64,000 bases of DNA, taken from positions 39,797 to 103,796 of the forward strand of contig CAYHUB010000001.1 in the NCBI GenBank assembly GCA_964359755.1, in the 5' to 3' direction. The stretch is from an uncultured Candidatus Saccharibacteria bacterium. Its GTDB lineage: Bacteria; Patescibacteriota; Minisyncoccia; GWC2-36-17; WO2-46-25. A program made the translations under genes and the position numbers. Positions 1 through 64,000 of the stretch are shown here, in pieces (positions within the stretch are counted from its first letter, which is position 1; every line of letters starts with the position of its first letter). Below the pieces are notes generated by a model, which was not told the DNA's origin, ran no database searches, and saw nothing but the letters and a program-made list of their open reading frames with translations.

Positions 1-1
1 G

Positions 2-460
2 GCGCGTGAAGTGCTGAAAGCGCACGAACCGCGCATGTCGCTTTCTATTGATATTTTCGGATATACATTTATACAACAGCACGACCTTGGCATTGGCCAG
101 CGGCTTGAAGATATGATCGAAGCTTTTGATTTCGTGTACCCCATGGTGTATCCGTCGCACTACAGCACGGGAAATTTTGGTTTTACAAATCCCGCGGAAC
201 ATCCGTATGAAGTGGTAAAAGGGACGCTGGAAAGCGGGCTTGCGAAACTGGGGGAACACGCGACCAGCTCCGCGCACCGCATCCGTCCGTGGCTGCAGTC
301 ATTCAACCTCGGCGCGATATATACCTCCGACATGATGCGAGCCCAGATTCAAGGAACGCGCGACGGACTCGGCGATCCGCCAGCTGGTGGATCCGGATGG
401 CTGTTGTGGGATCCGAAAAACCGATATGACAATGCGCGCGTATATCTGAAAAAAGAATAG
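2..460 (+). CDS. C-terminal fragment of a putative glycoside-hydrolase-like (TIM-barrel, DUF4015-like) protein; 5' end lies outside the window
   Basis: The open frame runs in from the window edge, with the first in-frame GTG at 11. Motif block FGYTF...YPMVYPSHY...GFTNP resembles putative glycosyl-hydrolase domain proteins. Family assignment is from memory and is weak. Confidence 0.4.
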   Translation, partial: AREVLKAHEPRMSLSIDIFGYTFIQQHDLGIGQRLEDMIEAFDFVYPMVYPSHYSTGNFGFTNPAEHPYEVVKGTLESGLAKLGEHATSSAHRIRPWLQSFNLGAIYTSDMMRAQIQGTRDGLGDPPAGGSGWLLWDPKNRYDNARVYLKKE

Positions 461-487
461 GGTTGTATTGCTTTACAAATACTCATT

Positions 488-2164
488 ATGTTAAAATACC
501 CTCATATGTTTATCCGTCTCCTCCCTCATCGTTCATTCCTGCGTTTCCTTCTTCCCGTAGCCGTGTTTATGTTTTCCGCGGTAGCGGGTATCTCGTTTGC
601 CGCATGGCTTGACGCCCCCAACGCCCCGCCCAACTACGGCATCGTGGGCTGTACTCCGCCATGCTTGCAGGAGGACTTCAAGCCGATGAATCTCGGCAGT
701 ACTGCGCAAACAAAGCACTCAGGAGCAACCTTTGAAGGCAACCTGACCGCGGATAATTTGTATGACACGGCAAACTACCCCACCTATTTCATTGATCCAG
801 CAGGGGCAGCTACGGCGGCCAATCTCTTGGGTTCTCTCACAATCAACTCCGGTGCGCTGAACGTCACTCAACCTAGCCCTGTGGGCTACGCCATCTATGC
901 AAGTGGGGGCATCAATTACTTTAGTGGCAACGTAGGAATCGGGACAACAGGTGGTTTGGCAAAACTCGTAGTGAATAACCCTTCTACCTCGGGAAAGACA
1001 GGCTCAGCCGGCGATGCCATTTATGCCTATGCCAACAACACTAACTCTGCCATCTCCGCCGAGCAAGCCAACGCCGCCGGCTACGCCATTTATGCGTCAG
1101 GTGGGATCAACTATTTTAGCGGCAACGTCGGCATCGGGATAGCAGATCCTGGGGCGTACGCATTGAATGTGGTCGGCAGCGTATCTGCAGATGGTCTGTA
1201 TGATCGGCAAGACACCGCTTACTTCATTGATCCCCGCGCTACTATTTCATCAGGCAATCTCAGCGGTACGTTTACCGTCGGCGGCAACGTCGGCATCGGG
1301 ACGACTGATACCACGACATATAGATTAAATGTCGCAGGCAACGCCAACGCCACCCAGCTTTGTATCGCCGGTGATTGCAGGTCATTGTGGCCGAGTGTTC
1401 CTCCAGAGACAGACCCAAAAGTGACGGGCGGTAGTACAGGCTATCTCACCAAATGGACCGGCGCTACCTCGCTTGGCAATTCAGCCATTTATGATAATGG
1501 TAGTCTTATCGGCATCGGGATGACGAATCCAACGCTGGCGAAGTTGAATGTAAGCGGTATTGCTGCCGGTGGCAGTATGGGAATATATACTACCGGAAGC
1601 ACATATGGTCTTTATACTGCTAATAAAGTACGCGCCGGAGCATTATGCGTTGGATCCGATTCCGAATGTATCAATAGCTTAGTGCCGCGAGCGTATGCTG
1701 ATGGTAACGGCGTATGGACATGGACGCAGGTTGTAAATAATTCTATCCCTGATGGGTACTCTATGGTATGGCGGCAGGGCTCAGCTAATCTTGACTCGAC
1801 TCGGCCAGTGTTTGGTCTCAGAATTAGCGGTGGTAGCGATGATGGTGGAGTATGTGGAGCAGGGGTCGGCGGATATTTTTGGGGCTGGGTGGGTCGTCTT
1901 GCGACATTTACGGGTTATACATATGATGTATTTGGAAATTCCTCGGGGGTTCTTCTTGGTAACAATGGTGCGGGAGCTTTTAATACAGGTGAATGGATTT
2001 TTGAAAATATTCCCCCGGGAAGGAGTGGTAGTTCTCCCGTCAACAAGGCGGCGGGAGTTATTTTTATTCCCCCAGGAAAAACTTTGTATTATTGGCAAAT
2101 ATATAATAATGGTCCCGGAACAGGGGGGAATACATGTATAGTAGAAGCTCTATATGGGAATTAG
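488..2164 (+). CDS. secreted or cell-surface repeat protein (GNVGIGTT / YFIDP repeats; tail-fibre-like or beta-helix-like)
   Basis: N-terminal hydrophobic signal/anchor. The 21-aa unit GYAIYASGGINYFSGNVGIG occurs twice exactly, with further degenerate G-N-V-G-I-G-T-T copies. Very Gly/Thr/Asn rich. No enzymatic motif recognised. Confidence 0.55.
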   Translation: MLKYPHMFIRLLPHRSFLRFLLPVAVFMFSAVAGISFAAWLDAPNAPPNYGIVGCTPPCLQEDFKPMNLGSTAQTKHSGATFEGNLTADNLYDTANYPTYFIDPAGAATAANLLGSLTINSGALNVTQPSPVGYAIYASGGINYFSGNVGIGTTGGLAKLVVNNPSTSGKTGSAGDAIYAYANNTNSAISAEQANAAGYAIYASGGINYFSGNVGIGIADPGAYALNVVGSVSADGLYDRQDTAYFIDPRATISSGNLSGTFTVGGNVGIGTTDTTTYRLNVAGNANATQLCIAGDCRSLWPSVPPETDPKVTGGSTGYLTKWTGATSLGNSAIYDNGSLIGIGMTNPTLAKLNVSGIAAGGSMGIYTTGSTYGLYTANKVRAGALCVGSDSECINSLVPRAYADGNGVWTWTQVVNNSIPDGYSMVWRQGSANLDSTRPVFGLRISGGSDDGGVCGAGVGGYFWGWVGRLATFTGYTYDVFGNSSGVLLGNNGAGAFNTGEWIFENIPPGRSGSSPVNKAAGVIFIPPGKTLYYWQIYNNGPGTGGNTCIVEALYGN

Positions 2165-2190
2165 ATTTAAGATTTCAAATTTATCTAAAT

Positions 2191-2562
2191 ATGTTTTTAA
2201 AATCAAAATATACTTTACTATCAATTATTTTTGCGGCGGTTATGGCGTTGACCGGCTTGACATCGTACGCCCAAGATAGTGATATAAAAGACGGAACATG
2301 GGCGGAAGCGCCACCTACAATAGCTCCTCGAGTACTTGATGTTCCGCAGAGTGAACCGCTACAAGATTTTGTCATTCCAGCCGACGGAAAAGAACCGTCG
2401 CTTATTGCCGATACATCTGGGAAGATAGGCGTTGAGCAAAAGATTATTCAGCTTGAGCAAAAGGTAAATCAATTAATGTATCTTAATGCGATAGTGTTTT
2501 TGCTTATTGTGCTGGCGGCGGGATCTTTTGGTATTGCTAAAATGAGAAAAAAGCTTTTGTAG
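2191..2562 (+). CDS. small secreted or membrane-anchored protein (signal peptide, coiled segment, C-terminal TM helix)
   Basis: ORF-track ORF 2134..2562. The internal Met at 2191 begins a classical signal peptide (MFLKSKYTLLSIIFAAVMALTGLTSYAQ). The C-terminal stretch LMYLNAIVFLLIVLAAGSFGIA looks like a TM anchor. Region is AT-rich. Confidence 0.45.
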   Translation: MFLKSKYTLLSIIFAAVMALTGLTSYAQDSDIKDGTWAEAPPTIAPRVLDVPQSEPLQDFVIPADGKEPSLIADTSGKIGVEQKIIQLEQKVNQLMYLNAIVFLLIVLAAGSFGIAKMRKKLL

Positions 2563-2596
2563 ATCCTGCGAAGCCGGACGTTGTAAATTCTTCGTA

Positions 2597-2627
2597 AAAG
2601 AGTGCATTACGCACTCTTTTATTGTAT
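2597..2627 (+). terminator. rho-independent terminator (9-bp stem aaagagtgc/gcactcttt followed by a T-run)
   Basis: Perfect inverted repeat 2597-2605/2611-2619, followed by ttttattgtat. Confidence 0.6.
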
Positions 2628-2666
2628 ATCTTTTCGCTCATGGGGGCGGCGTGCTACACTGCGCAC

Positions 2667-3386
2667 ATGAAGCATCGGATACACAATGAAAAGGGGTCTG
2701 CGCTTCCGCTCGGGAATATCGTGCTTGCGACGATTGCGGCAGTTATGCTTATTGGCGTGGTGTGGTACATGGGGGGCCCGCGCGGAACTACGACCGAGAA
2801 AAAAACAACAGCGCAATCTCAAAAAGGCGAGGGTGATGAACGCGTTGAAATCGGCGCGGGAGGTTCCCCGTCGATCGGACGGCCTGATGCGAAAGTGACC
2901 ATTATTGAGTTTGCCGATTATCAATGCCCGTTTTGCGCGGTGCTTCATGCGGGCGCGGAAGCGGCGATCATAGACGAATACGTAAAAAAAGGGAAGGCGC
3001 GGTTTACCTTCAAACATTATCCTTTTTTAGGGGATGAATCGGTGCGTGCCGCGACCGCAAGCAAATGCGCGCAGGAACAAGAGAAATTTTGGGAGTATCA
3101 CGATGCGCTTTTTGAACGGCAAATGCAGAACACGGGCGAGAATGCCGGCGTTTTTTCCGGTGAAAATCTGAAACGCACTGCGGAAAATGTCGGGCTGAAC
3201 GAAGGGATGTTTGAAAAATGCCTTGCATCGGGAAAATATGAACAGATAATACTCGATGAGATGGAAGAAGGCAGACAGGCGGGCGTGGAAAATACTCCGA
3301 CCATGTTCATCAACGGGCGAAAAACCGAAGGCGCGCTGACGTTTGATGCGTATAAGGCGATAATCGATGAAGAGCTGAGCCGATAG
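2667..3386 (+). CDS. DsbA-family thiol:disulfide oxidoreductase (thioredoxin fold, CPFC active site), membrane-anchored
   Basis: C-P-F-C motif in FADYQCPFCA, preceded by an N-terminal TM helix. The ORF-track start at 2622 overlaps the upstream terminator hairpin, so the start is moved to the ATG at 2667. Confidence 0.75.
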   Translation: MKHRIHNEKGSALPLGNIVLATIAAVMLIGVVWYMGGPRGTTTEKKTTAQSQKGEGDERVEIGAGGSPSIGRPDAKVTIIEFADYQCPFCAVLHAGAEAAIIDEYVKKGKARFTFKHYPFLGDESVRAATASKCAQEQEKFWEYHDALFERQMQNTGENAGVFSGENLKRTAENVGLNEGMFEKCLASGKYEQIILDEMEEGRQAGVENTPTMFINGRKTEGALTFDAYKAIIDEELSR

Positions 3387-3394
3387 AAAAATGC

Positions 3395-3423
3395 TTGGCG
3401 TTTTACGCGAAGACGGATATAAT
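3395..3423 (+). promoter_or_regulatory. sigma70-like promoter (TTGGCG-N17-TATAAT) ending 6 nt before the trxB ATG; implies a leaderless transcript
   Basis: -35 at 3395-3400, -10 TATAAT at 3418-3423, ATG at 3430. No SD. Confidence 0.4.
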
Positions 3424-3429
3424 ACAACC

Positions 3430-4371
3430 ATGTACGACTTGATCATTATCGGCGGCGGACCTGCGGGGACTGCGGCGGCGGTGTATGCCGCGCGAAAAAA
3501 GATAAAAACCTTGCTTTGTACCGAGTCGTTCGGGGGGCAGTCGGTCGTGTCAGATAATATTGAAAACTGGATCGGTGAAAAAACCATTAACGGTCTTGAT
3601 CTCGCGAAGAAGTTCGAGGAGCATGTGCGCGCGCAGGAAGGGATAGAGATAAAAATGCCGGATCGCGCGGGAACGGTTCGCCGGTTGGAGGGGGGCGGGT
3701 TTGAAGTTGCTTCAGAAAAGGGAGAAGCGTACCTCGCAAAAACAGTGCTTGTGGTTTCGGGCGGGAGGCGGAGAAAACTCGGCGTGCCCGGAGAGGATGC
3801 ATTCTCGGGAAAAGGGGTTGCGTATTGCGCGACGTGCGACGCGCCGTTGTTTCGAAATAAAACAGTTGCCGTCGTGGGAAGCGGCAATGCGGCGCTTGAA
3901 GCGGTGATCGATCTGTTGCCATACGCGACGCACGTGTATCTACTTGTGCGCGGCGATCAATTGAAAGGAGATATGACCACGCAAGCGGAAGTAAAGAATT
4001 CGCCGAAGGTGACGGTGCTTATGAATACGACAGCGCAAGAGATCACAGGGGATACATTTGTGCGGGCGCTCACCTATGCCGATAAGGCCACGAATGAGAA
4101 AAAAACGCTTGATGTGGGCGGGGTGTTTGTCGAGATCGGCTCAATGCCGAATACGGAGATGGTAAAGGATGTCGTGAAGCTGAATGATTTTGGGGAAATC
4201 GTCGTTGATCCGGTGCATGGCACAACATCGCAGGCGGGCATCTGGGCGGCGGGGGATGTGACGGACGGTCCGTATAAGCAAAATAACATTGCGGCGGGAG
4301 ACGCGGTGAAAGCAACGCTCTCTATTTATGCGTATCTTTTAAAGCAAGAAAAGACCGCTTTGCGTATATAA
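3430..4371 (+). CDS. trxB: thioredoxin-disulfide reductase
   Basis: N-terminal FAD Rossmann motif IIIGGGPAG and redox-active CATCD motif. NAD(P)-binding GSGNAALE also present. Start chosen at MYDLIIIGGG (3430) rather than the ORF-track 3391. Confidence 0.9.
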   Translation: MYDLIIIGGGPAGTAAAVYAARKKIKTLLCTESFGGQSVVSDNIENWIGEKTINGLDLAKKFEEHVRAQEGIEIKMPDRAGTVRRLEGGGFEVASEKGEAYLAKTVLVVSGGRRRKLGVPGEDAFSGKGVAYCATCDAPLFRNKTVAVVGSGNAALEAVIDLLPYATHVYLLVRGDQLKGDMTTQAEVKNSPKVTVLMNTTAQEITGDTFVRALTYADKATNEKKTLDVGGVFVEIGSMPNTEMVKDVVKLNDFGEIVVDPVHGTTSQAGIWAAGDVTDGPYKQNNIAAGDAVKATLSIYAYLLKQEKTALRI

Positions 4372-4452
4372 CACACAATTGCGTGATATGCGGGGTTTTG
4401 TGAAAAGCATGAATAAAGGTATTTTTAACTACAAACATTAATATAAGCATAT

Positions 4453-5472
4453 ATGATACGAGTTGCGATCAATGGGTTTGGGAGAATAGGGCGCATGTTT
4501 TTTCGGGTCGGATTTCCCCGGGAAGAGTTGGAGATCGTTGCAATAAACGATCTGGGCGATATTGAAAATCTTGCGTATTTGCTAAGGCATGATTCGGTAT
4601 ACCGCGATTGGGGGCATGATGTGTCGGTGCACGAAGGGAAGCTGGTCGTGGACGGCAAAAGTATCGCATTTATTCAAGAAAAAGACCCGACAAAACTCCC
4701 ATGGAAAGATCTTGAAATTGATGTTGTGGTGGAATCAACCGGCCTTTTTGAAACATTTGAGAAGGCGAAGGTGCATGTGGTCTCAGGAGCAAAGCGCGTG
4801 GTTATTTCCGCGCCGGCAAAAGACGATGAATGCGACGATGCAAAAACGGTCCTGATGGGTATGAATGAAGATGAACTTGAAAACATCAGCGTCAGTTCAA
4901 ATGGTTCGTGTACGACCAATTCCGTGCACCCCGCTATACAGGTGCTGAACGAAACGATCGGCGTGAAGAAGGCGATGCTTACGACGGTGCACGCGTATAC
5001 GGCAACGCAAAAGCTGGTGGACGGCCCCGATAAAGGCGATTGGCGCAGAGGACGCGCTGCGGCACAGAACATTTCGCCCTCAACTACGGGAGCCGCGATC
5101 GCGGTGACGCGCGTCGTGAAGGAATTGCAGGGAAAATTCGACGGTATTGCGGTGCGGGTGCCGGTGATATCCGGCTCGCTTTCAACCGTTGTGTTTCTTG
5201 CGGCTCGTCCGACCAGTATTGAAGAAGTGAACGAAGCGCTCACAAAAGCGGAACAAACCGCGCGCTGGAAAGGCGTATTTAAAACCACAACCGATCCGCT
5301 CGTATCCTCCGATATCATCGGCATACCGTATGCCTCGCTTGTCGATTGTTCGCTTACGAAGGTCATTGATGGCGATCTGGTAAGCATCGGCGCGTGGTAT
5401 GATAATGAAATGGGGTACACGCATATGCTGGTTGAGCATGTGATCAAATCGGGAGCATACGCGAAGAAATAA
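4453..5472 (+). CDS. gap: glyceraldehyde-3-phosphate dehydrogenase, type I
   Basis: INGFGRIGR NAD-binding motif. SNGSCTTNS active-site block with the catalytic Cys. TTVHAYTATQK and AAQNISPSTTGAA blocks. Confidence 0.92.
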   Translation: MIRVAINGFGRIGRMFFRVGFPREELEIVAINDLGDIENLAYLLRHDSVYRDWGHDVSVHEGKLVVDGKSIAFIQEKDPTKLPWKDLEIDVVVESTGLFETFEKAKVHVVSGAKRVVISAPAKDDECDDAKTVLMGMNEDELENISVSSNGSCTTNSVHPAIQVLNETIGVKKAMLTTVHAYTATQKLVDGPDKGDWRRGRAAAQNISPSTTGAAIAVTRVVKELQGKFDGIAVRVPVISGSLSTVVFLAARPTSIEEVNEALTKAEQTARWKGVFKTTTDPLVSSDIIGIPYASLVDCSLTKVIDGDLVSIGAWYDNEMGYTHMLVEHVIKSGAYAKK

Positions 5473-5487
5473 TCAAAGAATAAAAAT

Positions 5488-5766
5488 ATGTTCGACAGCT
5501 ACCACTACTACATCTTTATTCTTCTATTGCTGTTTTGTATTTTACTGCTCGTGTTTAACAGTTTTGTGGTGCACCATTATTTTATTGACATCATTTCTGG
5601 CATCCTGCCATTTATTCCGATAGCCGGGTTTTTGTATCATCTGCGTTTTCAGGACGGAACGGTGATTCCGTTTTATGTGCTGTTTTGCGCTTTGCTTGCG
5701 GCGTATGTTGTCGTGTTTGCCGGTATGAAGATATATGCGATATTTAATCCTTCAGAAGGAATATGA
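5488..5766 (+). CDS. small hydrophobic membrane protein (about 3 TM helices), function unknown
   Basis: 92 aa, highly hydrophobic. 4-bp ATGA overlap with rpiB suggests translational coupling. Confidence 0.45.
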   Translation: MFDSYHYYIFILLLLFCILLLVFNSFVVHHYFIDIISGILPFIPIAGFLYHLRFQDGTVIPFYVLFCALLAAYVVVFAGMKIYAIFNPSEGI

Positions 5767-6233
5767 TCATTTATCTTGGCGCCGACCACGCGGGATTCGC
5801 GCTGAAGCAAAAAACGAAAGAATTTTTGGAAAGCGAAGGGTATGAGGTCGCGGATATGGGCGCGTATGCAAACAACGATGGCGACGACTACCCTGAGTTT
5901 ATTGCGGCGGCGGCACAAGCGGTCGCCAACGACCTTATTAAAGGCGTTGATTCGCGCGGGATCATTTTCGGCGGGTCGGGGCAAGGCGAGGCAATGGCGG
6001 CAAATCGCATTCACGGCATTCGCGCGGCGGTATTTTACGGCCCCTCGACTTCGCTCAGGACAGGCGGCCCGCTTGAAATAATAAAACTTTCACGAGAGCA
6101 TAATGACGCAAATATGCTTTCGATCGGTGCGCGGTTTGTTTCCGAGCAGGAAGCGCTTGATGCGGTGAAGCTGTGGCTCGACACCCCGTTTTCCAACGAA
6201 GAACGGCACAGAAGAAGGATAATGAAGTTCTAA
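5763..6233 (+). CDS. rpiB: ribose-5-phosphate isomerase B
   Basis: N-terminus MIIYLGADHAGFALKQK matches the RpiB/LacAB signature. Size is 156 aa. Confidence 0.88.
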   Translation: MIIYLGADHAGFALKQKTKEFLESEGYEVADMGAYANNDGDDYPEFIAAAAQAVANDLIKGVDSRGIIFGGSGQGEAMAANRIHGIRAAVFYGPSTSLRTGGPLEIIKLSREHNDANMLSIGARFVSEQEALDAVKLWLDTPFSNEERHRRRIMKF

Positions 6234-6245
6234 GCGTGGTATGTC

Positions 6246-6368
6246 CAGCCATCACTCCTCAATTCTTTCTTTTATCTTAATCCGCCAGCTGGCGGACAGC
6301 CTTTCGATAACTATTATATAAATAAAAAGCGTGAGAGGATTAAAGAAGGAATTGAGGGGTGATGGCTG
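6246..6368. repeat. 123-bp element bounded by 20-bp terminal inverted repeats (19/20 match), with an internal perfect 14-bp palindrome ccgccagctggcgg
   Basis: 6246-6265 cagccatcactcctcaattc versus the reverse complement of 6349-6368, cagccatcacccctcaattc. Internal palindrome at 6282-6295. Sits in the rpiB-rpe intergenic region. Confidence 0.6.
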
Positions 6369-6396
6369 AAAAAGTATATTTCGTAATCCAAAATAA

Positions 6397-7053
6397 ATGA
6401 TAGAAATTGTTCCGGCGATCATTGCACGCGATAGCGAAGAAGTGAAGCAGAAGCTTGCGCTTATTGAGGGCGCGGTTGAGTGGGCGCAGATCGATGTAAT
6501 GGACGGCGTGTTCACGCCGCCGGTGACCTTCAATGACCCAGCTGCGTTGCGCGATATTACGACCACAGTACGTCTCGAAGCGCACTTGATGGTGGCGCAT
6601 CCGGAGAATGTTATTGATGCATGGATCAATTCGCCTGTTGCGCGTATTTTACTTCACTACGAATCAACAACGCCTGAAAAATTGGCGGAGCTTGCCGCAA
6701 AGGTCAGTGCCGCCGGCAAAGAGGTTGGTATTGCGCTTAAACTGGAAACCCCGATCTCTGTCTTAGACCCTTTGTTTCAAATTTCAAGCTTCACGTTTCA
6801 GGTAGTACAGCTGATGGGCATCGCCGAGATCGGGTATCATGGGCATCCATTTGATGAGCGCGTGCTCGACAAAATCCATGCGTTGCACGAGCACTATCCT
6901 AATGTTATAATAGCGGTTGACGGTGGTGTAAGTTTGGAAAACGCCGGTACAATTTTAGAGGCGGGCGCTCCTTGTTTGGTTGTCGGAAGCGCAATTTTTA
7001 AAAGCGATAACGCGAAAGAAACGATTAAGAAATTTCAATCTGCAGTTCTATAA
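6397..7053 (+). CDS. rpe: ribulose-phosphate 3-epimerase
   Basis: QIDVMDGVFTPPVTF, AHLMVAHPE and C-terminal DGGV...LVVGSAIF blocks typical of Rpe. Confidence 0.85.
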   Translation: MIEIVPAIIARDSEEVKQKLALIEGAVEWAQIDVMDGVFTPPVTFNDPAALRDITTTVRLEAHLMVAHPENVIDAWINSPVARILLHYESTTPEKLAELAAKVSAAGKEVGIALKLETPISVLDPLFQISSFTFQVVQLMGIAEIGYHGHPFDERVLDKIHALHEHYPNVIIAVDGGVSLENAGTILEAGAPCLVVGSAIFKSDNAKETIKKFQSAVL

Positions 7054-7071
7054 GCTAACGAAGTTAAACAT

Positions 7072-7968
7072 ATGACCACACTGCACGAAGAAAAAATAAA
7101 ACTACTCGAGGAAAAAGCAAATCTCATCAGGCAGAGCATCATTGAGATGCTTATTGAGGCAAAAAGCGGGCATTCCGCGGGGCCGCTTGGCATGGCGGAT
7201 GTATTCGCGCTTTTTTATTTCCACATCCTTAAACACGATCCGAAAAACCCGACATGGCCGGAACGGGACAGATTGATCCTGTCGAACGGGCATATTTGTC
7301 CGGTGTTGTATGCAACAATGGCGCACGCGGGTTATTTCCCTGTGGAGGAGTTGAAAACATTGCGAAAACTTCATTCGCGTTTACAAGGGCATCCGCACCG
7401 CGAATGGCTGCCGATGGTGGAAACGAGTTCCGGCCCGCTCGGCTCGGGGCTTTCGCAAGCGGTAGGCATGGCGCTTGCCGACAGGATGGACAACGGAAAG
7501 ACATCAGGGAAATTCTTTTATTGCTTCATGGGAGACGGCGAGCTTGATTGCGGGCAGGTGTGGGAAGCGACGATGCTCGCGGGCAAAGAAAAATTGCACA
7601 ATATCATCGGCGTTATTGACCGCAACAACATCCAGATTGACGGGTTTACCGAAGACATTATGCCGCTTGAACCGCTGAAAGAAAAATTCGAATCGTTCGG
7701 CTGGCATGTGCTTGAAGTGGACGGGCATAATTTTGAAGCGCTCTCCGACGCGGTAGGCCAAGCGCAGGCGGTTTTTGAAAAGCCGTCGATGATCATTGCG
7801 CATACGATCCCGGGGAAAGGAGTTGAATTCATGGAGCGTCGGTTTGAGTGGCACGGCGTACCGCCGGGCCAAGGACCGGAAGACAAAGTGAAGAAAGCCG
7901 AGCAGGGTCTTGAGGCGCTGAACGAGTTACGTACGCTCTGCGGCAAAATTAAATCTGAACATGAATAA
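7072..7968 (+). CDS. transketolase, N-terminal (TPP-binding) subunit
   Basis: GHSAGPLGMADV and GDGELDCGQVWEA motifs. The gene ends where the C-terminal subunit gene starts. Confidence 0.88.
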   Translation: MTTLHEEKIKLLEEKANLIRQSIIEMLIEAKSGHSAGPLGMADVFALFYFHILKHDPKNPTWPERDRLILSNGHICPVLYATMAHAGYFPVEELKTLRKLHSRLQGHPHREWLPMVETSSGPLGSGLSQAVGMALADRMDNGKTSGKFFYCFMGDGELDCGQVWEATMLAGKEKLHNIIGVIDRNNIQIDGFTEDIMPLEPLKEKFESFGWHVLEVDGHNFEALSDAVGQAQAVFEKPSMIIAHTIPGKGVEFMERRFEWHGVPPGQGPEDKVKKAEQGLEALNELRTLCGKIKSEHE

Positions 7969-8950
7969 TATGGACACACTCAATCCGAAATTGTTCGATA
8001 AAGACGTAGAACAGCTTCCTATCCGCAAAGGATACGGCGACGGCTTGTTGCAGGCGGGGAAGGAAGATGAGCGGATTGTGGCGCTGTGCGCCGACCTGAC
8101 CGGCTCGACGATGACGAGCGTGTTTTCCAAAGAATTTCCGAAACGATTCGTGCAAATGGGCATCGGCGAACAATCAATGGCATCGGTCGCTTCCGGCATG
8201 GCGGCGATGGGGAAAATTCCGTTTCTCGCTTCGTATGCGATGTTTTCGCCCGGGCGCAACTGGGAACAGATTCGTACCACGATCTGCTACAATGATTCTA
8301 ATGTGAAAATTGCGGGCGCGCATGCGGGCGTTTCCGTGGGGCCTGACGGCGGCACGCATCAGGCGGTTGAGGATATTGCGATCACGCGGGTCATCCCGCG
8401 CATGACGGTTATTGTGCCATGCGACGCCATTGAAGCGAAAAAGGCGACGCTTGCGGCGGCAAAAATGACAGGCCCGGTGTATATACGGCTTGCGCGCGAA
8501 GCAACGCCGGTCATCACTACGGAAGCAACACCGTTTGCCATCGGGAAAGCACAGCTATTTTTCACGCCGAAGGAAAAAGCGCAGGTTGGCATTATCGCGG
8601 TCGGCGCGCTTGTCTATAATGCTATTATTGCGGCGCGTGAGCTCGAAGCGGAAGGAGTATATGCAACAGTAATGAATCTCGGCACCGTGAAGCCGATCGA
8701 TAAAGAGGCGGTTGTTGCGCTTGCAAAAGAAGCGGGTGCATTAGTGACGGTAGAAGAACACCAAGTTGCGTGCGGCGTCGGGTCTGCGGTCGCGGAAGTT
8801 CTTGTACAGCATCGTCCAGTGCCGATTGAATTTGTCGGCGTGCGGGATACGTTCGGTCAATCGGGAGAGCCCAATGAGCTTATTGAGCATTACGGCATGG
8901 GGGTGAGTCATATTAAGGACGCGGTGAAGAGAGTAATAGGAAGGAAGTAA
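7961..8950 (+). CDS. transketolase, C-terminal (pyrimidine-binding plus C-terminal domain) subunit
   Basis: MGIGEQSMASVASGMA and HAGVSVGPDGGTHQAVEDIA blocks. 8-bp overlap with the N-terminal subunit gene. Confidence 0.88.
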   Translation: MNNMDTLNPKLFDKDVEQLPIRKGYGDGLLQAGKEDERIVALCADLTGSTMTSVFSKEFPKRFVQMGIGEQSMASVASGMAAMGKIPFLASYAMFSPGRNWEQIRTTICYNDSNVKIAGAHAGVSVGPDGGTHQAVEDIAITRVIPRMTVIVPCDAIEAKKATLAAAKMTGPVYIRLAREATPVITTEATPFAIGKAQLFFTPKEKAQVGIIAVGALVYNAIIAARELEAEGVYATVMNLGTVKPIDKEAVVALAKEAGALVTVEEHQVACGVGSAVAEVLVQHRPVPIEFVGVRDTFGQSGEPNELIEHYGMGVSHIKDAVKRVIGRK

Positions 8951-8953
8951 TTT

Positions 8954-9958
8954 ATGTACGACGTTATCACTATGGGCGCGGCGACGCGGGATGTTTTTTT
9001 GTTGAGCGATCATTTTCGCGTGGCAAAAGACAAACATCTTTCGGCAGTCGGGGAGGTGCTCTATTTTAATCTGGGGTCAAAAAATGAATTGCAAGAAGTC
9101 ATTCTGACCACGGGCGGCGGCGCGACAAACGCGGCGGTAACATTTGCACGGCAAGGGTTAAGGACGGCGTGCATCTGCAGAGTCGGCGATGAGGAGAGCG
9201 GCCATGATGTGGTGCGTGCGCTTAAAAATGAAGGGATTACAACGGAATTCATCCAGCACGATAAAAAATCACCAACAGCGTACTCGACCATTCTCACGAC
9301 CAAAAAAGGGGAGCGGGTCATTTTAACGAAGCGCGGAGCATCTGATCATATCGACGCGCGCGCGATTCCCGTGAAACGCGTGCAGGCGAAATGGCTTTAT
9401 GTTTCTTCGGTCGCGGGCGATCTCGCATTGCTGAAAAAGGTTTTTGCCGTTGCGCACGCGCATGGCATACGCATTGCGATCAACCCCGGGATCCGTGAAT
9501 TGGAAAAAGGATTGCGTGCGCTTGAACCGCTCTTGCGCAGCGTGGACGTGCTGTTTGTGAATCATGAAGAGGCGGCGCAACTCACCGGTATTTCGCAGCG
9601 GAAAGAAAAAACTATTTTTGAAAAACTTGATGCGATTGTGCGCGGCATCGTGGTAATGACAAAAGGGCAAAAAGGCGTGGTGGTGTCCGACGGTAAAAAA
9701 GTATATCATGCGGGTGTTCCTAAGGCACCCATCGCGGGAAGGACGGGGGCGGGAGATGCGTTCGGTTCGGGTTTTATTGCCGGGCTTGCGCGGGGAAACA
9801 ATATTCCGTTCTCGATGCAATTAGGCACCGCAAATGCCACAGCGGTCATTCAGCATCTTTCTGCAAAGCAGGGTATTTTGCGAAAGGGTGAGTGGGGGAA
9901 ATGGCCGCGCGTAACCGTACAAGAAATTTCACTGAAAAATCATGGATACATCAATTGA
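8954..9958 (+). CDS. PfkB-family carbohydrate/sugar-phosphate kinase (ribokinase-like); possibly the 6-phosphofructokinase equivalent
   Basis: GGGATNAAVTFARQG and GAGDAFGSGFIAGL (PfkB signature 2). Sits inside the gap/rpi/rpe/tkt/fba cluster. Confidence 0.8.
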   Translation: MYDVITMGAATRDVFLLSDHFRVAKDKHLSAVGEVLYFNLGSKNELQEVILTTGGGATNAAVTFARQGLRTACICRVGDEESGHDVVRALKNEGITTEFIQHDKKSPTAYSTILTTKKGERVILTKRGASDHIDARAIPVKRVQAKWLYVSSVAGDLALLKKVFAVAHAHGIRIAINPGIRELEKGLRALEPLLRSVDVLFVNHEEAAQLTGISQRKEKTIFEKLDAIVRGIVVMTKGQKGVVVSDGKKVYHAGVPKAPIAGRTGAGDAFGSGFIAGLARGNNIPFSMQLGTANATAVIQHLSAKQGILRKGEWGKWPRVTVQEISLKNHGYIN

Positions 9959-11195
9959 AAGGATCGCGCGCGTATTGCGCACCGACAAGGATACGGTGGG
10001 AAATTTATGCAAGCGGATGGAAGAGGTGACAGGAAAAAGAAATGTCCCGCAAAAAGTGATGGAAGAGAACGATCTGCTTGTGGAGAAGTCTCTTACTGCG
10101 CTTGGCGTTGGGGGAAAAGCGTTTAATTTTGAGGTGTATCAGGCGCTTATCGCAAAAGTGAAGAAAAATGACGCGACCATTTTTGAGCTTTTTCGCAAGC
10201 CGCGATGTATTGACTATAAAGGGTGTAAGACGCTGTTAAACTTTGCCGAAGAGCTTGCAAATGTCGGCGAAGGATTTTTTCTTAAAAAAGAAAAAGCGAC
10301 AGAGTTGTTGAAGAACGAACCACCGGTGAATATCATGAAGGCGCTCGGGTACAAGGAGGTGAACGAGCTGATCGAGAAAGAAGACATTGATCAGGTATTT
10401 GCTGCGCTGCGGTTCGGGGAAGAACGGCAATGGCTGAATGAAGTGTTTTTCGCGCAATATAAAAATCTTACGGTCAATGATTTTGAGCGCAGAGGCATAC
10501 GGCTTGAAGTGCTTGACGGGAAATGGCTTACGATCGCGGAGCAATTCCTGAAAAAGAAATATCATAATGTGTCCCATCTCAAAGAATTGGGAGTGATATT
10601 TGTGATCCCGCTCGAGTTAAAAACACCCGGCGAAACGATGCGCGTGTTCGGGCTTATTCTGCATTATTTGCACGAGGTAAACTTTTACGCAAAATTGTTT
10701 ACGCTGTATGCGCAAACGCCTTCCAATTTCGCCGAGCGTGTTATTTCGTGTTTGCGCGGCGATGTGCTTGATGAGCAGATGCACAGCCATGTGGTATCCA
10801 ATTGGCTTATTGTACAGCGGTATCTTGCCAAAGAGGATGAATATGACTGGCGGTTATTCGCGCCGCATGTGAACCCGGAAGCGCTTCACTGGACGAAAGC
10901 GGAGGAAGATGTTGCGCGGCTCAATGAGCGGTTTGAGAATCTTGATCTGCATTTCTGGCACAATCTTGATTTTGTGGGAGAATTTTACCGCACGGAATCC
11001 GGCGTCGATAATCTCGTGAGCTTTAATCTGATCGACACCGTGATGTCGTTGGTCATGGAAAAGGATATGATCAAATATCTGTATCATCATCAGGAAGCGA
11101 TGTGGAACAAGCTATTTATGGAATACGTGGGCGGGCGCGATGAAATGGAGCGGCTTACCGTTGAAAACTTCATGAAAGGGTACATCGCGTTTTAA
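9942..11195 (+). CDS. hypothetical protein (417 aa) embedded in the sugar-phosphate operon; no recognisable motif
   Basis: Long ORF, overlapping the upstream kinase gene by 17 bp and ending 5 bp before fba. Soluble, no TM helices. Confidence 0.6.
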   Translation: MDTSIERIARVLRTDKDTVGNLCKRMEEVTGKRNVPQKVMEENDLLVEKSLTALGVGGKAFNFEVYQALIAKVKKNDATIFELFRKPRCIDYKGCKTLLNFAEELANVGEGFFLKKEKATELLKNEPPVNIMKALGYKEVNELIEKEDIDQVFAALRFGEERQWLNEVFFAQYKNLTVNDFERRGIRLEVLDGKWLTIAEQFLKKKYHNVSHLKELGVIFVIPLELKTPGETMRVFGLILHYLHEVNFYAKLFTLYAQTPSNFAERVISCLRGDVLDEQMHSHVVSNWLIVQRYLAKEDEYDWRLFAPHVNPEALHWTKAEEDVARLNERFENLDLHFWHNLDFVGEFYRTESGVDNLVSFNLIDTVMSLVMEKDMIKYLYHHQEAMWNKLFMEYVGGRDEMERLTVENFMKGYIAF

Positions 11196-11200
11196 TTGGC

Positions 11201-12091
11201 ATGAATTGTAATACGAAACAATTTTTCAGTGCTGCGGAGAACGGGAAATATGCGATCGGGCAGTTCAATGTGTCTACAGCAGATCAAATACGGGCAATTA
11301 TGAGGGTTGCGAAGGATCTCCGCTCACCGGTCATTATTGGCACGTCGGAAGGCGAGTGTGCATTTATTGGCGCGAGACAGGCGGTGAAGCTGTGCGAAGC
11401 ATACGAAGAAGAAGTGGGTGTCCCGGTCATTCTGAATGCCGATCATACCTATAAGGATGTGAAAGAGATAAAAAATCTTGATACGATACAAGCATTGCTT
11501 GATGCGGGGTATAATTCTATTCACTTTGACGGTTCCGTGCTGTCGTTTGAAGAAAATGTTGAGTGGACAAAGCAGGTGGTCGCAATGTGCAAAGAGAAGA
11601 ACCCGGGAATATCCGTGGAGGGTGAGCTCGGTTTTTTGCCCGGGGCATCGCAGATTTCTCAAGAAAAAGTGGAAATAAAGCCGGAGTATCTGACCGATCC
11701 GAAACAGGCGCTCGCATTTGTGGAAGCGACCGGCATCGATCGGCTCGCGGTGTCGGTCGGCAATAGCCACGGCATTTCATTTCAGGAGGATCGGCTTGAT
11801 ATTGAGCGCATCGCGGCGATCAAAGAGATGATCGGTGACCGCGCGGTGCTCGTGTTGCATGGCGGATCGGGAATCCCGGATGATCAGATACAAGCGGCGA
11901 TTGAGCACGGCATTCGAAAGATTAACATCAATACCGAACTTCGCGTCGCATTTCATGACGCGCTCAAAGCAACGCTTACAGGATCGGAACAAACAACCCC
12001 GTACAAGTTTTTGCCGCCGGCAATGGATGCGGTTGCGCGCGTGGTAGAGGGGAAAATAAAACTTTTTGGAAGCGGCAATGCTGCTAAGTGA
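11201..12091 (+). CDS. fba: class II fructose-/tagatose-bisphosphate aldolase
   Basis: N-terminal FSAAENGKYAIGQFNV, metal-binding H in LNADHT, and VLHGGSGIPDDQI blocks of the class II aldolase family. Confidence 0.85.
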   Translation: MNCNTKQFFSAAENGKYAIGQFNVSTADQIRAIMRVAKDLRSPVIIGTSEGECAFIGARQAVKLCEAYEEEVGVPVILNADHTYKDVKEIKNLDTIQALLDAGYNSIHFDGSVLSFEENVEWTKQVVAMCKEKNPGISVEGELGFLPGASQISQEKVEIKPEYLTDPKQALAFVEATGIDRLAVSVGNSHGISFQEDRLDIERIAAIKEMIGDRAVLVLHGGSGIPDDQIQAAIEHGIRKININTELRVAFHDALKATLTGSEQTTPYKFLPPAMDAVARVVEGKIKLFGSGNAAK

Positions 12092-13398
12092 TCATGGCAG
12101 ATACATTCATCATCAAAGGAGGAAAAAAGCTGAAAGGATCGATCGAGGTGCGCGGCGCAAAGAACGCCGCGTTTGCAGTGCTTGCCGCAACACTCCTTAC
12201 GAAAGAGACCTGTGAAATCGACAACGTGCCCCTTGTCAAAGATGTTTTCGTTATGCTGGAAATATTTACCAGTATCGGCGTGGAGCATGAATTCATCTCC
12301 GAGCGAAAACTGCGGATCTCTGCCGCAAAAATTTCCCCAAAAAACATCCGGCATGATGCCGTAGAAAAGATCCGCGCATCGGTGCTCTTGTGCGGGGCGC
12401 TTCCTGTGCGCGCGCCGCGCTTTGCGCTTACGAAGCCGGGCGGATGCTCGATCGGGTCACGGATCCTCGATCCGCATATCGATGCGCTTGCGCAGGTAGG
12501 TATTGAAATTAAAAAGCGCGGCAAATATCTTGATGTGATAAAACACGAAGTAGCGGGCGACCGCGAGATCGTGCTTTCTGAGATGTCAGTGACCGCGACC
12601 GAAAACGCGGTGCTTGCATCGGTGGTGCGCAAGGGCACGGTGACGATATATTGCGCCGCTTCGGAGCCATATGTGCAGGATCTCTGCCACATGCTGGTAA
12701 ACATGGGGGCTCACATTTCTGGCATCGGCACCAATACGCTTATTGTTAAGGGTGTCGCGAAATTACATGGCGTAAGGCACTTTATCATGCCCGACCCGAT
12801 AGAGATGGGGACGTTCATTACGCTTGCCGCCTGCACGAAAAGCCGTATCGTCATTAAAAATACCGTGCCGGAATTTATACGGTTCGATATGTTGAAGTTT
12901 GCGGAAGCGGGTGTTATAGTGAAGATGAAAAACCGAAGAAAAAATGCGCACGGATGGGGATATGAAATGGCGGATATGGAAGTTATACCGTCGCCGTTGG
13001 TTGCGGTGAAGAAGGTGCATAATATGCCGTATCCCGGGCTGTCTCCTGACATCCTTCCGATGTTTGTGGTGTTGATGACGCAGGCGCGCGGGATCAGTTT
13101 GATCCACGATTGGATGTACGAAGGAAGATTAAAATATGTTGAAGAGCTAAAACGCATGGGGGCGGATGCATTCATATGCGACCCGCACCGTGCGCTCATT
13201 ACGGGGCCGACGCCGCTTGAAGGAAAAGAGATCACCAGTTTCGATTTGCGGGCGGGAGCGGTGCTTATTATCGCCGCGCTTACCGCACAAGGGACGACCG
13301 TCATACAGAACGCGTATCAAGTCGACAGAGGGTATGAGGATATCGAAGGAAGGCTGAAAAAAATGGGGGCGAATATAAAAAGAATTTCTAATTCCTAA
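12088..13398 (+). CDS. murA: UDP-N-acetylglucosamine 1-carboxyvinyltransferase
   Basis: N-terminus FIIKGGKKLKGSIEVRGAKNAAFAVLAA is classic MurA. 436 aa. Confidence 0.9.
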   Translation: MIMADTFIIKGGKKLKGSIEVRGAKNAAFAVLAATLLTKETCEIDNVPLVKDVFVMLEIFTSIGVEHEFISERKLRISAAKISPKNIRHDAVEKIRASVLLCGALPVRAPRFALTKPGGCSIGSRILDPHIDALAQVGIEIKKRGKYLDVIKHEVAGDREIVLSEMSVTATENAVLASVVRKGTVTIYCAASEPYVQDLCHMLVNMGAHISGIGTNTLIVKGVAKLHGVRHFIMPDPIEMGTFITLAACTKSRIVIKNTVPEFIRFDMLKFAEAGVIVKMKNRRKNAHGWGYEMADMEVIPSPLVAVKKVHNMPYPGLSPDILPMFVVLMTQARGISLIHDWMYEGRLKYVEELKRMGADAFICDPHRALITGPTPLEGKEITSFDLRAGAVLIIAALTAQGTTVIQNAYQVDRGYEDIEGRLKKMGANIKRISNS

Positions 13399-13469
13399 TT
13401 GACCTAATTTCTAAATTTGGCATTGGGATTTAGGATTTAATTAGAAATTAGATATTAGGAATTTAAAGT
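13399..13469. promoter_or_regulatory. AT-rich imperfect palindromic intergenic region (taatttctaaat / atttagaaatta arms) between murA and mreB; likely terminator/operator plus promoter
   Basis: Reciprocal aatttctaa / ttagaaatt and cctaatt / aattagg arms around 13400-13460. Also TTGACC-N17 before mreB. Confidence 0.35.
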
Positions 13470-14477
13470 ATGTTTATTCGAAAGATCGGTATTGATCTTG
13501 GTACTACCAATACACTCGTATTCATTCCTAAAAAAGGGGTGGTGGTGAATGAGCCGACCGTTGTGGCGGTTTCCGCGCATGACCGATCGGTGATGGCGGT
13601 CGGAGCGGAAGCAAAAGAGATGCTCGGAAGAACGCCCGATGCGATTATCGCGTTACGGCCATTGAAGGAAGGAGTGATAGCTGACTACAAGATCACCGAA
13701 GCGATGATTTCTTATTTTCTCACGAAAGGGTGCGGGCGAATACGCCTTTTTAAGCCTGAAATGATGATATCGGTTCCTGCAGGAATTACTTCCACAGAGC
13801 GCCGTGCGGTGGTTGACGCCGCGATTCAGGCGGGCGCAAAGGCTGCGTATGTTGTAAAAGAGCCGGTGCTTGCCGCAATTGGCGCAGGTATCCCTATTAA
13901 CGAAGCATCCGGAAGCATGATCGTGAATATCGGCGGTGGAACATCGGAGATCGCGGTAATTTCGCTGGGGGGTATTGTGGCGTGGGCATCGGTACGCGTT
14001 GCGGGAAATAAGATCGATCAGGCGATTGCTGAGTATGTGCGCAAAACGCACAGTCTTGAGATCGGCGAGCGAACAGCCGAGGATATCAAGATAGGAGTCG
14101 GGTCTGCTGTTCCGGTGAAAGAGGAAGATTCTATGGACGTACGGGGGCGCGACATGATCACCGGTCTTCCGCGGACGATCCGCGTAACAACGAACGAGGT
14201 CGCGGAAGCAATTGCCGAGCCGTTAAAAGAGATCGTGCGCGCAGTAAAGTCCGTGCTTCAAGAAACGCCTCCCGAGCTTGCGGCGGATATTATGCATAAG
14301 GGGATGACGCTTTCGGGCGGCGGCGCTTTGCTTCGTAATATCGACGAGCTTTTATTTAAAGTGACCGGCGTGTCGTGTACGAAAGCGAATGAACCGCTGT
14401 TGTGTGTCGCAAAAGGGACCGGCATCGTACTTGAAAATCTTGATGTATATAAACGAAGTGTGATGAGTAAAAAATAG
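13470..14477 (+). CDS. mreB: rod-shape-determining actin homologue MreB
   Basis: IGIDLGTTNTLVF phosphate-1 motif and NIGGGTSEIAVIS. 335 aa. Confidence 0.9.
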   Translation: MFIRKIGIDLGTTNTLVFIPKKGVVVNEPTVVAVSAHDRSVMAVGAEAKEMLGRTPDAIIALRPLKEGVIADYKITEAMISYFLTKGCGRIRLFKPEMMISVPAGITSTERRAVVDAAIQAGAKAAYVVKEPVLAAIGAGIPINEASGSMIVNIGGGTSEIAVISLGGIVAWASVRVAGNKIDQAIAEYVRKTHSLEIGERTAEDIKIGVGSAVPVKEEDSMDVRGRDMITGLPRTIRVTTNEVAEAIAEPLKEIVRAVKSVLQETPPELAADIMHKGMTLSGGGALLRNIDELLFKVTGVSCTKANEPLLCVAKGTGIVLENLDVYKRSVMSKK

Positions 14478-14482
14478 AAAGC

Positions 14483-15556
14483 ATGAATATTGGTATTCAC
14501 GCAAAAGGCGCATTTAAATATGAACGTACCGGGGTTGAGGAGTATGTGTATCAGCTTCTCAAGCATTTTGCAATGCTTGATGAGTCAACGAATCACTCTT
14601 TTCTTCTCTATACCCCGTATTATAAAGACACCTTATATCTGCCGAAGAACTTTTCAGTACGGCGGCTTCGCAGCATATTTTTTTGGACGAGATTCCGTCT
14701 CTCGATGAAGATGCTTTTTGACGCACCGGATGTGCTTTTCATGCCGGCTAATTTTTTACCTGTTTTTTATCCCAGCCGTACGGTTGCGACGATTCACGGG
14801 TTGGAATTTGAATATTTCCCCGAGGTATTTGCGCCTTCGCAACTGGCGTATTTGAAAGAAGGCACGCGCCGCGTGGTGCGCTCCGCGAAAAAAATCATCG
14901 TACCGACGAACGCAGGAAAAGAAGATCTTATCAAATTCTATAAGGCGGATCCGAACAAAATAATTGTTATCCAGCATGGCGTCAATCCGCAGGTGGCGTA
15001 TCATCATCGGTATCCGCCGATCGACGAGCAGTATATTTTATTCGTCGGGAAGCTCGAAAAAAAGAAGAACGTACAAAGTATCGTGAAAGCATTTGCGGTA
15101 TTGAAAGAGAAATATAAGATCCCGCATAAATTAGTGCTCGTGGGGAGTCCAGGGTTTGGATATCATGAAATACAAAAAGAAATAGAAAGAACGCTGTATA
15201 AAACCGATATCATACTCACCGGATACATCAGCCAAGAGGAAAAAGAGTCGTTCTTCAAATATGCTGACGTATTCGTGTTCCCGTCGCTGTATGAAGGATT
15301 TGGTATGCCGATCCTCGAAGCGCAGCTCAGGCAGGTTCCGGTGGTCACGTCGCGGATTCCTAATATCATGGAGGTTGCGGGAGACGGAGCTTTATTTGTC
15401 GATCCTATGAGCGTACAGCAGCTTACCGAGGCGGTTATGAGCGTGGTTTCCGATGATGCCATACGAGTTGACCTTGTTGCAAAAGGAATAAAAAATTCCC
15501 AGAAATACAGCTGGTTTAAGTGCGCGAAGGAGACGCTTGAAGCTTTGACTTCTTAG
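14483..15556 (+). CDS. GT4-family glycosyltransferase
   Basis: C-terminal FVFPSLYEGFGMPILEA (E-x7-E GT4 motif). Confidence 0.8.
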   Translation: MNIGIHAKGAFKYERTGVEEYVYQLLKHFAMLDESTNHSFLLYTPYYKDTLYLPKNFSVRRLRSIFFWTRFRLSMKMLFDAPDVLFMPANFLPVFYPSRTVATIHGLEFEYFPEVFAPSQLAYLKEGTRRVVRSAKKIIVPTNAGKEDLIKFYKADPNKIIVIQHGVNPQVAYHHRYPPIDEQYILFVGKLEKKKNVQSIVKAFAVLKEKYKIPHKLVLVGSPGFGYHEIQKEIERTLYKTDIILTGYISQEEKESFFKYADVFVFPSLYEGFGMPILEAQLRQVPVVTSRIPNIMEVAGDGALFVDPMSVQQLTEAVMSVVSDDAIRVDLVAKGIKNSQKYSWFKCAKETLEALTS

Positions 15557-15580
15557 AACCCATTTCACCATAACACTATT

Positions 15581-16747
15581 GTGCGCGTCGTTCTCGTCCA
15601 TGATTTTTTAACGCAATTCGGAGGAGCCGAACGCGTGTTAACGGTGCTCGCTTCATTATTCCCTGAAGCGCCCATTTATACGCTGGTATATGATGAAGAG
15701 ATCGTACGCAAGCATTTTTCCGAAAGAGAAGTGCGCGGATCTTTTTTGCAGTCGCTTCCGGCAGGCATCCGCACACGGCACCGGTTGTTATTGCCGTTGT
15801 ACCCGTATGCGCTCGGACGGTTCAATGTGCGTGATTTCGATATAGTGATTTCTTCGTCTTCCGCATTCGCAAAAGGCGTGCAGCGAGGGCTCCATGCCAT
15901 ACATATCTGTTATTGCCATGCAACCGCGCGATTTTTATGGGAGGAACAGGAACAATATCTGAGAGATAACAAGTACGGAGCAATCACAAAGATGGCGGTG
16001 AAGCATCTGCTTACGCCGTTATTACGGCGCTGGGATATCGCGTCTGCGCGCAGGGTTGATGTATGGATCGCGAATTCGGCGACAACGCAACTGAAAATAC
16101 ACGAGCGGTACGAGAAGAACGCAACAGTGATATATCCGCCGCTTACAAAACTTGATCATACCAAGAAACACGATGCGCATCCCCGGGAATATTTTTTACT
16201 CGTATCGCGTTTGGCGGCATATAAAAAAATTGATGTGGTGATAGATGCATTCACGATACTCGGATTGCCGTTGGTCATCGTCGGCACCGGACCCGAGGAG
16301 AAGCGGTTTAAAAAGAAGGCAGGGAAAAATATCTCCTTTCGCGGATTTGTCACCGACAAGGAGCTTGCGGAGCACTATCGCAATGCGGTCGCGCTTATTG
16401 TCGCATGCGAGGAAGATTTTGGAATAAGCGCGATTGAAGCGCTGAGTTTTGGTACGCCGGTGCTTGCGTATCGCAAAGGCGGGGTAATGGAGTGGATGGA
16501 AGAAGGAAGAACAGGAGAATTTTTTGATAAGCAGACATCTTCGGAAATCCGCGATGGCGTGCGAAAGATATTGCACAATAACGCGCGTTATGCTTGCGCA
16601 TATCTTCAGGAGGTTGCGTCTCGGTTCGACGAAAGTGAATTTCGAGCGGCAATACTCCGCATGGTGTCGTTGCATGAGATTGACTTTTTTCAAAGGAAAG
16701 AGTACGATAAAAACAATAGTGAAACCGTAGACAAGAGGCCCGGCTGA
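15581..16747 (+). CDS. GT4-family glycosyltransferase
   Basis: GTG start. VHDFLTQFGGAERV N-terminus typical of GT4 mannosyl/glucosyl transferases. CEEDFGISAIEALSFGTPVLA block. Confidence 0.8.
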   Translation: MRVVLVHDFLTQFGGAERVLTVLASLFPEAPIYTLVYDEEIVRKHFSEREVRGSFLQSLPAGIRTRHRLLLPLYPYALGRFNVRDFDIVISSSSAFAKGVQRGLHAIHICYCHATARFLWEEQEQYLRDNKYGAITKMAVKHLLTPLLRRWDIASARRVDVWIANSATTQLKIHERYEKNATVIYPPLTKLDHTKKHDAHPREYFLLVSRLAAYKKIDVVIDAFTILGLPLVIVGTGPEEKRFKKKAGKNISFRGFVTDKELAEHYRNAVALIVACEEDFGISAIEALSFGTPVLAYRKGGVMEWMEEGRTGEFFDKQTSSEIRDGVRKILHNNARYACAYLQEVASRFDESEFRAAILRMVSLHEIDFFQRKEYDKNNSETVDKRPG

Positions 16748-16805
16748 AAGGCATATAAGCCCTCTCGAGGTATAAACCTTATCTTCCCCTGTGAAGATGC
16801 GTCTG

Positions 16806-16829
16806 CGGCCTTAAAAGGTCGTTTTTTTA
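16806..16829 (+). terminator. rho-independent terminator after the GT4 gene, immediately upstream of rplJ
   Basis: cggcctt..aaggtcg stem with one G-U pair, followed by ttttttt. Confidence 0.45.
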
Positions 16830-16851
16830 TTGGGTATTAACATAGTGGTAT

Positions 16852-17361
16852 ATGTCGCTTACAAGAAAACAAAAAGAGACGATAGTTGCATCGGTCGCGG
16901 ACAAGCTTTCAAAAAGCAATGTGCTTTTATTTACATCGTTTGCAAAGATCAGTGTCGAGAAGTTAAAGCAATTACGGAAAGAGCTTAAAGCAAAAAGCAT
17001 TGATTTTAAGGTTGTGAAAAAAAATCTTTTGCGCGTGGCGCTTGAAAAAGCGAAAATCGACGCGTCGGCGGCTGACATGAAAAAGATCCCTGAAGCATGC
17101 GGCGTGGTTTTTGCGGCCGATGATCAGATCACTCCTGTGCGCACGATATACACATTCGCGAAAGCAAAAGAGAATGCGTCGTTCACCGTGATCGGAGGCA
17201 TACTCGATAATGCGTTTGTTGCGCCTGAGCGAATGGCTCCGCTTGCAAAAGTTTCAACGCGAGAAGAGTTGTATGCGCGGTTGCTTGGTCAGTTGCAGGC
17301 CCCGCTTGCAAAGCTTGTCTATGCAATTAAAGCAGTAGGGGAAAGTAAATCAGCTGTGTAA
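16852..17361 (+). CDS. rplJ: 50S ribosomal protein L10
   Basis: LTRKQKETIVASVADKLSKS...FKVVKKNLL pattern of bL10. Followed by rplL. Confidence 0.88.
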   Translation: MSLTRKQKETIVASVADKLSKSNVLLFTSFAKISVEKLKQLRKELKAKSIDFKVVKKNLLRVALEKAKIDASAADMKKIPEACGVVFAADDQITPVRTIYTFAKAKENASFTVIGGILDNAFVAPERMAPLAKVSTREELYARLLGQLQAPLAKLVYAIKAVGESKSAV

Positions 17362-17385
17362 TAATAGTAGTAACTAAAAAAATAT

Positions 17386-17757
17386 ATGTCGGATAAATTT
17401 AAGAATCTGATCGAAGAAATCGAGAAAATGAGCGCGCTTGATATTGTCGAGCTCGTAAAGGCGCTTGAAGAAAAGTTTGGTGTGTCTGCGTCAGCTCCTG
17501 TCATGGCTGCGGGCGCAGCGGAGGGCGCAGCGGCAGTCGAAGAAAAAACATCGTTCAATGTCGAATTGAAATCGGCGGGCGAGCAGAAGATACAGGTTAT
17601 CAAGGCTGTCCGCGAGATCACCGGTCTTGGATTAAAAGAGGCGAAGGATATCGTTGACGGAGCGCCGAAAGTAGTAAAGGAAAACGTGGCAAAAGCGGAA
17701 GCGGAAGATATGAAAAAGAAATTGGAAGCGGCAGGCGCAACGGCGGAGTTGAAATAG
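17386..17757 (+). CDS. rplL: 50S ribosomal protein L7/L12
   Basis: N-terminal dimerisation helix, Ala-rich hinge, and C-terminal [25 protein letters not shown]. Confidence 0.92.
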
Positions 17758-17771
17758 TAGGAAAGCAAACA

Positions 17772-17810
17772 AAAACACCCTCCTGATATTTAGGAGGGTG
17801 TTTTTGTTTT
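17772..17810. terminator. bidirectional rho-independent terminator (caccctcc/ggagggtg stem)
   Basis: Stem flanked by an A-run and a T-run, between convergent rplL and the 554-aa minus-strand gene. Confidence 0.8.
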
Positions 17811-17815
17811 CATGC

Positions 17816-19480
17816 TTAATACGGCACGGAGAATACCGCGTGCGGAGTGAGTATATATATTTCTTTGCGGTCGGAAGAGACCGTGAAATCAACAATGTCT
17901 CTCAGCGTTCCTAAAAGATATTTTTCCACCATCTCGTTTTTTTGTTTCGGCATTTTGATTATTTTATTTCCTCCTTCCACTTTATAATCGGCATCGTTAT
18001 AGATACGGGTATTTTGGGATGAACTGACTGCAAGCGTCTTTTGGAGCGTTTTTATCACGTTCGTAAGCGATTTATCCGTAAGAGAAAAGAGAAGTGCTGA
18101 TCGCTTCGTATCATTGAGCATGTATACTTCGCCATTTTGCATGAACATTCTTTCGATCTCAAAATCGGTAGGTGCTTGAGTGAGAAATGTGTACGACCCC
18201 TCATGTGTTTGTTTTGATAGTGTATAGAATATGGATGGCTCGTTTCCGAAAATATAAATAAAATCATTATCGTCGAAGATAAAATGCGGCTGAAAGCGGA
18301 TAGAAGAGGTTGGTATCTTTCCTCGGTATACCGGTTGCACAATGTGAATGCCTGTCAAGAGATTTATTTTCACTTCTATTTCATACGCAATTTTTTGCGC
18401 GAGAGAGCCGAAAAGAAAAGAAGGAATCATGCGCAGGGCGTTATCCCGGGCTTCATGAAGCAGTGCGAAAGCAGCGTATTTGTCGTCTGCTTTATCTGCG
18501 GAGGTTATTTTCCTTTGTATGCCGTCCATAAATGCGATTTGTGTTTTGAGGAATGCGTAGCTACTGCCTCCAACGATAAAAATAAGCGCACTGGCAAGAA
18601 AGATCAATAAGTTTCTTTTATGAAGCGGGGCTTTGGAGTATATAGTTATTTTTTTACGAAAATCTCTGAATGAGAGCGTACGTAGCATGGCAAACACACG
18701 TAACATGCGTTTCATAAATGTGCCAATGCCGGTGAAACGTCCTTGCGCGCTGACAGCAACGCTCATCTTTGTCCCTGATTTTTTGCCGAACGGAAGCCAT
18801 GTTGTTTTTGCGCTTGCGATTGTAAGAAGGATAAGCGCTTGCGCGGGAAGCGGGATCTCCCGCGCATTTTTTTGGTATATCTTGCCAATGATATCCGCCT
18901 GCTCGTCGAGCGAAAGCGCAAACAGCTTCTCAATGCCTTTTTCAGAAAAAAGATCAATGGTCTTTTCAGTGCTAAAAATAAATTTGTCATCAAGGGCGAC
19001 ATTGCCGGTGATCACTGCGGAAAAAAGTTCACGCGTACTTTTGTGCTTATACTTCTTCGCCATATCAACGACTTCGTTTTCGCGGTACAGAAAGGTAATA
19101 ATATTTCCGAATTTTGAAAGGCGGATCGCTTCGCCCGCAATATTTATCACGCAGAAATGCGCGTCCTCAAGCACGCCTTCGTTTGCCTTCCCGATGTCAT
19201 GGAGCGTTGCATTCGCTTTTTTAAGCGCGTTCTCAAAGTGAAGCTCCGCATTCGCATCATCGAGTTTATAAAATTCACGCTTAATAACCGATGCGACGAG
19301 ATTCGGCAGAAATTCAAATTCGCTCTTCCGATTTTCGAGCCGGCCTATGATATAGAGATTTCCAAGGCGTTCCTCCTCAATGTTTGACGGTTCATAGACG
19401 AATGTTTCGGTGCCGCCGCCCTCTTTTCCCTGTTTGAGGATGAGTTCCTTTGTGCCGATCGTAAAATGAGTTGATTCCAT
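17816..19480 (-). CDS. hypothetical membrane protein (554 aa; N-terminal soluble domain, central TM helix, C-terminal domain)
   Basis: Long ORF with a TM segment LLIFLASALIFIVGGSSYAFL. No confident family match. Confidence 0.55.
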   Translation of the reverse strand: MESTHFTIGTKELILKQGKEGGGTETFVYEPSNIEEERLGNLYIIGRLENRKSEFEFLPNLVASVIKREFYKLDDANAELHFENALKKANATLHDIGKANEGVLEDAHFCVINIAGEAIRLSKFGNIITFLYRENEVVDMAKKYKHKSTRELFSAVITGNVALDDKFIFSTEKTIDLFSEKGIEKLFALSLDEQADIIGKIYQKNAREIPLPAQALILLTIASAKTTWLPFGKKSGTKMSVAVSAQGRFTGIGTFMKRMLRVFAMLRTLSFRDFRKKITIYSKAPLHKRNLLIFLASALIFIVGGSSYAFLKTQIAFMDGIQRKITSADKADDKYAAFALLHEARDNALRMIPSFLFGSLAQKIAYEIEVKINLLTGIHIVQPVYRGKIPTSSIRFQPHFIFDDNDFIYIFGNEPSIFYTLSKQTHEGSYTFLTQAPTDFEIERMFMQNGEVYMLNDTKRSALLFSLTDKSLTNVIKTLQKTLAVSSSQNTRIYNDADYKVEGGNKIIKMPKQKNEMVEKYLLGTLRDIVDFTVSSDRKEIYILTPHAVFSVPY

Positions 19481-19560
19481 TCCTTATATCTTATCACACC
19501 TCCGGCGTTGCATAAAGAATGTATTTTTGATAGTATGGATGATGAAAATAGTGTACTCAT

Positions 19561-20118
19561 ATGATGTTTGAACAGTTTTTAAATTCACCGATAAAATCAC
19601 GGATCGTGAAGTTTTTTGTGTATAATCACAGTAAATTTTTTGATATCGGCGATATTGCGAAGCGTCTTGAGCTGTCTCCGGGGAAAATAAGAGGTTATTT
19701 GAAGGAGCTCAAAAAACAAGGGTTTTTAAAATCAAAATCAGCCCATTCGTTTTCGATCAGCTATAAATTTTCGTATTTGAACGAGGTGAAGGGTCTTGTA
19801 TTGAAATTCCCTCCTGTATCGGATGAGTTTTTACTGCACGAAGCAAAGAAAATCGGACAGGTGAAGCTTCTCATTATTGCCGGTATGCTGGTGCATGCGC
19901 AGAAGGCGCGCACGGAGATCGTGATAGTGGGGGATCGTATCACGGAAAAGAAAGCAGAGCGTTTCCTGCGTTCCGTTGAGGCGCAAGCCGGCAAGGAGCT
20001 TCGGTATGTGCTTTTGACGAACGAAGAGTTCCTGTATCGCAAGAAAATGTTCGATCGGTTCGTGCTCGATGTACTGGAGCTTCCGCACAAAAAGGTCATC
20101 AACAAACTCGGAATATAA
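19561..20118 (+). CDS. hypothetical protein, possible winged-helix DNA-binding N-terminal domain
   Basis: GDIAKRLELSPGKIRGYLKELKKQGFL looks like a wHTH recognition region. 185 aa. Confidence 0.45.
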   Translation: MMFEQFLNSPIKSRIVKFFVYNHSKFFDIGDIAKRLELSPGKIRGYLKELKKQGFLKSKSAHSFSISYKFSYLNEVKGLVLKFPPVSDEFLLHEAKKIGQVKLLIIAGMLVHAQKARTEIVIVGDRITEKKAERFLRSVEAQAGKELRYVLLTNEEFLYRKKMFDRFVLDVLELPHKKVINKLGI

Positions 20119-20125
20119 TTCTTCT

Positions 20126-20200
20126 CGCGCTCTTAGCTCAGTGGCAGAGCGTCCGCTTCACACGCGGAAGGTCGTAGGTTCAATCCCTACAGGGCGCACC
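20126..20200 (+). tRNA. tRNA-Val (anticodon CAC)
   Basis: Hand-folded cloverleaf: 7-bp acceptor stem GCGCTCT/AGGGCGC, D-arm GCTC-AGTGGCA-GAGC, anticodon stem TCCGC/GCGGA with loop TTCACAC, T-arm GTAGG-TTCAATC-CCTAC. CCA is encoded. Confidence 0.85.
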
Positions 20201-20205
20201 ATGTC

Positions 20206-20239
20206 AAACCGGCGTTTCCCCGCTGGTTTTTACTTTTTT
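20206..20239. terminator. bidirectional terminator after the tRNA and the DedA gene
   Basis: aaccggcg/cgctggtt stem followed by tttttactttttt. Confidence 0.55.
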
Positions 20240-20826
20240 GAGTTCCTGCGATGCGCGATGTATTCCAGCGCAAGCGGCAGAAGTGATATGACTATGATGA
20301 GTAAGACGATCGGCACGAGGTAGTGTTCAAGATCGGGGATTAAACTGCCAAGATAATATGCGGTACCGGTAACGCCAAGTCCCCATAATGCGCCTCCGAT
20401 GATGTTGTAGGCAAGGAAAGTGCGGTAGCGCATTTGCCCAACACCGGCAAATATCGGCGCGAAGGTGCGCACGATAGGCACAAACCTGGCAAGGATGATC
20501 GTTTTGGTGCCGTATTTCTCATAAAAGATCCGCGTGCGTTCGATATTTTTTTTGTTGAAAAACAGTGAATTCTCGCTCGTGAATATCGCAGGACCGACTT
20601 TTTTCCCGAACGCGTATCCAACGGTATCGCCAAGCACTGCGCCCGCAAACACCAGTGGCGCAAGAATGTAAAAATCAAGAATGCCTTGCGATGCTAAAAT
20701 GCCCGCGGTGAAAAGCAGGCTTTCTCCGGGGAAAAAGAATCCGAAAAAAAGACCCGATTCGGCAAATACCATGCCGAATATTCCCACGTATCCGGCAGTT
20801 TTTACGAGCGCGACAAGATCAAACAT
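20230..20826 (-). CDS. DedA/SNARE-associated family membrane protein
   Basis: Conserved GESLLFTAGILASQG and ARFVPIVRTFAPIFAGV blocks of the DedA family. Confidence 0.8.
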   Translation of the reverse strand: MFDLVALVKTAGYVGIFGMVFAESGLFFGFFFPGESLLFTAGILASQGILDFYILAPLVFAGAVLGDTVGYAFGKKVGPAIFTSENSLFFNKKNIERTRIFYEKYGTKTIILARFVPIVRTFAPIFAGVGQMRYRTFLAYNIIGGALWGLGVTGTAYYLGSLIPDLEHYLVPIVLLIIVISLLPLALEYIAHRRNSKK

Positions 20827-23491
20827 ATTTTTTTCTGCTGATCAATTTTCTTATTTCTTCCGCGATAAGAATGGAAGACGCAACGGTGACGGCAAGAGCC
20901 CAGTCATACCATGAGAGAGGAACGGTGCGTAGTATCGTATGCATAAAAGGGGCGTATACTGCCATGATTTGAAGGCTTATCACGATGAGTGTCGCTCCCA
21001 CAAGATACATATTTGAAAAGAAGTTCATTGTAAAAATAGATCTATCTTCGGATCGGCAGTTCCATACATTGAACCACTGAAATACGGCGAGAGCGGTAAG
21101 CGTGATGGTCATCGCTTTGGCAAGATCGTCCCTGTAGTATTCGTTGAATAAAAAGAGAGACCCGACCATCATGGGAAGCGCCATAACAAACATGCGGCGC
21201 ACCATGAGCGAATCAACCAAGTATTTATTCGGGTGCCCGAATGTACCGCTTAAAAGCCCTTTCTCTTTTGGCTCCATCGCAAGAGTAATATCAAGGAACC
21301 CGTCGGTGACGAGGTTCAACCACAATATTTGCGCCCCGAGAATGGGAAGCGGGAGTCCGATGATGAGCGCACCCGTGATGGTAAGCACCTCGCCTAAGCT
21401 GGTGGAAAAGAGATAGAGAATAACTTTTTTTATTGTTTTATAAATAGAGCGTCCCTCTTCGATCGCGGCAACAATGGTGCTGAAATTATCATCGAGCAAT
21501 ATGATATCCGATGCCTCTTTAGCGACGTCGGTGCCGATCCTGCCCATTGCCACACCAAGGTCGGCGGCAACAAGCGAGGGAGCGTCATTGATGCCGTCGC
21601 CTGTCATTGCGATGACCTCGCCGCGACGCTTGTAGGCCTGTATGATGCGCAGCTTATGATTGGGCGTAACGCGGGCAAAGACCGAAACGGCATCCAGCCG
21701 CTGAGAAAGCAGGGTATCGCTCATCGCCTCTATCTCTTCTCCGGTGAGCACTTCGTGCCCTTCCCGGTAAATACCCGCTTCCTGTGCGAGCGCGGTTGCG
21801 GTTATTTTATGGTCGCCGGTGATAAGAACGACGCGTATGCCTGCCGCCTGCGCCTGTGCGATCGCCTCCGGCACCTCCTCTCTCAAACCGTCTTGGATGC
21901 CGTACATGCCTCCAAGCGTAAGCTGGGGAATGTGATCGTGGGTCTCGAACTTTGAATCCTTGGGAAGTTCCGCGGTTCCAAAAGCGACGACACGCATGCC
22001 TTTTTCGAGCATGCGGAAAAAGACCTTTTCAAGCTCGCTTTTTTCCTTTGGCGTCAGCGGCTCTGCTTTTCCATTTTTATAGATCGTACGGGAAAACGAC
22101 ATCACTACCTCGGGCGCGCCGACGACCGTGATGAATTGCATGTTATTCTTGCTATGAGCGGTCGCATGATATTTCGTTGTGTAATCAAACGGTATTTCAC
22201 TGATTTTTTGCGATTCATGCTCGAGCGCGCTTTTATTGAATCCCAATTTTTGAGCGAAGACCAACAGCGCCGCTTCGGTCGGGTCGCCCGATACTGCGAA
22301 TGTTTTTGTTTTTTCGATAAACATCGTGCGCGCATTTGCGCACAATGCGGCAACCGTTCCCGCAAGTATCAGCTCGGGGTGAGCGAGTGGATCGATGATA
22401 TCATCGCCAAATCTGATACTGCCGCTTGGGTCATAGCCAACTCCCGACACCTCAAAACGCTTGCCGTCGACAAATACTTCTTTTACGATCATCTCGTTTT
22501 TGGTGATTGTTCCGGTTTTATCGACGGCGATCACGCGCGCTTGCCCGAGTGCTTCAACCGCCTGCAGCCGTTTTACGACTGCGTTGCGCTTTGCCATACG
22601 AAATACGCCGCTCGCAAGTACGATTGTGAGCACGATAGGGAGTCCTTCGGGAATGATCGATACCGCCAAAGAGACCGAAACAGTGAACATTTCAAGAGCC
22701 GATCTTCCCGCGAGTATCCCGATCAAAAAAAGCGCGCTGACAATACCGCCCGCCACCACAACAATGAGGCGCGACAGATAGCGCACATTCGCCTTCAGAG
22801 GGATTTCAGCGTCAATGAGCGCGATGGACTGGCTGATCGTGCCGATGACCGTGGCAGCGCCGGTCGCCACCACCACCCCTCTGCCGTTGCCAACCATGAC
22901 GTACGTGCCTTTAAATACCATATTGCGCTGGTCAGATACGGGGAGATTCTCAACATCGATTGGGTCGCTTATTTTGCGCACGGGGTGCGATTCGCCGGTA
23001 AGCGCCGCTTCAGCGACAGAAAGATTTTCCGATTCCAGGATGCGCGCGTCAGCTGCGATTTTTTCTCCTTCTTGCAGGATGAGAATGTCTCCGGGAACGA
23101 TATCAGAGTCGGGAATAATGATCTCTTTTCCTTCGCGCAGTACGGTTGCATTTGTCTGGACGAATTGTTTGAGCGCGGAAAGCGTATTTTGCGCTTTCCC
23201 TTCCTGAAACACTCCGACGACCGCGTTAAACACAAGAACAAAAAGAATAACTCCCGCATCTATGAATTCACCGAGGAAAAAAACGACAACGCTTGCGGCA
23301 ACAAGTACGAAAATAAGCGGACTTTTGAATTGGCGTAAAAAAAGAACAAAAAGCGAGTCGGTTTTTCCTTCCGGTATCGTATTTTTCCCGTGTACACGGA
23401 GGCGGTCGTTTGCCTGCTCCCATGTGAGCCCCTCGCTTATATTCGTCTGCAGTTTTTTCTCTATCTCGGCGAGCGAGAGTTGGTGCCACAT
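20819..23491 (-). CDS. P-type cation-transporting ATPase (type II, Ca2+/Mg2+-type)
   Basis: DKTGTIT phosphorylation motif, TGDGINDAPSL, IPEGLP, and 10 TM helices. 890 aa. Confidence 0.9.
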   Translation of the reverse strand: MWHQLSLAEIEKKLQTNISEGLTWEQANDRLRVHGKNTIPEGKTDSLFVLFLRQFKSPLIFVLVAASVVVFFLGEFIDAGVILFVLVFNAVVGVFQEGKAQNTLSALKQFVQTNATVLREGKEIIIPDSDIVPGDILILQEGEKIAADARILESENLSVAEAALTGESHPVRKISDPIDVENLPVSDQRNMVFKGTYVMVGNGRGVVVATGAATVIGTISQSIALIDAEIPLKANVRYLSRLIVVVAGGIVSALFLIGILAGRSALEMFTVSVSLAVSIIPEGLPIVLTIVLASGVFRMAKRNAVVKRLQAVEALGQARVIAVDKTGTITKNEMIVKEVFVDGKRFEVSGVGYDPSGSIRFGDDIIDPLAHPELILAGTVAALCANARTMFIEKTKTFAVSGDPTEAALLVFAQKLGFNKSALEHESQKISEIPFDYTTKYHATAHSKNNMQFITVVGAPEVVMSFSRTIYKNGKAEPLTPKEKSELEKVFFRMLEKGMRVVAFGTAELPKDSKFETHDHIPQLTLGGMYGIQDGLREEVPEAIAQAQAAGIRVVLITGDHKITATALAQEAGIYREGHEVLTGEEIEAMSDTLLSQRLDAVSVFARVTPNHKLRIIQAYKRRGEVIAMTGDGINDAPSLVAADLGVAMGRIGTDVAKEASDIILLDDNFSTIVAAIEEGRSIYKTIKKVILYLFSTSLGEVLTITGALIIGLPLPILGAQILWLNLVTDGFLDITLAMEPKEKGLLSGTFGHPNKYLVDSLMVRRMFVMALPMMVGSLFLFNEYYRDDLAKAMTITLTALAVFQWFNVWNCRSEDRSIFTMNFFSNMYLVGATLIVISLQIMAVYAPFMHTILRTVPLSWYDWALAVTVASSILIAEEIRKLISRKKYV

Positions 23492-23558
23492 GAAAAATAA
23501 ACAAACAACAAATTACTGATAACAAACAACACAAGCAATCGGCTTGCGTTATGGGTTG

Positions 23559-24584
23559 TTAGTTATGGGTTGTTAGTTGTTTTTGGTAAATATCAAGCAA
23601 TGCGAAAAATAAGCTCAACAGCAATGGGCCGATGAGAAAGCCCGAAGGGCCAAACAGCGAAAGACCCCCAAGCACGGAAAAAAGAATGAGCAAAGGATGC
23701 AAGCGCGTACCGTGGGCGATAAGTTTCGGGGTGAGGATATTATCAACGAGGCCGACCGCGGTCGTTCCCCAAATGATAAGGCCTGTTGCGGCAAGCGAGT
23801 TGCCGATGATGAAAAGGTATGCGACAGCAGGGAGAACGACGATCGTTGTCCCTACAAACGGGATAAGCGCGGCGATTGCTGCAAATGCACCCCACAATGC
23901 TCCATTCGGTACGCCGAATATGTAAAATCCCGTTGCTACCAGCACTCCTTGCACAAGGGCAACAACAATCGTTCCCCATATTACCGAATGCACCGCTTTG
24001 TTGATTTTTTCAAAGATATCTTTGTCGTCAGTGTCTTTTAGCGGACTAAGGGTAATAAGCATTTTTTCGAGTTTTTTCCCGTCCTTCAGGAAGTAATACA
24101 GCGCGAGCATACTCAGCACGAAGCCGAGAATAAAATTAGTGACCTCGGAAAATATGACACCGATCTTCCCGAGGATCCATCCGAGAAGCTGTTTGAGCGA
24201 CTCATCGAAGTCGAATGTCGCCTGAGGGGCGAATAATTGTATTTTTTCCTGTACGAGCACTATGACCTGGTTTATAAAATCAGTATCTTTTGCGCCATCC
24301 GCGATGCTGAGGTATAGCTCTCCCGCCTGCGTCACGACTGCGGCGCCAAACATGAAGAGCGGGATAAAAATGACCAAAAGAGCGATGAGGACAGTAATAA
24401 GAGAGGCAAGGGTTTCGCGTGGTATTACCCGCATAATACGCCGATAGAGCGGGTACAACACCACCGCGAGCGTACCAGATACGATGATGACGGTCAGATA
24501 CGGCAAAAATACGAAAATGACGAGCGTAGATATACCAAGCAATAAACTGAGGAAAAAAAATGTTTGGAGCTTTTCTCTATCCAT
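23559..24584 (-). CDS. AI-2E family transporter (PerM/YhhT-like, UPF0118)
   Basis: 341 aa with 7-8 TM helices. Pattern typical of AI-2E family permeases. Confidence 0.7.
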   Translation of the reverse strand: MDREKLQTFFFLSLLLGISTLVIFVFLPYLTVIIVSGTLAVVLYPLYRRIMRVIPRETLASLITVLIALLVIFIPLFMFGAAVVTQAGELYLSIADGAKDTDFINQVIVLVQEKIQLFAPQATFDFDESLKQLLGWILGKIGVIFSEVTNFILGFVLSMLALYYFLKDGKKLEKMLITLSPLKDTDDKDIFEKINKAVHSVIWGTIVVALVQGVLVATGFYIFGVPNGALWGAFAAIAALIPFVGTTIVVLPAVAYLFIIGNSLAATGLIIWGTTAVGLVDNILTPKLIAHGTRLHPLLILFSVLGGLSLFGPSGFLIGPLLLSLFFALLDIYQKQLTTHN

Positions 24585-24619
24585 ATTACAATAATTAGTG
24601 GCTTAATCGTACCATTTAT

Positions 24620-25879
24620 ATGAAAAAGGGGCAATTTCCAGACGGTTTTCTGTGGGGTGCGGCAACCGCCGCTCATCAGGTTGAAGGTGGTCAGTATAAT
24701 GACTGGACGGAATGGGAGAAAGAGAACGCGGACCGACTTGCCGCCGCGGCAGAAAAGAAATTCGGCAATTTACCTAACTGGCCTGATATTAAAATACAGG
24801 CGCAAAACCCGCATAATTACATCTCAGGCCGTGCATGTGACCACTATAATCGCTATGAAGAAGATTTTGATATCGCGAGGTCGCTCGGGCACAACGCGCA
24901 TCGGTTTTCTATTGAATGGAGCCGTATTGAGCCAAGAGAAGGGGAGTTTGATAAAAAGGAGATTGAGCATTACCGGAAAGTGATCGCGGCACTTCGCGCG
25001 CGCGGCATAGAGCCGTTCGTCACCTTATGGCATTGGCCTTTGCCATTATGGGTAGCAGAAAAAGGGGGTTGGGGATGGAGGAGTGCCCCGGAATATTTTG
25101 CTCGATATGCTGAACTCATTTCCAAGGAATTGAACGATGTTCATTTCTGGCTCACACTCAACGAGCCCAATATCTACGCGGGTCATGTATATATAAAAGC
25201 GGCCTGGCCCCATGGATCAAAAAATCCGATTTTATATTGGCAGGTATTGAACAGGCTCATTTCCGCTCATAAAGGAGCGTATCAGGCGATAAAGAAGAAT
25301 CTCCCATTGGCGCAGGTCAGTCTTGCCTATAATCAAAGCTATTTCGAAGCTTATCAGGGAAAAATAACCAACCGATTGCTTAAAAAAATAGCTGATTGGT
25401 TTTGGAACGATTATTTCCTTGAAAAAATAAACGGGTTCTCCGATTTCATCGGATTGAATCATTACCATCATTCACGCATTAACTATGGGTTTAATCGCAA
25501 TGAGAATAAGAAGGTATCAGATATGGGCTGGGAACTCTATCCCGAATCGATGTATTATGTTCTCACCGGACTTAGAAAATATAATCTTCCCATCTATATC
25601 ACGGAGAACGGACTTGCCGACGCCGACGATTTGCAGCGCGAATGGTTCATCAAGGAATCATTAGCAAATATAGTGTGGGCGATAGGTGAGGGCGCGGATG
25701 TACGCGGATATCTCCATTGGTCGCTGTTGGATAATTTTGAATGGGACAAGGGCTTCTGGCCGCGGTTTGGGTTAGTAGAGATCGATTACGCAACAATGGA
25801 AAGAAAAATACGTCCGAGCGCGCAAGCGTATGCTGAAATTTGCAAAACAAATTCGCTCATTATAGATTCTCATTCCTAA
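24620..25879 (+). CDS. GH1 beta-glucosidase / 6-phospho-beta-glucosidase family
   Basis: FPDGFLWGAATAAHQVEGG N-terminus. TLNEP acid/base motif and ITENG nucleophile motif. Confidence 0.9.
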   Translation: MKKGQFPDGFLWGAATAAHQVEGGQYNDWTEWEKENADRLAAAAEKKFGNLPNWPDIKIQAQNPHNYISGRACDHYNRYEEDFDIARSLGHNAHRFSIEWSRIEPREGEFDKKEIEHYRKVIAALRARGIEPFVTLWHWPLPLWVAEKGGWGWRSAPEYFARYAELISKELNDVHFWLTLNEPNIYAGHVYIKAAWPHGSKNPILYWQVLNRLISAHKGAYQAIKKNLPLAQVSLAYNQSYFEAYQGKITNRLLKKIADWFWNDYFLEKINGFSDFIGLNHYHHSRINYGFNRNENKKVSDMGWELYPESMYYVLTGLRKYNLPIYITENGLADADDLQREWFIKESLANIVWAIGEGADVRGYLHWSLLDNFEWDKGFWPRFGLVEIDYATMERKIRPSAQAYAEICKTNSLIIDSHS

Positions 25880-25897
25880 ATTATAGCCTCTATCATT

Positions 25898-27718
25898 ATG
25901 AGTTGGTTTCCTATTGCGATCATCGCGCAAATAATCCTTGGAACATCTGCGGTATTCGATAAGATGCTCCTGAAACGAAGTATTTTTAACCCCGCCGCCT
26001 ATACATTTTGGCTGGGCGTGCTTGGGTTGTTTGCGGTTTTTTTGATTCCCTTCGGGGTGTTCGGGTTGCCGGTAATGACTATTGGTGTCGCGCTTATTGC
26101 GGGCGCGCTGTTTCTGCTTGCGATGCTGTTTCTGTTTCTTTCACTGCATAAAACCGAAGCCTCAAAATCTCTTTTACTTATCGGGGGCATTACGCCGATC
26201 ACCACGCTTCTTGTCGGGTCATTTTTTCAGGATGGCTCGCTCGCGCCAGCGGATATTGTCGGTTTCGTGTTTCTGGTGCTTGGCGGGTTCGCGCTTTTTT
26301 TATCGGATAAAAAAGAGATACGGGGGAATGTTGCATTACTTGCATGCGCAAGCGCGGTATGCTTCGGGCTTTCTAATACGCTTACCAAACAGGTGTTTTT
26401 GGAGAGCTCGTTTACGGCGGGGTTTTTTTGGGTGAAGATCGGCGGGGTTTTATTCGTGCTATCGTTTCTTTTGCTTCCCTCTTTGCGCCGTTCCATATTT
26501 TCCGCGGTTCACCGCGATAACACCCACCATCACGCATTGTATGTTTTTAACAGGGGATACGCCGCCGCGGGGTCGGTGCTTATCAATGCTGCGATATTTT
26601 TAGCGCACCCCGCCTTGGTGGAGGCGACGCAGAGCATTAAATATGCGGTTATTTTTATAGCGTCATGGTTTCTTCTCGGTGAGCATTTCAAGGGAAAAGT
26701 GCTTGTAGGAAAGCTTGCTGCAATTACGCTCATCGGCGGCGGGTTTATATGGCTTGCAGGCGCGGATATCGCGCGCAACATCCCCGTTGACCCCGAGCGG
26801 CCTATTATATGGGGGGCAACGTTTTCTCAAAAATTCAGCCGTGAACTCGGGCTTGATTGGAAAGAGAATTTCACTGCGTTCATGGACGAGCTGAAGCCGC
26901 GCGCAGTACGGCTGGTTGCGTATTGGGATGATATTGAAAAGGATCACGGCACGCTTGATTTTTCGGAAACCGACTGGATGTTTGAAAAAGCGGCGCAAAC
27001 AGATGTGCGCGTGGTGTTTGCGGTCGGCATGAAGGCTCCGCGATGGCCGGAATGTCACATCCCGCAGTGGGCGAAAACGCTTGATACCGAAAAGCGCGAG
27101 GAAGCGTTGCTCGCGTATATGGGAAAGGTTGTTGACCGGTATCACGCAAATAACACGATTGCGATGTGGCAGGTGGAAAATGAGCCGTATTTGGCGTTTG
27201 GCGACTGTCCTGAACGCGGTGTGCGATTTCTGGAGAATGAAGTGGCGCTGGTAAAGTCGCTCGACACAGAGCATCGTATTATAACTACCGACGGAGGGGA
27301 ATTTGGGTTATGGTATAAAGCGGCAGAAGAAGGAGATGTGTTTGGCACGACGATGTACCGCAAAGTATATCCAAAAGTCATCGGGCCGAGGTTTGGTGTC
27401 GTGGAGTATCCGCTCGCGCCGAGCTTTTTCCGGTTCAAAGAAAAAGTGGTGCGGCGCATCCTTGGCGACTGGGACAAGCCGTTTATGGTGATTGAACTGC
27501 AGGCGGAGCCGTGGGGGCCAAAACACATTTCACAGCTTACCGACCAGGAACAGGATGAGATATTCAGCCCTGATTATTTCAACGAAACAATTGAATATGC
27601 GAAAGAAACAGGGTTTAATGAATATTATCTTTGGGGATCAGAGTGGTGGTACTGGAAGAAGCTCAAAGGCGACGAGCGGTATTGGGATATTGCTAAGGAA
27701 TTATTTTTGAAACAATGA
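25898..27718 (+). CDS. fusion protein: N-terminal DMT/EamA-like 10-TM domain plus C-terminal clan GH-A (GH5-like) glycoside hydrolase domain
   Basis: About 300 aa of polytopic membrane domain. Then WQVENEPY (acid/base NEP) and TDGGEFG (nucleophile-type) motifs. Confidence 0.65.
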   Translation: MSWFPIAIIAQIILGTSAVFDKMLLKRSIFNPAAYTFWLGVLGLFAVFLIPFGVFGLPVMTIGVALIAGALFLLAMLFLFLSLHKTEASKSLLLIGGITPITTLLVGSFFQDGSLAPADIVGFVFLVLGGFALFLSDKKEIRGNVALLACASAVCFGLSNTLTKQVFLESSFTAGFFWVKIGGVLFVLSFLLLPSLRRSIFSAVHRDNTHHHALYVFNRGYAAAGSVLINAAIFLAHPALVEATQSIKYAVIFIASWFLLGEHFKGKVLVGKLAAITLIGGGFIWLAGADIARNIPVDPERPIIWGATFSQKFSRELGLDWKENFTAFMDELKPRAVRLVAYWDDIEKDHGTLDFSETDWMFEKAAQTDVRVVFAVGMKAPRWPECHIPQWAKTLDTEKREEALLAYMGKVVDRYHANNTIAMWQVENEPYLAFGDCPERGVRFLENEVALVKSLDTEHRIITTDGGEFGLWYKAAEEGDVFGTTMYRKVYPKVIGPRFGVVEYPLAPSFFRFKEKVVRRILGDWDKPFMVIELQAEPWGPKHISQLTDQEQDEIFSPDYFNETIEYAKETGFNEYYLWGSEWWYWKKLKGDERYWDIAKELFLKQ

Positions 27719-28737
27719 AAAATATTGTCACTATTGGAGGAGGAACCGGCAGTTTCGTGTTGCTTTCGGGGCTTAAGCGGCACCCGGTAAATCTCTCCGC
27801 CATTGTCTCGATGGCGGATGACGGAGGTTCAACAGGTGTTTTGCGCGACGAACTTGGCGTATTGCCGCCTGGCGATATCCGCCAGTGTCTGGTGGCTCTT
27901 TCTGATTCTTCCGATGAGATGCGTCAGCTGATGAATTATCGGTTCGAGCGCGGCGCATTAAAAGGACATAGCTTTGGAAATCTTTTGTTAGGTGCGCTTG
28001 AGAAAATAAACGGAGGGTTTTTGGCGGGCTTAAAGGAAGCGGTTAAAATATTGAATGTGAAGGGCGAGGTTATTCCCGTGACAGCTGATGCGGTGAATTT
28101 GATCTTGGATTTGAAAGACGGAAGCACGATTAAAGGAGAGGCGGCGATTAACCGCAGCTCCGTTCTTGAGCGCATTGGCATTAAGCGGCTCTATCTTCGC
28201 CCGCGCGCGCACGCAAACGCCCATGCGATCAAGAAGATCAAAGAAGCTGATATTATCATTATTGGACCCGGTAATTTTTATTGCAGTATTATTCCGAACC
28301 TGCTGGTAGATGGCATCGCCGATGCGATACGAATATCGAAAGCAACGGTTATCTTTAATTGTAATCTCGTAAACAAGAACGGGCATACCGAGCGGTTCAC
28401 ACTGGATGATTATGTCGATGTTATTAACGGATACTTAGGGGGGAATAGGATCGATTTTGTCACCTTCAACGGAAAGAAGCCGGCAAAAATGTTGGTGCAA
28501 AAATACGGCAGGAAGCGCGAATTCCTTGTCCCGTTCACAAAAGAGGATCGGGCTGAGCGTAGTTATAAAGTGATCGTTACTGACTTGCTTTCTGCAGCGT
28601 CGCAGAAATATGCCAAGGCAGATTTGCTTGCGAAATACAGGGCATTCATTCGTCACGATGTTGAAAAATTAGCAAAGATCATTATGTTCATTTCAGAGAT
28701 CGAAGAGAATAAGGATATCATTGAAAAGATCATTTAA
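27715..28737 (+). CDS. YvcK/CofD-like gluconeogenesis-factor family protein (UPF0052)
   Basis: IVTIGGGTGSFVLLSGL...MADDGGSTGVLR signature. Confidence 0.85.
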   Translation: MKNIVTIGGGTGSFVLLSGLKRHPVNLSAIVSMADDGGSTGVLRDELGVLPPGDIRQCLVALSDSSDEMRQLMNYRFERGALKGHSFGNLLLGALEKINGGFLAGLKEAVKILNVKGEVIPVTADAVNLILDLKDGSTIKGEAAINRSSVLERIGIKRLYLRPRAHANAHAIKKIKEADIIIIGPGNFYCSIIPNLLVDGIADAIRISKATVIFNCNLVNKNGHTERFTLDDYVDVINGYLGGNRIDFVTFNGKKPAKMLVQKYGRKREFLVPFTKEDRAERSYKVIVTDLLSAASQKYAKADLLAKYRAFIRHDVEKLAKIIMFISEIEENKDIIEKII

Positions 28738-28743
28738 TGGGGT

Positions 28744-29367
28744 ATGAAGATTTTTATTGATTTTGATGGAGTGATATTTGATGCAAAAAAGTTTAAAAAC
28801 GCGCTCGCGCGCATCTGTGCAAAGAATGGTATGGTAAGAAAAGATTTTTTTCATATCTATGCGCTCGCGAAGGAGAACGGAGAAGTGTATTCGGTTTCGC
28901 ATCATCTTCGCTTGTTGGCAAGGCATGCGAAGAACCGTATACAAAAGAAAACATTGCGCATAGCGATTGATCGCCTCATGAGCGATCTTCGCTCGTATGT
29001 TTTTAAGGACGTATTTCGTTTTTTCGATCGGATGCATAAGCACGATCTTTATTGTGTATCGTTCGGGGATCCCGCGTTTCAGAGGCGAAAGATCGAGGGA
29101 AGCGGCGTAAAGCGATATTTTAAACGCGTTATTGTGACGCGCGGTGATAAAGGAAAAGAGATCGCTGCATTATGCAAAAAGAACAGTACATCTGATGAAC
29201 AGATCGTTTTTGTTGATGACAGTGAAAAGCATATTCGCGAAGTTCGAAGCATTAAAAATGCTGTGATCATTCATTTGTGTAGAGGTAAAAACGTCCCGAG
29301 ATCTCCGAATGCGGATTATCGCGTATCTACACTTGCACAGGCAACTCGTGTTATTCTGTCTTTATGA
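28744..29367 (+). CDS. HAD-superfamily hydrolase-like protein
   Basis: N-terminal FIDFDGVIFD (DxD motif I) and later VFVDDS (motif IV-like). Confidence 0.55.
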   Translation: MKIFIDFDGVIFDAKKFKNALARICAKNGMVRKDFFHIYALAKENGEVYSVSHHLRLLARHAKNRIQKKTLRIAIDRLMSDLRSYVFKDVFRFFDRMHKHDLYCVSFGDPAFQRRKIEGSGVKRYFKRVIVTRGDKGKEIAALCKKNSTSDEQIVFVDDSEKHIREVRSIKNAVIIHLCRGKNVPRSPNADYRVSTLAQATRVILSL

Positions 29368-30740
29368 ACCGGTCTATTTTCAAGGCATACGATGTGCGGG
29401 GGTTATATCCTCACGAGTTTGATGAGGTTGCGGCATATCGCATCGCACGAGCAACGGCGAAGTTTTTGACCCGTTCGACAAGCTCAGGGTCAACCCTGAA
29501 CAAAGTTGAAGGGTTGAGCGCGAAAACAATGCTTATCGCGATGGATAATCGCGATTCATCGTCGTCGCTCAAGGAGGCGGTTATCAGGGGACTCACAGAA
29601 GAGGGCGTGGAAATAATTGATGCTGGTGTCGCCACGACGCCGATGTTTTATTTTGCCGCGTATGATTCTCAGGCAGACGGGGGTATTATGGTGACCGCAT
29701 CGCATAATCCGCCGCAGTATAATGGCCTGAAAATTGTTGGGAAAACCGCGATGCCGATAGGGGAGGCGTCGGGCCTTCCCGCGATACAAGAGATCGCGTG
29801 CGCGGAAGAAACGAAAGCGCAAAAAGCAGATACGGCACCAAACGTGCAAAGCGTTGATTTTCTCGCAAAATACGTTGATTTTCTTACGAACAATGTGCGC
29901 ATGCCAAAGATGCTCATTGCGGTTGACGCCGCATGCGGACCTGCGGGCACGATAGTTTCTGCGGTCGCAGAACGCCTAAAAATAGAGATCATCCCGCTTT
30001 GCTTTGCTCCGTGTGCGGTACGGGCGCATGGCGCCGACCCGTTAAAGGATGAAAATACGCGCGATCTTGCAGAAGCGGTCGTGGCGCAGAATGCGGATAT
30101 GGGTATTGCGCTTGATGGCGATGGCGACAGGGCGTTTTTCTTTGACAACGAAGGAAAACGGGTGCCGTCGCACGCCATCGCTTCGGTCATCGCAAAAGAC
30201 CTTCTTGAGCGTGATGGTGCTAGTATGGTTATTACGGATGTGCGAATGCCAAAAATTCTCCACGAAACCGTCGCGCAAAGCGGCGGCATAATAATGGAGA
30301 GCAGGGTAGGGCATGCGTTTATCAAGAAACTCATGCGCGAGCACAATGCGCTGTTTGGCGCGGAACTTTCCGGGCATTTTTATTTCCGCGATTTTTGGGG
30401 GATGGACTCGGGCATCATGATGATGATGCGCGTGCTTGCGGTGCTTGAAAAAACAGGAAAGTCGATCAAGGAACTTACCCAGCCCTATTGCGTGCGCGCA
30501 CAATCTGGGGAATTGAATTTCACCGTTGCCGATAAGGCATCGGCGATAGCAAAGCTGAAAGCGGCATTTACGGACGGCAAGCAGGAGGAACTCGACGGGC
30601 TGACAATTATGTATCCGACATGGTGGTGCAATGTGCGTCCGTCAAACACCGAGCCGTTCCTGCGCGTGAACATAGAGGCGGATACGCAGGAAGCATTAGA
30701 TGTCGCACGAAGAAAAATAGAATTAATTATCACGCAATAA
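29364..30740 (+). CDS. phosphoglucomutase/phosphomannomutase-family enzyme (PMM/PGM or GlmM-like)
   Basis: TASHNPPQYNGLK phosphoserine loop and metal-binding DGDGDR. Confidence 0.85.
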   Translation: MNRSIFKAYDVRGLYPHEFDEVAAYRIARATAKFLTRSTSSGSTLNKVEGLSAKTMLIAMDNRDSSSSLKEAVIRGLTEEGVEIIDAGVATTPMFYFAAYDSQADGGIMVTASHNPPQYNGLKIVGKTAMPIGEASGLPAIQEIACAEETKAQKADTAPNVQSVDFLAKYVDFLTNNVRMPKMLIAVDAACGPAGTIVSAVAERLKIEIIPLCFAPCAVRAHGADPLKDENTRDLAEAVVAQNADMGIALDGDGDRAFFFDNEGKRVPSHAIASVIAKDLLERDGASMVITDVRMPKILHETVAQSGGIIMESRVGHAFIKKLMREHNALFGAELSGHFYFRDFWGMDSGIMMMMRVLAVLEKTGKSIKELTQPYCVRAQSGELNFTVADKASAIAKLKAAFTDGKQEELDGLTIMYPTWWCNVRPSNTEPFLRVNIEADTQEALDVARRKIELIITQ

Positions 30741-30741
30741 T

Positions 30742-30771
30742 AAAAACCCCGAGAAATCGGGGTTTTTATTA
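30742..30771. terminator. bidirectional rho-independent terminator (aaaaccccga/tcggggtttt)
   Basis: Perfect 10-bp stem followed by a T-run, between convergent PGM and RNase J genes. Confidence 0.85.
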
Positions 30772-30783
30772 TATCTGATCGAA

Positions 30784-32748
30784 TTAAATCTCGATGACGA
30801 CCGGAAGTACCATCGGGTGGCGGTGCGTTTTCTTGTACAGGAACGCGCCGACCTCTTCGCGGATATTGTCTTTGATATACACCCAGTTGATATCTCCTCG
30901 TCCGCGATCTCCCGCACTGCTTTCTACGATGCGCCGCACCAGCTTTCTCACTTCCATCAGCAATTCTTTTGATTCCCGCATATAAATGAAGCCGCGCGAA
31001 ATGATGTCGGGGTTGCCCTTCACTTTGCGTGAGTATGAGTCGAATGTCGCGATAACGACGAACATGCCGTCTTTTGCCATCATTTGGCGGTCTCGTAACA
31101 CGACATCGCCGATATCACCGACGCCGAGTCCGTCTACGAAAACGTATTCTGATGAAGCCCGTTCTTTTGTTTTGTGGCAGACGCCATTGGCGCATTCTAC
31201 GATCTGTCCGTTATCGGCAATGATGATCTGCTCGTCGGTAAACCCCATTGATTTGGCGAGTTTGCCGTGGATGCAGAGGAACGAGTGATTTCCTTCGATC
31301 GGCATCAGGAATCGCGGTTTCACGGTTTCAATAAGCTTACGGAGATCTTCTTGTTTCGCGTGGCCGCCCGCGTGAATATCCATCATGCGGTAATTGATCA
31401 CCTCAACGCCCTCGCGGTACAGTTTATCGACAAGGCGCTGGACGGTGCGTTCGTTGCCCGGAATGACCGATGAGGAAAAGACGAATGTGTCGCCCTTTTC
31501 CGCCTCAATGTGCGGATGCTCGTGGTTGGCGATACGCATGAGTACCGCGCGGTCCTCTCCCTGCGCGCCGGTCGCGAGGATCACGATCTCATTGCGCGGG
31601 TATCGGTTCATTTCTTCTACGGGGATCACGACGCCCTTGGGAACATTGATATAGCCGAGCTCGCGCGCGATATCAATATTGATCTTCATGCTGCGCCCTT
31701 CAATAATGAGTTTCTTTTGATGTTTCGCCGCGATCTGAATGATCTCATTCAGGCGTCCAAGGAGGGATGCAAAGGTGCCGAAAATAAGTCGTCCTTTTGC
31801 GTTTCGCACGATCTCATCAAGCTCTGTGGATACATCAACCTCGCTCAATTGCTTTCCTGTTTCTCGCGCGTTTGTGCTGTCAGACAATAGGATCAGCGGG
31901 TTTTGGTTTCCCCAGCGTTCCAATTTATCAAGCTCCGTGGTGCCCGCGATGCCGGAACGCTCGTCGATCTTAAAGTCGCCGGTGTGAATGACAATACCTT
32001 CCGGCGTATGCACCACGACGCCGACCGCGCCGGGAATGTTGTGACTGACCCCGAAAAATTCGACTTTAAAAATACCAAGATTGATCACGCTGTCTTTCGT
32101 AATCTGATTAAGCTCCAGTTTCGAGGAAACATCTTTATATTCCTCCTGCCGTTTTTTAACAATGGCAATCGTGAGATCGGTGCCAAAGATAGGCGGGTTG
32201 CCGAGTTTCGGGATAAGGTGGGGAACGGCACCGAAGTGGTCGTAGTGTGCGTGCGTGATGATCACCCCGACGATGTTGCGCTCTTTTCCTTTAAGATAAT
32301 CGACATTCGGAATAATATAATCAATTCCAGGCATATCCTCCTCGGGAAATTGGAGACCCATATCAATAATGAGGATGTTGTCCGCATATTCAAGCACCGT
32401 CATATTCCTGCCGACTTCTTCCATGCCGCCGAGTGGTATGATCCGCAGGCAATTTTTTATAGGAAGCGTTTGTCCCGCGATCCGCGGCGTTAAACGAGGC
32501 GTTTGCGCGCGATGCGCCGGCGCTCGGAAAGGATGACGCGAGCGCTCCGGCCGTGCTGAAGTATTTTGAGGTTCTCCGCGAGGCGCGCTCGCGTGATGCG
32601 GGCGCTCTAGCGGATTATGTGGTGTTCCCGGATGATGCGGTCGCGGTGACCGCGGTTCCGCCGGGTGATGTGGTGCCGCCACGTTTCTGTGTGTCGGCTG
32701 TGCGCCGCGGATCCGTTTCCGCGCCGCACCGATATGTTCTTTCGTCAT
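30784..32748 (-). CDS. rnj: ribonuclease J (beta-CASP metallo-beta-lactamase RNase) with an unusual ~85-aa Arg/Pro/His-rich N-terminal extension
   Basis: The canonical domain starts at LRIIPLGGMEEVGRNM. HAHYDH MBL motif present. The ATG at 32748 gives an 85-aa basic, low-complexity extension; the true start is uncertain. Confidence 0.85.
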   Translation of the reverse strand: MTKEHIGAARKRIRGAQPTHRNVAAPHHPAEPRSPRPHHPGTPHNPLERPHHASAPRGEPQNTSARPERSRHPFRAPAHRAQTPRLTPRIAGQTLPIKNCLRIIPLGGMEEVGRNMTVLEYADNILIIDMGLQFPEEDMPGIDYIIPNVDYLKGKERNIVGVIITHAHYDHFGAVPHLIPKLGNPPIFGTDLTIAIVKKRQEEYKDVSSKLELNQITKDSVINLGIFKVEFFGVSHNIPGAVGVVVHTPEGIVIHTGDFKIDERSGIAGTTELDKLERWGNQNPLILLSDSTNARETGKQLSEVDVSTELDEIVRNAKGRLIFGTFASLLGRLNEIIQIAAKHQKKLIIEGRSMKINIDIARELGYINVPKGVVIPVEEMNRYPRNEIVILATGAQGEDRAVLMRIANHEHPHIEAEKGDTFVFSSSVIPGNERTVQRLVDKLYREGVEVINYRMMDIHAGGHAKQEDLRKLIETVKPRFLMPIEGNHSFLCIHGKLAKSMGFTDEQIIIADNGQIVECANGVCHKTKERASSEYVFVDGLGVGDIGDVVLRDRQMMAKDGMFVVIATFDSYSRKVKGNPDIISRGFIYMRESKELLMEVRKLVRRIVESSAGDRGRGDINWVYIKDNIREEVGAFLYKKTHRHPMVLPVVIEI

Positions 32749-32839
32749 GTGAGATGCTGTTCCCTCGCCGTATATAGAAAATACACGAGCGAAGTTTTGT
32801 TAATAATTTATTAGAGTATCACCTGTGGGATCTCCTATG

Positions 32840-32922
32840 TGCTCGGAGGGAGAGTTGAACTCCCATGATCTTGCGATCGCTGGCTCCTGAAGCCAGTGCG
32901 TCTGCCGGTTCCGCCACCCGAG
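32840..32922 (-). tRNA. tRNA-Leu (anticodon CAG), class II with a long variable arm
   Basis: Reverse complement folds into acceptor GCTCGGG/TCCGAGC, anticodon stem CTGGC/GCCAG with loop TTCAGGA, long variable arm, T-arm GGGAG-TTCAACT-CTCCC. CCA is not encoded. Confidence 0.8.
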
Positions 32923-32928
32923 CTATAG

Positions 32929-34608
32929 TTATTGTGTTTTATCTACGCGTCTTGTGGTAATGTACCATGTTTCTATCTCGGTAAACCGCCGAGCGGGTGC
33001 GCTGATATGCGTTGCGGAAATATTTTTCACGTTGTTGCTTACCGCATAGAGATACCGCGGCGAATACAGAAATATCGCAGGAATATCGGCAGTAAGAGTT
33101 TCTTGAAATTTTTTCACACTCTCGATGCGTTCGTCTCCACTGAGTGATTCCCGTATTTTTTCAAGCAGTGCATCGGCGCTCTTATTATCATACAGAGCAA
33201 GATTGAGGCCCGGGTCGCGTTTTTGCGAGGAATGCCAAAACAAATACGGGTCGGGAAGATGGGAGAGCGCCTCGCCAAAAAGCAGTGCCTCATACCGCCG
33301 TTGCTTGATAACTTGCTGTTTGAGCTCGTCTATCGTATAGGTTTCCAGCGTCACTTTTGCTCCTATCTGCTCCCATTGCGTTTTAAGCATTTCCCCGGTC
33401 TGTATAAGATCCGGAAGATCGGATGTAACGAGTGTGATCTCAAACGGCGTCGCTTCTTTGTCATTTCCGACGGTTTTTTCCCGTATCCCGTCGTTGTTTT
33501 TATCCTTCCACCCCGCATCATCAAGGATCGTCTGCGCGGCTTCGATATTGTATTCGTATTTCATTACGTCGGGATTATGTCCGGCAAGCCATGGGAGAAT
33601 GGGCGAAGTAATACTCGTCGCGTTACCACCAAATACTTCGCGCACGATTGCCGCACTGTCAGTCGCCCGCGTAAGCGCCGTGCGCACATTTTTATCCGCT
33701 AGGGCTTTGTTGCGCGTTTGATTGAAAAACACCGCAAAGTATTTCGGCATATTTAATTCGTATATATGCACGCTCCGTCGTTCGAGTTCGCTTTTTTGGC
33801 GCGGCGACACGCCGCCGATACCCATGACATCTTTTCTTTGGTATGCCTTCAATGCTTCATCGGTCGTCCGGTAAAAAAAGAAATCGATAGCGGTGATGAA
33901 GGGGGTTCTGCCGTAGAATCTCGAATGTGCCGTAAGCGAGAAGGATGCGATGCTTCCATATTTATCTTTGGTAAATTTCGAGAAACGATAAGGCCCGGAG
34001 CCGATCGGCATTACATTCGCTTCCGCGAGATTAATGTTTTTCGGATTGATATTTTCCCAAACATGTTTTGGAAGTATCCCGATCGTCATGCGTTCGAGAA
34101 ATTGAGAATACGGGTGGGGGAGTATCAGTTTGATGGCTTGATCGTCTATCTTTTCCGCCTTGATACCCTGGAGGCTTGCGCGTTGCGGACTGCCGTAATC
34201 AGAATCAAGGATCGCTGAGAAGGTAAACAGCACATCATCAATGGTCACTTTTTCTCCGTTGTGCCATTCTGCGTCATTACGGAGAAAGAACGTGTATTCT
34301 TTGCCGTCTGGGGACACCTCGTAGCGCTCGGCAAGATCGGGAATAATATTTCCTTGCGCGTCGTATTTCATCAGTCCGGAATAAACCAAAGCGGCAATAT
34401 CCCTGTCGACATCGTTGATGCCTAAAAGGATAGGATTGATGAATTGCGGTTCTCCGACCAATGCTTCGCTGTAGATGCCTCCCGGTGCGGGAATCGCGTC
34501 TGTTCGCTCGATATACGCCATCCACATCCATGCAACGCCGAATGCAAGCGTGCATACGAGCAGCCCGATCATGCTATATCGTTCTTTTACGGTAAGCGCG
34601 CGCGGCAA
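32929..34608 (-). CDS. ABC transporter substrate-binding protein, family 5 (OppA/DppA-like peptide/nickel binding)
   Basis: 559 aa, N-terminal TM/signal anchor, overall SBP_bac_5-like pattern. Confidence 0.7.
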   Translation of the reverse strand: MPRALTVKERYSMIGLLVCTLAFGVAWMWMAYIERTDAIPAPGGIYSEALVGEPQFINPILLGINDVDRDIAALVYSGLMKYDAQGNIIPDLAERYEVSPDGKEYTFFLRNDAEWHNGEKVTIDDVLFTFSAILDSDYGSPQRASLQGIKAEKIDDQAIKLILPHPYSQFLERMTIGILPKHVWENINPKNINLAEANVMPIGSGPYRFSKFTKDKYGSIASFSLTAHSRFYGRTPFITAIDFFFYRTTDEALKAYQRKDVMGIGGVSPRQKSELERRSVHIYELNMPKYFAVFFNQTRNKALADKNVRTALTRATDSAAIVREVFGGNATSITSPILPWLAGHNPDVMKYEYNIEAAQTILDDAGWKDKNNDGIREKTVGNDKEATPFEITLVTSDLPDLIQTGEMLKTQWEQIGAKVTLETYTIDELKQQVIKQRRYEALLFGEALSHLPDPYLFWHSSQKRDPGLNLALYDNKSADALLEKIRESLSGDERIESVKKFQETLTADIPAIFLYSPRYLYAVSNNVKNISATHISAPARRFTEIETWYITTRRVDKTQ

Positions 34609-34695
34609 TTCCCGCCACTGTGGCCATGATGGCCATCTGAAATTTTGAGGTCTTGTATCGATCTCAGTTCAAGTTAAAAATTCTGCGGCTACGAT

Positions 34696-34938
34696 TTAGA
34701 GTAGTAGCCGTATAAATGCGGAACCGATAAATAAAATAGAAAGCACAATGGTCGCGTAGAAGATCGTTTTTTCCATACCGCGTTTTGTGTGATACGCGCC
34801 GCTGCCGTCTCCTCCGAATGTTCCGGAAAGCCCTGCGCCGCGCTGCTGTAAAAGCACGCCGGCAGTAAACAACACCGAAACCACTATCATCGCCACATTA
34901 AGCCACATAGAAATATGATAAATTAGAAAAAATAACAA
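34696..34938 (-). CDS. secG: preprotein translocase subunit SecG
   Basis: 80 aa, two TM helices with central LLQQRGAGLSGTFGGDGSG...KRGMEK loop characteristic of SecG. Confidence 0.7.
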   Translation of the reverse strand: MLFFLIYHISMWLNVAMIVVSVLFTAGVLLQQRGAGLSGTFGGDGSGAYHTKRGMEKTIFYATIVLSILFIGSAFIRLLL

Positions 34939-34957
34939 TACACAAAAACTACCCTGC

Positions 34958-35299
34958 TTACTTTCGAAACACGATGTGTGTTATGAAATTCACCGCGCTG
35001 ACAAGCAGCGTCGCGAGAAAAAGCGCTCCGACACTTGCAATACTCATGTGCGGGAGGAGAAGGTCGGTGACCCATAGCACCCCCATATTGATGACCACAA
35101 TGAAAAGTCCTAAGGTAAGCAGAATGATCGGCCCCAGTAGTAATTTAAGCAGCGGTTTGAGGAAGAAATTTGCCGCAGAAAATACAAGTCCGACGATGAG
35201 TACGCTCTGCCACCCTCCGCTGATCGTTACCCCCGCGATATAATACGAAGCAAGGAATAACGCCAGTACATTTCCAAAGACAAGGGCGATTAATCTCAT
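34958..35299 (-). CDS. DUF360/YvlD-like membrane protein (phage-holin-4 superfamily)
   Basis: 113 aa, 3-4 TM helices, FLKPLLKLLLGPIILLTLGLFIVV pattern. TATAAT sits 8 nt upstream of the ATG, with no SD. Confidence 0.6.
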   Translation of the reverse strand: MRLIALVFGNVLALFLASYYIAGVTISGGWQSVLIVGLVFSAANFFLKPLLKLLLGPIILLTLGLFIVVINMGVLWVTDLLLPHMSIASVGALFLATLLVSAVNFITHIVFRK

Positions 35300-35351
35300 T
35301 GGGGTCTATTATAGCATAGGGAAATAAAAAAAACAATAGAGAGCAGAGGAA

Positions 35352-35384
35352 TAAAAAATCCCCCGTAGACCATTGTCTACGGGG
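35352..35384 (-). terminator. rho-independent terminator of the 65-aa gene (perfect 10-bp stem ccccgtagac/gtctacgggg)
   Basis: On the minus strand the hairpin is followed by TTTTTTATT. Confidence 0.75.
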
Positions 35385-35437
35385 AGCTGCGTTAGCGAGG
35401 TAATCTTTTTAGGTTTGACGGCATGATTTTCATTCTC

Positions 35438-35635
35438 CTACGATTTTGCAAGAATAAGCGCCAATTTTTCTACGTTTTTTTCCGACAAGGTAAATCCAGA
35501 AATCTCTGTATTAAACCTCCCACGGTCAATCATTTCCTTCATGATAACGAGAACTTCGTGGTCCTTCTCGTTCTCCGCTTCAAACTCAATTAAAAACGAG
35601 CCTGTTATTGGAATACGTACTAGCATTGCCTTCAT
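35438..35635 (-). CDS. small monocistronic protein, 65 aa, unknown function
   Basis: Consensus promoter TTGACA-N17-TATTGT. AAGGAGGT SD 5 nt before the ATG. Own terminator. Confidence 0.7.
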   Translation of the reverse strand: MKAMLVRIPITGSFLIEFEAENEKDHEVLVIMKEMIDRGRFNTEISGFTLSEKNVEKLALILAKS

Positions 35636-35690
35636 GTCATACCTCCTTTTGATTTATTTGTAAAAGTTCTCTGCCTCAATAGTAGCGCGT

Positions 35691-35719
35691 ACAATAGTGT
35701 GTTTTTTGGAAAGTGTCAA
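35691..35719 (-). promoter_or_regulatory. near-consensus sigma70 promoter (TTGACA-N17-TATTGT) for the 65-aa gene
   Basis: -35 at 35714-35719 and -10 at 35691-35696, read on the minus strand. Confidence 0.6.
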
Positions 35720-35787
35720 CTGTTTTTGTGATAAAATAAAACAGAGCGGTGAATTTTTCACCGCTCTGAATGTTGTGTGATTTTACA

Positions 35788-35979
35788 TCACTTTTTCCGC
35801 TTTTTGAAGTTATCTACTCCTTTTTCAAAAGCATCTCTCCTCTCTGCGTTGTTACTATGATCGCCAATCATTTGGCCTCTGTGCTGAAGGTGAAAAAGTC
35901 CCGCACCCTCGCTTTCTTCCTTCGCCCATTTTTGACCAGCTTCATACAAATCTTCTTTTTCTTCACTCTTAATACTCAT
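35788..35979 (-). CDS. small hydrophilic protein, 63 aa (MSIKSEEKEDLYEAGQKWAKEESEGAG...), unknown function
   Basis: AGGAGGTG SD 7 nt upstream of the Met at 35979; the ORF-track start at 36033 is probably too long. Downstream hairpin terminator at 35741-35768 followed by TTTATTTT. Highly charged, no TM. Confidence 0.65.
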   Translation of the reverse strand: MSIKSEEKEDLYEAGQKWAKEESEGAGLFHLQHRGQMIGDHSNNAERRDAFEKGVDNFKKRKK

Positions 35980-36166
35980 TGCAATCACCTCCTTTCTTCG
36001 GAAGAATCGCGCTTGGCAGATTTTAATAAACATCTGCGGCTAGATATGTATAGTACATATCTTAGGGGCTGCATATATGTATATCAGATCTGCTTTATCT
36101 TGTCAAATTTTTAGGTTAATGATTCCACGCTAATAGAGGTAGAGAGCTTTTTTGTACACGATGCAT

Positions 36167-36195
36167 TTTACAAGGAACTAAAAAATTGATAATAT
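36167..36195 (+). promoter_or_regulatory. promoter TTTACA-N17-TAATAT ending 7 nt before the dcd ATG (leaderless-type)
   Basis: -35 at 36167-36172, -10 at 36190-36195, ATG at 36203. Confidence 0.45.
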
Positions 36196-36202
36196 ACGAA
36201 AC

Positions 36203-36775
36203 ATGATTTTATCAGACAGAGACATCAAGTTATACATCAAGGAAGGCGGGCTGGGGTTCAAGCCGAAACTGAGCGAGGATCAGATTGGACCGGCATCGAT
36301 TGACCTGAAGCTCGGAAATATCTTCAAATTATTCCGTCCGGAACGGTATTTGAGTTTGGACGTAAAAAAAGGCATCCCGGTTGAGTACTTGGAAGCAGTT
36401 ACCGTGAAAGACGGGGATCCGTTTATTTTGCATCCGCATATGTTCGTCCTTGCCGCGACAAAGGAGTATGTCACTATCCCCGATGATATTTCAATGAAAG
36501 TGGAGGGAAAAAGTACACTCGGGCGCATGGGGCTTTTGGTGCATACCGCGGGGTTTATTGATCCGGGATTCGAGGGGCATATCACGCTTGAGCTTTCCAA
36601 TCAGGCAAATTTGCCGATCACCATTTACCCGGGGATGTATGTCTGCCAGGTGGATTGCCAAATGATGTCGAGCCCCGCGGAAGTTCCGTACAACAAGAGA
36701 AAGAAATCCATTTATTCGAAGCAAAGAGGTCCTACCGCGCCGAATACAAAAAACTTATTTGAGCATAAAGGATGA
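36203..36775 (+). CDS. dcd: dCTP deaminase
   Basis: MILSDRDIKLYIKEG N-terminus and beta-barrel dUTPase-like fold motifs. 190 aa. Confidence 0.85.
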   Translation: MILSDRDIKLYIKEGGLGFKPKLSEDQIGPASIDLKLGNIFKLFRPERYLSLDVKKGIPVEYLEAVTVKDGDPFILHPHMFVLAATKEYVTIPDDISMKVEGKSTLGRMGLLVHTAGFIDPGFEGHITLELSNQANLPITIYPGMYVCQVDCQMMSSPAEVPYNKRKKSIYSKQRGPTAPNTKNLFEHKG

Positions 36776-36796
36776 TCGTTTACATATTTATACAGT

Positions 36797-36832
36797 AAAA
36801 GCGAGCCGTGTTATGGCTCGCTTTTATTTTTT
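36797..36832. terminator. terminator hairpin (aaaagcgagcc/ggctcgctttt) between convergent dcd and the ThyX-like gene
   Basis: 11-bp stem followed by TATTTTTT. Confidence 0.7.
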
Positions 36833-36841
36833 ATATTTCAG

Positions 36842-38566
36842 TTACTTCAGAGGAATTCCCGTGCCGCCGCGGGCAAAGATATATGCCGGCGTCGTATTTG
36901 CGCGGGAAAGCTTTTCCCACCACGGATATGCTCTGCGCATATGCCGTTCCATCGCGAGAAAGATCTGGCGCACTTCGTGGTTCACGGAGAATTTGCTCCG
37001 TTGCCAGTTGCAAAATTCGATTTCAAGCATATTTGAAGCAAGCAGGAAGCCGATCATATTGCCCAATGAAAGCGGATATTGCATGAGCTCATCCGGAACG
37101 CCCTTTTCCTTCATTTCCGTATACAGCGCGAGGTTCGCGGCATGTATCTTTTCAAATGCTTCCGTAAGCGCGGCAGGCGCTTGCTTGTCGTAGCGGTAAA
37201 ATCCAAGCAGGGGAGTGACATACGTACGCAGATGCGTGCAGAATCCCTGCCGCTGGACGTCGCGCCATCCGCGGAATGTTATCATTCCGGCAAATGAGGC
37301 GCTTGCGAGCTCAAATTCGTTCGGGAGCTTGTCGTATTCTCCTCTCGGCGTTTCAAGGAGTTTGCCGACAACATCCGCAAACGCTATACAGTGTTCGTAC
37401 CCGATCTTTCGTGAGAATGCGCGATAGATCGTTTCTTCAGCTATTGCCGGGCTGTCCATAACCACGACCGCGTCAATTTCTGCTAATGCGTCATTTCCTG
37501 CAAACGGGGCGGTCGAAAGATATTTCCATGATTCCTGCTTCCATGCGCTCGCCTCGGTGTGGCGGATGAATTGGTCAACGCCTGTTTTTTTTGCCTCGAC
37601 GAGAATCTCGTCCACCAGCGCGATATTTTCCGGCGTGTTGTCGAGTATGAGGTGCCGGATAAGCTCCTGGAGCCCTTCGCCCGATACATTCACGCCGACG
37701 GAAGTTTGGGTACCGCAAGGCAAGAAATTACCCAGCACGTCGCACGTTTCGCCGATCACGCCGCTTTCAAGGTCTTTCTCGTTTCCCGCAAACAATGCGC
37801 CGTACTGTTTCCGTAGAAACTGCGGGAACGGACCGGTGAATTTTTCGCCTTCAAGGTCGGTGTAGAACGAAAACGCTCCGTCCATGACATCCTGCACTTT
37901 TTTCTCGTCTACGCCGTACGTGGCAAGCTCCTTGTGTATCGGGTAGTAGCCGCGCTTGCTCATATCAACGTAGCGGGTAGAAAGCTCGATATAGCCGGCG
38001 CCGGGACGGCCCCATTCGAGCGATTTTGCCGCAAGCGCGGAGATCTGTTCAAAGCATATCCATATCGCGCCCATACGCGCGATGGAGTTGTGGCCGTACG
38101 CGTCGAGCCAGCGCTTCATGAACCGCATGATCTTTTCCGCGTGCGTGAGCTCCTCAAGGAATTTCGTGTCCACGCGCACCGCATCGCGAAATGCTTCCCA
38201 TGCTTTTTTTGTTTCTGACGAGTGCGCGACGAACGCGTCGAACGATGTGATGTTGTGATGCTTGAGAAATTGCATACCATCGCCGCCAAACTTCTCTGCG
38301 GTTTCTTTCAGCATGCTTGCGAGCATCTCCGGCATGAAGTTGTCCGCGAATATACCGCGCAAACCCCGCGGATTTTTCATGCGCGAGAACATGGACAACA
38401 GCGCCGTTCCGATGCTTTGCGGAAGCGTGTGCATCAGATACACTTTTTTTTCCGTGTTTGTGAAAAACGGAGCAAGCAATTCCTGCTCGAGTTTCGTGAA
38501 CGAATAGACCGGTGTTGCAACGAACGATCGTGCGTGTGCGAGTGCTGATTTTGGGTACGTATGCAT
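36842..38566 (-). CDS. tandem-duplicated ThyX-like (flavin-dependent thymidylate synthase fold) protein, 574 aa, with degenerate RHR motifs
   Basis: The C-terminal half aligns by eye to ThyX: GVPDE...PLSLGN...NMLEIEFCNWQRSKFSVNHEVRQI...AYPW versus ThyX GVPRE..LPLNL...NFLNLRADSHAQWEIQQ...CPW. The N-terminal half carries YIELSTRYV (ThyX YNELSGRY) and LPCGTQT...IRH. The canonical R-H-R is replaced in both halves. AGGAGG SD 7 nt upstream. Confidence 0.65.
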   Translation of the reverse strand: MHTYPKSALAHARSFVATPVYSFTKLEQELLAPFFTNTEKKVYLMHTLPQSIGTALLSMFSRMKNPRGLRGIFADNFMPEMLASMLKETAEKFGGDGMQFLKHHNITSFDAFVAHSSETKKAWEAFRDAVRVDTKFLEELTHAEKIMRFMKRWLDAYGHNSIARMGAIWICFEQISALAAKSLEWGRPGAGYIELSTRYVDMSKRGYYPIHKELATYGVDEKKVQDVMDGAFSFYTDLEGEKFTGPFPQFLRKQYGALFAGNEKDLESGVIGETCDVLGNFLPCGTQTSVGVNVSGEGLQELIRHLILDNTPENIALVDEILVEAKKTGVDQFIRHTEASAWKQESWKYLSTAPFAGNDALAEIDAVVVMDSPAIAEETIYRAFSRKIGYEHCIAFADVVGKLLETPRGEYDKLPNEFELASASFAGMITFRGWRDVQRQGFCTHLRTYVTPLLGFYRYDKQAPAALTEAFEKIHAANLALYTEMKEKGVPDELMQYPLSLGNMIGFLLASNMLEIEFCNWQRSKFSVNHEVRQIFLAMERHMRRAYPWWEKLSRANTTPAYIFARGGTGIPLK

Positions 38567-38655
38567 AGATTCCTCCTGTTAAGGTTATAGTTTATTGGTA
38601 AAGTGCACGGTGTGCATGATTTGTATCATAGCGCTGGAAAGGATGCAAATCATCA

Positions 38656-39444
38656 TCACTGTGCGGCGATAACACAATTGGTAAATAAATGAATAACGGT
38701 CAATGGGCCGATACCGCCGGGAACCGGGGTAAGGATCGCCGCGCGTGAGCGTACCTTCGCACCATGCACATCGCCGACGATCGTTCCTTTATAAATGCTC
38801 GCCCCCGCATCAATGACGCGCGCGCCCTTTTTCACTGTGGTAATAAGATTTGCTTTACCGACACCGGACACGATGATATCAGCATCTTTGGTGAGCGCGG
38901 AAATATTTTTTGTCGTGTGATTGGCGACGACGATATTATTAAACCCGCGCGCGCGTAAGAACGCATGAAGTGGTTTGCCGATAACACGGCCATAGCCGAT
39001 GATCGCGATGCGGTCAGATGTTTTCGGCGCACCGGCATAGGAAAGCATCTCCCAGATAGCGGCAACCGCAGGAGCGACGAATGGCGAGTTCCCGCGCAAA
39101 TTATCAACGTCTTTCTTTGCGGCAATCGCGGCAAGAACACGATCGGTATCTGTGCGCTTTGGTAGGGGAAGCTGCACGATAATGCCATGAACCGCGGTGT
39201 TCGCATTTAGTTTTTTAACCTGCGTGATGATGTAGTCGGTTGTTGTATTTTCGGGAAGGTGTAACAAAAAAAAGCCGCACCCAAGTTGTATTGCCATGCG
39301 TTCCTTTTGGCGCACATACGAAAGCGAAGCGGGGTCGTTTCCCACAAGCACCACCGCAAGCGCCGGCGGCGTTTTCATGCCGCGCACTTTTTTTGCGATA
39401 GCCCGTTCGTGTTTTTTTACAAATGGCGCGCTTGAAAGTATCAT
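38656..39444 (-). CDS. folD: bifunctional 5,10-methylene-tetrahydrofolate dehydrogenase / cyclohydrolase
   Basis: [18 protein letters not shown] and GIIVQLPLP blocks. 262 aa. Confidence 0.88.
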
Positions 39445-40667
39445 CGTGACGTAAGTTCGCGTACTGCGCTTTTTGTTTTTTCTTTTTGTTCGTCGGTCGG
39501 GTTTTTGAGCGTATCTGCGATGAGCTTGCCGATAACTTTCATTTCCGCTTCTTTCATGCCTCGCGCGGTGAGCGCCGGCGTGCCAAGACGGATACCCGAC
39601 GGGTCTGCGGGTTTGCGCGTGTCAAACGGGATCATATTGAAATTTGCGTAGATATCGCACTCGGCAAGCGCGTCCGCGCCTTGCTTGCCTGAAATACCAA
39701 GCCCTGTGCAATCAATGATCATTAAATGCGTATCGGTGCCGCCTGATACGAGGCGCAACCCTTCGCTCATCAGCGCTTCTGCGAGCACTTTTGCATTTTT
39801 TACGATCTGTTGTTGATATTTTTTATACTCGTCCGTCATCGCTTCTTTAAAACATACCGCTTTTGCCGCGATAATGTGCTCAAGCGGACCGCCCTGCATG
39901 CCGGGGAACACCGTTTTGTCGATCTGTTTTGCAAATTGCTCTTTGCATAAAATAATGGCACTACGAGGACCGCGCAGTGTTTTGGTGGTTGTGGTCATGA
40001 CGACATCATGCGTTGGCACAGGACTTTCGTGCACACCCCCGACGACAAGCCCTGCGATGTGCGACATATCCGCCATCGCGTATGCCCCGACCTCTCGCGC
40101 AATTTCAGCGAAGCGCGAAAAGGGGACTGCTCGAGGATATGCGGTGAAGCCCGAAACAATAAGTTTCGGCTTTACTTCCCGCGCAAGCGCCGCAACTTTA
40201 TCCATATCCAATACTTCCGTGTCTTGCTCAACGCCGTAATGTACAAAGTTAAACAGTTTTCCCGAAAGCGACACGGGGTGGCCGTGCGTGAGATGACCGC
40301 CATGCGAAAGGTTCATCGCTAAAATAGTATCGCCCGGTTCAAGGAGCGCGAAATAACACGCGAGATTCGCCTGCGAGCCGGCGTGCGGCTGGACATTCGC
40401 GTGTTCCGCACCGAATAACGCTTTTGCGCGGTCAATGGCAAGCTGTTCTATCTGGTCGATATACTGAGCTCCCGTGTAGTAGCGTTTGCCCGGATACCCT
40501 TCGGCGTATTTATTGGTGAGTACCGTCCCTGCGGCCTCAAGTACCGCGTCAGATGCGATGTTTTCAGATGCGATCATTAAAAGCCCTTCCTGCTGGCGCT
40601 TTTCTTCCTGCGCGATAAGCGCATCGAGTTCGGGGTCAACCTGTGGCAGATGATGTCGTGGGATCAT
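39441..40667 (-). CDS. glyA: serine hydroxymethyltransferase
   Basis: LIASENIAS...[14 protein letters not shown] and PLP-lysine region. Start moved to the internal Met ([14 protein letters not shown]); the ORF-track start at 40745 overlaps the upstream gene. Confidence 0.9.
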
Positions 40668-40738
40668 TGTGTATATAGTACGACAGAGCGCCTCTACAGT
40701 GCAAATTCTGTATAAGCATCGCGGGGCAGGAACGATCT

Positions 40739-42763
40739 TTACCACAAAAATACTTCCAATTTCACTTCAGCATCATACGTATCGCTACTTTCAGCTCCGG
40801 AATATGCTTCGGTTATTTTTGATCCTATAAATATCAATTTCCATTTCGGGCCGCCTCGATAACCAACCTCCGCGCTGATCTTTTCAGACGAGGGAATAAA
40901 TCTTTCGTATTCTGATGTTGCTTTTTCATAGCCCAATTCACCCTTCCATTTCTCGCTGGCAACGCCACCTTTAATTTTAATTTTTTTACCCCAATCAAGC
41001 TCGCTCCCCGCCGCTTCTAAATTTAAAACTTGCACCTCATTGACCTTTACTCCTGTTCCAACGGTGAATGTTTTTGCCACCTCTTTTATTATTGGATCCT
41101 GGTTCTGGAAATCATTTTTTTGTTCGCGAAACATTTCCTGTGCACCGATATAAAATTTCCCGGTTTCGGAAGGATTGATATATATCAACCTCATTCCCGC
41201 CCCAGCTTCACTCATGTTACTCATAGTTCCAATTCCTATTTCTTCATCAAGCGGCAAACTCAAAGCTCCCTGAAAAGTCGCGCCAAAATTCAATATAAAT
41301 TTCCCGTAATCTTCTTTGGTAAATGCATGACTGTCTATGTAATCTGCCGCCAAGCGGGTGATAATTTCATCTTGCGCAACATTGCCTCCATATAAATCTT
41401 TTATGTTCATATGCACTACGGTCGCATCTGCCTCAAATCCAAGCCTCTCGCTTTTTACATTCAATCTCCCCCGTAAGGCGTTCAAATCTTCTAATGATTG
41501 ATATGGATTATTGTTAAAATCCTGAAAATTAAAATATGCCACGGCAAAAGTATCTTTGTTTAATTTGATTTCTTTGACTTCCGGGCTTACGTTGATCTCA
41601 AGTCCTCTTTCTTTTTTAAGCTCACCGCTTGAAAGTTCTCCTTCCAGTCTTTCCGCTGTTTCTTCAATTCCCGCCGCTTTTTCAACTACCTCCTGCGCGC
41701 GACTTTTCACTGGAAATAGCACTTCTTTTTCATTACTAACGAAGGAATGAAATGTCGCTACTGACCTATGGTATCGCTCTGCAACACCAAGAGCCTCCGG
41801 ATATTTCTCTGTGTCAGTTAGTATTAAGGTCCCATAATCACTAAAACCTATTTTCCTTTTCCCGTTAATATCCAGAGCAAATCCAGACCAAACATGTCCG
41901 CCCTGCTCGGTAGAGCCGTTTTGTAGCCATGCTTCCAATCCAAGACTTTTGGCTATTTTTGTCAAAAAAGTATGAATATTGCCGCAGATGCCAGTTCTGG
42001 TGATTTTTCCTGTCATTAATAACTCTCTGAGCGCAGAAAACATTGCGTCATCAGAAATTTCGATATGTTGATTTTTCTCAAGCATATCGAAGTTATAGGT
42101 TCGTCCAAGTGCATTCCCTATATATTGTAAAACTAGGGTTTTTTGATCATCGCTTAATTTATTCTTTTCACCGGATAATGCAGTAAAAAACTCCTTGGAA
42201 TTATTTGATTGAAATATAGAATTCAATTCCGTATCTATCGCACTGTCAAATTCTTGGTGTGAAAGATCTTTATAAAAATCAGAGCCGATCATGGTATTGT
42301 AACCATTAGCCTGTATTGCTTCCGGCCTTCCTTTTGGTATTTTCTCAAATTCACCACTAACAGAGATCTCTATCTTGTCGGCGAACTTCTCCCAATCAAA
42401 CGGCGCAAACTCGTCTTTTTTGTCGGAAGCGATCATTTTTTCAAATAACTCCTGCGGGGATAGCTTTTCTATTGTTGTTTCTTCTATCTGGTTTTCCGGA
42501 GACAATTTCCCCTTGTTTATTTCCTCCTTCTTAAGTCCCTCGGCAAAAGTAGATGCTGCGCTCGTAACTATCGAAAGCGCCGCGAGGCAAGCGACGGCCT
42601 CCTTTTTAAATTTCTCCGGCACTAATTTCATTAAAAAACCCTCGGTTTCTTTTTGGATGACCGATTCCTTTTCGTTAAAATCTTCAAAGATCGCCTCTTT
42701 TTCTTCCGGCGAAGTCTCTTCTTCGAGATATTCCTTTTCGAGTTCGAAATTATTTTCAGACAT
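40739..42763 (-). CDS. large envelope protein with a transglutaminase-like Cys-His-Asp core (DUF3857/TGase/DUF3858-like architecture), in an AT-rich island
   Basis: Acidic N-terminus then TM helix ([19 protein letters not shown]). TGase-like core G-I-C-G-N...GGHVWSGF...D. Beta-rich C-terminus ending in F-L-W. Local GC about 38-42%, against about 52% in the flanks. Confidence 0.6.
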
Positions 42764-42770
42764 AGTAGTA

Positions 42771-43046
42771 TTATTCTATTTCCTTCATCAGACCATGTAT
42801 CTCCTTGTGTTCCAGATCCAAAATTTCTTCCGCCAAATCTTTTGTCGGGTTTTTTGCAAATTCAATCTTCTTTTTGAGCAAATTCACAAATAGACCGATC
42901 TTATCCGGAAATCCCAAAAAAATCCCCATCAACTGCTGTCTTTTTTGAAAAGAAAAAGAACTCAAAAAATCACGGACCAATTGCTGGTTTTCGCTTGATA
43001 TGCCCGGGCTATCTATAACATTTTTTAATTCGCTCCAGTCTTTCAT
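42771..43046 (-). CDS. hypothetical 91-aa protein, co-oriented 8 bp upstream of the TGase-like gene
   Basis: ORF in the same AT-rich block, probably co-transcribed. Confidence 0.4.
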   Translation of the reverse strand: MKDWSELKNVIDSPGISSENQQLVRDFLSSFSFQKRQQLMGIFLGFPDKIGLFVNLLKKKIEFAKNPTKDLAEEILDLEHKEIHGLMKEIE

Positions 43047-43092
43047 ATGTTTAAAATGCTACCACGCGCGTTTACACAGCGCAAATTCTGCG

Positions 43093-44376
43093 TTATTTCA
43101 GAAATTCTTTACTTCGTACCTTTCGATGATATGAAACAGCAAACCGATGCGCTTCGTCGCGGACACGCTGGATGAATAATGCACACTCATTTCCCAACCG
43201 CGAAGAAGGGAGCGGGCGCGCAGACGACGGGGTATATATTTCTTCCTCTCGTTTTGCGATCGCAAACACAAGCTGGTTGGCGGGGAGCACAGCGCGCGCC
43301 GCGGAAAGCTGTCCTTTGCCGCCATCGATAATAATGAGGTCCGGCTTTTGCCATTCCGCATGCTTCATACGGCGGCTCATAATCTCATGCATCATTTTCG
43401 GGTCATTGGGTTCGTCTCCGGAATATCTGATTTTGAACCTGCGATATTCGTTTTTGTTCGGCGCGCCGTTTTTAAATACAACCATCGAGCCGACCGCATG
43501 CTTTCCGCCGATGTTTGAAATGTCATATCCTTCAACGCGGCTGATCAGGCGCGAGGTGGCGAGAAACTTCTGAAGAGACCCCTGTATTTTTTTCCATTCC
43601 GCGGTATCAGACTCGGTGCGCAGGGCAAATCGCTCGAGTGCCGGGCGATGCGCGAATATTTTTTGCAGATAAATAATTTTGCGTTTGAGTTCCTCCGCAT
43701 CTTGAAATCGCTCTTCTATAGCGGCGCGTTTCATGTCTTTTTCCAGTTTCCTCATGATCTGTTGGCGCTTACCGCTTAAGATGCGCGCGATCGCCTGAAT
43801 ATTTTTTTTTGTTTGCGCACGCGCCGAGGGGTACGCGCACGCGCCGAGGCATTTCCCGAGGTGATAATCAAAGCACGGTTTTTGCGACGGTCGCGCGGTG
43901 CAGTACGGGTAGATACGGCGCATATTTCGCAATGTTTGTTTGAGCGCCGCGCCGTCGGTAAATGGTCCGATGACCTTCAGGTCGCGCTGAAGCAGGGTAA
44001 GTTTTTTATCTCGTTCCGGCTGATGGGTGATGAATATGCGCGGATATTCTTTTTCAGCGGTGATGCAAGTGTAGTGATAGCTTTTGTCGTCGCGAAAGAC
44101 AACGTTGAATTTCGGGCGATATGCTTTAATGTAGTGCGCCTCCTCAATGAGCGCGTCGATCGCGGATACGCATACCTTCCATTCTATGTGCGCGATCTCT
44201 TTGTGCAGCGCGGCGAGCTTGGGGGATCGTTCTGTAGTGCGCGCAAAATACTGGCGTACTCTGTTTTTGAGAACGCTTGCCTTGCCGACGTAGATCACCT
44301 CATCCTTTTTATTTTTGAAAAAGTAAATGCCGGGCGCTGGGGGAAGCTTTTGCAGTTGGCGCGCGATTGTTTCCAT
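43093..44376 (-). CDS. uvrC: excinuclease ABC subunit C, short form (GIY-YIG, UvrBC-interaction and RNase-H-like domains; no C-terminal HhH)
   Basis: PGIYFFKNKKDEVIYVGKA...LKNRVRQYF GIY-YIG signature. C-terminal DEAHRFAVSYHR. Confidence 0.75.
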   Translation of the reverse strand: METIARQLQKLPPAPGIYFFKNKKDEVIYVGKASVLKNRVRQYFARTTERSPKLAALHKEIAHIEWKVCVSAIDALIEEAHYIKAYRPKFNVVFRDDKSYHYTCITAEKEYPRIFITHQPERDKKLTLLQRDLKVIGPFTDGAALKQTLRNMRRIYPYCTARPSQKPCFDYHLGKCLGACAYPSARAQTKKNIQAIARILSGKRQQIMRKLEKDMKRAAIEERFQDAEELKRKIIYLQKIFAHRPALERFALRTESDTAEWKKIQGSLQKFLATSRLISRVEGYDISNIGGKHAVGSMVVFKNGAPNKNEYRRFKIRYSGDEPNDPKMMHEIMSRRMKHAEWQKPDLIIIDGGKGQLSAARAVLPANQLVFAIAKREEEIYTPSSARPLPSSRLGNECALFIQRVRDEAHRFAVSYHRKVRSKEFLK

Positions 44377-45734
44377 TGTGCCGTAAAAAGTTTATAATAA
44401 GGAACGTGGAACCACTTATTAAAATTGAGGACCTTTCGCTCGTATACGATAAAGGGAAGCCGAATGAAACGAAAGCGCTTGCCGACATCAATGCCGAGAT
44501 CTATCCGAGCGAATTCATTATCTTTTACGGGCCGTCAGGATGCGGAAAATCAACACTCTTGTATGTTATCGCCGCGATGCAGAAACCGACCGAAGGGAGA
44601 GTATTGGTTGAGGGTTTACCTATCAGCCAGATGAAGGATGTTGAGGTCACGAAATACCGGCAAAACAGCATCGGTATGGTGTTTCAGCAATATAATCTTA
44701 TACCATCTTTAAGCGTTATCGACAATGTTGCTATTCCGCAGACATTCAAAAGCGTTTCACGTTCCGAGCGATCCGAAAAGGCTCAAAAACTGCTTGATCG
44801 GTTCGGTATCGGCGCATTTTCAAAACGTTTAACCACCGAGCTTTCCGGCGGTCAGCAGCAGCGTGTTTCGATCGCGCGCTCGCTTATCAACGACACGCCG
44901 ATCATCCTTGCGGACGAGCCGACCGGTAACCTCGATTCGAAATCGTCGCAAAACGTGCTCGACATTCTTCAGGAGTTGAATGAAAAAGACAAGAAGGCGG
45001 TTATTTTGGTGACGCACGACCCAAACCAGCTGCAATATGCGCATCGCGTCTTTCATATGAAAGACGGAAAGCTCATCCGGCAAACGATAAATCCGCAGCG
45101 GCCCCAGCGCATTGATTCGCAGACAAGAGAAAAAATTACAAAATCATTCTCCGACGTGTCGTCGGCGATCGTGGACATTCTTTCCGTGTATCCCGAGCTG
45201 ACCGAATCGCGCCTGAAATCAAAAGCGATCGTGAATTATCTCATGTCCGAATTCGACACGACGCAGATCGACCGGCTTGAACGGCTCGTGGAGGATCGTA
45301 TTCTCGGGAAGATCAGCAAGGATGATTTCCACGGTATGCTTGATGATCCGATGGAACAAGGAGGCGCGGGCCTTAATTATCAGACAGCAAAGAAAATCGG
45401 CGATTCCATAGAGGTGTTGCTTGCGGAAACCGATACCATACAAAAAGACATCGAAATGATCGACAAAACCCCGACGGCGAGTGATGATGCGGTGCGGGAG
45501 ATCCGCGGACAACTGTCAGATGCGCTTGCATCACCCTTATCGGAAGAACAGCTGACGCGGCTGTCCGACCTTATCAAGCGGCATGTCGTCGGTGCGGTGG
45601 ATAAGACGGGCTTTCTCAAAGAGCTTGATATGAGTTTCAGCCACGGAGGCGTGGGGTTGCGCAAAGAGATCGCGGAAGACATGACGCGAAGAATGGAAAT
45701 GTTGCTTATCAAATTTAAGGATTTCACCGAATAA
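44367..45734 (+). CDS. ABC transporter ATP-binding protein (MacB/LolD/FtsE-like) with an about 220-aa alpha-helical C-terminal extension
   Basis: Walker A GPSGCGKST, signature LSGGQQQRVSIAR, Walker B ILADEPTGNLD. The extra C-terminal domain is of unknown function. Confidence 0.85.
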   Translation: MFPLCRKKFIIRNVEPLIKIEDLSLVYDKGKPNETKALADINAEIYPSEFIIFYGPSGCGKSTLLYVIAAMQKPTEGRVLVEGLPISQMKDVEVTKYRQNSIGMVFQQYNLIPSLSVIDNVAIPQTFKSVSRSERSEKAQKLLDRFGIGAFSKRLTTELSGGQQQRVSIARSLINDTPIILADEPTGNLDSKSSQNVLDILQELNEKDKKAVILVTHDPNQLQYAHRVFHMKDGKLIRQTINPQRPQRIDSQTREKITKSFSDVSSAIVDILSVYPELTESRLKSKAIVNYLMSEFDTTQIDRLERLVEDRILGKISKDDFHGMLDDPMEQGGAGLNYQTAKKIGDSIEVLLAETDTIQKDIEMIDKTPTASDDAVREIRGQLSDALASPLSEEQLTRLSDLIKRHVVGAVDKTGFLKELDMSFSHGGVGLRKEIAEDMTRRMEMLLIKFKDFTE

Positions 45735-45741
45735 AGAATTT

Positions 45742-46941
45742 ATGCGTATTCCCGATATTTTTCAGCTGTCAACCAGAATGTTTCGCTCGCGCCTCATGCG
45801 TACGTTTTTGACGATCCTCGGCATCGGCATCGGTATTGGTGCGATCATGTTCTTGGTGTCGCTCGGATACGGGCTCCAGCGCGCTCTTATTTCACAGATT
45901 ACCAGCTCTGATTCGCTGTTGTCGCTTGACGTGGTACAGGGGGAAAAAGCGGCGCTCGTACTTGATACCTCGGTAATCGATACGATCAGGGCATTCCCTG
46001 AAGTAAAAGATATTGAACCATTAGTAAGTTTAAAAGGGCAGGTGATCTATGAAAACACCACCGCCGACATCATTGCGAGCATCACAACGGCAAACTTTCT
46101 CAAATTTTCCAATCTGAAAGTGGTGGACGGAGCTATGTTCGATCAGAACAAAAACGAGATCCTTATCTCAAAAGCGGTGGCGCGCGTACTTAATATTGAA
46201 GATACAAAAACGATCATAGGAAAGGAGGTTAATATTTCCTTTCTTGCGACCACGCTTACCGATGGAGCATATGAACAGCTCGACATGATAGCCCAACCGG
46301 GAAAATTCATCGTTGCCGGCGTGGTGGGCGATGAGTCGTCGTCATTCATTTTTTTCCCGCTGAGCAAGGTAAGCGGGATTACGCTCGACGCGTATTCGCA
46401 GGCGAAGGTCAGGGTCACCGGGACGGAAACACTTGATGTTGTGCGGAATAAAATCCTCGATATGGGGTTTTCGGTCGCGGCGCTTTCTGATGTGATCGAT
46501 CAGGCAAATAAGATTTTCAACGTTCTTCAGATAATTCTTGCGATCTTCGGCATTGTGGCATTGGTCGTATCGGCGATCGGAATGTTTAATACCATGACCA
46601 TTGCACTCATGGAACGCACGCAGGAGGTCGGCATCATGAAAGCGCTCGGCGCATCACAAAAAGATATCATGTACATGTTCATCACCGAATCGGTGATTAT
46701 GGGCTTTTTGGGAGGAGTGGTAGGACTTATAATTGGATTTCTGGGAGGCGAGGCATTCAACTATTTTCTTAATTTTCTCGCGAAGCGCGCCGGCGGGAAC
46801 ACCATAGATATTTTTTATACGCCTTTGTGGTTTGTGGTCACTATCGCAGTGTTTTCGACATTTGTCGGTTTTATTACCGGTCTGTGGCCTGCACGGCGTG
46901 CGGCGAAGCTCAATCCGCTTGAAGCGGTGAAGTATAAGTAA
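45742..46941 (+). CDS. ABC transporter permease, FtsX/MacB-like (4 TM helices plus a large extracytoplasmic domain)
   Basis: N-terminal TM, about 200-aa periplasmic-type domain, C-terminal FtsX-like 3-TM bundle (MKALGASQKDIMYMFITES). Confidence 0.8.
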   Translation: MRIPDIFQLSTRMFRSRLMRTFLTILGIGIGIGAIMFLVSLGYGLQRALISQITSSDSLLSLDVVQGEKAALVLDTSVIDTIRAFPEVKDIEPLVSLKGQVIYENTTADIIASITTANFLKFSNLKVVDGAMFDQNKNEILISKAVARVLNIEDTKTIIGKEVNISFLATTLTDGAYEQLDMIAQPGKFIVAGVVGDESSSFIFFPLSKVSGITLDAYSQAKVRVTGTETLDVVRNKILDMGFSVAALSDVIDQANKIFNVLQIILAIFGIVALVVSAIGMFNTMTIALMERTQEVGIMKALGASQKDIMYMFITESVIMGFLGGVVGLIIGFLGGEAFNYFLNFLAKRAGGNTIDIFYTPLWFVVTIAVFSTFVGFITGLWPARRAAKLNPLEAVKYK

Positions 46942-47007
46942 CAGCCGGGTGTTGTTTTTAGCGGAAGCCGTGGTATACTGACAAAAAATAAGAGGGGGAG
47001 GTGTGAT

Positions 47008-47208
47008 ATGGCAAAAATAGAGCTCATTGAAAATACCTGCACAATACGCAAGATGACTTTAGAGTCAAAGGAAGCATGTTTGCTTGACAACTGCGCACGC
47101 GAGCAAGCGTGTCCTGGCAAGAACAATCGCCGTGACAACGATTTCATCTGCAATTTGCAGGAATTACTGTCACTCTACAAGAGAGCGGCAGAGAGAAACA
47201 AAGAATAA
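47008..47208 (+). CDS. small Cys-rich protein, 66 aa (Cys at 11, 24, 28, 34, 47), unknown function
   Basis: Strong SD AGGGGGAGGTG 6 nt before the ATG. Own weak hairpin and T-run terminator. Confidence 0.55.
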   Translation: MAKIELIENTCTIRKMTLESKEACLLDNCAREQACPGKNNRRDNDFICNLQELLSLYKRAAERNKE

Positions 47209-47240
47209 AAGCCCAAAAAAAGGCTTTTATTTCTTTTTAA
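47207..47240 (+). terminator. weak rho-independent terminator after the Cys-rich peptide gene
   Basis: aaagcc/ggcttt stem followed by tatttcttttt. Confidence 0.45.
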
Positions 47241-47440
47241 AATTGACATCTTATAAGGGTTTTTGTACGATAGACCTACTGCGCAATAACCTTTCTGCTG
47301 CAATCCCTATATTTCGGCTGCGACTTCACAAAAATTTTTCACCATATACAGCGTATATGCTTCGAAATTCTTGTTTTGTCTCGCTCGAAATCTAATGATT
47401 TCGCTACGAAAATTATTACGCAGTCGGTCTATTCTTTGGT

Positions 47441-48796
47441 ATGCGATTTATCACAATACTACTTCGATTCATTTTTATCCCGGAAGGGGATAGAGCGCGC
47501 GCGGCATATTTATTGCTGGTGGTCGTGATCGCCGCGTTTTTTGCATTTGCGCTTGATTTTCCAGACTATGTACCGCGATTCTGGAACATAGACTTTAAAC
47601 TCGGACTCGACTTGAAGGGCGGAGCGCATCTTGTGTATGTGGCCGATCTTGATTCGGTGGAAAAGGAAGAACAGGCGCAAGCGATGTCCGGCCTGCGCGA
47701 CACGATCGAGCGGAGAGTAAATTCCTTCGGTATCGCCGAACCGAACGTGCAAACCTCATTGGTTGGAGGTGAAAACAGGCTTATCGTTGAGCTCGCCGGA
47801 GTCACTGATGTGAATCGCGCGATCGCGATGATCGGAGAAACGCCCTTTTTGGAATTTAAAGAGGAGCGCGATCCGGCGGAAACTCAGGTGATTCTTGAAG
47901 CGCATAAACAAAATCAGCGGACCACGGAAGACCCGTATTTCATATCAACGGCGCTTACCGGAAAATATCTCAAGCGATCCGAGCTCACCTTTGATCCGAA
48001 TTCGTATAAACCGGTGATCAATTTGAACTTTGATGCGGACGGCACGAAGCTTTTTGAAGAGATCACCACGCGTAACGTGGGCAAACGTGTTGCGATTTAC
48101 TTAGATGGCGGACCTGTCACGGTACCGGTGGTGAATGAACCGATCTCGGCGGGGCAGGCGGTTATTTCTGGTGATTTCTCCGTGGAAGAAGCGCGCACAA
48201 CGGTACAGCGGCTGAACTCGGGAGCATTGCCGGTCCCAATCAAGCTTATCTCTCAGCAAAGCATGGAAGCGTCGCTCGGGCAGATCGCGCTTGAAAAAAG
48301 TTTGAAAGCGGGCATCTATGCGATCATTGCGGTCGGCGTATTTATGATCCTGTGGTATCGGATCCCCGGCATCCTCGCGGTGATCGCGCTCGTCATGTAT
48401 ACGGTCTTTGCACTCGCGGTGTTCAAGCTGTTGTCGGTAACGCTGACGCTCGCGGGCATTGTCGGTTTTATTTTGTCCATCGGTATGGCGGTTGACGCGA
48501 ACATTCTTATTTTTGCCCGTATGCGCGAAGAAGTGCGGGCAGGAAAACGATTTGCTCTTGCGGTGCATGACGGGTTTGCGCGCGCATGGCCATCCATCCG
48601 TGATTCAAACATCTCTACACTCATTACTTGTTTTGTGCTGTATTTCTTCACCGCAAGCTTGGTAAAAGGATTTGCATTAACACTCGCGATTGGCGTGCTG
48701 GTTTCTATGTTTTCTGCTATCTTTATTACACGGTTGCTTTTGAGGGTCTTTATCAGTGAAAAGTTCGGAAAATTTAAATTCTTATGGTACCAATAG
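47441..48796 (+). CDS. secD: protein translocase subunit SecD
   Basis: Periplasmic domain followed by a 6-TM SecD/SecF family C-terminus. Immediately followed by secF. Confidence 0.88.
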   Translation: MRFITILLRFIFIPEGDRARAAYLLLVVVIAAFFAFALDFPDYVPRFWNIDFKLGLDLKGGAHLVYVADLDSVEKEEQAQAMSGLRDTIERRVNSFGIAEPNVQTSLVGGENRLIVELAGVTDVNRAIAMIGETPFLEFKEERDPAETQVILEAHKQNQRTTEDPYFISTALTGKYLKRSELTFDPNSYKPVINLNFDADGTKLFEEITTRNVGKRVAIYLDGGPVTVPVVNEPISAGQAVISGDFSVEEARTTVQRLNSGALPVPIKLISQQSMEASLGQIALEKSLKAGIYAIIAVGVFMILWYRIPGILAVIALVMYTVFALAVFKLLSVTLTLAGIVGFILSIGMAVDANILIFARMREEVRAGKRFALAVHDGFARAWPSIRDSNISTLITCFVLYFFTASLVKGFALTLAIGVLVSMFSAIFITRLLLRVFISEKFGKFKFLWYQ

Positions 48797-49701
48797 TCCG
48801 TTATCGAAAATTGTATTATGCGTTTTCAGGAACGCTTATTGCCCTGAGTATTGCGGCGCTTATGATGTGGGGGCTGAAGTTCGGCATCGATTTCAAAGGC
48901 GGTTCATTGCTTATCGGTGAATTTGCAACAACCGTTCCGGCAAACCAAGAGATCGCGGATGCGTTAACAGCGCTTGATCTCGGCGAAATAGTTGTTCAGC
49001 AGACCGGAGAAAAAGGGGTAATGCTCCGATTCAAAGATGTTGACGAGCAAACCCACCAGCATATTATTACCACGCTTGCAGAATTTGCCCACAAGCAGGG
49101 TTCCGAAAATAACTTCACGCAAAGGAGCTTTGAATCCATCGGCCCCTCCATCGGCAAGGAGCTTCGCACAAAGGCAATCACCGCGACCGCGATCGTGCTC
49201 GTCTTAATCATCGGGTATGTTTCGCTTGCATTCCGAAAGGTTTCGTATCCGCTATCATCTTGGAAATACGGCATCGCAACACTTATTGCGTTGTTTCATG
49301 ATGTTATTATTCCACTCGGAGTTTTTGCGGCGCTCGGACATTTTTATAACGTAGAGATATCAAGCGCATTTATTGCTGCCATCCTTACGGTGCTCGGGTA
49401 TTCGGTGCATGATTCAATCATCGTCTTTGATCGCGTGCGCGAGAATTTGCTCAAACATCACGGAAAGACATTCGATGAAACGGTAAATATTTCGGTAAAC
49501 CAAACATTCATTCGTTCATTAAATACTTCTCTCACAGTTATTTTGGTGTTGCTTGCGATTTATTTTTACGGCGGGGAAAGTATTAAATATCTCGCATTGA
49601 TGCTATTGCTGGGCATTGGCGTAGGAACGTATTCATCTATTTTCATCGGAAGCACTATTTTGACAAGCTGGTACGCGCGCATGATGAGTCAGAAAAAATA
49701 A
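48784..49701 (+). CDS. secF: protein translocase subunit SecF
   Basis: SecF-family sequence pattern. 13-bp overlap with secD. Confidence 0.88.
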   Translation: MVPIVRYRKLYYAFSGTLIALSIAALMMWGLKFGIDFKGGSLLIGEFATTVPANQEIADALTALDLGEIVVQQTGEKGVMLRFKDVDEQTHQHIITTLAEFAHKQGSENNFTQRSFESIGPSIGKELRTKAITATAIVLVLIIGYVSLAFRKVSYPLSSWKYGIATLIALFHDVIIPLGVFAALGHFYNVEISSAFIAAILTVLGYSVHDSIIVFDRVRENLLKHHGKTFDETVNISVNQTFIRSLNTSLTVILVLLAIYFYGGESIKYLALMLLLGIGVGTYSSIFIGSTILTSWYARMMSQKK

Positions 49702-49718
49702 TTTTCTATAGCATACGA

Positions 49719-49750
49719 AAAAAAAGGGCTCATGGCGAGCCCTTTTTTTT
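49719..49750. terminator. bidirectional rho-independent terminator (aaagggctc/gagcccttt)
   Basis: 9-bp stem flanked by an A-run and a T-run. Confidence 0.8.
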
Positions 49751-50117
49751 ATTGCGCAATCGGCATTTTTATGACGATGCCTCCGATAGTGAATGATATT
49801 TCCTTTATCGGCGGATGTACGCTTTTTAATATCTTGGTTTTAGTGGAGCGAATCTTAGTAGTAACATCCAACACCAGTTTTTTATCTACCCGAAACCTTT
49901 CGCAGATTTTGAGCAATGGCAGACGTCCATTATCCCATGCGCCACAGCACCACCGCGCTTTCTTCTTTGGATGTTCCGTGTAATTCGCTCCAAGACAAAA
50001 GTTGCAGAATCCAAAACGTTCAAAACCTCTGAGAAGAGATGTCGCATGCGCCCTATTCAGCCTGTTGGCCGCAAAAAACATCCCTTCAAAATCAAATCCC
50101 TTCACTTTCTCCATCAT
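49749..50117 (-). CDS. hypothetical protein, about 120 aa, with clustered cysteines (FCNFCLG...RWCCGAW)
   Basis: The ORF-track ORF starts at a TTG at 50144. The internal ATG-ATG at 50117/50114 is preceded by GGAGGTGG, so that is taken as the start. No family recognised. Confidence 0.45.
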   Translation of the reverse strand: MMEKVKGFDFEGMFFAANRLNRAHATSLLRGFERFGFCNFCLGANYTEHPKKKARWCCGAWDNGRLPLLKICERFRVDKKLVLDVTTKIRSTKTKILKSVHPPIKEISFTIGGIVIKMPIAQ

Positions 50118-50188
50118 CCACCTCCATATTTTGTTAAAAAGCAATAGTTTTAGCTATTATACGGAAACACCCTCTAATGTCAATATCC

Positions 50189-52369
50189 TCATTCTAAATG
50201 CACTTTTTCGGTGAACACGGAAAGGTGCGCAAGAAGTGTCGGGTGTTTTTGCAAGGTCGGGTCTTTTGAAAGTATGCGAAGCGCCTCTTCGCGCGCCGCT
50301 TTAATGAGAGAAACATCGGAAAGTGATGCCATCGCAAGATCGGGCGCGCCCCATTGGCGCGTACCGAGAAAATCGCCGGGACCGCGTATCGCGAGATCTT
50401 TTTCGGCAAGAAGAAAGCCGTCGTTGCACTCAAGAAGCGCCTTGAGGCGACGGCTGACGCTCTGCGACTCTTCGTCCTGAAATAAAAGGCAGTATGATTG
50501 ATGTTCGCTTCTCCCTACGCGACCGCGAAACTGATGGAGCTGTGCAAGGCCGAACTGCTCGGCGCCTTCAATAGCCATGACGGAAGCATTTGGCACATCG
50601 ACGCCGACCTCAACCACCGATGTTGATACCAAAATATCAAGCTCGTGCGTCTTGAATTTTTTCATGACCGCTTCCTTTTCTTTCGCTTTCATTTTTCCGT
50701 GTAGCATACCGACGCGGCATGCCGGGAAAATTTCCTGTGAAAGTTTTTCATATTCCTTCTTCACCGCCTTCACTTCTTTTCGCGCCATTTCCTCGAAGGT
50801 GAATTGGCGCGGCGTCATCATGACTGCGTCATCGCTAAACTCGTGTTCAATGCGCGGACAAATGACGAATATCTGACGCCCGGATTTCACTTGTTCCTCC
50901 ATGAAAACATATGCTGCGTTGCGCCCGGCGGGGGATATGAGTTTTGTGAGGATCGCTTTTCTGTTTTTTGGCATTTCATTGAGCAGAGAAATATCGAGAT
51001 CGCCATACGCGGTAAGCGTCAGCGTGCGGGGAATCGGCGTTGCGGTCATGCTTAAAAAGTGCGGGATAAGCGGTCTGCGCAGGGCGGTGCCGATACTGCG
51101 ATGCTGTGCCAGCTGCGCGCGCTGTTTGACGCCAAACCGATGCTGTTCATCGAGTACGATAAGTCCGAGCGAATAAAAAGAAAGCTCGTTTGCGATAAGC
51201 GCATGGGTGCCGATGATGATCTTCAAACTTCCCGAGCGCACCGTCGCAAGAAGATCCGCTTTTTTCATCGCATGCGTAGTTTTTAATTCTGCGTCGTACA
51301 TGACCGCGCCGCTGCCGGTCAGCAAGCCGACGTTTATAGTAAACGGTTCAAACAACCTTGAAAGGCTTGCAAAGTGCTGTGACGCAAGCACTTCGGTGGG
51401 CGCCATAATGACGCTCTGCCATCCGTTTTCTGCGGCAGTATACATCGCGATAGCGGCAACGACCGTTTTCCCCGAACCTACATCGCCTTCAAGCAGGCGG
51501 TTCATAGGGTGCCCGCGCTCCATGTCCTGCACGATCTCCCACGCCGCTTTTCGCTGTGCGTTGGTCAGGGAAAAGGGGAGTGTGCCGACAAATGTTTTTA
51601 TCTTTTCAATATGAATGGAAATCTTCGGCGCGTCCGCTTGCTTCATGGTTTCCCGCGCGCGCAGGGTGAGCAGTTGCATAAAAAACACTTCTTCAAATGC
51701 AAGCCGTTTGCGCGCAAGCGTGGCCTCTTTTTCCGTTTTGGGAAAGTGAATACTCACAAGCGCCGCAAAACGAGCAGGGAAGTGCTGGCGCTTGATAATA
51801 TCATCAGGAAGTGTTTCGGGCGCTTCTGTGACAACAGCAAATGCGTTCTTCATGAGATATCTGAGCCACCGGGAGGTGATTCCTGCCGTTTCGCGATATA
51901 CCGGCACCAAGCGACCGGTATGCGTTGTCGTATTTGTTTTTCCGACTATTTCGTGCGCGGGATTTTGCATCGTAAGACCGCTTCTGTCGGACATACTTAT
52001 TTTTCCCGACAAGCTCACTGTTTTTCCCTGCGCCAATGTTTGCGTAAGAAACGGCTGGTTAAACCACACCGCCTCCAATTCGCCGCTTCCGTCGGAAATG
52101 GTCGCGTGCGTGATATGCATATGACGCTTCCATGAGCGCGCATTTTCGATCGATCGTATCACTCCCTGTACGGTTACCGTTTCGCCGACCTGCGCGTCCG
52201 CAATGCGCGTGGTATGCGAAAAATCGTCATAGCGCGTCGGGACATGGAGCAGCAGATCAGCATAGGTAGTAATGCCTAGATTTTTAAGCGGCTTAAGGAT
52301 GGTTGCACTCGCTCCTTTGAGCCGCTCAATAGGTGTATTTATTTGTATCGGTGATGCGCGAAGTGCCAT
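50189..52369 (-). CDS. recG: ATP-dependent DNA helicase RecG
   Basis: Wedge domain, GDVGSGKTVVA Walker A, DEQHRFGV, helicase C-terminal motifs. 726 aa. Confidence 0.9.
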   Translation of the reverse strand: MALRASPIQINTPIERLKGASATILKPLKNLGITTYADLLLHVPTRYDDFSHTTRIADAQVGETVTVQGVIRSIENARSWKRHMHITHATISDGSGELEAVWFNQPFLTQTLAQGKTVSLSGKISMSDRSGLTMQNPAHEIVGKTNTTTHTGRLVPVYRETAGITSRWLRYLMKNAFAVVTEAPETLPDDIIKRQHFPARFAALVSIHFPKTEKEATLARKRLAFEEVFFMQLLTLRARETMKQADAPKISIHIEKIKTFVGTLPFSLTNAQRKAAWEIVQDMERGHPMNRLLEGDVGSGKTVVAAIAMYTAAENGWQSVIMAPTEVLASQHFASLSRLFEPFTINVGLLTGSGAVMYDAELKTTHAMKKADLLATVRSGSLKIIIGTHALIANELSFYSLGLIVLDEQHRFGVKQRAQLAQHRSIGTALRRPLIPHFLSMTATPIPRTLTLTAYGDLDISLLNEMPKNRKAILTKLISPAGRNAAYVFMEEQVKSGRQIFVICPRIEHEFSDDAVMMTPRQFTFEEMARKEVKAVKKEYEKLSQEIFPACRVGMLHGKMKAKEKEAVMKKFKTHELDILVSTSVVEVGVDVPNASVMAIEGAEQFGLAQLHQFRGRVGRSEHQSYCLLFQDEESQSVSRRLKALLECNDGFLLAEKDLAIRGPGDFLGTRQWGAPDLAMASLSDVSLIKAAREEALRILSKDPTLQKHPTLLAHLSVFTEKVHLE

Positions 52370-52424
52370 TGTTTCACTATATCACTTTGGTATGGTATAA
52401 TAAACCTCAGAAAATAAATTATCT

Positions 52425-52937
52425 ATGGAAATATCACAAAAGAAACAAATCATCGGACTTGCGGTTTTTGTAGCGGTCATTGTAGGGCTCGGATTCCTTT
52501 TAAGTGTTTTTCTGAAACAAGAGGAAGCGCCTCAACCATCTGGGCAGCCGACAACCGAGAAAGGCCAGCAGGAAGCGACTGCAAAGCTCCTTGCGACCGA
52601 CCCGTCAGACCCTTCGCATATCAATAATATAAAATATATTCAGGAAGGGTTAGAAAAGTATTACAACGACAAAAGCGCGTACCCCAAGAAGCTTGACGAG
52701 TTGGTACCGCTCTATGCGCGCATTTTGCCGAAATACTCATCATCGCGGGACTATTTCTACGCGTATTATCCAAAAGACAAACCAACGGCGTATCATATAG
52801 GCACATTGCTTGGCGGCAGAAACCAGGCATCGCCGGAAGCATTTGCAAAAGATGCAGATCTTAACTCAGAAAAAGTGGGATATGTCGGCGGCTTCAACGG
52901 CGCAGACCCCATCTACGATCTCAAGGGAGGGAAATAG
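52425..52937 (+). CDS. hypothetical membrane-anchored protein (single N-terminal TM, 170 aa)
   Basis: Extended -10 TGgTATAAT upstream. N-terminal TM helix. No prepilin motif. Confidence 0.5.
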   Translation: MEISQKKQIIGLAVFVAVIVGLGFLLSVFLKQEEAPQPSGQPTTEKGQQEATAKLLATDPSDPSHINNIKYIQEGLEKYYNDKSAYPKKLDELVPLYARILPKYSSSRDYFYAYYPKDKPTAYHIGTLLGGRNQASPEAFAKDADLNSEKVGYVGGFNGADPIYDLKGGK

Positions 52938-53127
52938 TTCTCCTACCACACACTCCTCTGTTTCTTATTTTTCCGACAAGGGGAGTATGTGAATTACTTC
53001 CTAAACCTATCCTGTCGCAAAAGATATAATGTGCGACGCATATGATAGAAATAGATAAAAGAAAAGAAGGCCTTTTTATAGGCCTCCCTCCTTCCTACGA
53101 CGCACCATATTGCCCTCAGAGCGATTA

Positions 53128-53649
53128 TTATTGCGCCTTGATGATATCCACCGCACGCTGATACGCGTTCTGTGTAATACTTAATACATCCTGTAGTGGT
53201 CCTTTTACCGAGTCGGGCGCTTTCTCAAGTATTAGGGTCAGCGACTCTTGTTGTTTAGCTACGACGGCGCTTGCCCTTTGTGCGAGCGCTTTTGCCTGTG
53301 CGTCGGCGGCATCACTAGCTTTTTGCTTCAAGCTTGCTATTACATCATCAGCAAGCTTGGTGTAGCCGGCTTTTACCTTTTCAACATTCTCCTGACTCAT
53401 TTTTTGCAAACGCTCAAGATCAGAAAGCTCGTCTAAACGCTCCTGCATGAGTTTGAGTTTAAGCTCCACCTTCTTCGTCTCGTCGCGCGTAAGCACGTTC
53501 AGCTCTACCCATTCTGCGGCCGTATCAAGAAAATACGTTATACTATCAGGACCAACGCCACCGGTGGCGGTATCTTCCCCGACATAATAAGCGGTGCCGA
53601 CAAAGAATGCTCCAAATATCGCAAGCCCTAAAAGTATTAGTTTGATCAT
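53128..53649 (-). CDS. hypothetical N-terminally anchored coiled-coil protein (173 aa)
   Basis: TM helix followed by a long helical, Ala/Gln/Lys-rich region. TGgTATTAT lies 9 nt upstream of the ATG. Downstream hairpin terminator at 53053-53085. Confidence 0.5.
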   Translation of the reverse strand: MIKLILLGLAIFGAFFVGTAYYVGEDTATGGVGPDSITYFLDTAAEWVELNVLTRDETKKVELKLKLMQERLDELSDLERLQKMSQENVEKVKAGYTKLADDVIASLKQKASDAADAQAKALAQRASAVVAKQQESLTLILEKAPDSVKGPLQDVLSITQNAYQRAVDIIKAQ

Positions 53650-53776
53650 ATAACATCTATAATACCATATTATCCTGTGATTTTCGAGTCCTATCCCCTA
53701 CTTCTCGTGCTATAAATAAAAGGGCGCCGTAATTGCTACGGCGCCTTTCTTCTTTAAAAGCAAATTAGAATTCCAA

Positions 53777-54499
53777 CTAATCTGCTCCTTTAAAAACTGT
53801 TTGGTACATGGAGATTACGACTTGAAACCCGAAACTGAGTGCCATAATGGCGCCGCTTACGTAAACCACATACGCGAAGAGCGGCAAGTAAAACTTAGTG
53901 AGCCACCATGAAATAATGTCTATTATGATTACGGCAAAGGGCAACGCAATCAAAAGACTCTTCCTTTTTTCATTCATATCTACATGTATGAATATTCTAT
54001 TTACGATGTAGAAGATAAATGCAAGTCCAAAAAGGTGAATATGGGAAACCTTCATCAGGGAGTGTTCACTTGTTCCGGTATCTTTTACCATTAACGCGGT
54101 AATGTTCTCGTAGCTACTGAGAGCCACTGAGTTTGTGGAGCCGTCATGACAGAATAAACAGCGGCTTTTGATCACGCCATCGATGTGCGCCGCATATTTT
54201 TCTTTGTCGGCTCCTTCCTTTGCCCACTGCAAAATAATATCTCTTTCCAACGGAAGGAGATTATTTGCCATGATTCCTCCTTCAGACAACGCTGATTCCA
54301 GCGTTGATTTCTTACCGTTCCCCCGGTACGCGATCTTTATGTCTTCCGGTGATAATCCTTTTATCCCGTCTTTTCCTCCGTGCGACTCAAGCGTGTACAA
54401 AAGCGCGAAGAAATAGCCGAGTGAAAGAACCACGAGCACCCCAAAATAATACATCCTCTTACTTGGGGATAAATCCTGAAACGTCCTGTCTTTCTTCAT
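53777..54499 (-). CDS. polytopic membrane protein with a single CxxCH motif in an extracytoplasmic loop
   Basis: SRCLFCHDGS motif between an N-terminal TM helix and a C-terminal 3-TM bundle. Terminator hairpin at 53722-53746. Confidence 0.55.
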   Translation of the reverse strand: MKKDRTFQDLSPSKRMYYFGVLVVLSLGYFFALLYTLESHGGKDGIKGLSPEDIKIAYRGNGKKSTLESALSEGGIMANNLLPLERDIILQWAKEGADKEKYAAHIDGVIKSRCLFCHDGSTNSVALSSYENITALMVKDTGTSEHSLMKVSHIHLFGLAFIFYIVNRIFIHVDMNEKRKSLLIALPFAVIIIDIISWWLTKFYLPLFAYVVYVSGAIMALSFGFQVVISMYQTVFKGAD

Positions 54500-54789
54500 C
54501 TTAATCCTCCTCCTTGTTTTGTAGTTACTTTTTTTATCGCGCGAAAACCTCGTGCGAGTTTTGAGAAAAGATAATTGAGTCCGAAAATCACCTCACAAGC
54601 ACCCAAAACAATTACCATCGTTAAGGTGACCCCGAAGAATGGGCTCATCAAACCGATGCCTAAAAAAAGTAACTGTCTTATCGGAACAGACCCCCCCGCG
54701 AGATACAACCCCAACAAAAATCCTCCGATAGGCACCATGGCAAAAAGCGACCATCCCGCAAACAACTTCCATTTCCTTTTCCACCGCAT
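54496..54789 (-). CDS. small 2-3 TM membrane protein (97 aa), overlaps the start of the downstream gene by 4 bp
   Basis: Hydrophobic. Probably translationally coupled to the CxxCH-motif protein. Confidence 0.45.
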   Translation of the reverse strand: MRWKRKWKLFAGWSLFAMVPIGGFLLGLYLAGGSVPIRQLLFLGIGLMSPFFGVTLTMVIVLGACEVIFGLNYLFSKLARGFRAIKKVTTKQGGGLR

Positions 54790-54898
54790 GATTCTCCCCT
54801 CCTTGTATTGAAATTTTAACGAACAAGGTCGAAATATATCAGAACACCTTCAAGTAGTCAACTGTTGAGCTTATGCGATAAACTACCCGCCTATTTTT

Positions 54899-56449
54899 CT
54901 ACATTCCCTGCAACACAGAGAGTGCTTTATCCAATTGAGGGTCGCGGCCGGCTTGGCGGTCTTCATCGGTGAGAGGAAGCACGATATCAGGGTCGATGCC
55001 GTGTTCTTCAAACGCCTTTCCTGATGGGCGCAGCCATTGGGCGGTGGTGATCTTCATCGTGGTACCGCCCGCAAGCCGTATCACCTCTTGAATAGTCCCC
55101 TTTCCGAACGACTTCTCGCCTATCAGTGTCGCTCCTTTTGAATCCTTCAGCGCGCCCGCAAGTATCTCTGACGCGGACGCGGAACCGCCGTTAATAAGCA
55201 CGACAACTGCCATATTTTCTGCAATGCCGCCTCCGGGCGAGATGAATTCGTTTTTATCTTTTCCTGCGCCGAAATCGGCGCTCACGATGATCTTTCCCTT
55301 CGGCACGAATTGCGCGGCGATATTGATAGACGCGTCAAGTAAACCACCCGGATTGTCGCGCAGATCAATGATAAGTTTTTTCGCGCCATCCGCTTGCGCT
55401 TCTTTGAGCGCATTAATGAAGTCGTATTCGACACCGCCAAAGAAATTGTGGATCTTGATATAGGCGATGTCGTTAGTTTTTTTGCTCCACTTTATCGTCG
55501 GGACCTTGATGGTCTCGCGCACGATGCGAAACTCCAGCAACGCGTCGGTGCCGAGCCGTTCTATAAGAAGCTTCACCTCCGTACCTTTTTCTCCGCGGAT
55601 ATGCGTTACCGCGTCTTCCACGGTCATGTCTATCGTGGACTGGTCGTTTATCTTCACTATCTTATCCCCTGCTCTAATGCCCGCGCGCTCAGCCGGCATC
55701 CCCGAAAGCGGCGCGACCACCACCACGCCTTTTTTATACCCAAGCTCCGCGCCGATGCCGCCAAACTCGCCCGCGACATCTTCCGCGAATTTCTTTGATT
55801 CTTCCTGTTTAAACAGCACGCTATAGGGGTCGCCGAGCGACTTAAGCACGCCTTCTGCGGCTCCCTGTACCATTTTCTGCTGGTCAAGCGTGGTGCTGTT
55901 CTTATGCTTTTCTATAACAGTTTTCCATACATTCCATAGCAAACCAAAATCAACTCCCGCGGGCACATCAGAATATGCGGGAATAGGGGTTATCTCAAGC
56001 GTGACGGTTGCGCCCTCCGAAGAAGATATTTTATCTGCGACATCGGCGCCGTCTTTGTAGTGGCTAAAGTCAACCGCATTGACCGGTTTTATTGCGTTCC
56101 AGTTGAAATTATTTGCATTGAACGCTTCAGGCGTGCGCACCCATCGCTTCTCTTCTCCCCGTACATGATATACTTTTGTGTCACCAGTCGGCTTGACCGC
56201 CTGAACATCGGGATACGCATTGAGCGTGGCGGGCGCGACCTCTTTTACATCTGCCCATTTGAATTTATACGAATTGAAAATTTCCGCGGTGCGCAGCCAA
56301 TATTTCTGCCCGTGAAAAAGCACGAATGTTTTTGACTCTCCTTGAGCGCGGATAAGCGCACCATCAGAAAGCGTCTGCGCGGATACCGTATACGGGAAAA
56401 CAACGAATGCGCTTACGAGAACAATACCGACAATTATTTTTTTGATCAT
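54899..56449 (-). CDS. S41-family C-terminal processing peptidase with N-terminal tandem ~45-aa repeats and a PDZ domain
   Basis: PDZ (GIGAELGY...AGIRAGDKIVKIN), S41 core (LIIDLRDNPGG, GEKSFGKGTIQ). Two N-terminal repeats (KTFVLFHGQKYWLRTAEIFNSYKFKW / KVYHVRGEEKRWVRTPEAFNANNFNW). Confidence 0.85.
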   Translation of the reverse strand: MIKKIIVGIVLVSAFVVFPYTVSAQTLSDGALIRAQGESKTFVLFHGQKYWLRTAEIFNSYKFKWADVKEVAPATLNAYPDVQAVKPTGDTKVYHVRGEEKRWVRTPEAFNANNFNWNAIKPVNAVDFSHYKDGADVADKISSSEGATVTLEITPIPAYSDVPAGVDFGLLWNVWKTVIEKHKNSTTLDQQKMVQGAAEGVLKSLGDPYSVLFKQEESKKFAEDVAGEFGGIGAELGYKKGVVVVAPLSGMPAERAGIRAGDKIVKINDQSTIDMTVEDAVTHIRGEKGTEVKLLIERLGTDALLEFRIVRETIKVPTIKWSKKTNDIAYIKIHNFFGGVEYDFINALKEAQADGAKKLIIDLRDNPGGLLDASINIAAQFVPKGKIIVSADFGAGKDKNEFISPGGGIAENMAVVVLINGGSASASEILAGALKDSKGATLIGEKSFGKGTIQEVIRLAGGTTMKITTAQWLRPSGKAFEEHGIDPDIVLPLTDEDRQAGRDPQLDKALSVLQGM

Positions 56450-56452
56450 ATA

Positions 56453-56881
56453 TTATTTAAAACAGGTTGTTGATGGGGTAAACCCCGCTTTCTCCGCGTC
56501 TTCTTTTGTTTTGAAAAAAACTTTATTTGCTTCTTTAATGGTGCTTTTGCATGTCGTGAGATAATACTTACTGCCGTTTTTGCTTGCGACATACTCCCCA
56601 TTTTTTGAAAGAACCGCCTTATCAGGAACCAATGCATCAGTAAGCGCGACTGCGGCCGCAACAGCCTTTCCCTGTGCGGGAATATCGATGGAAAGCGGCA
56701 TCGTGCGTACCGGCATGTGTTCAGTATACAGCACGCCAAGGCCAAAAAAGATAACCGCGATGAGCATGAGCTCCGCGAAACGGGCAAACATCTCTTTTCG
56801 TTCGGTCATAAATGTCCTAACCCGCTCCCCTATTGACTTTACCCTTTCTTTCACCGTATTATATATGAATTGCATACGCAT
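56453..56881 (-). CDS. hypothetical N-terminally anchored protein with a C-terminal Cys-containing (Ada-like / YHYH-like) small domain
   Basis: TM helix. C-terminal GSKYYLTTCKS...F.TKEDAEKAGFTPSTTC. Confidence 0.45.
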   Translation of the reverse strand: MRMQFIYNTVKERVKSIGERVRTFMTERKEMFARFAELMLIAVIFFGLGVLYTEHMPVRTMPLSIDIPAQGKAVAAAVALTDALVPDKAVLSKNGEYVASKNGSKYYLTTCKSTIKEANKVFFKTKEDAEKAGFTPSTTCFK

Positions 56882-56905
56882 TGATTCTAATATAAGTATA
56901 CCGCC

Positions 56906-57184
56906 ATGGCAACAACAAAATCATCAGGTTCTACTCGCCTCGGCCGCGATTCGCAAGCGAAACGCCTCGGGGTGAAACTATTTGACGGAGAGATCGTAAA
57001 ACCGGGTAATATTATCATACGCCAGCGGGGCACAAAATTTCTTGCGGGCGCGAATGTCCGGATGGGCAGTGATAATACGCTCTACAGTGTTGTTGAAGGT
57101 AAAATAAAATTCGGAGTACGAAGGAAAAAATGTTTCAACGGCAAATCGCGCGAAGCGAAGGTCGTGAATGTTATGACAGCGTAA
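56906..57184 (+). CDS. rpmA: 50S ribosomal protein L27
   Basis: [16 protein letters not shown]...[12 protein letters not shown] is a bL27 hallmark. Confidence 0.92.
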
Positions 57185-57200
57185 TCTATTCTAATATTTA

Positions 57201-57233
57201 AAAAACAGTCCCATACTTCGGGACTGTTTTTTA
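57201..57233. terminator. bidirectional terminator (acagtcc/ggactgt) between rpmA and rplI
   Basis: Stem followed by tttttt on the plus strand. Confidence 0.75.
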
Positions 57234-57674
57234 TTCTCGCTCGACAGTGATCGTCATGTCCGCCTCGATGCCGTGATCGAGTTTTATTTTTATTTTGTGC
57301 GCGCCAAGCGTTTTGAGCGGATGCTCTAAAAGAATAGCTGATTTATCAAGCGCGATCTTTTTTTCTTTTAAGATCGAGAGGATTTTCGGCACGCCCACGG
57401 AACCAAAGACGCTTCCGTCATCACCCGCTTTAAGCGTGGCAATGAACTGCGTACGGCCAAGCTCTAATGCGAGCGCGGCGGTCTTTTCCTTTTCTCCCGC
57501 CTTCCTGTGCTTCTCTATTTCAGCGCGCAGAGCCGCGTCATGCACAATACCTTCGGTTGCCGTCGTCGCGAGTCCGTTTTTAAAAAGATAGTTGCGCGCG
57601 TAGCCGTCCGCCACGTTCTTCAGCTCTCCTTTTTTACCGACGCCTTTTACATCTTTTTGCAGTAGTATCTTCAT
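57231..57674 (-). CDS. rplI: 50S ribosomal protein L9
   Basis: [31 protein letters not shown]-terminus of bL9. Confidence 0.9.
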
Positions 57675-57679
57675 AATTC

Positions 57680-58891
57680 TTATTTTAAACTCCGTGCGAT
57701 CTCAAACGCCTTTTCACGTTGAGGATCTTTCCCCGCGTCCCTGTCTTCCGCGGTTGTTTCCACCTTCACCGTCGGCTCGATCCCTTGCTCGTGAATGGAC
57801 GCGCCTGACGGCGTAAGCCATTTTGCGACGGTTATTTTTATGCTTGTGCCGTCTGCGAGATCAACAACCTCCTGCACCGATCCTTTTCCGAATGTTTTCT
57901 CTCCGACGAGCGGAACATCGCGCGCATCCCTTAACGCGCCAGCAACGATTTCAGCCGCAGAGGCAGACCCCTCGTTGATGAGCACGACGACCGGCATGGT
58001 TTGGAAATACCGATATCCGTTGGAGCGAAACTCATTGCGTCCTTTGCCGTTGTCGCCGAAATCCTCTATCGCAACGATCTTCCCTTCCGGAATAAAGAAA
58101 CTTGCGGTCTCGATTGCGGAATCAAGGAATCCTCCTGCGTTATTGCGCAGATCAAGCACGACGCTCTTTGCGCCTCGCGCAAGCGCTTGTCGGGCGGCTA
58201 TTTGAAATTCCTGATCGACATCGCCAAGGAAGTTGAAGAGCTGTATATATGCCACATTGCCCTCTTCCATGCGTAATTCCACCAAAGGCATCTTGATGAT
58301 GTCCCGCACAATACTAAAGTCTCGCGGTTCATCGAATCCGTCGCGCATAATATTTAAAAGCACTTTTGTGCCGCGCTCGCCGCGGATCTTTAACACCGCT
58401 TCCTCAAGTGATAATTCACCGGTAAAAACGCCGTCGATCTTGCCAATCTTATCTCCCGCGCGAAGGCCTGTTTTTTCCGCAGGAGAATCCTTGAGTGGCG
58501 CAATAATGGTCAGGATACCGTTTTTAAAACCGATCTCCGCGCCGATTCCCGAGAAACTGCCGTTGATGTCGTCCCCGAGCATCCGTGACTGATCGGGCGT
58601 GAAAAACGAGGTATACGGGTCGCCCAGCGATGCTACCATCCCTTCCACCGCTCCATACACCATTTTTTGCGGATCGATCGTTTTACGGTCGACGTATTTA
58701 TCGGTTGCCGTTTTCCATGCGTCCCAGAAGATGTCAAAATCCGCCTGCACGCCGGCCGGCTGTTCTTTATGCGTAACGCTTTGTACTTTGTTAAGCGATG
58801 GCACGGAACTCTCTCCGGCGTAAAACCCGAACGAATACGCAAGAAAGACTACAAAAGCGGCGCACACGAATTTTAGAATACGTTTAAACAT
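57680..58891 (-). CDS. S41-family C-terminal processing peptidase (paralogue of 54899..56449)
   Basis: The GDPY...GIGAE...AGLRAGDKI...DLRNNAGG...GEKTFGKGS blocks parallel those of the first S41 gene. Confidence 0.85.
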
Positions 58892-59702
58892 AATGGTGTG
58901 CGCGGATGCCGTGCTTTATAAAATAACGGATCGCGCTGCGTATGTGCACGCGCGTTAACGGATTGAATATCACGTCAAAAATTCCTTTGCGATGCGATTT
59001 TTTTCCATGATAATGATACATTCTCGCCAAAGGATGGTAGATGACCGCGTACCCATTTTCCCAGAATCTCCGCGCCCAGTCAACATCTTCAAAATACATA
59101 AAAAAAGATTCATCCATTGCGCCGACATGCGCGACCGCCTCTTTCGAGGTAAGCAGTACAGCGCCCATCAGCCAATCGACGCGTGTCGGCACGATGCAAT
59201 CTTTAAGGTTCTTGTCATGTAATAAAAAAGCGTTGAGATAGCTCTTAAATATTTTCATGCTGCCGAGCGGTGTCCTCCGTAAAACGATCGTGAGCGGCGA
59301 CGGAAAACGGAATGCCGATTGCTGATAGATGTTTTCAAATCCGTACAGTTTCGGAGCGATGAGTCCCACGCGCTCCCCATCTTTTTTCATGTATGCAATA
59401 AGCGCATCGATCGCATATTCAGTAGCGACGATATCGGTGTTGAGTATAAGAAAATAATCGCCGCTTGCGCGCGCAATTCCCGCATTGACCGCTTTCGCAT
59501 AGCCGGTATTTTCCTTAAACGCGATACAGCGCGCATCCGCAAACTCCTCCGCAAGCATCCGCTCTGCTTCCCCGTCCGATTCCGAATCAACCACGATCAC
59601 TTCATATGAAGTTTCCCGAATAGTAGCGGAAAGCGACGTGAGGCAATTTTTCAGGAGCGCGGGAGTTTTGTAATTGACGATAATAATAGAGAGCGTTGGC
59701 AT
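58884..59702 (-). CDS. GT2-family glycosyltransferase
   Basis: LSIIIVNYKTPALLKNCL N-terminus with DxD region. Confidence 0.8.
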   Translation of the reverse strand: MPTLSIIIVNYKTPALLKNCLTSLSATIRETSYEVIVVDSESDGEAERMLAEEFADARCIAFKENTGYAKAVNAGIARASGDYFLILNTDIVATEYAIDALIAYMKKDGERVGLIAPKLYGFENIYQQSAFRFPSPLTIVLRRTPLGSMKIFKSYLNAFLLHDKNLKDCIVPTRVDWLMGAVLLTSKEAVAHVGAMDESFFMYFEDVDWARRFWENGYAVIYHPLARMYHYHGKKSHRKGIFDVIFNPLTRVHIRSAIRYFIKHGIRAHHYV

Positions 59703-59713
59703 GGTATGTGGTA

Positions 59714-60748
59714 TTAGGGGGTTTTTGCAAAAACATTCTTGAACCGCTCACGGATCTCGCTATACTCCTCCATGCCCGCCTTGGGAGTGAGGATGTATGC
59801 GGCGTTTGCGTTCCCCGATACGAGTAAGCCGTCCTGTGTATCATCGAAAACAAAACGCTCAAGATTCCCTTGCGTGATTATTTTTGCATAGCGTGCGAGC
59901 CCGAGCATGCTGATAAAATCAATGTCGGTGCGCACGCCTGCGGCCACCGTATTGAGCGTTTTGTTGATCGCGATCGGGTTTGCAAGGATGCCCAGACTCA
60001 TGACTTTTTTCCCTAACGCCGTAATGATGTCCTGCTGGCGCCGCGCGCGGTCGAAATCATTTGTAGAATACCGTGAACGGGCGTAATACAGAGCTGTCTC
60101 GCTATTCATGTGATTCATTCCTTTTGGTACGGAGAATTCGTATCCCCACTGCGATGATTCGGTAAAATCAGCCGGCACGTACACATCTATTCCCTTCACT
60201 GCATCAATGAGCCCCCTGAATGTGGAAAAATCAATTGCAACAGCATGATCGATACTGAGCCCGCTTACCCGCTGGACCGTGAGCGTCGCAAGACGCAAGC
60301 CGTCTCCATGTGTTTGTATGCCGTATGCGTAGGCGTGATTGATCTTTTCCATTTTATTGTATCCGGGAATCCGTACATACAGGTCGCGCGGGATCGAAAA
60401 CAGCGCCGCTTTTTCTTCGTCCGTTTTAATGCTCAACACGATCATGGTATCGGTAAGATAATCTCCCGCATCTTCTCCTGTGTCGCCGCGAAGACCTAAC
60501 AGCAGGATATTGATGCGATTTTCCTCACGATACACATTGCCCTCGCCTTCTATATGAAATGACTTGCCAAAGACGCTTTTGGTGATAAGTGAAAATGTCT
60601 TTTCAACCTTAAAGAGCAGAAAACTCGGAATAATAAGCGCGAGCATAACCGCGCCAAGCGCAATGCGCCGCCGCCATGACATACGGCTGGGCGGTTGCGG
60701 CGGAGTAGAGATGGGAGGATTTTGAAAATTCATACGGAAAACCATTGT
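59714..60748 (-). CDS. LytR-CpsA-Psr (LCP) family cell-envelope glycopolymer transferase
   Basis: ILLLGLRGDTGEDAGDYLTDTMIVLSIK...FSIPRDLYV LCP core. Start moved to the internal Met, because the ORF-track start overlaps the upstream GT2 gene by 244 bp. Confidence 0.75.
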   Translation of the reverse strand, partial: TMVFRMNFQNPPISTPPQPPSRMSWRRRIALGAVMLALIIPSFLLFKVEKTFSLITKSVFGKSFHIEGEGNVYREENRINILLLGLRGDTGEDAGDYLTDTMIVLSIKTDEEKAALFSIPRDLYVRIPGYNKMEKINHAYAYGIQTHGDGLRLATLTVQRVSGLSIDHAVAIDFSTFRGLIDAVKGIDVYVPADFTESSQWGYEFSVPKGMNHMNSETALYYARSRYSTNDFDRARRQQDIITALGKKVMSLGILANPIAINKTLNTVAAGVRTDIDFISMLGLARYAKIITQGNLERFVFDDTQDGLLVSGNANAAYILTPKAGMEEYSEIRERFKNVFAKTP

Positions 60749-61746
60749 TCCATTTCTTGCCGGGTCGCTTTTGTATGCGACATAATATAGTTTCGCTTGC
60801 GCAGCATCCGCGGCAACAAGCGCAGCATATGCGGAATCGCGCGAAGCGTGTACGGCTCGAACAAAACGATATAGCAAAATAACATACATTCGCGCAGGAA
60901 GACATAGCGAATATCTTTCAACGCTGAAAGTACGAAATCGTTTTTGATAAAGGTAAAATGCTGATTCTGCCAATCAAGCATGCGTTTGCGTATCGGAATC
61001 GTGCGACGCAAGGCGATAAAGTCGCGCAACCCGCTGCGCAGCCGCTTGGTCGTCGAACGGTCATGATAGGCGATCACTGACGGCGCGTAATAGCTTTTCC
61101 AGCCGAATAGGCGCAAGCGCCACCCCAGATCAATATCATCCGCGTACCAAAAATAATCCTCGTCATGCACTTCGCCGTTGACCGCGCTTGCCTCAAGCGC
61201 TTCCCGCCGCCAGAACGGAACCGCTCCTTCGTATGAAAAAACCTCTTCTGCGTGGTCGTACTGCCCCGTATCTTTTTCGCCGTGTCCGCGATTAATTATG
61301 CGACGCGACTTGAAAATGATAAATCCGGTGGTGTCGATAATGTCGGTTTTAGCGCCCCCTTCAAGGCGATATATCTTTGCCTGAAGTGCGCCGATGCGTG
61401 CGTCTCGCTCCATTACCTCGACCGCGCGCGCAAGGAAATGTTCATCAAGCACGATATCAACGCAAAGGCCGAGGATGTACTTCCCTTTCGTGAGTGTGAG
61501 GCATTTGTTTTGCCCCGGTCCGAACCCAAGATTTTCAGTATGGGCTATGAGGCGAAACTCGGGAAATTCCTGTGCTACGATATCCCGCGTGCCATCGGTG
61601 GAATTATTATCAAAAACCACCACCTCGCTGTGGGTATATGTCTGGGAGCGCACCGAGCGCAGGCAATCACGGATGTATTTTTCCCCGTTTTGCACGACTA
61701 AATTGATAGAAACCAAGGGTTGTTCCATTTTTTCCAGTATCGTCAT
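60730..61746 (-). CDS. GT2-family glycosyltransferase
   Basis: VSINLVVQNGEKYIRDCLRS N-terminus, and DDIDLGWRLRLFGWK (GT2 rhamnosyl/galactosyl-transferase-like). Confidence 0.8.
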   Translation of the reverse strand: MTILEKMEQPLVSINLVVQNGEKYIRDCLRSVRSQTYTHSEVVVFDNNSTDGTRDIVAQEFPEFRLIAHTENLGFGPGQNKCLTLTKGKYILGLCVDIVLDEHFLARAVEVMERDARIGALQAKIYRLEGGAKTDIIDTTGFIIFKSRRIINRGHGEKDTGQYDHAEEVFSYEGAVPFWRREALEASAVNGEVHDEDYFWYADDIDLGWRLRLFGWKSYYAPSVIAYHDRSTTKRLRSGLRDFIALRRTIPIRKRMLDWQNQHFTFIKNDFVLSALKDIRYVFLRECMLFCYIVLFEPYTLRAIPHMLRLLPRMLRKRNYIMSHTKATRQEMEQWFSV

Positions 61747-61764
61747 CGCGCAACGATACGTAAG

Positions 61765-63330
61765 TTATTCGCCTGCAGATGGCAGACGCACTGACGACGA
61801 TCGCGCTAATGCAAACATCATGCCCAAAAGCACCATGAGCAAAAGAAACGGCCGCTCATCGAATATCGCAACATCCGTCATACTATACCACAAAATCCAG
61901 ACGAGATACATCAGCGCATTGAGCGCGAAAAATCGCACATAATCATCCGCACCGCGCGTAAACAGATACCATCCTTTTTTCATGATTACGACGATAAAAA
62001 GGGAGGTCGCAACAAATCCGAGCACGCCAAGCTCCGCGAAAAAGTTGAGATACAGATTATGCGCTGATGCGCCCGCTTTGCTTGCGCTCGGATTTAACGC
62101 AAGCACGACCGGAAAATTACCGATACCGACGCCGAGCAGTGGGTGTTTGCCCATCGAACGCAATGTTTCCTTCCATATATATATCCTTCCTTGGTTTGAG
62201 GTTTCCTCGGTATCGACGATCGACCTGATGCGCTCGGCAAATACGGCGCGCTCTGCGGGAGTACCGCGGAACTGGAACTGCGGTGAGTTAAAGATAAACG
62301 CCGCAAGCGGCAACGATGCAAAAAAGAGTACAAGCGGCAACAACGCTTCTTTGCGTATGGGGTATCGGCGCACAAAAAGATACCCGATAAATACCACGGC
62401 AAAAATCGCGCTTGCCCAGATGCCCCGCGTACCGGAAAGCACCGCTTCAAGCGCCGCAAACGCGATCACCGCGCCGAGTATATATTTTTTCGGTTTGTTT
62501 TTTTCAAACGCAAAAAGCGTCGTCGCAAAACACAGTATCATAAGAAGATACAGAGGAAATGAATGCGTGTCGGGAAATGAGGAAAACATCCGCAGGTGGA
62601 TCGTGCCGCTATAATACGCAAACCAGGTGTTTGCCACGATCGCGATATTCGCCCACGCGGCGCCGTAGAGCGCCTTATTGACCGTCAGCGCCCAGAACTC
62701 CGAGAAATGATCTACATTCATCGTATAGGCAAGCACCAGTTGAAGCATGCCAACCAGCACGACGATGATGCCCGAATACACGGCGTTCAGTGCGATACGC
62801 GCGGCGTTCTCCCTCGTGGTAATGCTCCGCACAACAAAAAAAAGCATCGTGAGATTCAAAAAGAAAATAATGCGCTTCACTCCCCCCAAAACATCAGCCG
62901 CGCCGATAAGGGATGCGACAGAAATACCTATGAGCGCCAAAGAAAGGAATTCAACAGGCCATTGCCGCCATGCGCGCACTATGCCGTGCCACGCGTTTGT
63001 TTTTATCGCACGCGCGTGCACCAGAACTTCGTCGATAATAGAGTGAATGCGCGCAGTATCTGACAGCCATCTGAAAAAAAGGATGAGTACGATGATGCGC
63101 CATACGTTGAGCGAATCGAATTGTTCGGTAATTGGCAGCGCCACAAAAATAGGGATAGACCGCGCGATAAGCAATACTGTTTCTTCAAGCGGGCAAAAGA
63201 GAGAAAAAAACACTAAAACAGCGGCGGAGAATAAAAACGTTTCGCGAGGAAAACCGCCAAACACCACCGCTATAGTGGTAGCACATTGAAGCGCAAAGAC
63301 GATATTCAGTTTAGTGAGGTAGCGTTTCAT
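61765..63330 (-). CDS. O-antigen-ligase/Wzy-like polytopic membrane protein
   Basis: 521 aa, at least 10 TM helices, large loop with GTRGIWASA... pattern of the O-antigen ligase family. Confidence 0.6.
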   Translation of the reverse strand: MKRYLTKLNIVFALQCATTIAVVFGGFPRETFLFSAAVLVFFSLFCPLEETVLLIARSIPIFVALPITEQFDSLNVWRIIVLILFFRWLSDTARIHSIIDEVLVHARAIKTNAWHGIVRAWRQWPVEFLSLALIGISVASLIGAADVLGGVKRIIFFLNLTMLFFVVRSITTRENAARIALNAVYSGIIVVLVGMLQLVLAYTMNVDHFSEFWALTVNKALYGAAWANIAIVANTWFAYYSGTIHLRMFSSFPDTHSFPLYLLMILCFATTLFAFEKNKPKKYILGAVIAFAALEAVLSGTRGIWASAIFAVVFIGYLFVRRYPIRKEALLPLVLFFASLPLAAFIFNSPQFQFRGTPAERAVFAERIRSIVDTEETSNQGRIYIWKETLRSMGKHPLLGVGIGNFPVVLALNPSASKAGASAHNLYLNFFAELGVLGFVATSLFIVVIMKKGWYLFTRGADDYVRFFALNALMYLVWILWYSMTDVAIFDERPFLLLMVLLGMMFALARSSSVRLPSAGE

Positions 63331-64000
63331 GAATAGCGCGGGCCCGCGGCTTATTGCGTACGATTGTCAGTAGGGCGCCGATAAAAAGAATGAGTCCTAT
63401 CATACTCAAAATAATCCCCTGCTTCAAGGGTTGAGAGGTGTAGCGCAGAAGCACCGTGTGCGTTCCTGCAGGCACGCGCACCGCTTGAAATAAATAATTG
63501 GCGCGCAACACCTCTGTTGTTTCCCCATCAACCGATGCCGTCCATCCCGGATAATACGCTTGGTTTATAAACACAAGCGTCGGTTTATTTGCGGTCACCG
63601 TCATATGCACCTCGTTTGGGTTATTATTCTCATTAAGGGTGACCTCTCCTTCGAGTGAACGCGCGTCTTGCGTAAGGTGCGGGTCTTTTTCAAGTACAAG
63701 TGTTTTTTTCAGATTGACCTCGGCCATGCGCGTAAGCGCCTCAGTGCCGGTGACCGCCACAGCATACGCATCGGCAAGAAATGCGCGCGAAAAATACCCT
63801 TCGTTCACGCACAAATTCCCCTCTTTTTTAAGCGCTTGCGCGCGCGAGATGATATATTCGCAAGGAAGGTATTTGATACTCCCCAGGTCAATAAGAGCAG
63901 GATTTTTCACCATCGCATCTTCATATGCCGCCTGGCGCTGGAGTGCGAGCGGATTGTAGCCGGAAAAATCATCAACGCCAAACACCTGCGCGAGGTTGCG
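63311..64000 (-). CDS. YfhO-family membrane glycosyltransferase-like protein, C-terminal part (N-terminus beyond the window end)
   Basis: C-terminal QAYYPGWTASVDGETTEVLRANYLFQAVRVPAGTHTVLLRY plus final TM is typical of YfhO C-termini. Confidence 0.6.
   Translation of the reverse strand, partial: RNLAQVFGVDDFSGYNPLALQRQAAYEDAMVKNPALIDLGSIKYLPCEYIISRAQALKKEGNLCVNEGYFSRAFLADAYAVAVTGTEALTRMAEVNLKKTLVLEKDPHLTQDARSLEGEVTLNENNNPNEVHMTVTANKPTLVFINQAYYPGWTASVDGETTEVLRANYLFQAVRVPAGTHTVLLRYTSQPLKQGIILSMIGLILFIGALLTIVRNKPRARAIHETLPH

Follow-up and report, generated by a model that had tools for sequence, protein, structure and literature searches.

Both the literature and annotation models define flavin-dependent thymidylate synthases (ThyX) by the RHR(X7)S motif. 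This motif binds the phosphates of FAD and contacts the flavin ring as well as dUMP. The 64-kb window investigated here, i.e., the whole stretch of DNA that was analyzed, carries on its minus strand a gene (36842-38566; ATG start, stop codon at 36842-36844) for a 574-aa protein. The original prediction described this protein as two ThyX folds fused head to tail, with the RHR motif degenerate in both of them. Is such a protein still a thymidylate synthase, or has it changed its substrate or lost catalysis altogether? We consider it likely that the gene product is a functional, single-chain, internally duplicated flavin-dependent thymidylate synthase of the ThyX type.

For canonical ThyX, the roles of the RHR residues, of S71 and R190 in the Mycobacterium tuberculosis enzyme, and of the lid loop have been described together with an active site built from three subunits (PMC6514825), as have those of S88, Y91, and the dUMP-activating arginine R174 (PMC8316439). 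The canonical homotetrameric enzymes (ThyX/FDTS), such as Thermotoga maritima TM0449 (PDB 1O26) and M. tuberculosis Rv2754c (PDB 2AF6), share their Pfam family with the protein studied here. They consist of four identical subunits of ~220 aa, whereas here a single 574-aa chain comprises two diverged folds. Canonical residues are given below in T. maritima numbering.

Two diverged ThyX folds in one chain

The head-to-tail pair of folds was confirmed for each half separately. The whole protein scored 63.3 bits against Pfam Thy1 (PF02511; cutoff 24.8 bits) in two matched stretches, and when searched alone both the N-terminal half (aa 1-345; 37532-38566, minus strand) and the C-terminal half (aa 346-574; 36845-37531, minus strand) stayed above this cutoff, with 39.6 and 25.4 bits, respectively. 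Alignment by hhalign to canonical ThyX gave 93.7% (E = 1.8e-7) for the N-half and 97.6% (E = 3.9e-12) for the C-half. The AF2 model of the N-half has a pLDDT of 88.6 and its Foldseek matches are ThyX only; the fused protein has the ThyX alpha/beta fold. All motifs quoted in the original prediction occur as written, namely EWGRPGAGYIELSTRY, LPCGTQTS, FRGWRDVQRQGF, GVPDE, YPLSL, and YPWW.

The similarity to characterized enzymes is nevertheless distant. The NCBIfam thyX equivalog model TIGR02170 reached only 17.4 bits against a threshold of 87.9 (E = 0.0025) and covered only the C-terminal 85 residues, a shortfall that we counted against a thymidylate synthase. Sequence searches of the PDB yielded ThyX matches that were only marginal (phmmer E = 0.11; the family profile finds T. 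maritima ThyX at E = 0.003), and the residue register was therefore taken from profile-profile alignment and from a sister family of fused proteins. Between the N-half and the C-half themselves, hhalign detected no similarity (E = 0.18); as far as can be judged from the sequence, the duplication is an ancient one that only the shared ThyX profile and fold reveal.

The RHR motif and a divided set of active-site residues

On alignment, the RHR(X7)S motif proved as degenerate in both halves as had been predicted. The N-half reads R187-P-G-(X6)-S196 and the C-half R439-Q-G, followed by a lid loop that is 5 residues shorter and has no Ser; an Arg at the third RHR position occurs in 0 of the 164 members of the Patescibacteria clade covered by our motif census. 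This loss in both halves was likewise counted against the thymidylate synthase reading.

Both the substrate-lid loop and the GH loop are still present in the N-half. Its segment R187-P-G-A-G-Y-I-E194-L-S196-T-R198-Y199 (37970-38008, minus strand; phmmer and hhalign to T. maritima ThyX) is a remnant of the ThyX motif in which one Arg of the RHR triad is left and the Ser/Arg/Tyr part survives, with E194, S196, R198, and Y199 at the positions of E86, S88, R90, and Y91. RPG is found in 131/164 and ELSTRY in 125/164 clade members. K181 occupies the R74 position, and by hhalign the folate/flavin loop G158-H159-N-S161-I-A-R164 (38075-38095, minus strand) corresponds to G52-H53-E-T55-P-F-E58 of the T. 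maritima enzyme; GHNSIAR recurs in 135/164 clade members. Equivalents of H79, R147, N163, R165, R174, and one of R78 and R80 (the register of R187 is ambiguous) are missing from this half. Two further segments were placed by hhalign: D276-V-L-G279-N280-F-L-P283 (37718-37741, minus strand), where G279 stands at the position of canonical R147, and S295-G-E297 (37676-37684, minus strand), which replaces canonical N163-A-R165. With the invariant E297, the charge at the R165 position is reversed.

In the C-half, the segment R432-G-W-R435-D-V-Q-R439-Q440-G441 (37244-37273, minus strand) aligns R435 with R74, R439 with R78, Q440 with H79, and G441 with R80, while R432, seven residues before R439, is specific to the clade. 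We set this register by comparison with the sister proteins, which read (G)AYRDLQRHR in the same columns, and by hhalign with the merged profile; an alternative register (W434 = W76, R435 = R78), derived partly from the initial hhalign alignment, was ruled out by these YRDLQRHR columns. Further downstream, N512-M-L514-...-W521-Q-R523 (36998-37033, minus strand) matches N163...R174 in the alignments with the same 11-residue spacing, which would make R523 the equivalent of the dUMP-activating arginine; WQR is present in 151/164 clade members. The R165 position of this half is L514 here and Arg in about 100/164 clade members, and the R147 position is Q496. The C-half thus keeps equivalents of R74, R78, N163, and R174 and lacks those of H53, H79, R80, R147, and the E86-Y91 loop.

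Unlike a canonical ThyX subunit, neither half has the full residue set. Somewhere in the chain, equivalents of H53, T55, R74, R78, E86, S88, R90, Y91, N163, and R174 are found, and R78, E86, S88, R90, Y91, and R174 are all present but split, the N-half carrying E194/S196/R198/Y199 and the C-half R439/R523; these residues are invariant or nearly so. In this protein the FAD-phosphate ligands H79, R80, and R165 have no counterpart and are replaced by Q440, G441, and E297 or L514; R147 is likewise replaced, by G279 or Q496. Neither half offers an equivalent of H79, R80, or R147, and for R165 only the C-half of the roughly 100 clade members noted above does. We take R147 of canonical ThyX to be a dUMP-phosphate ligand.

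A package of substitutions that sets the clade apart from its sister family

The fusion of two ThyX folds is itself already known, and duplication together with a degenerate N-half motif is typical of the fused double-ThyX proteins (~525–560 aa, ~540 aa) that make up a very large sister family. Its named members belong to the DPANN archaea (Woesearchaeota, Micrarchaeota, and Aenigmarchaeota) and are annotated as "FAD-dependent thymidylate synthase". Homology to this family is collinear over the full length; the profile matches (E values of 1e-32 to 1e-45) span positions of roughly 140-550 and fall into one to three stretches. Like the protein studied here, the sister proteins have an N-half ExSTRY loop (RxG plus E-K-S-T-R-Y) and C-half equivalents of R74/R78 and N163...R174. 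In the two DPANN loci of this family that were examined, an SHMT or tmk gene adjoins or folD is nearby.

What is specific to the Patescibacteria clade is the additional loss of C-half H79 and R80 together with the N-half equivalents of R147, N163, and R165. The sister family keeps the C-half RHR (189/196), an Arg at the R147 position (195/196), and NGR or NAR in the N-half, whereas the clade has RQG or RMG, Gly, and SGE (the latter in 145/164 members). Around the R147 position, DVLGNxLP in the clade likewise contrasts with DxLRxLLP in the sister family, and the sister family mostly has Asp where the clade carries the canonical His53. The changes, H79/R80 to Q(M)/G in the C-half and R147 to Gly (G279) and N163/R165 to Ser/Glu (S295/E297) in the N-half, form an all-or-none package that is found in 162/164 members of the clade and in 0/196 sister proteins. 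No intermediates with Arg at the R80, R147, or R165 positions occur among the 164 members. A genome scan with the motifs of this clade returned Patescibacteria only. Five positions, R147 among them, that never vary in canonical ThyX and persist in the sister family are lost here, which was counted against a thymidylate synthase.

The package can be read in more than one way. The protein may be an ordinary member of the fused ThyX proteins that binds FAD as usual, in which motif loss reflects neutral drift and compensating residues, e.g., R432, R164, and H445, stand in for H79, R80, R165, and R147. The chemistry residues and gene contexts match those of the sister family, basic residues that are newly invariant are found close to the lost ones (R432 before R439, R164 in the GH loop), and a His persists at the H79 position in some divergent members (16/164), all of which agrees with this view. 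However, the five changes are fixed together in 162/164 members without Arg intermediates at R80, R147, and R165, and the reversal of R165 to an invariant Glu is hard to square with an unchanged pyrophosphate contact, so that we regard this explanation as possible but rather doubtful.

In solved ThyX structures, three of the five altered positions (H79, R80, and R165) bind the FAD phosphates and ribityl. The pocket for the flavin phosphates (ADP) was therefore probably remodeled in this clade, with the chemistry of methylene transfer presumably kept. More tentatively, a whole bacterial radiation, the Patescibacteria (candidate phyla radiation, CPR), might make its thymidylate with a ThyX that has given up H79, R80, R165, and R147 and handles its flavin differently. 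Such an enzyme could use FMN or some other flavin in place of FAD, or it could hold FAD at another site, perhaps with a changed reductant; flavin-dependent thymidylate synthesis would then be feasible without the "ThyX motif".

Gene neighborhood and linkage to the dTTP pathway

The gene context was examined for support of a methylene-THF-dependent C5 methylation of pyrimidines, as proposed in the original prediction. At this locus the gene order on the minus strand is glyA, folD, and fused thyX. The serine hydroxymethyltransferase gene glyA (39441-40745; Pfam SHMT 507.7 bits, NCBIfam NF000586 593.6 bits) overlaps by 4 bp with folD (38656-39444; methylene-THF dehydrogenase/cyclohydrolase, Pfam THF_DHG_CYH and THF_DHG_CYH_C), which lies 89 bp upstream of the fused gene. 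A Shine-Dalgarno sequence AGGAGG (38572-38577, minus strand) can be read 5 nt before the ATG of the latter. The position of glyA and folD directly upstream was correctly predicted, but dcd (36203-36775, plus strand; dCTP deaminase, TIGR02274 180.5 bits with a cutoff of 92.8, Pfam DCD) is not divergent from the fused gene as had been stated: the two genes converge tail to tail across a 66-bp gap, within which lies a bidirectional intrinsic terminator (36794-36828; 16-bp stem with runs of A and T on its flanks). The window has 63 non-overlapping open reading frames (ORFs; at least 70 aa), and a search of the 57 largest did not reveal a thyA, dut, or tmk gene or a second thyX.

Related loci extend this picture. 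In 13 distinct loci, tmk precedes the gene on the same strand by at most 150 bp, dcd is found within about 2 kb in 11, and same-strand dcd-tmk-thyX clusters recur in L009, L015, L035, L040, and L041. SHMT, FolD, Dcd, and Tmk make up a metabolic neighborhood that this gene has in common with canonical ThyX, and the proposed C5-methylation context is supported by glyA-folD at this locus and by the tmk and dcd linkage in relatives.

These contexts also bear on whether the protein is a neofunctionalized ThyX-like flavoenzyme acting on a different pyrimidine substrate (UMP, as in PolB, dCMP, dUTP, or a polynucleotide) or with a different chemistry, such as hydroxymethylation in place of methylation. 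In that case, the altered phosphate-binding residues would point to a changed substrate and not to a different way of binding flavin. Such a shift is suggested by the disappearance of H79/R80 and of the R147 and N163/R165 equivalents as a fixed package, by the equivalog score far under its cutoff, and by the new residues R164, R432, H445, E297, and N280, which are invariant in the clade. Against it stand the dTMP-specific tmk directly upstream in the 13 loci, the recurrent dcd-tmk-thyX clusters, the glyA-folD linkage, and the retention of residues for recognition and activation of the uracil ring (R523 for R174, S196/Y199 for S88/Y91, R198 for R90, and R439 for R78), split between the halves as they are. 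Moreover, dTMP synthesis has been reported within the minimal gene repertoire of Patescibacteria (PMC12455944), and no other candidate gene for it was seen near the related loci. We therefore do not favor the different nucleotide substrate that was originally suggested and consider neofunctionalization improbable.

Conservation and selection

The original prediction had also raised the option of a non-catalytic pseudo-dimer, i.e., a scaffold or regulator in which the fold alone is retained. The absence of the family-defining motif from both halves and the weak similarity to solved ThyX (the phmmer and family-profile E values given above) would fit such a pseudo-enzyme. Its rejection follows from conservation and purifying selection: dN/dS, calculated with L007 as the partner (L008 was set aside for the C-half due to a run of N inside the gene of its metagenome-assembled genome), is 0.074 for the whole protein (N-half, 0.04; C-half, 0.11). 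An alignment of 38 sequences with a mean identity of 49% contains dozens of invariant columns, many of them Arg, His, or Ser, in which R439, R523, S196, R198, and H159 are invariant and Y199 is nearly so. Many Arg, His, and Ser residues also stay unchanged over the 164 homologues. In addition, the operons with tmk, dcd, glyA, and folD and the spread of homologues over many Patescibacteria candidate lineages speak against a loss of catalysis, which we regard as highly unlikely.

A probable single-chain ThyX with proposed composite active sites

In the single-chain thymidylate synthase that we favor, the two folds would no longer be equivalent and the canonical residues would be divided between them. 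The C-half is predicted to take the role of the "RHR/R174 subunit", with R435, R439, and R523 in place of R74, R78, and R174, while the N-half would contribute the substrate-lid loop (E194/S196/R198/Y199), K181 in place of R74, and the GHxS loop with H159/S161 in place of H53/T55. Two chains may then form the equivalent of a ThyX tetramer. The partitioned halves look like a natural experiment in complementary degeneration that would leave two complete composite sites instead of four. Judging from the gene context, the enzyme would convert dUMP to dTMP with methylene-THF that is made and interconverted by the presumably co-transcribed GlyA and FolD; dUMP would come from the neighboring Dcd, and in many relatives dTMP could be passed on to the adjacent Tmk.

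Double-length ThyX may have a precedent. The ThyX of Chlamydia trachomatis is reportedly about 530 aa long, twice the usual length, and is said to catalyze FAD/NADPH-dependent thymidylate synthesis; were this the case, it would show that double length is compatible with genuine enzyme function. PolB (PDB 4P5A), a C5-methylase of UMP and dUMP with a ThyX fold, is a single-domain protein from the secondary-metabolite context of polyoxin biosynthesis and differs in both architecture and context from the present protein, which is found in a housekeeping dTTP-pathway context. Our literature search yielded no relevant work on fused or duplicated ThyX or on ThyX of the CPR, and it retrieved no characterized member of either fused family.

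In a very large family from ultra-small archaea and bacteria, the canonical active-site residues are cleanly divided between two fused folds that have diverged, and a phylum-scale clade also lacks the motif His, the second Arg, and three other invariant residues, yet shows strong purifying selection and linkage to the dTTP pathway. If these proteins are active, flavin-mediated methylene transfer has narrower minimal requirements, motif- or equivalog-based annotation would under-call thymidylate synthase in CPR genomes, and the question arises which flavin such cofactor-poor organisms use. If they do not methylate dUMP, the dTMP route of these organisms is left unexplained.

Other features of the locus

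The N-half contains a helical insert of about 45 aa (~aa 88-135) that is extra relative to canonical ThyX, absent from the sister family, and poorly conserved (34% identical within the family). A 674-aa ORF upstream of glyA was dismissed as a member of the transcription unit, as it has no Pfam match and no conserved counterpart upstream of glyA in the closest relative. CofD (27715-28737) had raised the idea of a deazaflavin cofactor, which was dropped because PF01933 takes in YvcK-type proteins too and nothing connects CofD with the fused thyX. The NCBIfam FolD models match the folD ORF, each of them under its own cutoff. In the glyA ORF the Pfam SHMT match begins at residue 34, and the true start of this gene is probably the ATG at 40667.

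Fused ThyX gene and fold assignment

The fused thyX gene (window 36842-38566, minus strand) encodes 574 aa from an ATG start and has its own strong Shine-Dalgarno sequence, AGGAGG, 5 nt before the ATG. Pfam Thy1 (PF02511) matched the whole protein in two stretches with 63.3 bits (cutoff 24.8), and after cutting at residue 345 each half passed the cutoff separately (N-half, 39.6 bits; C-half, 25.4 bits), as expected from the original prediction of two ThyX folds joined head to tail; every motif string quoted there was also found in the protein. A Foldseek search was concordant with the Thy1 assignment, and the predicted model of the N-half on its own (pLDDT 88.6) matched only ThyX structures, with TM 0.49-0.58. 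No similarity between the two halves was detectable by hhalign (E=0.18), and the duplication therefore appears to be old.

The order glyA, folD, fused thyX had been read correctly, and dcd (36203-36775, plus strand), which had been described as divergent, is in fact convergent with the fused gene. A bidirectional terminator with a 16-bp stem (36794-36828, both strands) lies within the 66-bp gap and is shared by these two genes. The fused gene starts 89 bp past folD; glyA and folD themselves overlap by 4 bp.

Distribution and selection

All close homologues were 560-600 aa long and came from metagenome-assembled genomes of Patescibacteria (CPR), where they are named, if at all, “FAD-dependent thymidylate synthase” or “hypothetical protein”. 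When two motifs of the family were looked for in GTDB species genomes, 43 loci were found, all from Patescibacteria, the nearest being Candidatus Azambacteria RBG_16_47_10 (87% identity). The gene copy of the latter appears split by a run of N inside the ORF (L008, ~7100-7160; masked sequence or an assembly gap), not by a frameshift mutation. An alignment of 38 sequences had a mean identity of 49%, and dozens of Arg, His, Ser and Glu positions, spread over both halves, were invariant. Compared with the related locus L007 (87% amino-acid identity), dN/dS was 0.074 overall (0.04 in residues 131-345, 0.11 in residues 346-574), and these values together with the invariant residues argue that the protein is neither decaying nor merely structural. 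On the grounds of conservation and this strong purifying selection, we reject the non-catalytic reading that had been offered as one alternative in the original prediction.

Searching 1.84 billion representative proteins with the family profile returned 2179 matches at E<=1e-3, of which 980 reached E<=1e-10. Two tiers were apparent: tier 1, the Patescibacteria clade, comprised about 60 representatives scoring over 300 bits, and tier 2 comprised proteins, typically of 500-560 aa, that matched both halves of the profile with E-values between 1e-32 and 1e-45. With the tier-2 alignment as query, at least 8000 matches were obtained at E<=1e-10; among the matches listed, the named ones were DPANN archaea (Woesearchaeota, Micrarchaeota, Aenigmarchaeota and “ainarchaeum”), annotated as FAD-dependent thymidylate synthase. 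The size and annotation of tier 2 therefore indicate that head-to-tail ThyX fusion is common and already annotated as ThyX. Neither the fused architecture nor the degeneration of the N-half motif is an anomaly; both are the norm in this family. Another ThyX of roughly double length is the biochemically characterised enzyme of Chlamydia trachomatis.

The two tiers were collinear along their full length. A helical insert of about 45 residues in the N-half (aa 88-135, window 38162-38302, minus strand) occurred only in tier 1, without counterpart in tier 2 or canonical ThyX, and was 34% identical within the family versus 54-58% for both ThyX cores. The fused architecture is common to CPR bacteria and DPANN archaea (tier-2 proteins P0393-P0509; loci L050 and L051), the two ultra-small, host-dependent radiations, and this sharing could reflect either inter-domain transfer or a common benefit of the single-chain form.

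Division of active-site residues between the halves

Residues were placed in T. maritima ThyX numbering (Tm) through HMMER alignments to that protein, a comparison by hhalign of the two halves with canonical ThyX from Thermotogae, and the tier-2 sequences, which fixed the C-half motif register. hhalign with tier 1 alone gave E=7e-4 for the N-half and 2.9e-5 for the C-half; merged tier-1 and tier-2 profiles gave 1.8e-7 (93.7%) and 3.9e-12 (97.6%), respectively. In this alignment, the N-half keeps G158-H159-N-S161 (Tm G52-H53-E-T55), K181 (R74), E194 (E86), S196 (S88), R198 (R90) and Y199 (Y91), has G279, S295 and E297 in place of R147, N163 and R165, and offers no equivalent of R174. The C-half keeps R435 (R74), R439 (R78), N512 (N163), R523 (R174) and E531 (E182) and has lost R147 (Q496); its lid loop is 5 residues shorter and lacks E86/S88, and L514 occupies the R165 position, where about 100 of the 164 clade members have Arg. 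Degeneration of the RHR motif in both halves, as originally claimed, was borne out: the C-half has Q440 and G441 for H79 and R80, and R187 is the sole Arg of the triad surviving in the N-half. Its register, R78 or R80, is ambiguous, because 7 residues separate it from E194 versus the canonical 8 (R78) and 6 (R80).

Canonical ThyX has four active sites, with three subunits contributing to each (PMC6514825). One subunit provides R174 and the RHR motif; this motif holds the phosphates and ribityl of FAD, and its first Arg also touches the isoalloxazine ring and dUMP. A second provides M. tuberculosis S71 and R190 (Tm T55 and R165), likewise binding the FAD phosphates; and the third provides the dUMP lid (M. 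tuberculosis R87, Q103, S105, R107 and Y108) (PMC6514825). R174 serves to activate dUMP; S88 and Y91 touch the flavin carbinolamine (PMC8316439). Mapped onto this scheme, the RHR/R174 role can fall only to the C-half and that of the lid only to the N-half, in tier 1 and tier 2 alike, a split that suggests complementary degeneration. Two chains would then assemble into a pseudo-tetramer in which two composite sites are complete.

Clade-specific losses and the flavin pocket

A motif census covered 164 tier-1 and 196 tier-2 proteins. The C-half RHR reads RQG, RMG, RQQ or RQS in tier 1, with Arg third in 0/164 and His at the H79 position in 16/164 of the members listed, versus RHR in 189/196 of tier 2. 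At N-half R147, tier 1 has Gly (DVLGNxLP) and tier 2 Arg (195/196); at N163/R165, tier 1 has SGE (145/164) and tier 2 NGR, NAR or DGR (173/196); at H53, tier 1 has GH and tier 2 mostly GD. These states occurred together (RHR and R147 both absent, Glu at the N-half R165 position, His kept at H53) in 162/164 tier-1 and 0/196 tier-2 proteins. At these positions tier 2 shares the state of canonical ThyX, so that of tier 1 is derived.

Three of the five residues lost in tier 1 (H79, R80 and R165) are FAD-phosphate contacts in solved structures, and the N-half R165 position is an invariant glutamate; the flavin-phosphate/ADP pocket has therefore probably been remodelled. The new, clade-invariant R432, R164, H445 and N280 are candidates for lining it, and it may hold FMN, another flavin, or FAD bound differently. 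What is new is a phylum-scale clade without the signature H79 and R80 and without equivalents of R147, N163 and R165, in which the chemistry residues are nonetheless kept under strong selection. Our literature search found no description of fused or RHR-less ThyX in Patescibacteria.

Canonical ThyX has an invariant His53 that stacks on the folate, whereas most of tier 2 has Asp there (GDDSVAE in the H159 column of tier-2 alignment A3) and the Patescibacteria clade has His. The canonical residues that were lost differ between the two fused branches.

Gene neighbourhood and probable function

Among 49 related tier-1 loci, searched iteratively, tmk lay on the same strand within 150 bp upstream of the fused gene in 13 distinct loci, and dcd was found within about 2 kb in 11. 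Same-strand dcd-tmk-thyX clusters occurred in five loci from diverse Patescibacteria (L009, L015, L035, L040 and L041), with dcd-tmk about 0.7-2 kb upstream of the fused gene (at ~6001). They form a compact dCTP to dUMP to dTMP to dTDP module without a separate dut, and their Dcd may therefore be of the bifunctional deaminase/dUTPase type. In DPANN tier-2 loci, the fused gene followed SHMT with tmk nearby, or lay near folD. No thyA or second separate thyX was found in the flanks of the related loci searched, and of the 63 non-overlapping ORFs in the 64-kb window the 57 largest likewise showed neither. According to the literature, making dTMP is part of the minimal gene repertoire of Patescibacteria (PMC12455944).

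Overall, the original interpretation is upheld in part, with good support for a role in pyrimidine methylation that depends on methylene-THF. The reaction is most likely dUMP to dTMP; PolB, the ThyX-fold UMP/dUMP C5-methylase of polyoxin biosynthesis, is a precedent for action on a different substrate, which we regard as a minority possibility.

Locus L006 (11870-12979, minus strand) encodes a 369-aa DCD with DCD_N, DCD and DCD_C domains, adjoining the fused ThyX of P0071. At about twice the length of the window Dcd (190 aa), it represents another internal duplication among the enzymes of this pathway.

Other features of the window

The rest of the window is ordinary CPR housekeeping DNA. The longest glyA ORF (minus strand), with a GTG start at 40745, adds 26 residues without SHMT match and runs 7 bp into the upstream ORF; the real start is probably the ATG at 40667 (MIPRHH...), which fits the SHMT profile start. 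That upstream ORF (40739-42763, minus strand) encodes an acidic protein of 674 aa without significant Pfam match (best E=0.07, DUF7439) and without a strongly hydrophobic 19-aa stretch in a crude composition scan; in the closest relative (L008), glyA is not preceded by a counterpart of it.

A CofD/YvcK-family protein (27715-28737, plus strand; PF01933, 290 bits) was considered as a clue to flavin usage and dropped; F420 synthesis is not expected in this organism, and the protein is probably a YvcK-type paralogue. Two S41 (Ctp-type) PDZ peptidase genes (54899-56449 and 57680-58891, both minus strand) lie about 1.2 kb apart. A perfect palindromic hairpin with a 12-bp stem and a T-run on the minus strand (35742-35768), just before an unannotated 114-aa ORF (35770-36114) and about 440 bp from a PF04020 “phage holin 4-TMS” family gene (34958-35299), is probably another bidirectional terminator.

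Follow-up and report, generated by a model that had tools for sequence, protein, structure and literature searches.

An AT-rich two-gene cassette at the uvrC-glyA junction of a Candidatus Azambacteria genome encodes a probable thiol enzyme joined to a predicted membrane barrel

The DNA analyzed here is a 64-kb stretch (hereafter, the window) from the genome of an ultra-small groundwater bacterium, Candidatus Azambacteria, in which two genes encoding proteins of 91 and 674 amino acids lie between uvrC and glyA (Table 1). This location had been proposed from the letters alone, and it is borne out by the domain assignments of both neighbours. The small gene was also correctly described as upstream and co-oriented, but the spacer between the two ORFs is 7 nt (42764-42770) rather than the 8 bp first given. 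The mechanically called start of glyA, a GTG at 40745, runs into the stop of the 674-aa gene; because of a 408-aa orthologue in the closest relative, L006 from the Hainich groundwater, the ATG at 40667 is likely to be the true start. The genes around the pair are housekeeping genes. No paralogs of either protein were found in the window. An Rfam search over the whole window returned two tRNAs only, and neither a riboswitch nor another RNA at the pair, and a consensus scan of 40400-43400 gave no promoter-like sites on the coding (-) strand and few terminator-like sites, at chance level. The promoter-like elements described below were read by eye and are tentative.

Table 1. Features annotated at the uvrC-glyA junction (window coordinates)
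Feature	Position	Strand	Basis or remark
uvrC	43093..44376	(-)	GIY-YIG and UvrC_RNaseH domains (HMM search)
15-nt direct repeat, upstream copy CAGAATTTGCGCTGT	43076..43090	(-)	in the 46-nt spacer from uvrC to the small gene
Gene of the 91-aa partner	42771..43046	(-)	ORF; directly upstream of the 674-aa gene, co-oriented
Gene of the 674-aa protein, predicted to be exported	40739..42763	(-)	ORF, stop codon included
Acidic N-terminal extension, residues 1-48	42620..42763	(-)	pI about 4.4; E33 invariant; low AF2 confidence
Signal-peptide-like segment, residues 49-74	42542..42619	(-)	K-rich n-region, h-region, A-S-S-A-F-A motif
Acidic linker, residues 75-121	42401..42541	(-)	length differs among homologs; predicted disordered, pLDDT <50
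Predicted transglutaminase/papain-fold domain, residues 122-386	41606..42400	(-)	AF2, fold comparison, triad conservation
Candidate catalytic Cys260	41984-41986	(-)	motif GICGN
Candidate catalytic His290	41894-41896	(-)	motif GGHVWSGF
Candidate catalytic Asp309	41837-41839	(-)	motif FSDY
Predicted porin-like antiparallel beta-barrel, residues 387-674	40742..41605	(-)	about 16 DSSP strands (AF2), Foldseek, hydropathy
Divergent-allele segment relative to L006	40711..42330	(-)	nucleotide identity and dS
15-nt direct repeat, downstream copy CAGAATTTGCACTGT	40696..40710	(-)	in the spacer before glyA
glyA/SHMT	ends 39441	(-)	HMM search

GC content in 500-nt windows is 0.37-0.42 over 40750-43250 as compared to 0.49-0.55 on either side, and the cassette as a whole has a GC of 0.396 against 0.487 in the remainder of the 64-kb window. 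GC3 equals 0.378 in the 674-aa gene, the lowest value among window ORFs of at least 200 aa, and 0.424 in the 91-aa gene, while six neighbouring genes range from 0.54 to 0.63 (window-wide mean gene GC3 0.525, sd 0.059). Both measures agree with the AT-rich island of the original prediction (~38-42% against ~52% GC). In most other genomes the GC of the cassette equals that of its host or flanks, within a range of 0.34-0.55, and an intrinsic AT constraint of the gene was rejected because cassette GC follows host GC in this way.

Comparison of relatives at the uvrC-glyA junction, which the original prediction had proposed, set L006, where the cassette is present and equally low in GC, beside four syntenic Azambacteria without it, one of them apparently so. 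These cassette-free relatives, whose uvrC is 75-85% identical, were reached through uvrC protein homologs and their contigs. Flanking synteny is identical and the cassette absent in L107, L108 and L110; in L109 the contig stops about 490 nt past uvrC. A uvrC-based scan of JGI metagenome contigs was uninformative, with only relatives of at most 42% identity and neither glyA nor the cassette nearby in any of them. More distant relatives carry the cassette in other neighbourhoods. For instance, it lies between rpiB and rpe in L001 and L011, and these two genes are adjacent in this window.

The cassette is bounded by two direct repeats (14/15 identical), and within the window their motif is found only at both cassette ends. 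The upstream copy overlaps a -35-like TTTGCG, followed 18 nt on by a -10-like TAGCAT and 9 nt further by an ATG, whereas the downstream copy overlaps the -35-like element of a promoter-like site of glyA (TTTGCA, 19 nt, TACTAT). As both copies overlap such -35 elements, the repeat might stem from duplication of a promoter segment and not from duplication of a target site. Boundary repeats were also noted in L022 (15/15) and L021 (14/15). Only two genes lie between the repeats, with no integrase or mobility gene inside or adjoining the cassette, and homologs that would point to a phage, viral or plasmid origin were absent from IMG/VR, INPHARED and PLSDB. Among the hallmarks of a genomic islet, deviating composition, presence/absence polymorphism and flanking repeats were thus observed, and a mobility gene was not. 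Horizontal acquisition of the AT-rich segment as a two-gene cassette, also suggested by the original prediction, is supported by GC3, by presence and absence among relatives and by the flanking repeats.

The 674-aa protein has 43 full-length homologs (36-69% identity), all from metagenome-assembled genomes of Patescibacteria/Parcubacteria, and the 91-aa protein has 45 database homologs. The two gene families are of about equal size and occur on the same contigs. Of 26 loci carrying the large gene, 25 have the small gene directly upstream in the same orientation. The two genes form an obligate operon, which is restricted to Parcubacteria. Two-domain homologs of the large protein were also found in Peregrinibacteria, as well as on one contig that was binned to the archaeal Woesearchaeota and whose neighbouring genes are of archaeal type. 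The 91-aa protein has no signal peptide and a pI of 5.7; F27, R36, K60 and E79 are invariant in the orphan family to which it belongs. Neither protein has a significant match in Pfam, NCBIfam, PADLOC or PHROGs, and PDB sequence searches (one single-sequence, two profile) returned chance-level matches only. The large protein had been called functionally uncharacterised, and indeed no curated library names either protein. The cassette defines two protein families without curated annotation, an enzyme-barrel protein of 650-700 aa and its 91-aa partner. A literature search yielded no described transglutaminase-barrel fusion and nothing relevant on beta-barrels in Patescibacteria.

The N-terminal 55 residues of the 674-aa protein have a pI of 4.4, and a single hydrophobic segment covers residues 56-74. 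The acidic N-terminus and the hydrophobic segment were thus correctly foreseen, but the segment, first taken for a TM helix, looks more like the core of a cleavable Sec signal peptide (residues 49-74) placed behind a 48-aa acidic extension. K51 and K53-55 lie in its n-region, the short h-region includes an invariant A62, and the conserved motif A-S-S-A-F-A ends at A74 and is followed by E. A signal-anchor TM helix is the alternative reading of these residues. A lipoprotein anchor was rejected, as the homolog alignment shows no conserved Cys after this region.

In the central domain of the full-length AF2 model, Cys260 opens helix 260-273 and the next two strands carry His290 and Asp309. This arrangement corresponds to the transglutaminase/papain core fold, in which the nucleophilic Cys begins a helix, and His and Asp/Asn are borne by an antiparallel sheet against which that helix packs. 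The transglutaminase-like Cys/His/Asp core recognized earlier from its motifs holds up on alignment: Cys is retained in 43/43 homologs, His in 39/43 and Asp/Asn in 39/43, the triad being C-H-D in 27/43, C-H-N in 12/43 and C-D-T in 4/43. The four His to Asp changes fall in exactly those four homologs that have Thr at position 309. GICGN is almost invariant around Cys260 (G261 40/43, N262 41/43). A Peregrinibacteria homolog, aligned by hhalign at a probability of 99.1% over 400 columns, carries the canonical-looking motif GVCRDIS...GGHV...FVNW, and Cys, His and Asp/Asn are retained even in the very distant P0106 and P0126 (Peregrinibacteria and Woesearchaeota homologs).

The HMM searches that had been suggested for this domain turned out negative. 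Transglut_core (PF01841) gave the window protein an E-value of 0.22 and 12.2 bits, below its cut-off of 23, and the Pfam models DUF3857 and DUF3858 were not matched. Eleven of the 43 homologs match Transglut_core, all of them below threshold (best E 7e-4), and a Pfam search of ten distant homologs found no bridging match to this model. Catalysis may be dispensable in some family members, because 4/43 homologs lack His and Asp. Alternatively, the protein could be a non-enzymatic structural component of the envelope, its barrel and degenerate protease-fold cap serving as a pore or as a wall or S-layer anchor and its triad being a relic. The C-D-T homologs would fit this reading, as would the many distant homologs that miss a simple G.C[GSNA]. 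pattern, yet at least two of the latter (P0106 and P0126) retain Cys. We consider it decidedly unlikely in view of the invariant Cys260 and nearly invariant GICGN, the loss of His and Asp/Asn only jointly, and the persistence of the triad residues at the distance of Peregrinibacteria and Woesearchaeota.

The AF2 full-length model has a mean pLDDT of 78.9 and a pTM of 0.77, with pLDDT >90 over most of residues 130-674. The models rest on 23-43 sequences; the closure of the barrel, its exact number of strands and the orientation of the domains are predicted features. Foldseek comparison with the PDB agrees with the fold picture from the model. The beta-rich C-terminus with a final aromatic F-L-W, as originally described, was confirmed and can be specified further as a predicted porin-like barrel of about 16 strands. 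According to family-averaged hydropathy, most barrel strands alternate hydrophobic and polar faces. The protein terminates in ...VFLW; at least 90% of homologs share L673 and W674, and in distant full-length homologs the final residue is mostly aromatic, chiefly F. The alternation of hydrophobic residues and the C-terminal aromatic are both characteristic of outer-membrane barrels. Membership in a curated OMP sequence family was not found: Porin_4 matches one of the 43 members (E 0.004), and DUF481 matches weakly in one distant homolog. Strand 130-140 is confident in the full-length model only and therefore probably packs onto the barrel, and the model indicates that the enzyme and the barrel would form a rigid unit. 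Taken together, the 674-aa protein probably acts at the cell surface as a thiol protease or transamidase, with a membrane barrel holding it in place.

An order of long signal peptide, N-terminal enzyme and C-terminal barrel is shared with type V autotransporters, and the full-length autotransporter EstA (3kvn) is among the best Foldseek matches. The barrel could accordingly act as a translocator, with the transglutaminase-fold domain as its passenger that would be displayed on the cell surface or released from it. However, the predicted barrel has about 16 strands and not 12, and the prediction shows neither a helical linker nor a POTRA domain joining the enzyme to the barrel. Type V systems combine either a 12-strand barrel with a pore-spanning helix (Va) or POTRA with 16 strands (Vd), and the cassette protein corresponds to neither. 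In addition, no Pfam autotransporter, ShlB or POTRA model is matched, and the behaviour of strand 130-140 together with the pTM speaks for a rigid unit rather than a tethered passenger. Self-export of this kind thus appears quite unlikely.

The similarity of the cassettes of the window and L006 changes sharply along their length. Nucleotide identity is 98-100% just upstream of the divergent segment, 53-87% per 90-nt window within it (mostly 53-79%) and 100% just downstream. The 3' breakpoint is sharp and lies at the downstream repeat, where identity changes from 68% to 100%, to within the 90-nt window resolution. Likewise, dS is 1.26-1.42 for codons 101-674 as compared to 0.05-0.32 in the flanking genes and codons 1-100. 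The exported part in L006 is a divergent allele, swapped by recombination. Positive selection in situ was rejected as the source of this divergence because dS itself is 4-25x that of the flanks and dN/dS is 0.14-0.20, a value of ordinary purifying selection.

Transglutaminase/papain-fold domains are common in polymorphic toxins. Such a domain, encoded by a compact, AT-rich and mobile two-gene unit at a variable junction, could belong to a toxin-immunity or defence module on a small island, with the large protein as an effector against bacteria or phages and the small one as its immunity protein or antitoxin. We regard this as very improbable. Identity between the window and L006 is 96% for the small protein and about 50-60% for the enzyme domain, which is the opposite of co-diverging toxin-immunity pairs, and the dN/dS values are ordinary. 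Furthermore, the gene order puts the small gene first, the enzyme carries a large barrel in place of a delivery domain, PADLOC matches neither protein, and the phage, viral and plasmid records searched above hold no homolog.

A porin-like barrel is an unexpected fold in bacteria thought to be without an outer membrane. With a monoderm envelope reported for CPR/Patescibacteria (PMC8871954), neither an outer membrane nor BAM machinery is known that could receive such a barrel, and none of the scanned ORFs of the 64-kb window encodes an Omp85/BAM insertase. Instead of the symbiont's own envelope, the barrel might enter the membrane of a host cell and provide a conduit or an anchor there, with the protease domain remodelling the surface of that host. 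This possibility, which we hold to be unlikely, draws on the lack of an obvious lipid layer for a porin-like barrel in a monoderm envelope (PMC8871954) and on the disordered linker of about 47 aa that lies between the folded region and the segment read as signal or anchor. It is also in keeping with two-domain homologs in Peregrinibacteria and on the Woesearchaeota-binned contig, all small-episymbiont lineages, and with divergent-allele swaps of the exported part in close strains, as at host-interaction surfaces. On the other hand, monomeric 16-strand barrels normally depend on an assembly machine that they reach from the periplasm, and the Woesearchaeota contig could be mis-binned.

Our preferred account, to which we give a slightly better than even chance, is that 40696-43090 represents a compact mobile Parcubacteria operon encoding a cytoplasmic 91-aa protein and an exported protease-barrel protein, and that this operon entered the spacer between uvrC and glyA in the present lineage of Candidatus Azambacteria. 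For signal-peptide cleavage, membrane insertion and location, catalysis, substrate and partner role, we infer the following scheme. The first gene would give a small cytoplasmic helical protein. The 674-aa protein would be exported via Sec, its unusually long signal peptide probably being removed, so that the mature protein would consist of a flexible linker, the transglutaminase/papain-fold Cys-His-Asp(Asn) domain and the porin-like barrel with its final aromatic residue. The barrel may be embedded in a lipid layer at the cell surface and keep the thiol enzyme rigidly at one of its mouths, where the enzyme might cut or transamidate a surface or envelope protein or peptide; the closest analogy would be a LapG-type transglutaminase-like protease. 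The 91-aa partner may work on the cytoplasmic side, e.g. by binding the conserved N-terminal extension prior to export. Swapping of the exported part between strains by recombination would be expected of an exposed surface component.

The analogy to LapG/BTLCP (Peptidase_C93; PDB 4fgo) is one of fold similarity only, with Pfam and PDB sequence matches absent. LapG is a free periplasmic protein of ~25 kDa in diderms, regulated by LapD, and has no barrel and no 91-aa partner; in turn, a partner system of the LapD/LapA type was not found at the cassette, whose neighbours have housekeeping functions. Within the transglutaminase-like superfamily (PF01841; TglA, TG2/TG3/FXIII, PNGase, vasohibins, 3kd4 BDI_1141), every cassette-family member tested falls below the Pfam gathering threshold, the 674-aa protein has about 130 residues of extra helices before the core, and the literature search yielded no description of a fusion to a transmembrane-type barrel. 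CPR-C4 (PDB 7pjo; PMC9108980), a free-standing protein of 216 aa with a Cys-His-Leu(carbonyl) triad and a zinc site, represents a different family with unmatched sequence and has neither barrel nor signal peptide. The 16-strand outer-membrane barrels (porins, PgaA, FhaC/CdiB, OmpM1) share no sequence family with the cassette protein, whose host lineage is considered monoderm and whose N-terminal domain is an enzyme, in contrast to POTRA, SLH or TPR.

How CPR/Patescibacteria attach to hosts and take up material from them is a long-standing open question. The cassette joins a confidently predicted barrel, found across several Parcubacteria lineages and in Peregrinibacteria homologs, to a conserved Cys-His-Asp enzyme, and as a mobile two-gene unit with a strain-swapped exposed part it is a concrete candidate, amenable to cloning, for a device at the cell surface or the host interface. 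The presence of the barrel in the membrane of these cells or their hosts is directly testable, as is the target of the protease. A wider reading, which we put forward as speculation of low probability, is that supposedly single-membrane symbionts (Parcubacteria, Peregrinibacteria and possibly DPANN Woesearchaeota) encode a protease-fused, monomeric porin-type barrel that is set either in the host membrane, for attachment or as a nutrient conduit, or in an unrecognised outer lipid layer with its own assembly route, and that the 91-aa factor and extended signal peptide constitute a new export pathway.

The locus is also a clear case of an islet inserted, and an allele replaced, in the genome of a CPR bacterium. 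With small tRNA-targeting islands it shares the composition shift, presence/absence polymorphism and direct repeats, whereas the cassette is only about 2.4 kb in size, has two genes and no integrase, and in the window is inserted in a promoter-bearing spacer rather than at a tRNA. A duplicated tRNA-Ser 3' end, a further feature of such islands, was observed in L026 (Azambacteria), where the cassette is situated in an AT-rich block between two tRNA-Ser(GGA) genes with a common 3' end and downstream flank.

The two genes predicted between uvrC and glyA are both present on the minus strand and encode proteins of 674 and 91 amino acids. As claimed, the small gene lies upstream in the same orientation, but 7 nt rather than 8 bp separate the two ORFs. 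A MacB-type ABC pair is located on the uvrC side of this cassette, and the other flank is formed by glyA (SHMT), with folD and a long ThyX-like gene further downstream.

Coordinates of the cassette, its flanks, related loci and the domains of the 674-aa protein
Feature	Coordinates	Strand	Remarks
674-aa ORF	40739..42763	minus	
91-aa ORF	42771..43046	minus	
uvrC, short form	43093..44376		GIY-YIG and UvrC RNase-H domains
uvrC-glyA spacer regions in relatives	L107:7291-8205, L108:7294-7938, L109:7291-7779, L110:7363-7847		560-990 nt, GC 0.41-0.44
tRNA-Ser(GGA) genes	L026:4893-4979 and 8078-8166		flank the cassette block
Distant homologs	L112:5574-7199 (P0126), L111:5001-6962 (P0106)		same enzyme-plus-barrel layout; one in Peregrinibacteria, one on a Woesearchaeota-binned contig
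674-aa protein, N-terminal part	residues 1-121		low-confidence (AlphaFold2)
674-aa protein, middle part	residues 122-386		mixed alpha/beta domain (AlphaFold2)
674-aa protein, C-terminal part	residues 387-672		about 16 long antiparallel strands, predicted (AlphaFold2)

The low GC content originally noted (about 38-42% against about 52% in the flanks) was reproduced in 500-nt windows, with 0.37-0.42 across 40750-43250 versus 0.49-0.55 on either side. The cassette as a whole has a GC of 0.396 compared with 0.487 for the remainder of the window. GC3 equals 0.378 in the large gene, the lowest among all ORFs of at least 200 aa in the window, and 0.424 in the small gene, versus 0.54-0.63 in six neighbours and a window-wide mean of 0.525 (sd 0.059, all mechanically chosen ORFs). 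Thus, the deviation is real and resides in synonymous positions, beyond amino-acid content. Over 26 loci, the GC of the cassette varies between 0.34 and 0.55 and is usually that of the flanks, which rules out an intrinsic AT bias of the gene; a strong negative deviation was found only in the window, in its closest relative L006 and in L026, another Azambacteria genome. Other low-GC patches in the window may be further small acquired pieces, namely two small ORFs with no Pfam match (2134-2562 and 47084-47395, GC3 0.336 and 0.385), a HAD-like hydrolase gene (28744-29367, GC3 0.409) and about 1 kb of mostly non-coding DNA (35250-36250, GC 0.38-0.39). An uncharacterised 554-aa ORF on the minus strand (17816-19480), with a hydrophobic segment near residue 300 and no Pfam match, also has a GC (0.43) below its surroundings.

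Homologs of uvrC place the window in Candidatus Azambacteria. Comparison of loci agrees with the horizontal acquisition originally proposed: of five Azambacteria relatives compared at the uvrC-glyA junction, only L006 carries the cassette there. This Hainich groundwater contig has the same order as the window (macB-abc-uvrC-[small+large]-glyA-folD-thyX) and an equally AT-rich cassette (GC 0.38, GC3 0.342-0.345). The four others (L107-L110) encode UvrC proteins with 75-85% identity and retain recG-secDF-macB-abc-uvrC upstream, and glyA-folD-thyX-dcd follows uvrC in L107, L108 and L110. The cassette is absent at the junction of L107, L108 and L110 and apparently also of L109, a contig that stops about 490 nt past uvrC; instead, each of the four carries its own unrelated small ORF, read from the opposite strand. 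These ORFs encode 140, 95, 79 and 123 aa, are mutually unrelated and have no Pfam match. The junction is a variable, general hot spot for cargo and not just the site of one insertion, and the ancestor shared by the window and L006 acquired the cassette.

Elsewhere the cassette occupies other positions. For instance, it lies between rpiB and rpe in L001 and L011, two genes that are adjacent in the window (5763-6233 and 6397-7053), and its neighbourhoods differ again in L002, L004 and L009/L016, the last two having it between tRNA-Leu and tRNA-His. In L026, an AT-rich block with the cassette is situated between two tRNA-Ser(GGA) genes, whose 5' parts differ (one GC-rich, the other AT-rich) and whose 3' end and about 30 nt downstream are common. 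This duplication is att-like, as expected from integration at a tRNA 3' end. No integrase was found between these tRNA genes or at the window cassette, and viral, phage and plasmid collections contain no homolog. The two short spacers bounding the window cassette share a 15-nt direct repeat (CAGAATTTGCGCTGT / CAGAATTTGCACTGT), with no further copy in the 64 kb when up to 2 mismatches are allowed (0.37 expected by chance). Its copies overlap the -35-like hexamers of two sites that look promoter-like by eye; the repeat may therefore be a target duplication providing a promoter as well, or a promoter piece that was duplicated. Another example of small cargo was observed in L001 (11634-12630), where a Gp49/HTH (HigB/HigA-like) pair and a 104-aa ORF lie between the halves of split transketolase genes in an otherwise syntenic pentose-phosphate gene cluster.

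The comparison with L006 also revealed a change in identity within the large gene. Flanking proteins are 93-99% identical and the partner 96%, while the large protein is 90-100% identical over residues 1-80 and 48-80% over the remainder. By 90-nt sliding comparison, nucleotide identity is 98-100% down to about 42600, 79-86% between 42330 and 42600, and 53-87% (mostly 53-79%) from 42330 to 40711, returning to 100% at 40621-40710, the upper edge of which is the downstream repeat. By the Nei-Gojobori method, dS stays at 0.05-0.32 across seven flanking genes; it is 0.14 for the small gene and 0.22 for codons 1-100 of the large one, and rises to 1.26 over codons 101-380 and 1.42 over codons 381-674. 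The exported part is thus another allele, of ancient divergence, that arrived by recombination; rapid evolution in situ was rejected, as dS is itself raised and dN/dS is 0.14-0.20. Allele exchange is a behaviour of exposed surface components. Within uvrC (43140-43770), 90-nt windows of 77-87% nucleotide identity to L006 alternate with windows of 96-100%, a mosaic that points to frequent homologous recombination in the population outside the cassette as well.

The large protein belongs to a small and sporadic family. We found 43 full-length homologs (640-700 aa, 36-69% identity) among 5.8 billion clustered proteins, all from metagenome-assembled genomes of Patescibacteria/Parcubacteria and none with a recorded Pfam domain. 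A profile search of 1.84 billion representatives gave 174 proteins at E up to 1e-3, and a pattern scan of one genome per GTDB species gave 16 loci. These are titled Niyogibacteria, Jorgensenbacteria, Brennerbacteria, Azambacteria, Paceibacterota or 'Parcubacteria group', along with four generically titled uncultured Candidatus Saccharibacteria and one Candidatus Pacearchaeota archaeon. No curated library (Pfam, NCBIfam, PADLOC, PHROGs) names the protein, in line with its description as functionally uncharacterised, and PDB sequence searches gave no matches. For the proposed transglutaminase-like core, Pfam offers no more than a hit of residues 255-297 to Transglut_core (12 bits, E 0.22).

An AlphaFold2 model built on the 43-sequence alignment has a mean pLDDT of 78.9 and a pTM of 0.77, with most of residues 130-674 above 90. 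Fold matches include TglA (8.4), putative protease 3kd4 (8.2), vasohibin-1 and -2 (7.8, 7.6), CPR-C4 (7.7), transglutaminase 3, transglutaminase 2 and factor XIII (7.0-7.8), as well as PNGase, arylamine N-acetyltransferases and PeiW, all of which are transglutaminase/papain-fold thiol enzymes. The predicted catalytic geometry is canonical, with Cys260 at the start of helix 260-273, His290 on the next long strand and Asp309 on the strand after. The Cys/His/Asp core claimed earlier is complete in most of the family: Cys260 is invariant, His290 occurs in 39 of 43 homologs, and 27 homologs have Asp at position 309, 12 have Asn and 4 have Thr. Replacement of His by Asp is confined to the four Thr309 sequences and occurs in all of them, as predicted for a functional His-Asp pair. 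The beta-rich C-terminus was also borne out and is predicted to be a porin-type barrel: hydropathy alternates along most strands (family-averaged), L673 and W674 are kept in at least 90% of homologs, and the terminal residue of most full-length homologs at greater distance is aromatic, usually F. The full-length model is confident about strand 130-140, which is disordered when the domain is modelled alone; together with the pTM, this suggests an enzyme rigidly docked on the barrel rather than hanging from a tether.

At the N-terminus, residues 1-48 are acidic as noted (pI about 4.4). Next come a stretch rich in Lys (K51, K53-55), a short hydrophobic core in which A62 is invariant, and a conserved A-S-S-A-F-A ending at A74, followed by E or G. 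This arrangement has the n, h and c regions of a Sec signal peptide, A-x-A site included (residues 49-74), behind an unusually long extension. Cleavage seems more likely than a stable transmembrane anchor for the helix first noted. A lipoprotein was rejected, as no conserved Cys follows the signal region. Residues 75-121 form a predicted disordered linker of differing length among homologs.

Two distant homologs were linked to the family by hhalign: a Peregrinibacteria protein (probability 99.1%, 400 columns covering both enzyme and barrel; motif GVCRDIS...GGHV...FVNW) and one on a contig binned as a Woesearchaeota archaeon (97.8%, 406 columns) with neighbours of archaeal type (TrmB and DUF483). 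Both (P0106 and P0126) keep the Cys, His and Asp/Asn residues, and the 91-aa partner was not called upstream of either. By these links, the two-domain architecture is older and wider than the Parcubacteria operon. The Woesearchaeota (DPANN) case is explained either by exchange between domains among ultra-small symbionts or by a misbinned contig.

The 91-aa protein has no Pfam or PDB family match and 45 homologs, many on contigs sized like those with the large-protein gene; the first four examples align over the full length. In HMM searches, its gene was directly upstream on the same strand in 25 of 26 fetched loci, whereas the distant Peregrinibacteria homolog has no partner; the two genes thus form an obligate operon that is particular to the Parcubacteria family. 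A toxin-immunity pair is disfavoured and most improbable, as the partner and the enzyme domain do not diverge together and PADLOC gave no match.

Together, these features point to an exported protein with a thiol-enzyme domain fixed to a predicted transmembrane-type barrel. Most economically, the barrel would keep a surface protease or transamidase in a lipid layer, where it would act on envelope or neighbouring-cell proteins, much as LapG cleaves an adhesin at the cell surface. For the 91-aa protein, a cytoplasmic role is proposed, possibly on the long N-terminal extension. The Patescibacteria lineage is described as monoderm (PMC8871954), which poses a location problem for a porin-like barrel. 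Insertion of the barrel into the host membrane is an unlikely solution, and an autotransporter-like role slightly more doubtful still. Each fold is already known; the libraries and literature searched do not describe their fusion, the strict 91-aa partner or this phyletic setting. Overall, the original observation holds and its interpretation finds support; interest is raised by two refinements, the predicted porin-type barrel and a cassette that is demonstrably mobile and allelically replaced.

Several minor observations concern the neighbouring genes. The window UvrC (427 aa) has GIY-YIG and RNase-H-like domains and lacks the C-terminal helix-hairpin-helix region present in the approximately 600-aa homologs of other phyla, a truncation common to all close Patescibacteria homologs. 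At 574 aa, the ThyX-like protein (36842-38566) is unusually long, and its length is conserved (568-574 aa) among all Azambacteria relatives; two stretches match the Thy1 model, and it is possibly a flavin-dependent thymidylate synthase that was duplicated or fused. The mechanical glyA ORF begins with GTG at 40745, overlapping the stop codon of the 674-aa gene, and comparison with 408-aa orthologues places the probable start at ATG 40667. This ATG lies 10 nt past TACTAT, a -10-like hexamer, and that of the small gene 9 nt past TAGCAT, which suggests very short or absent leaders for both genes.
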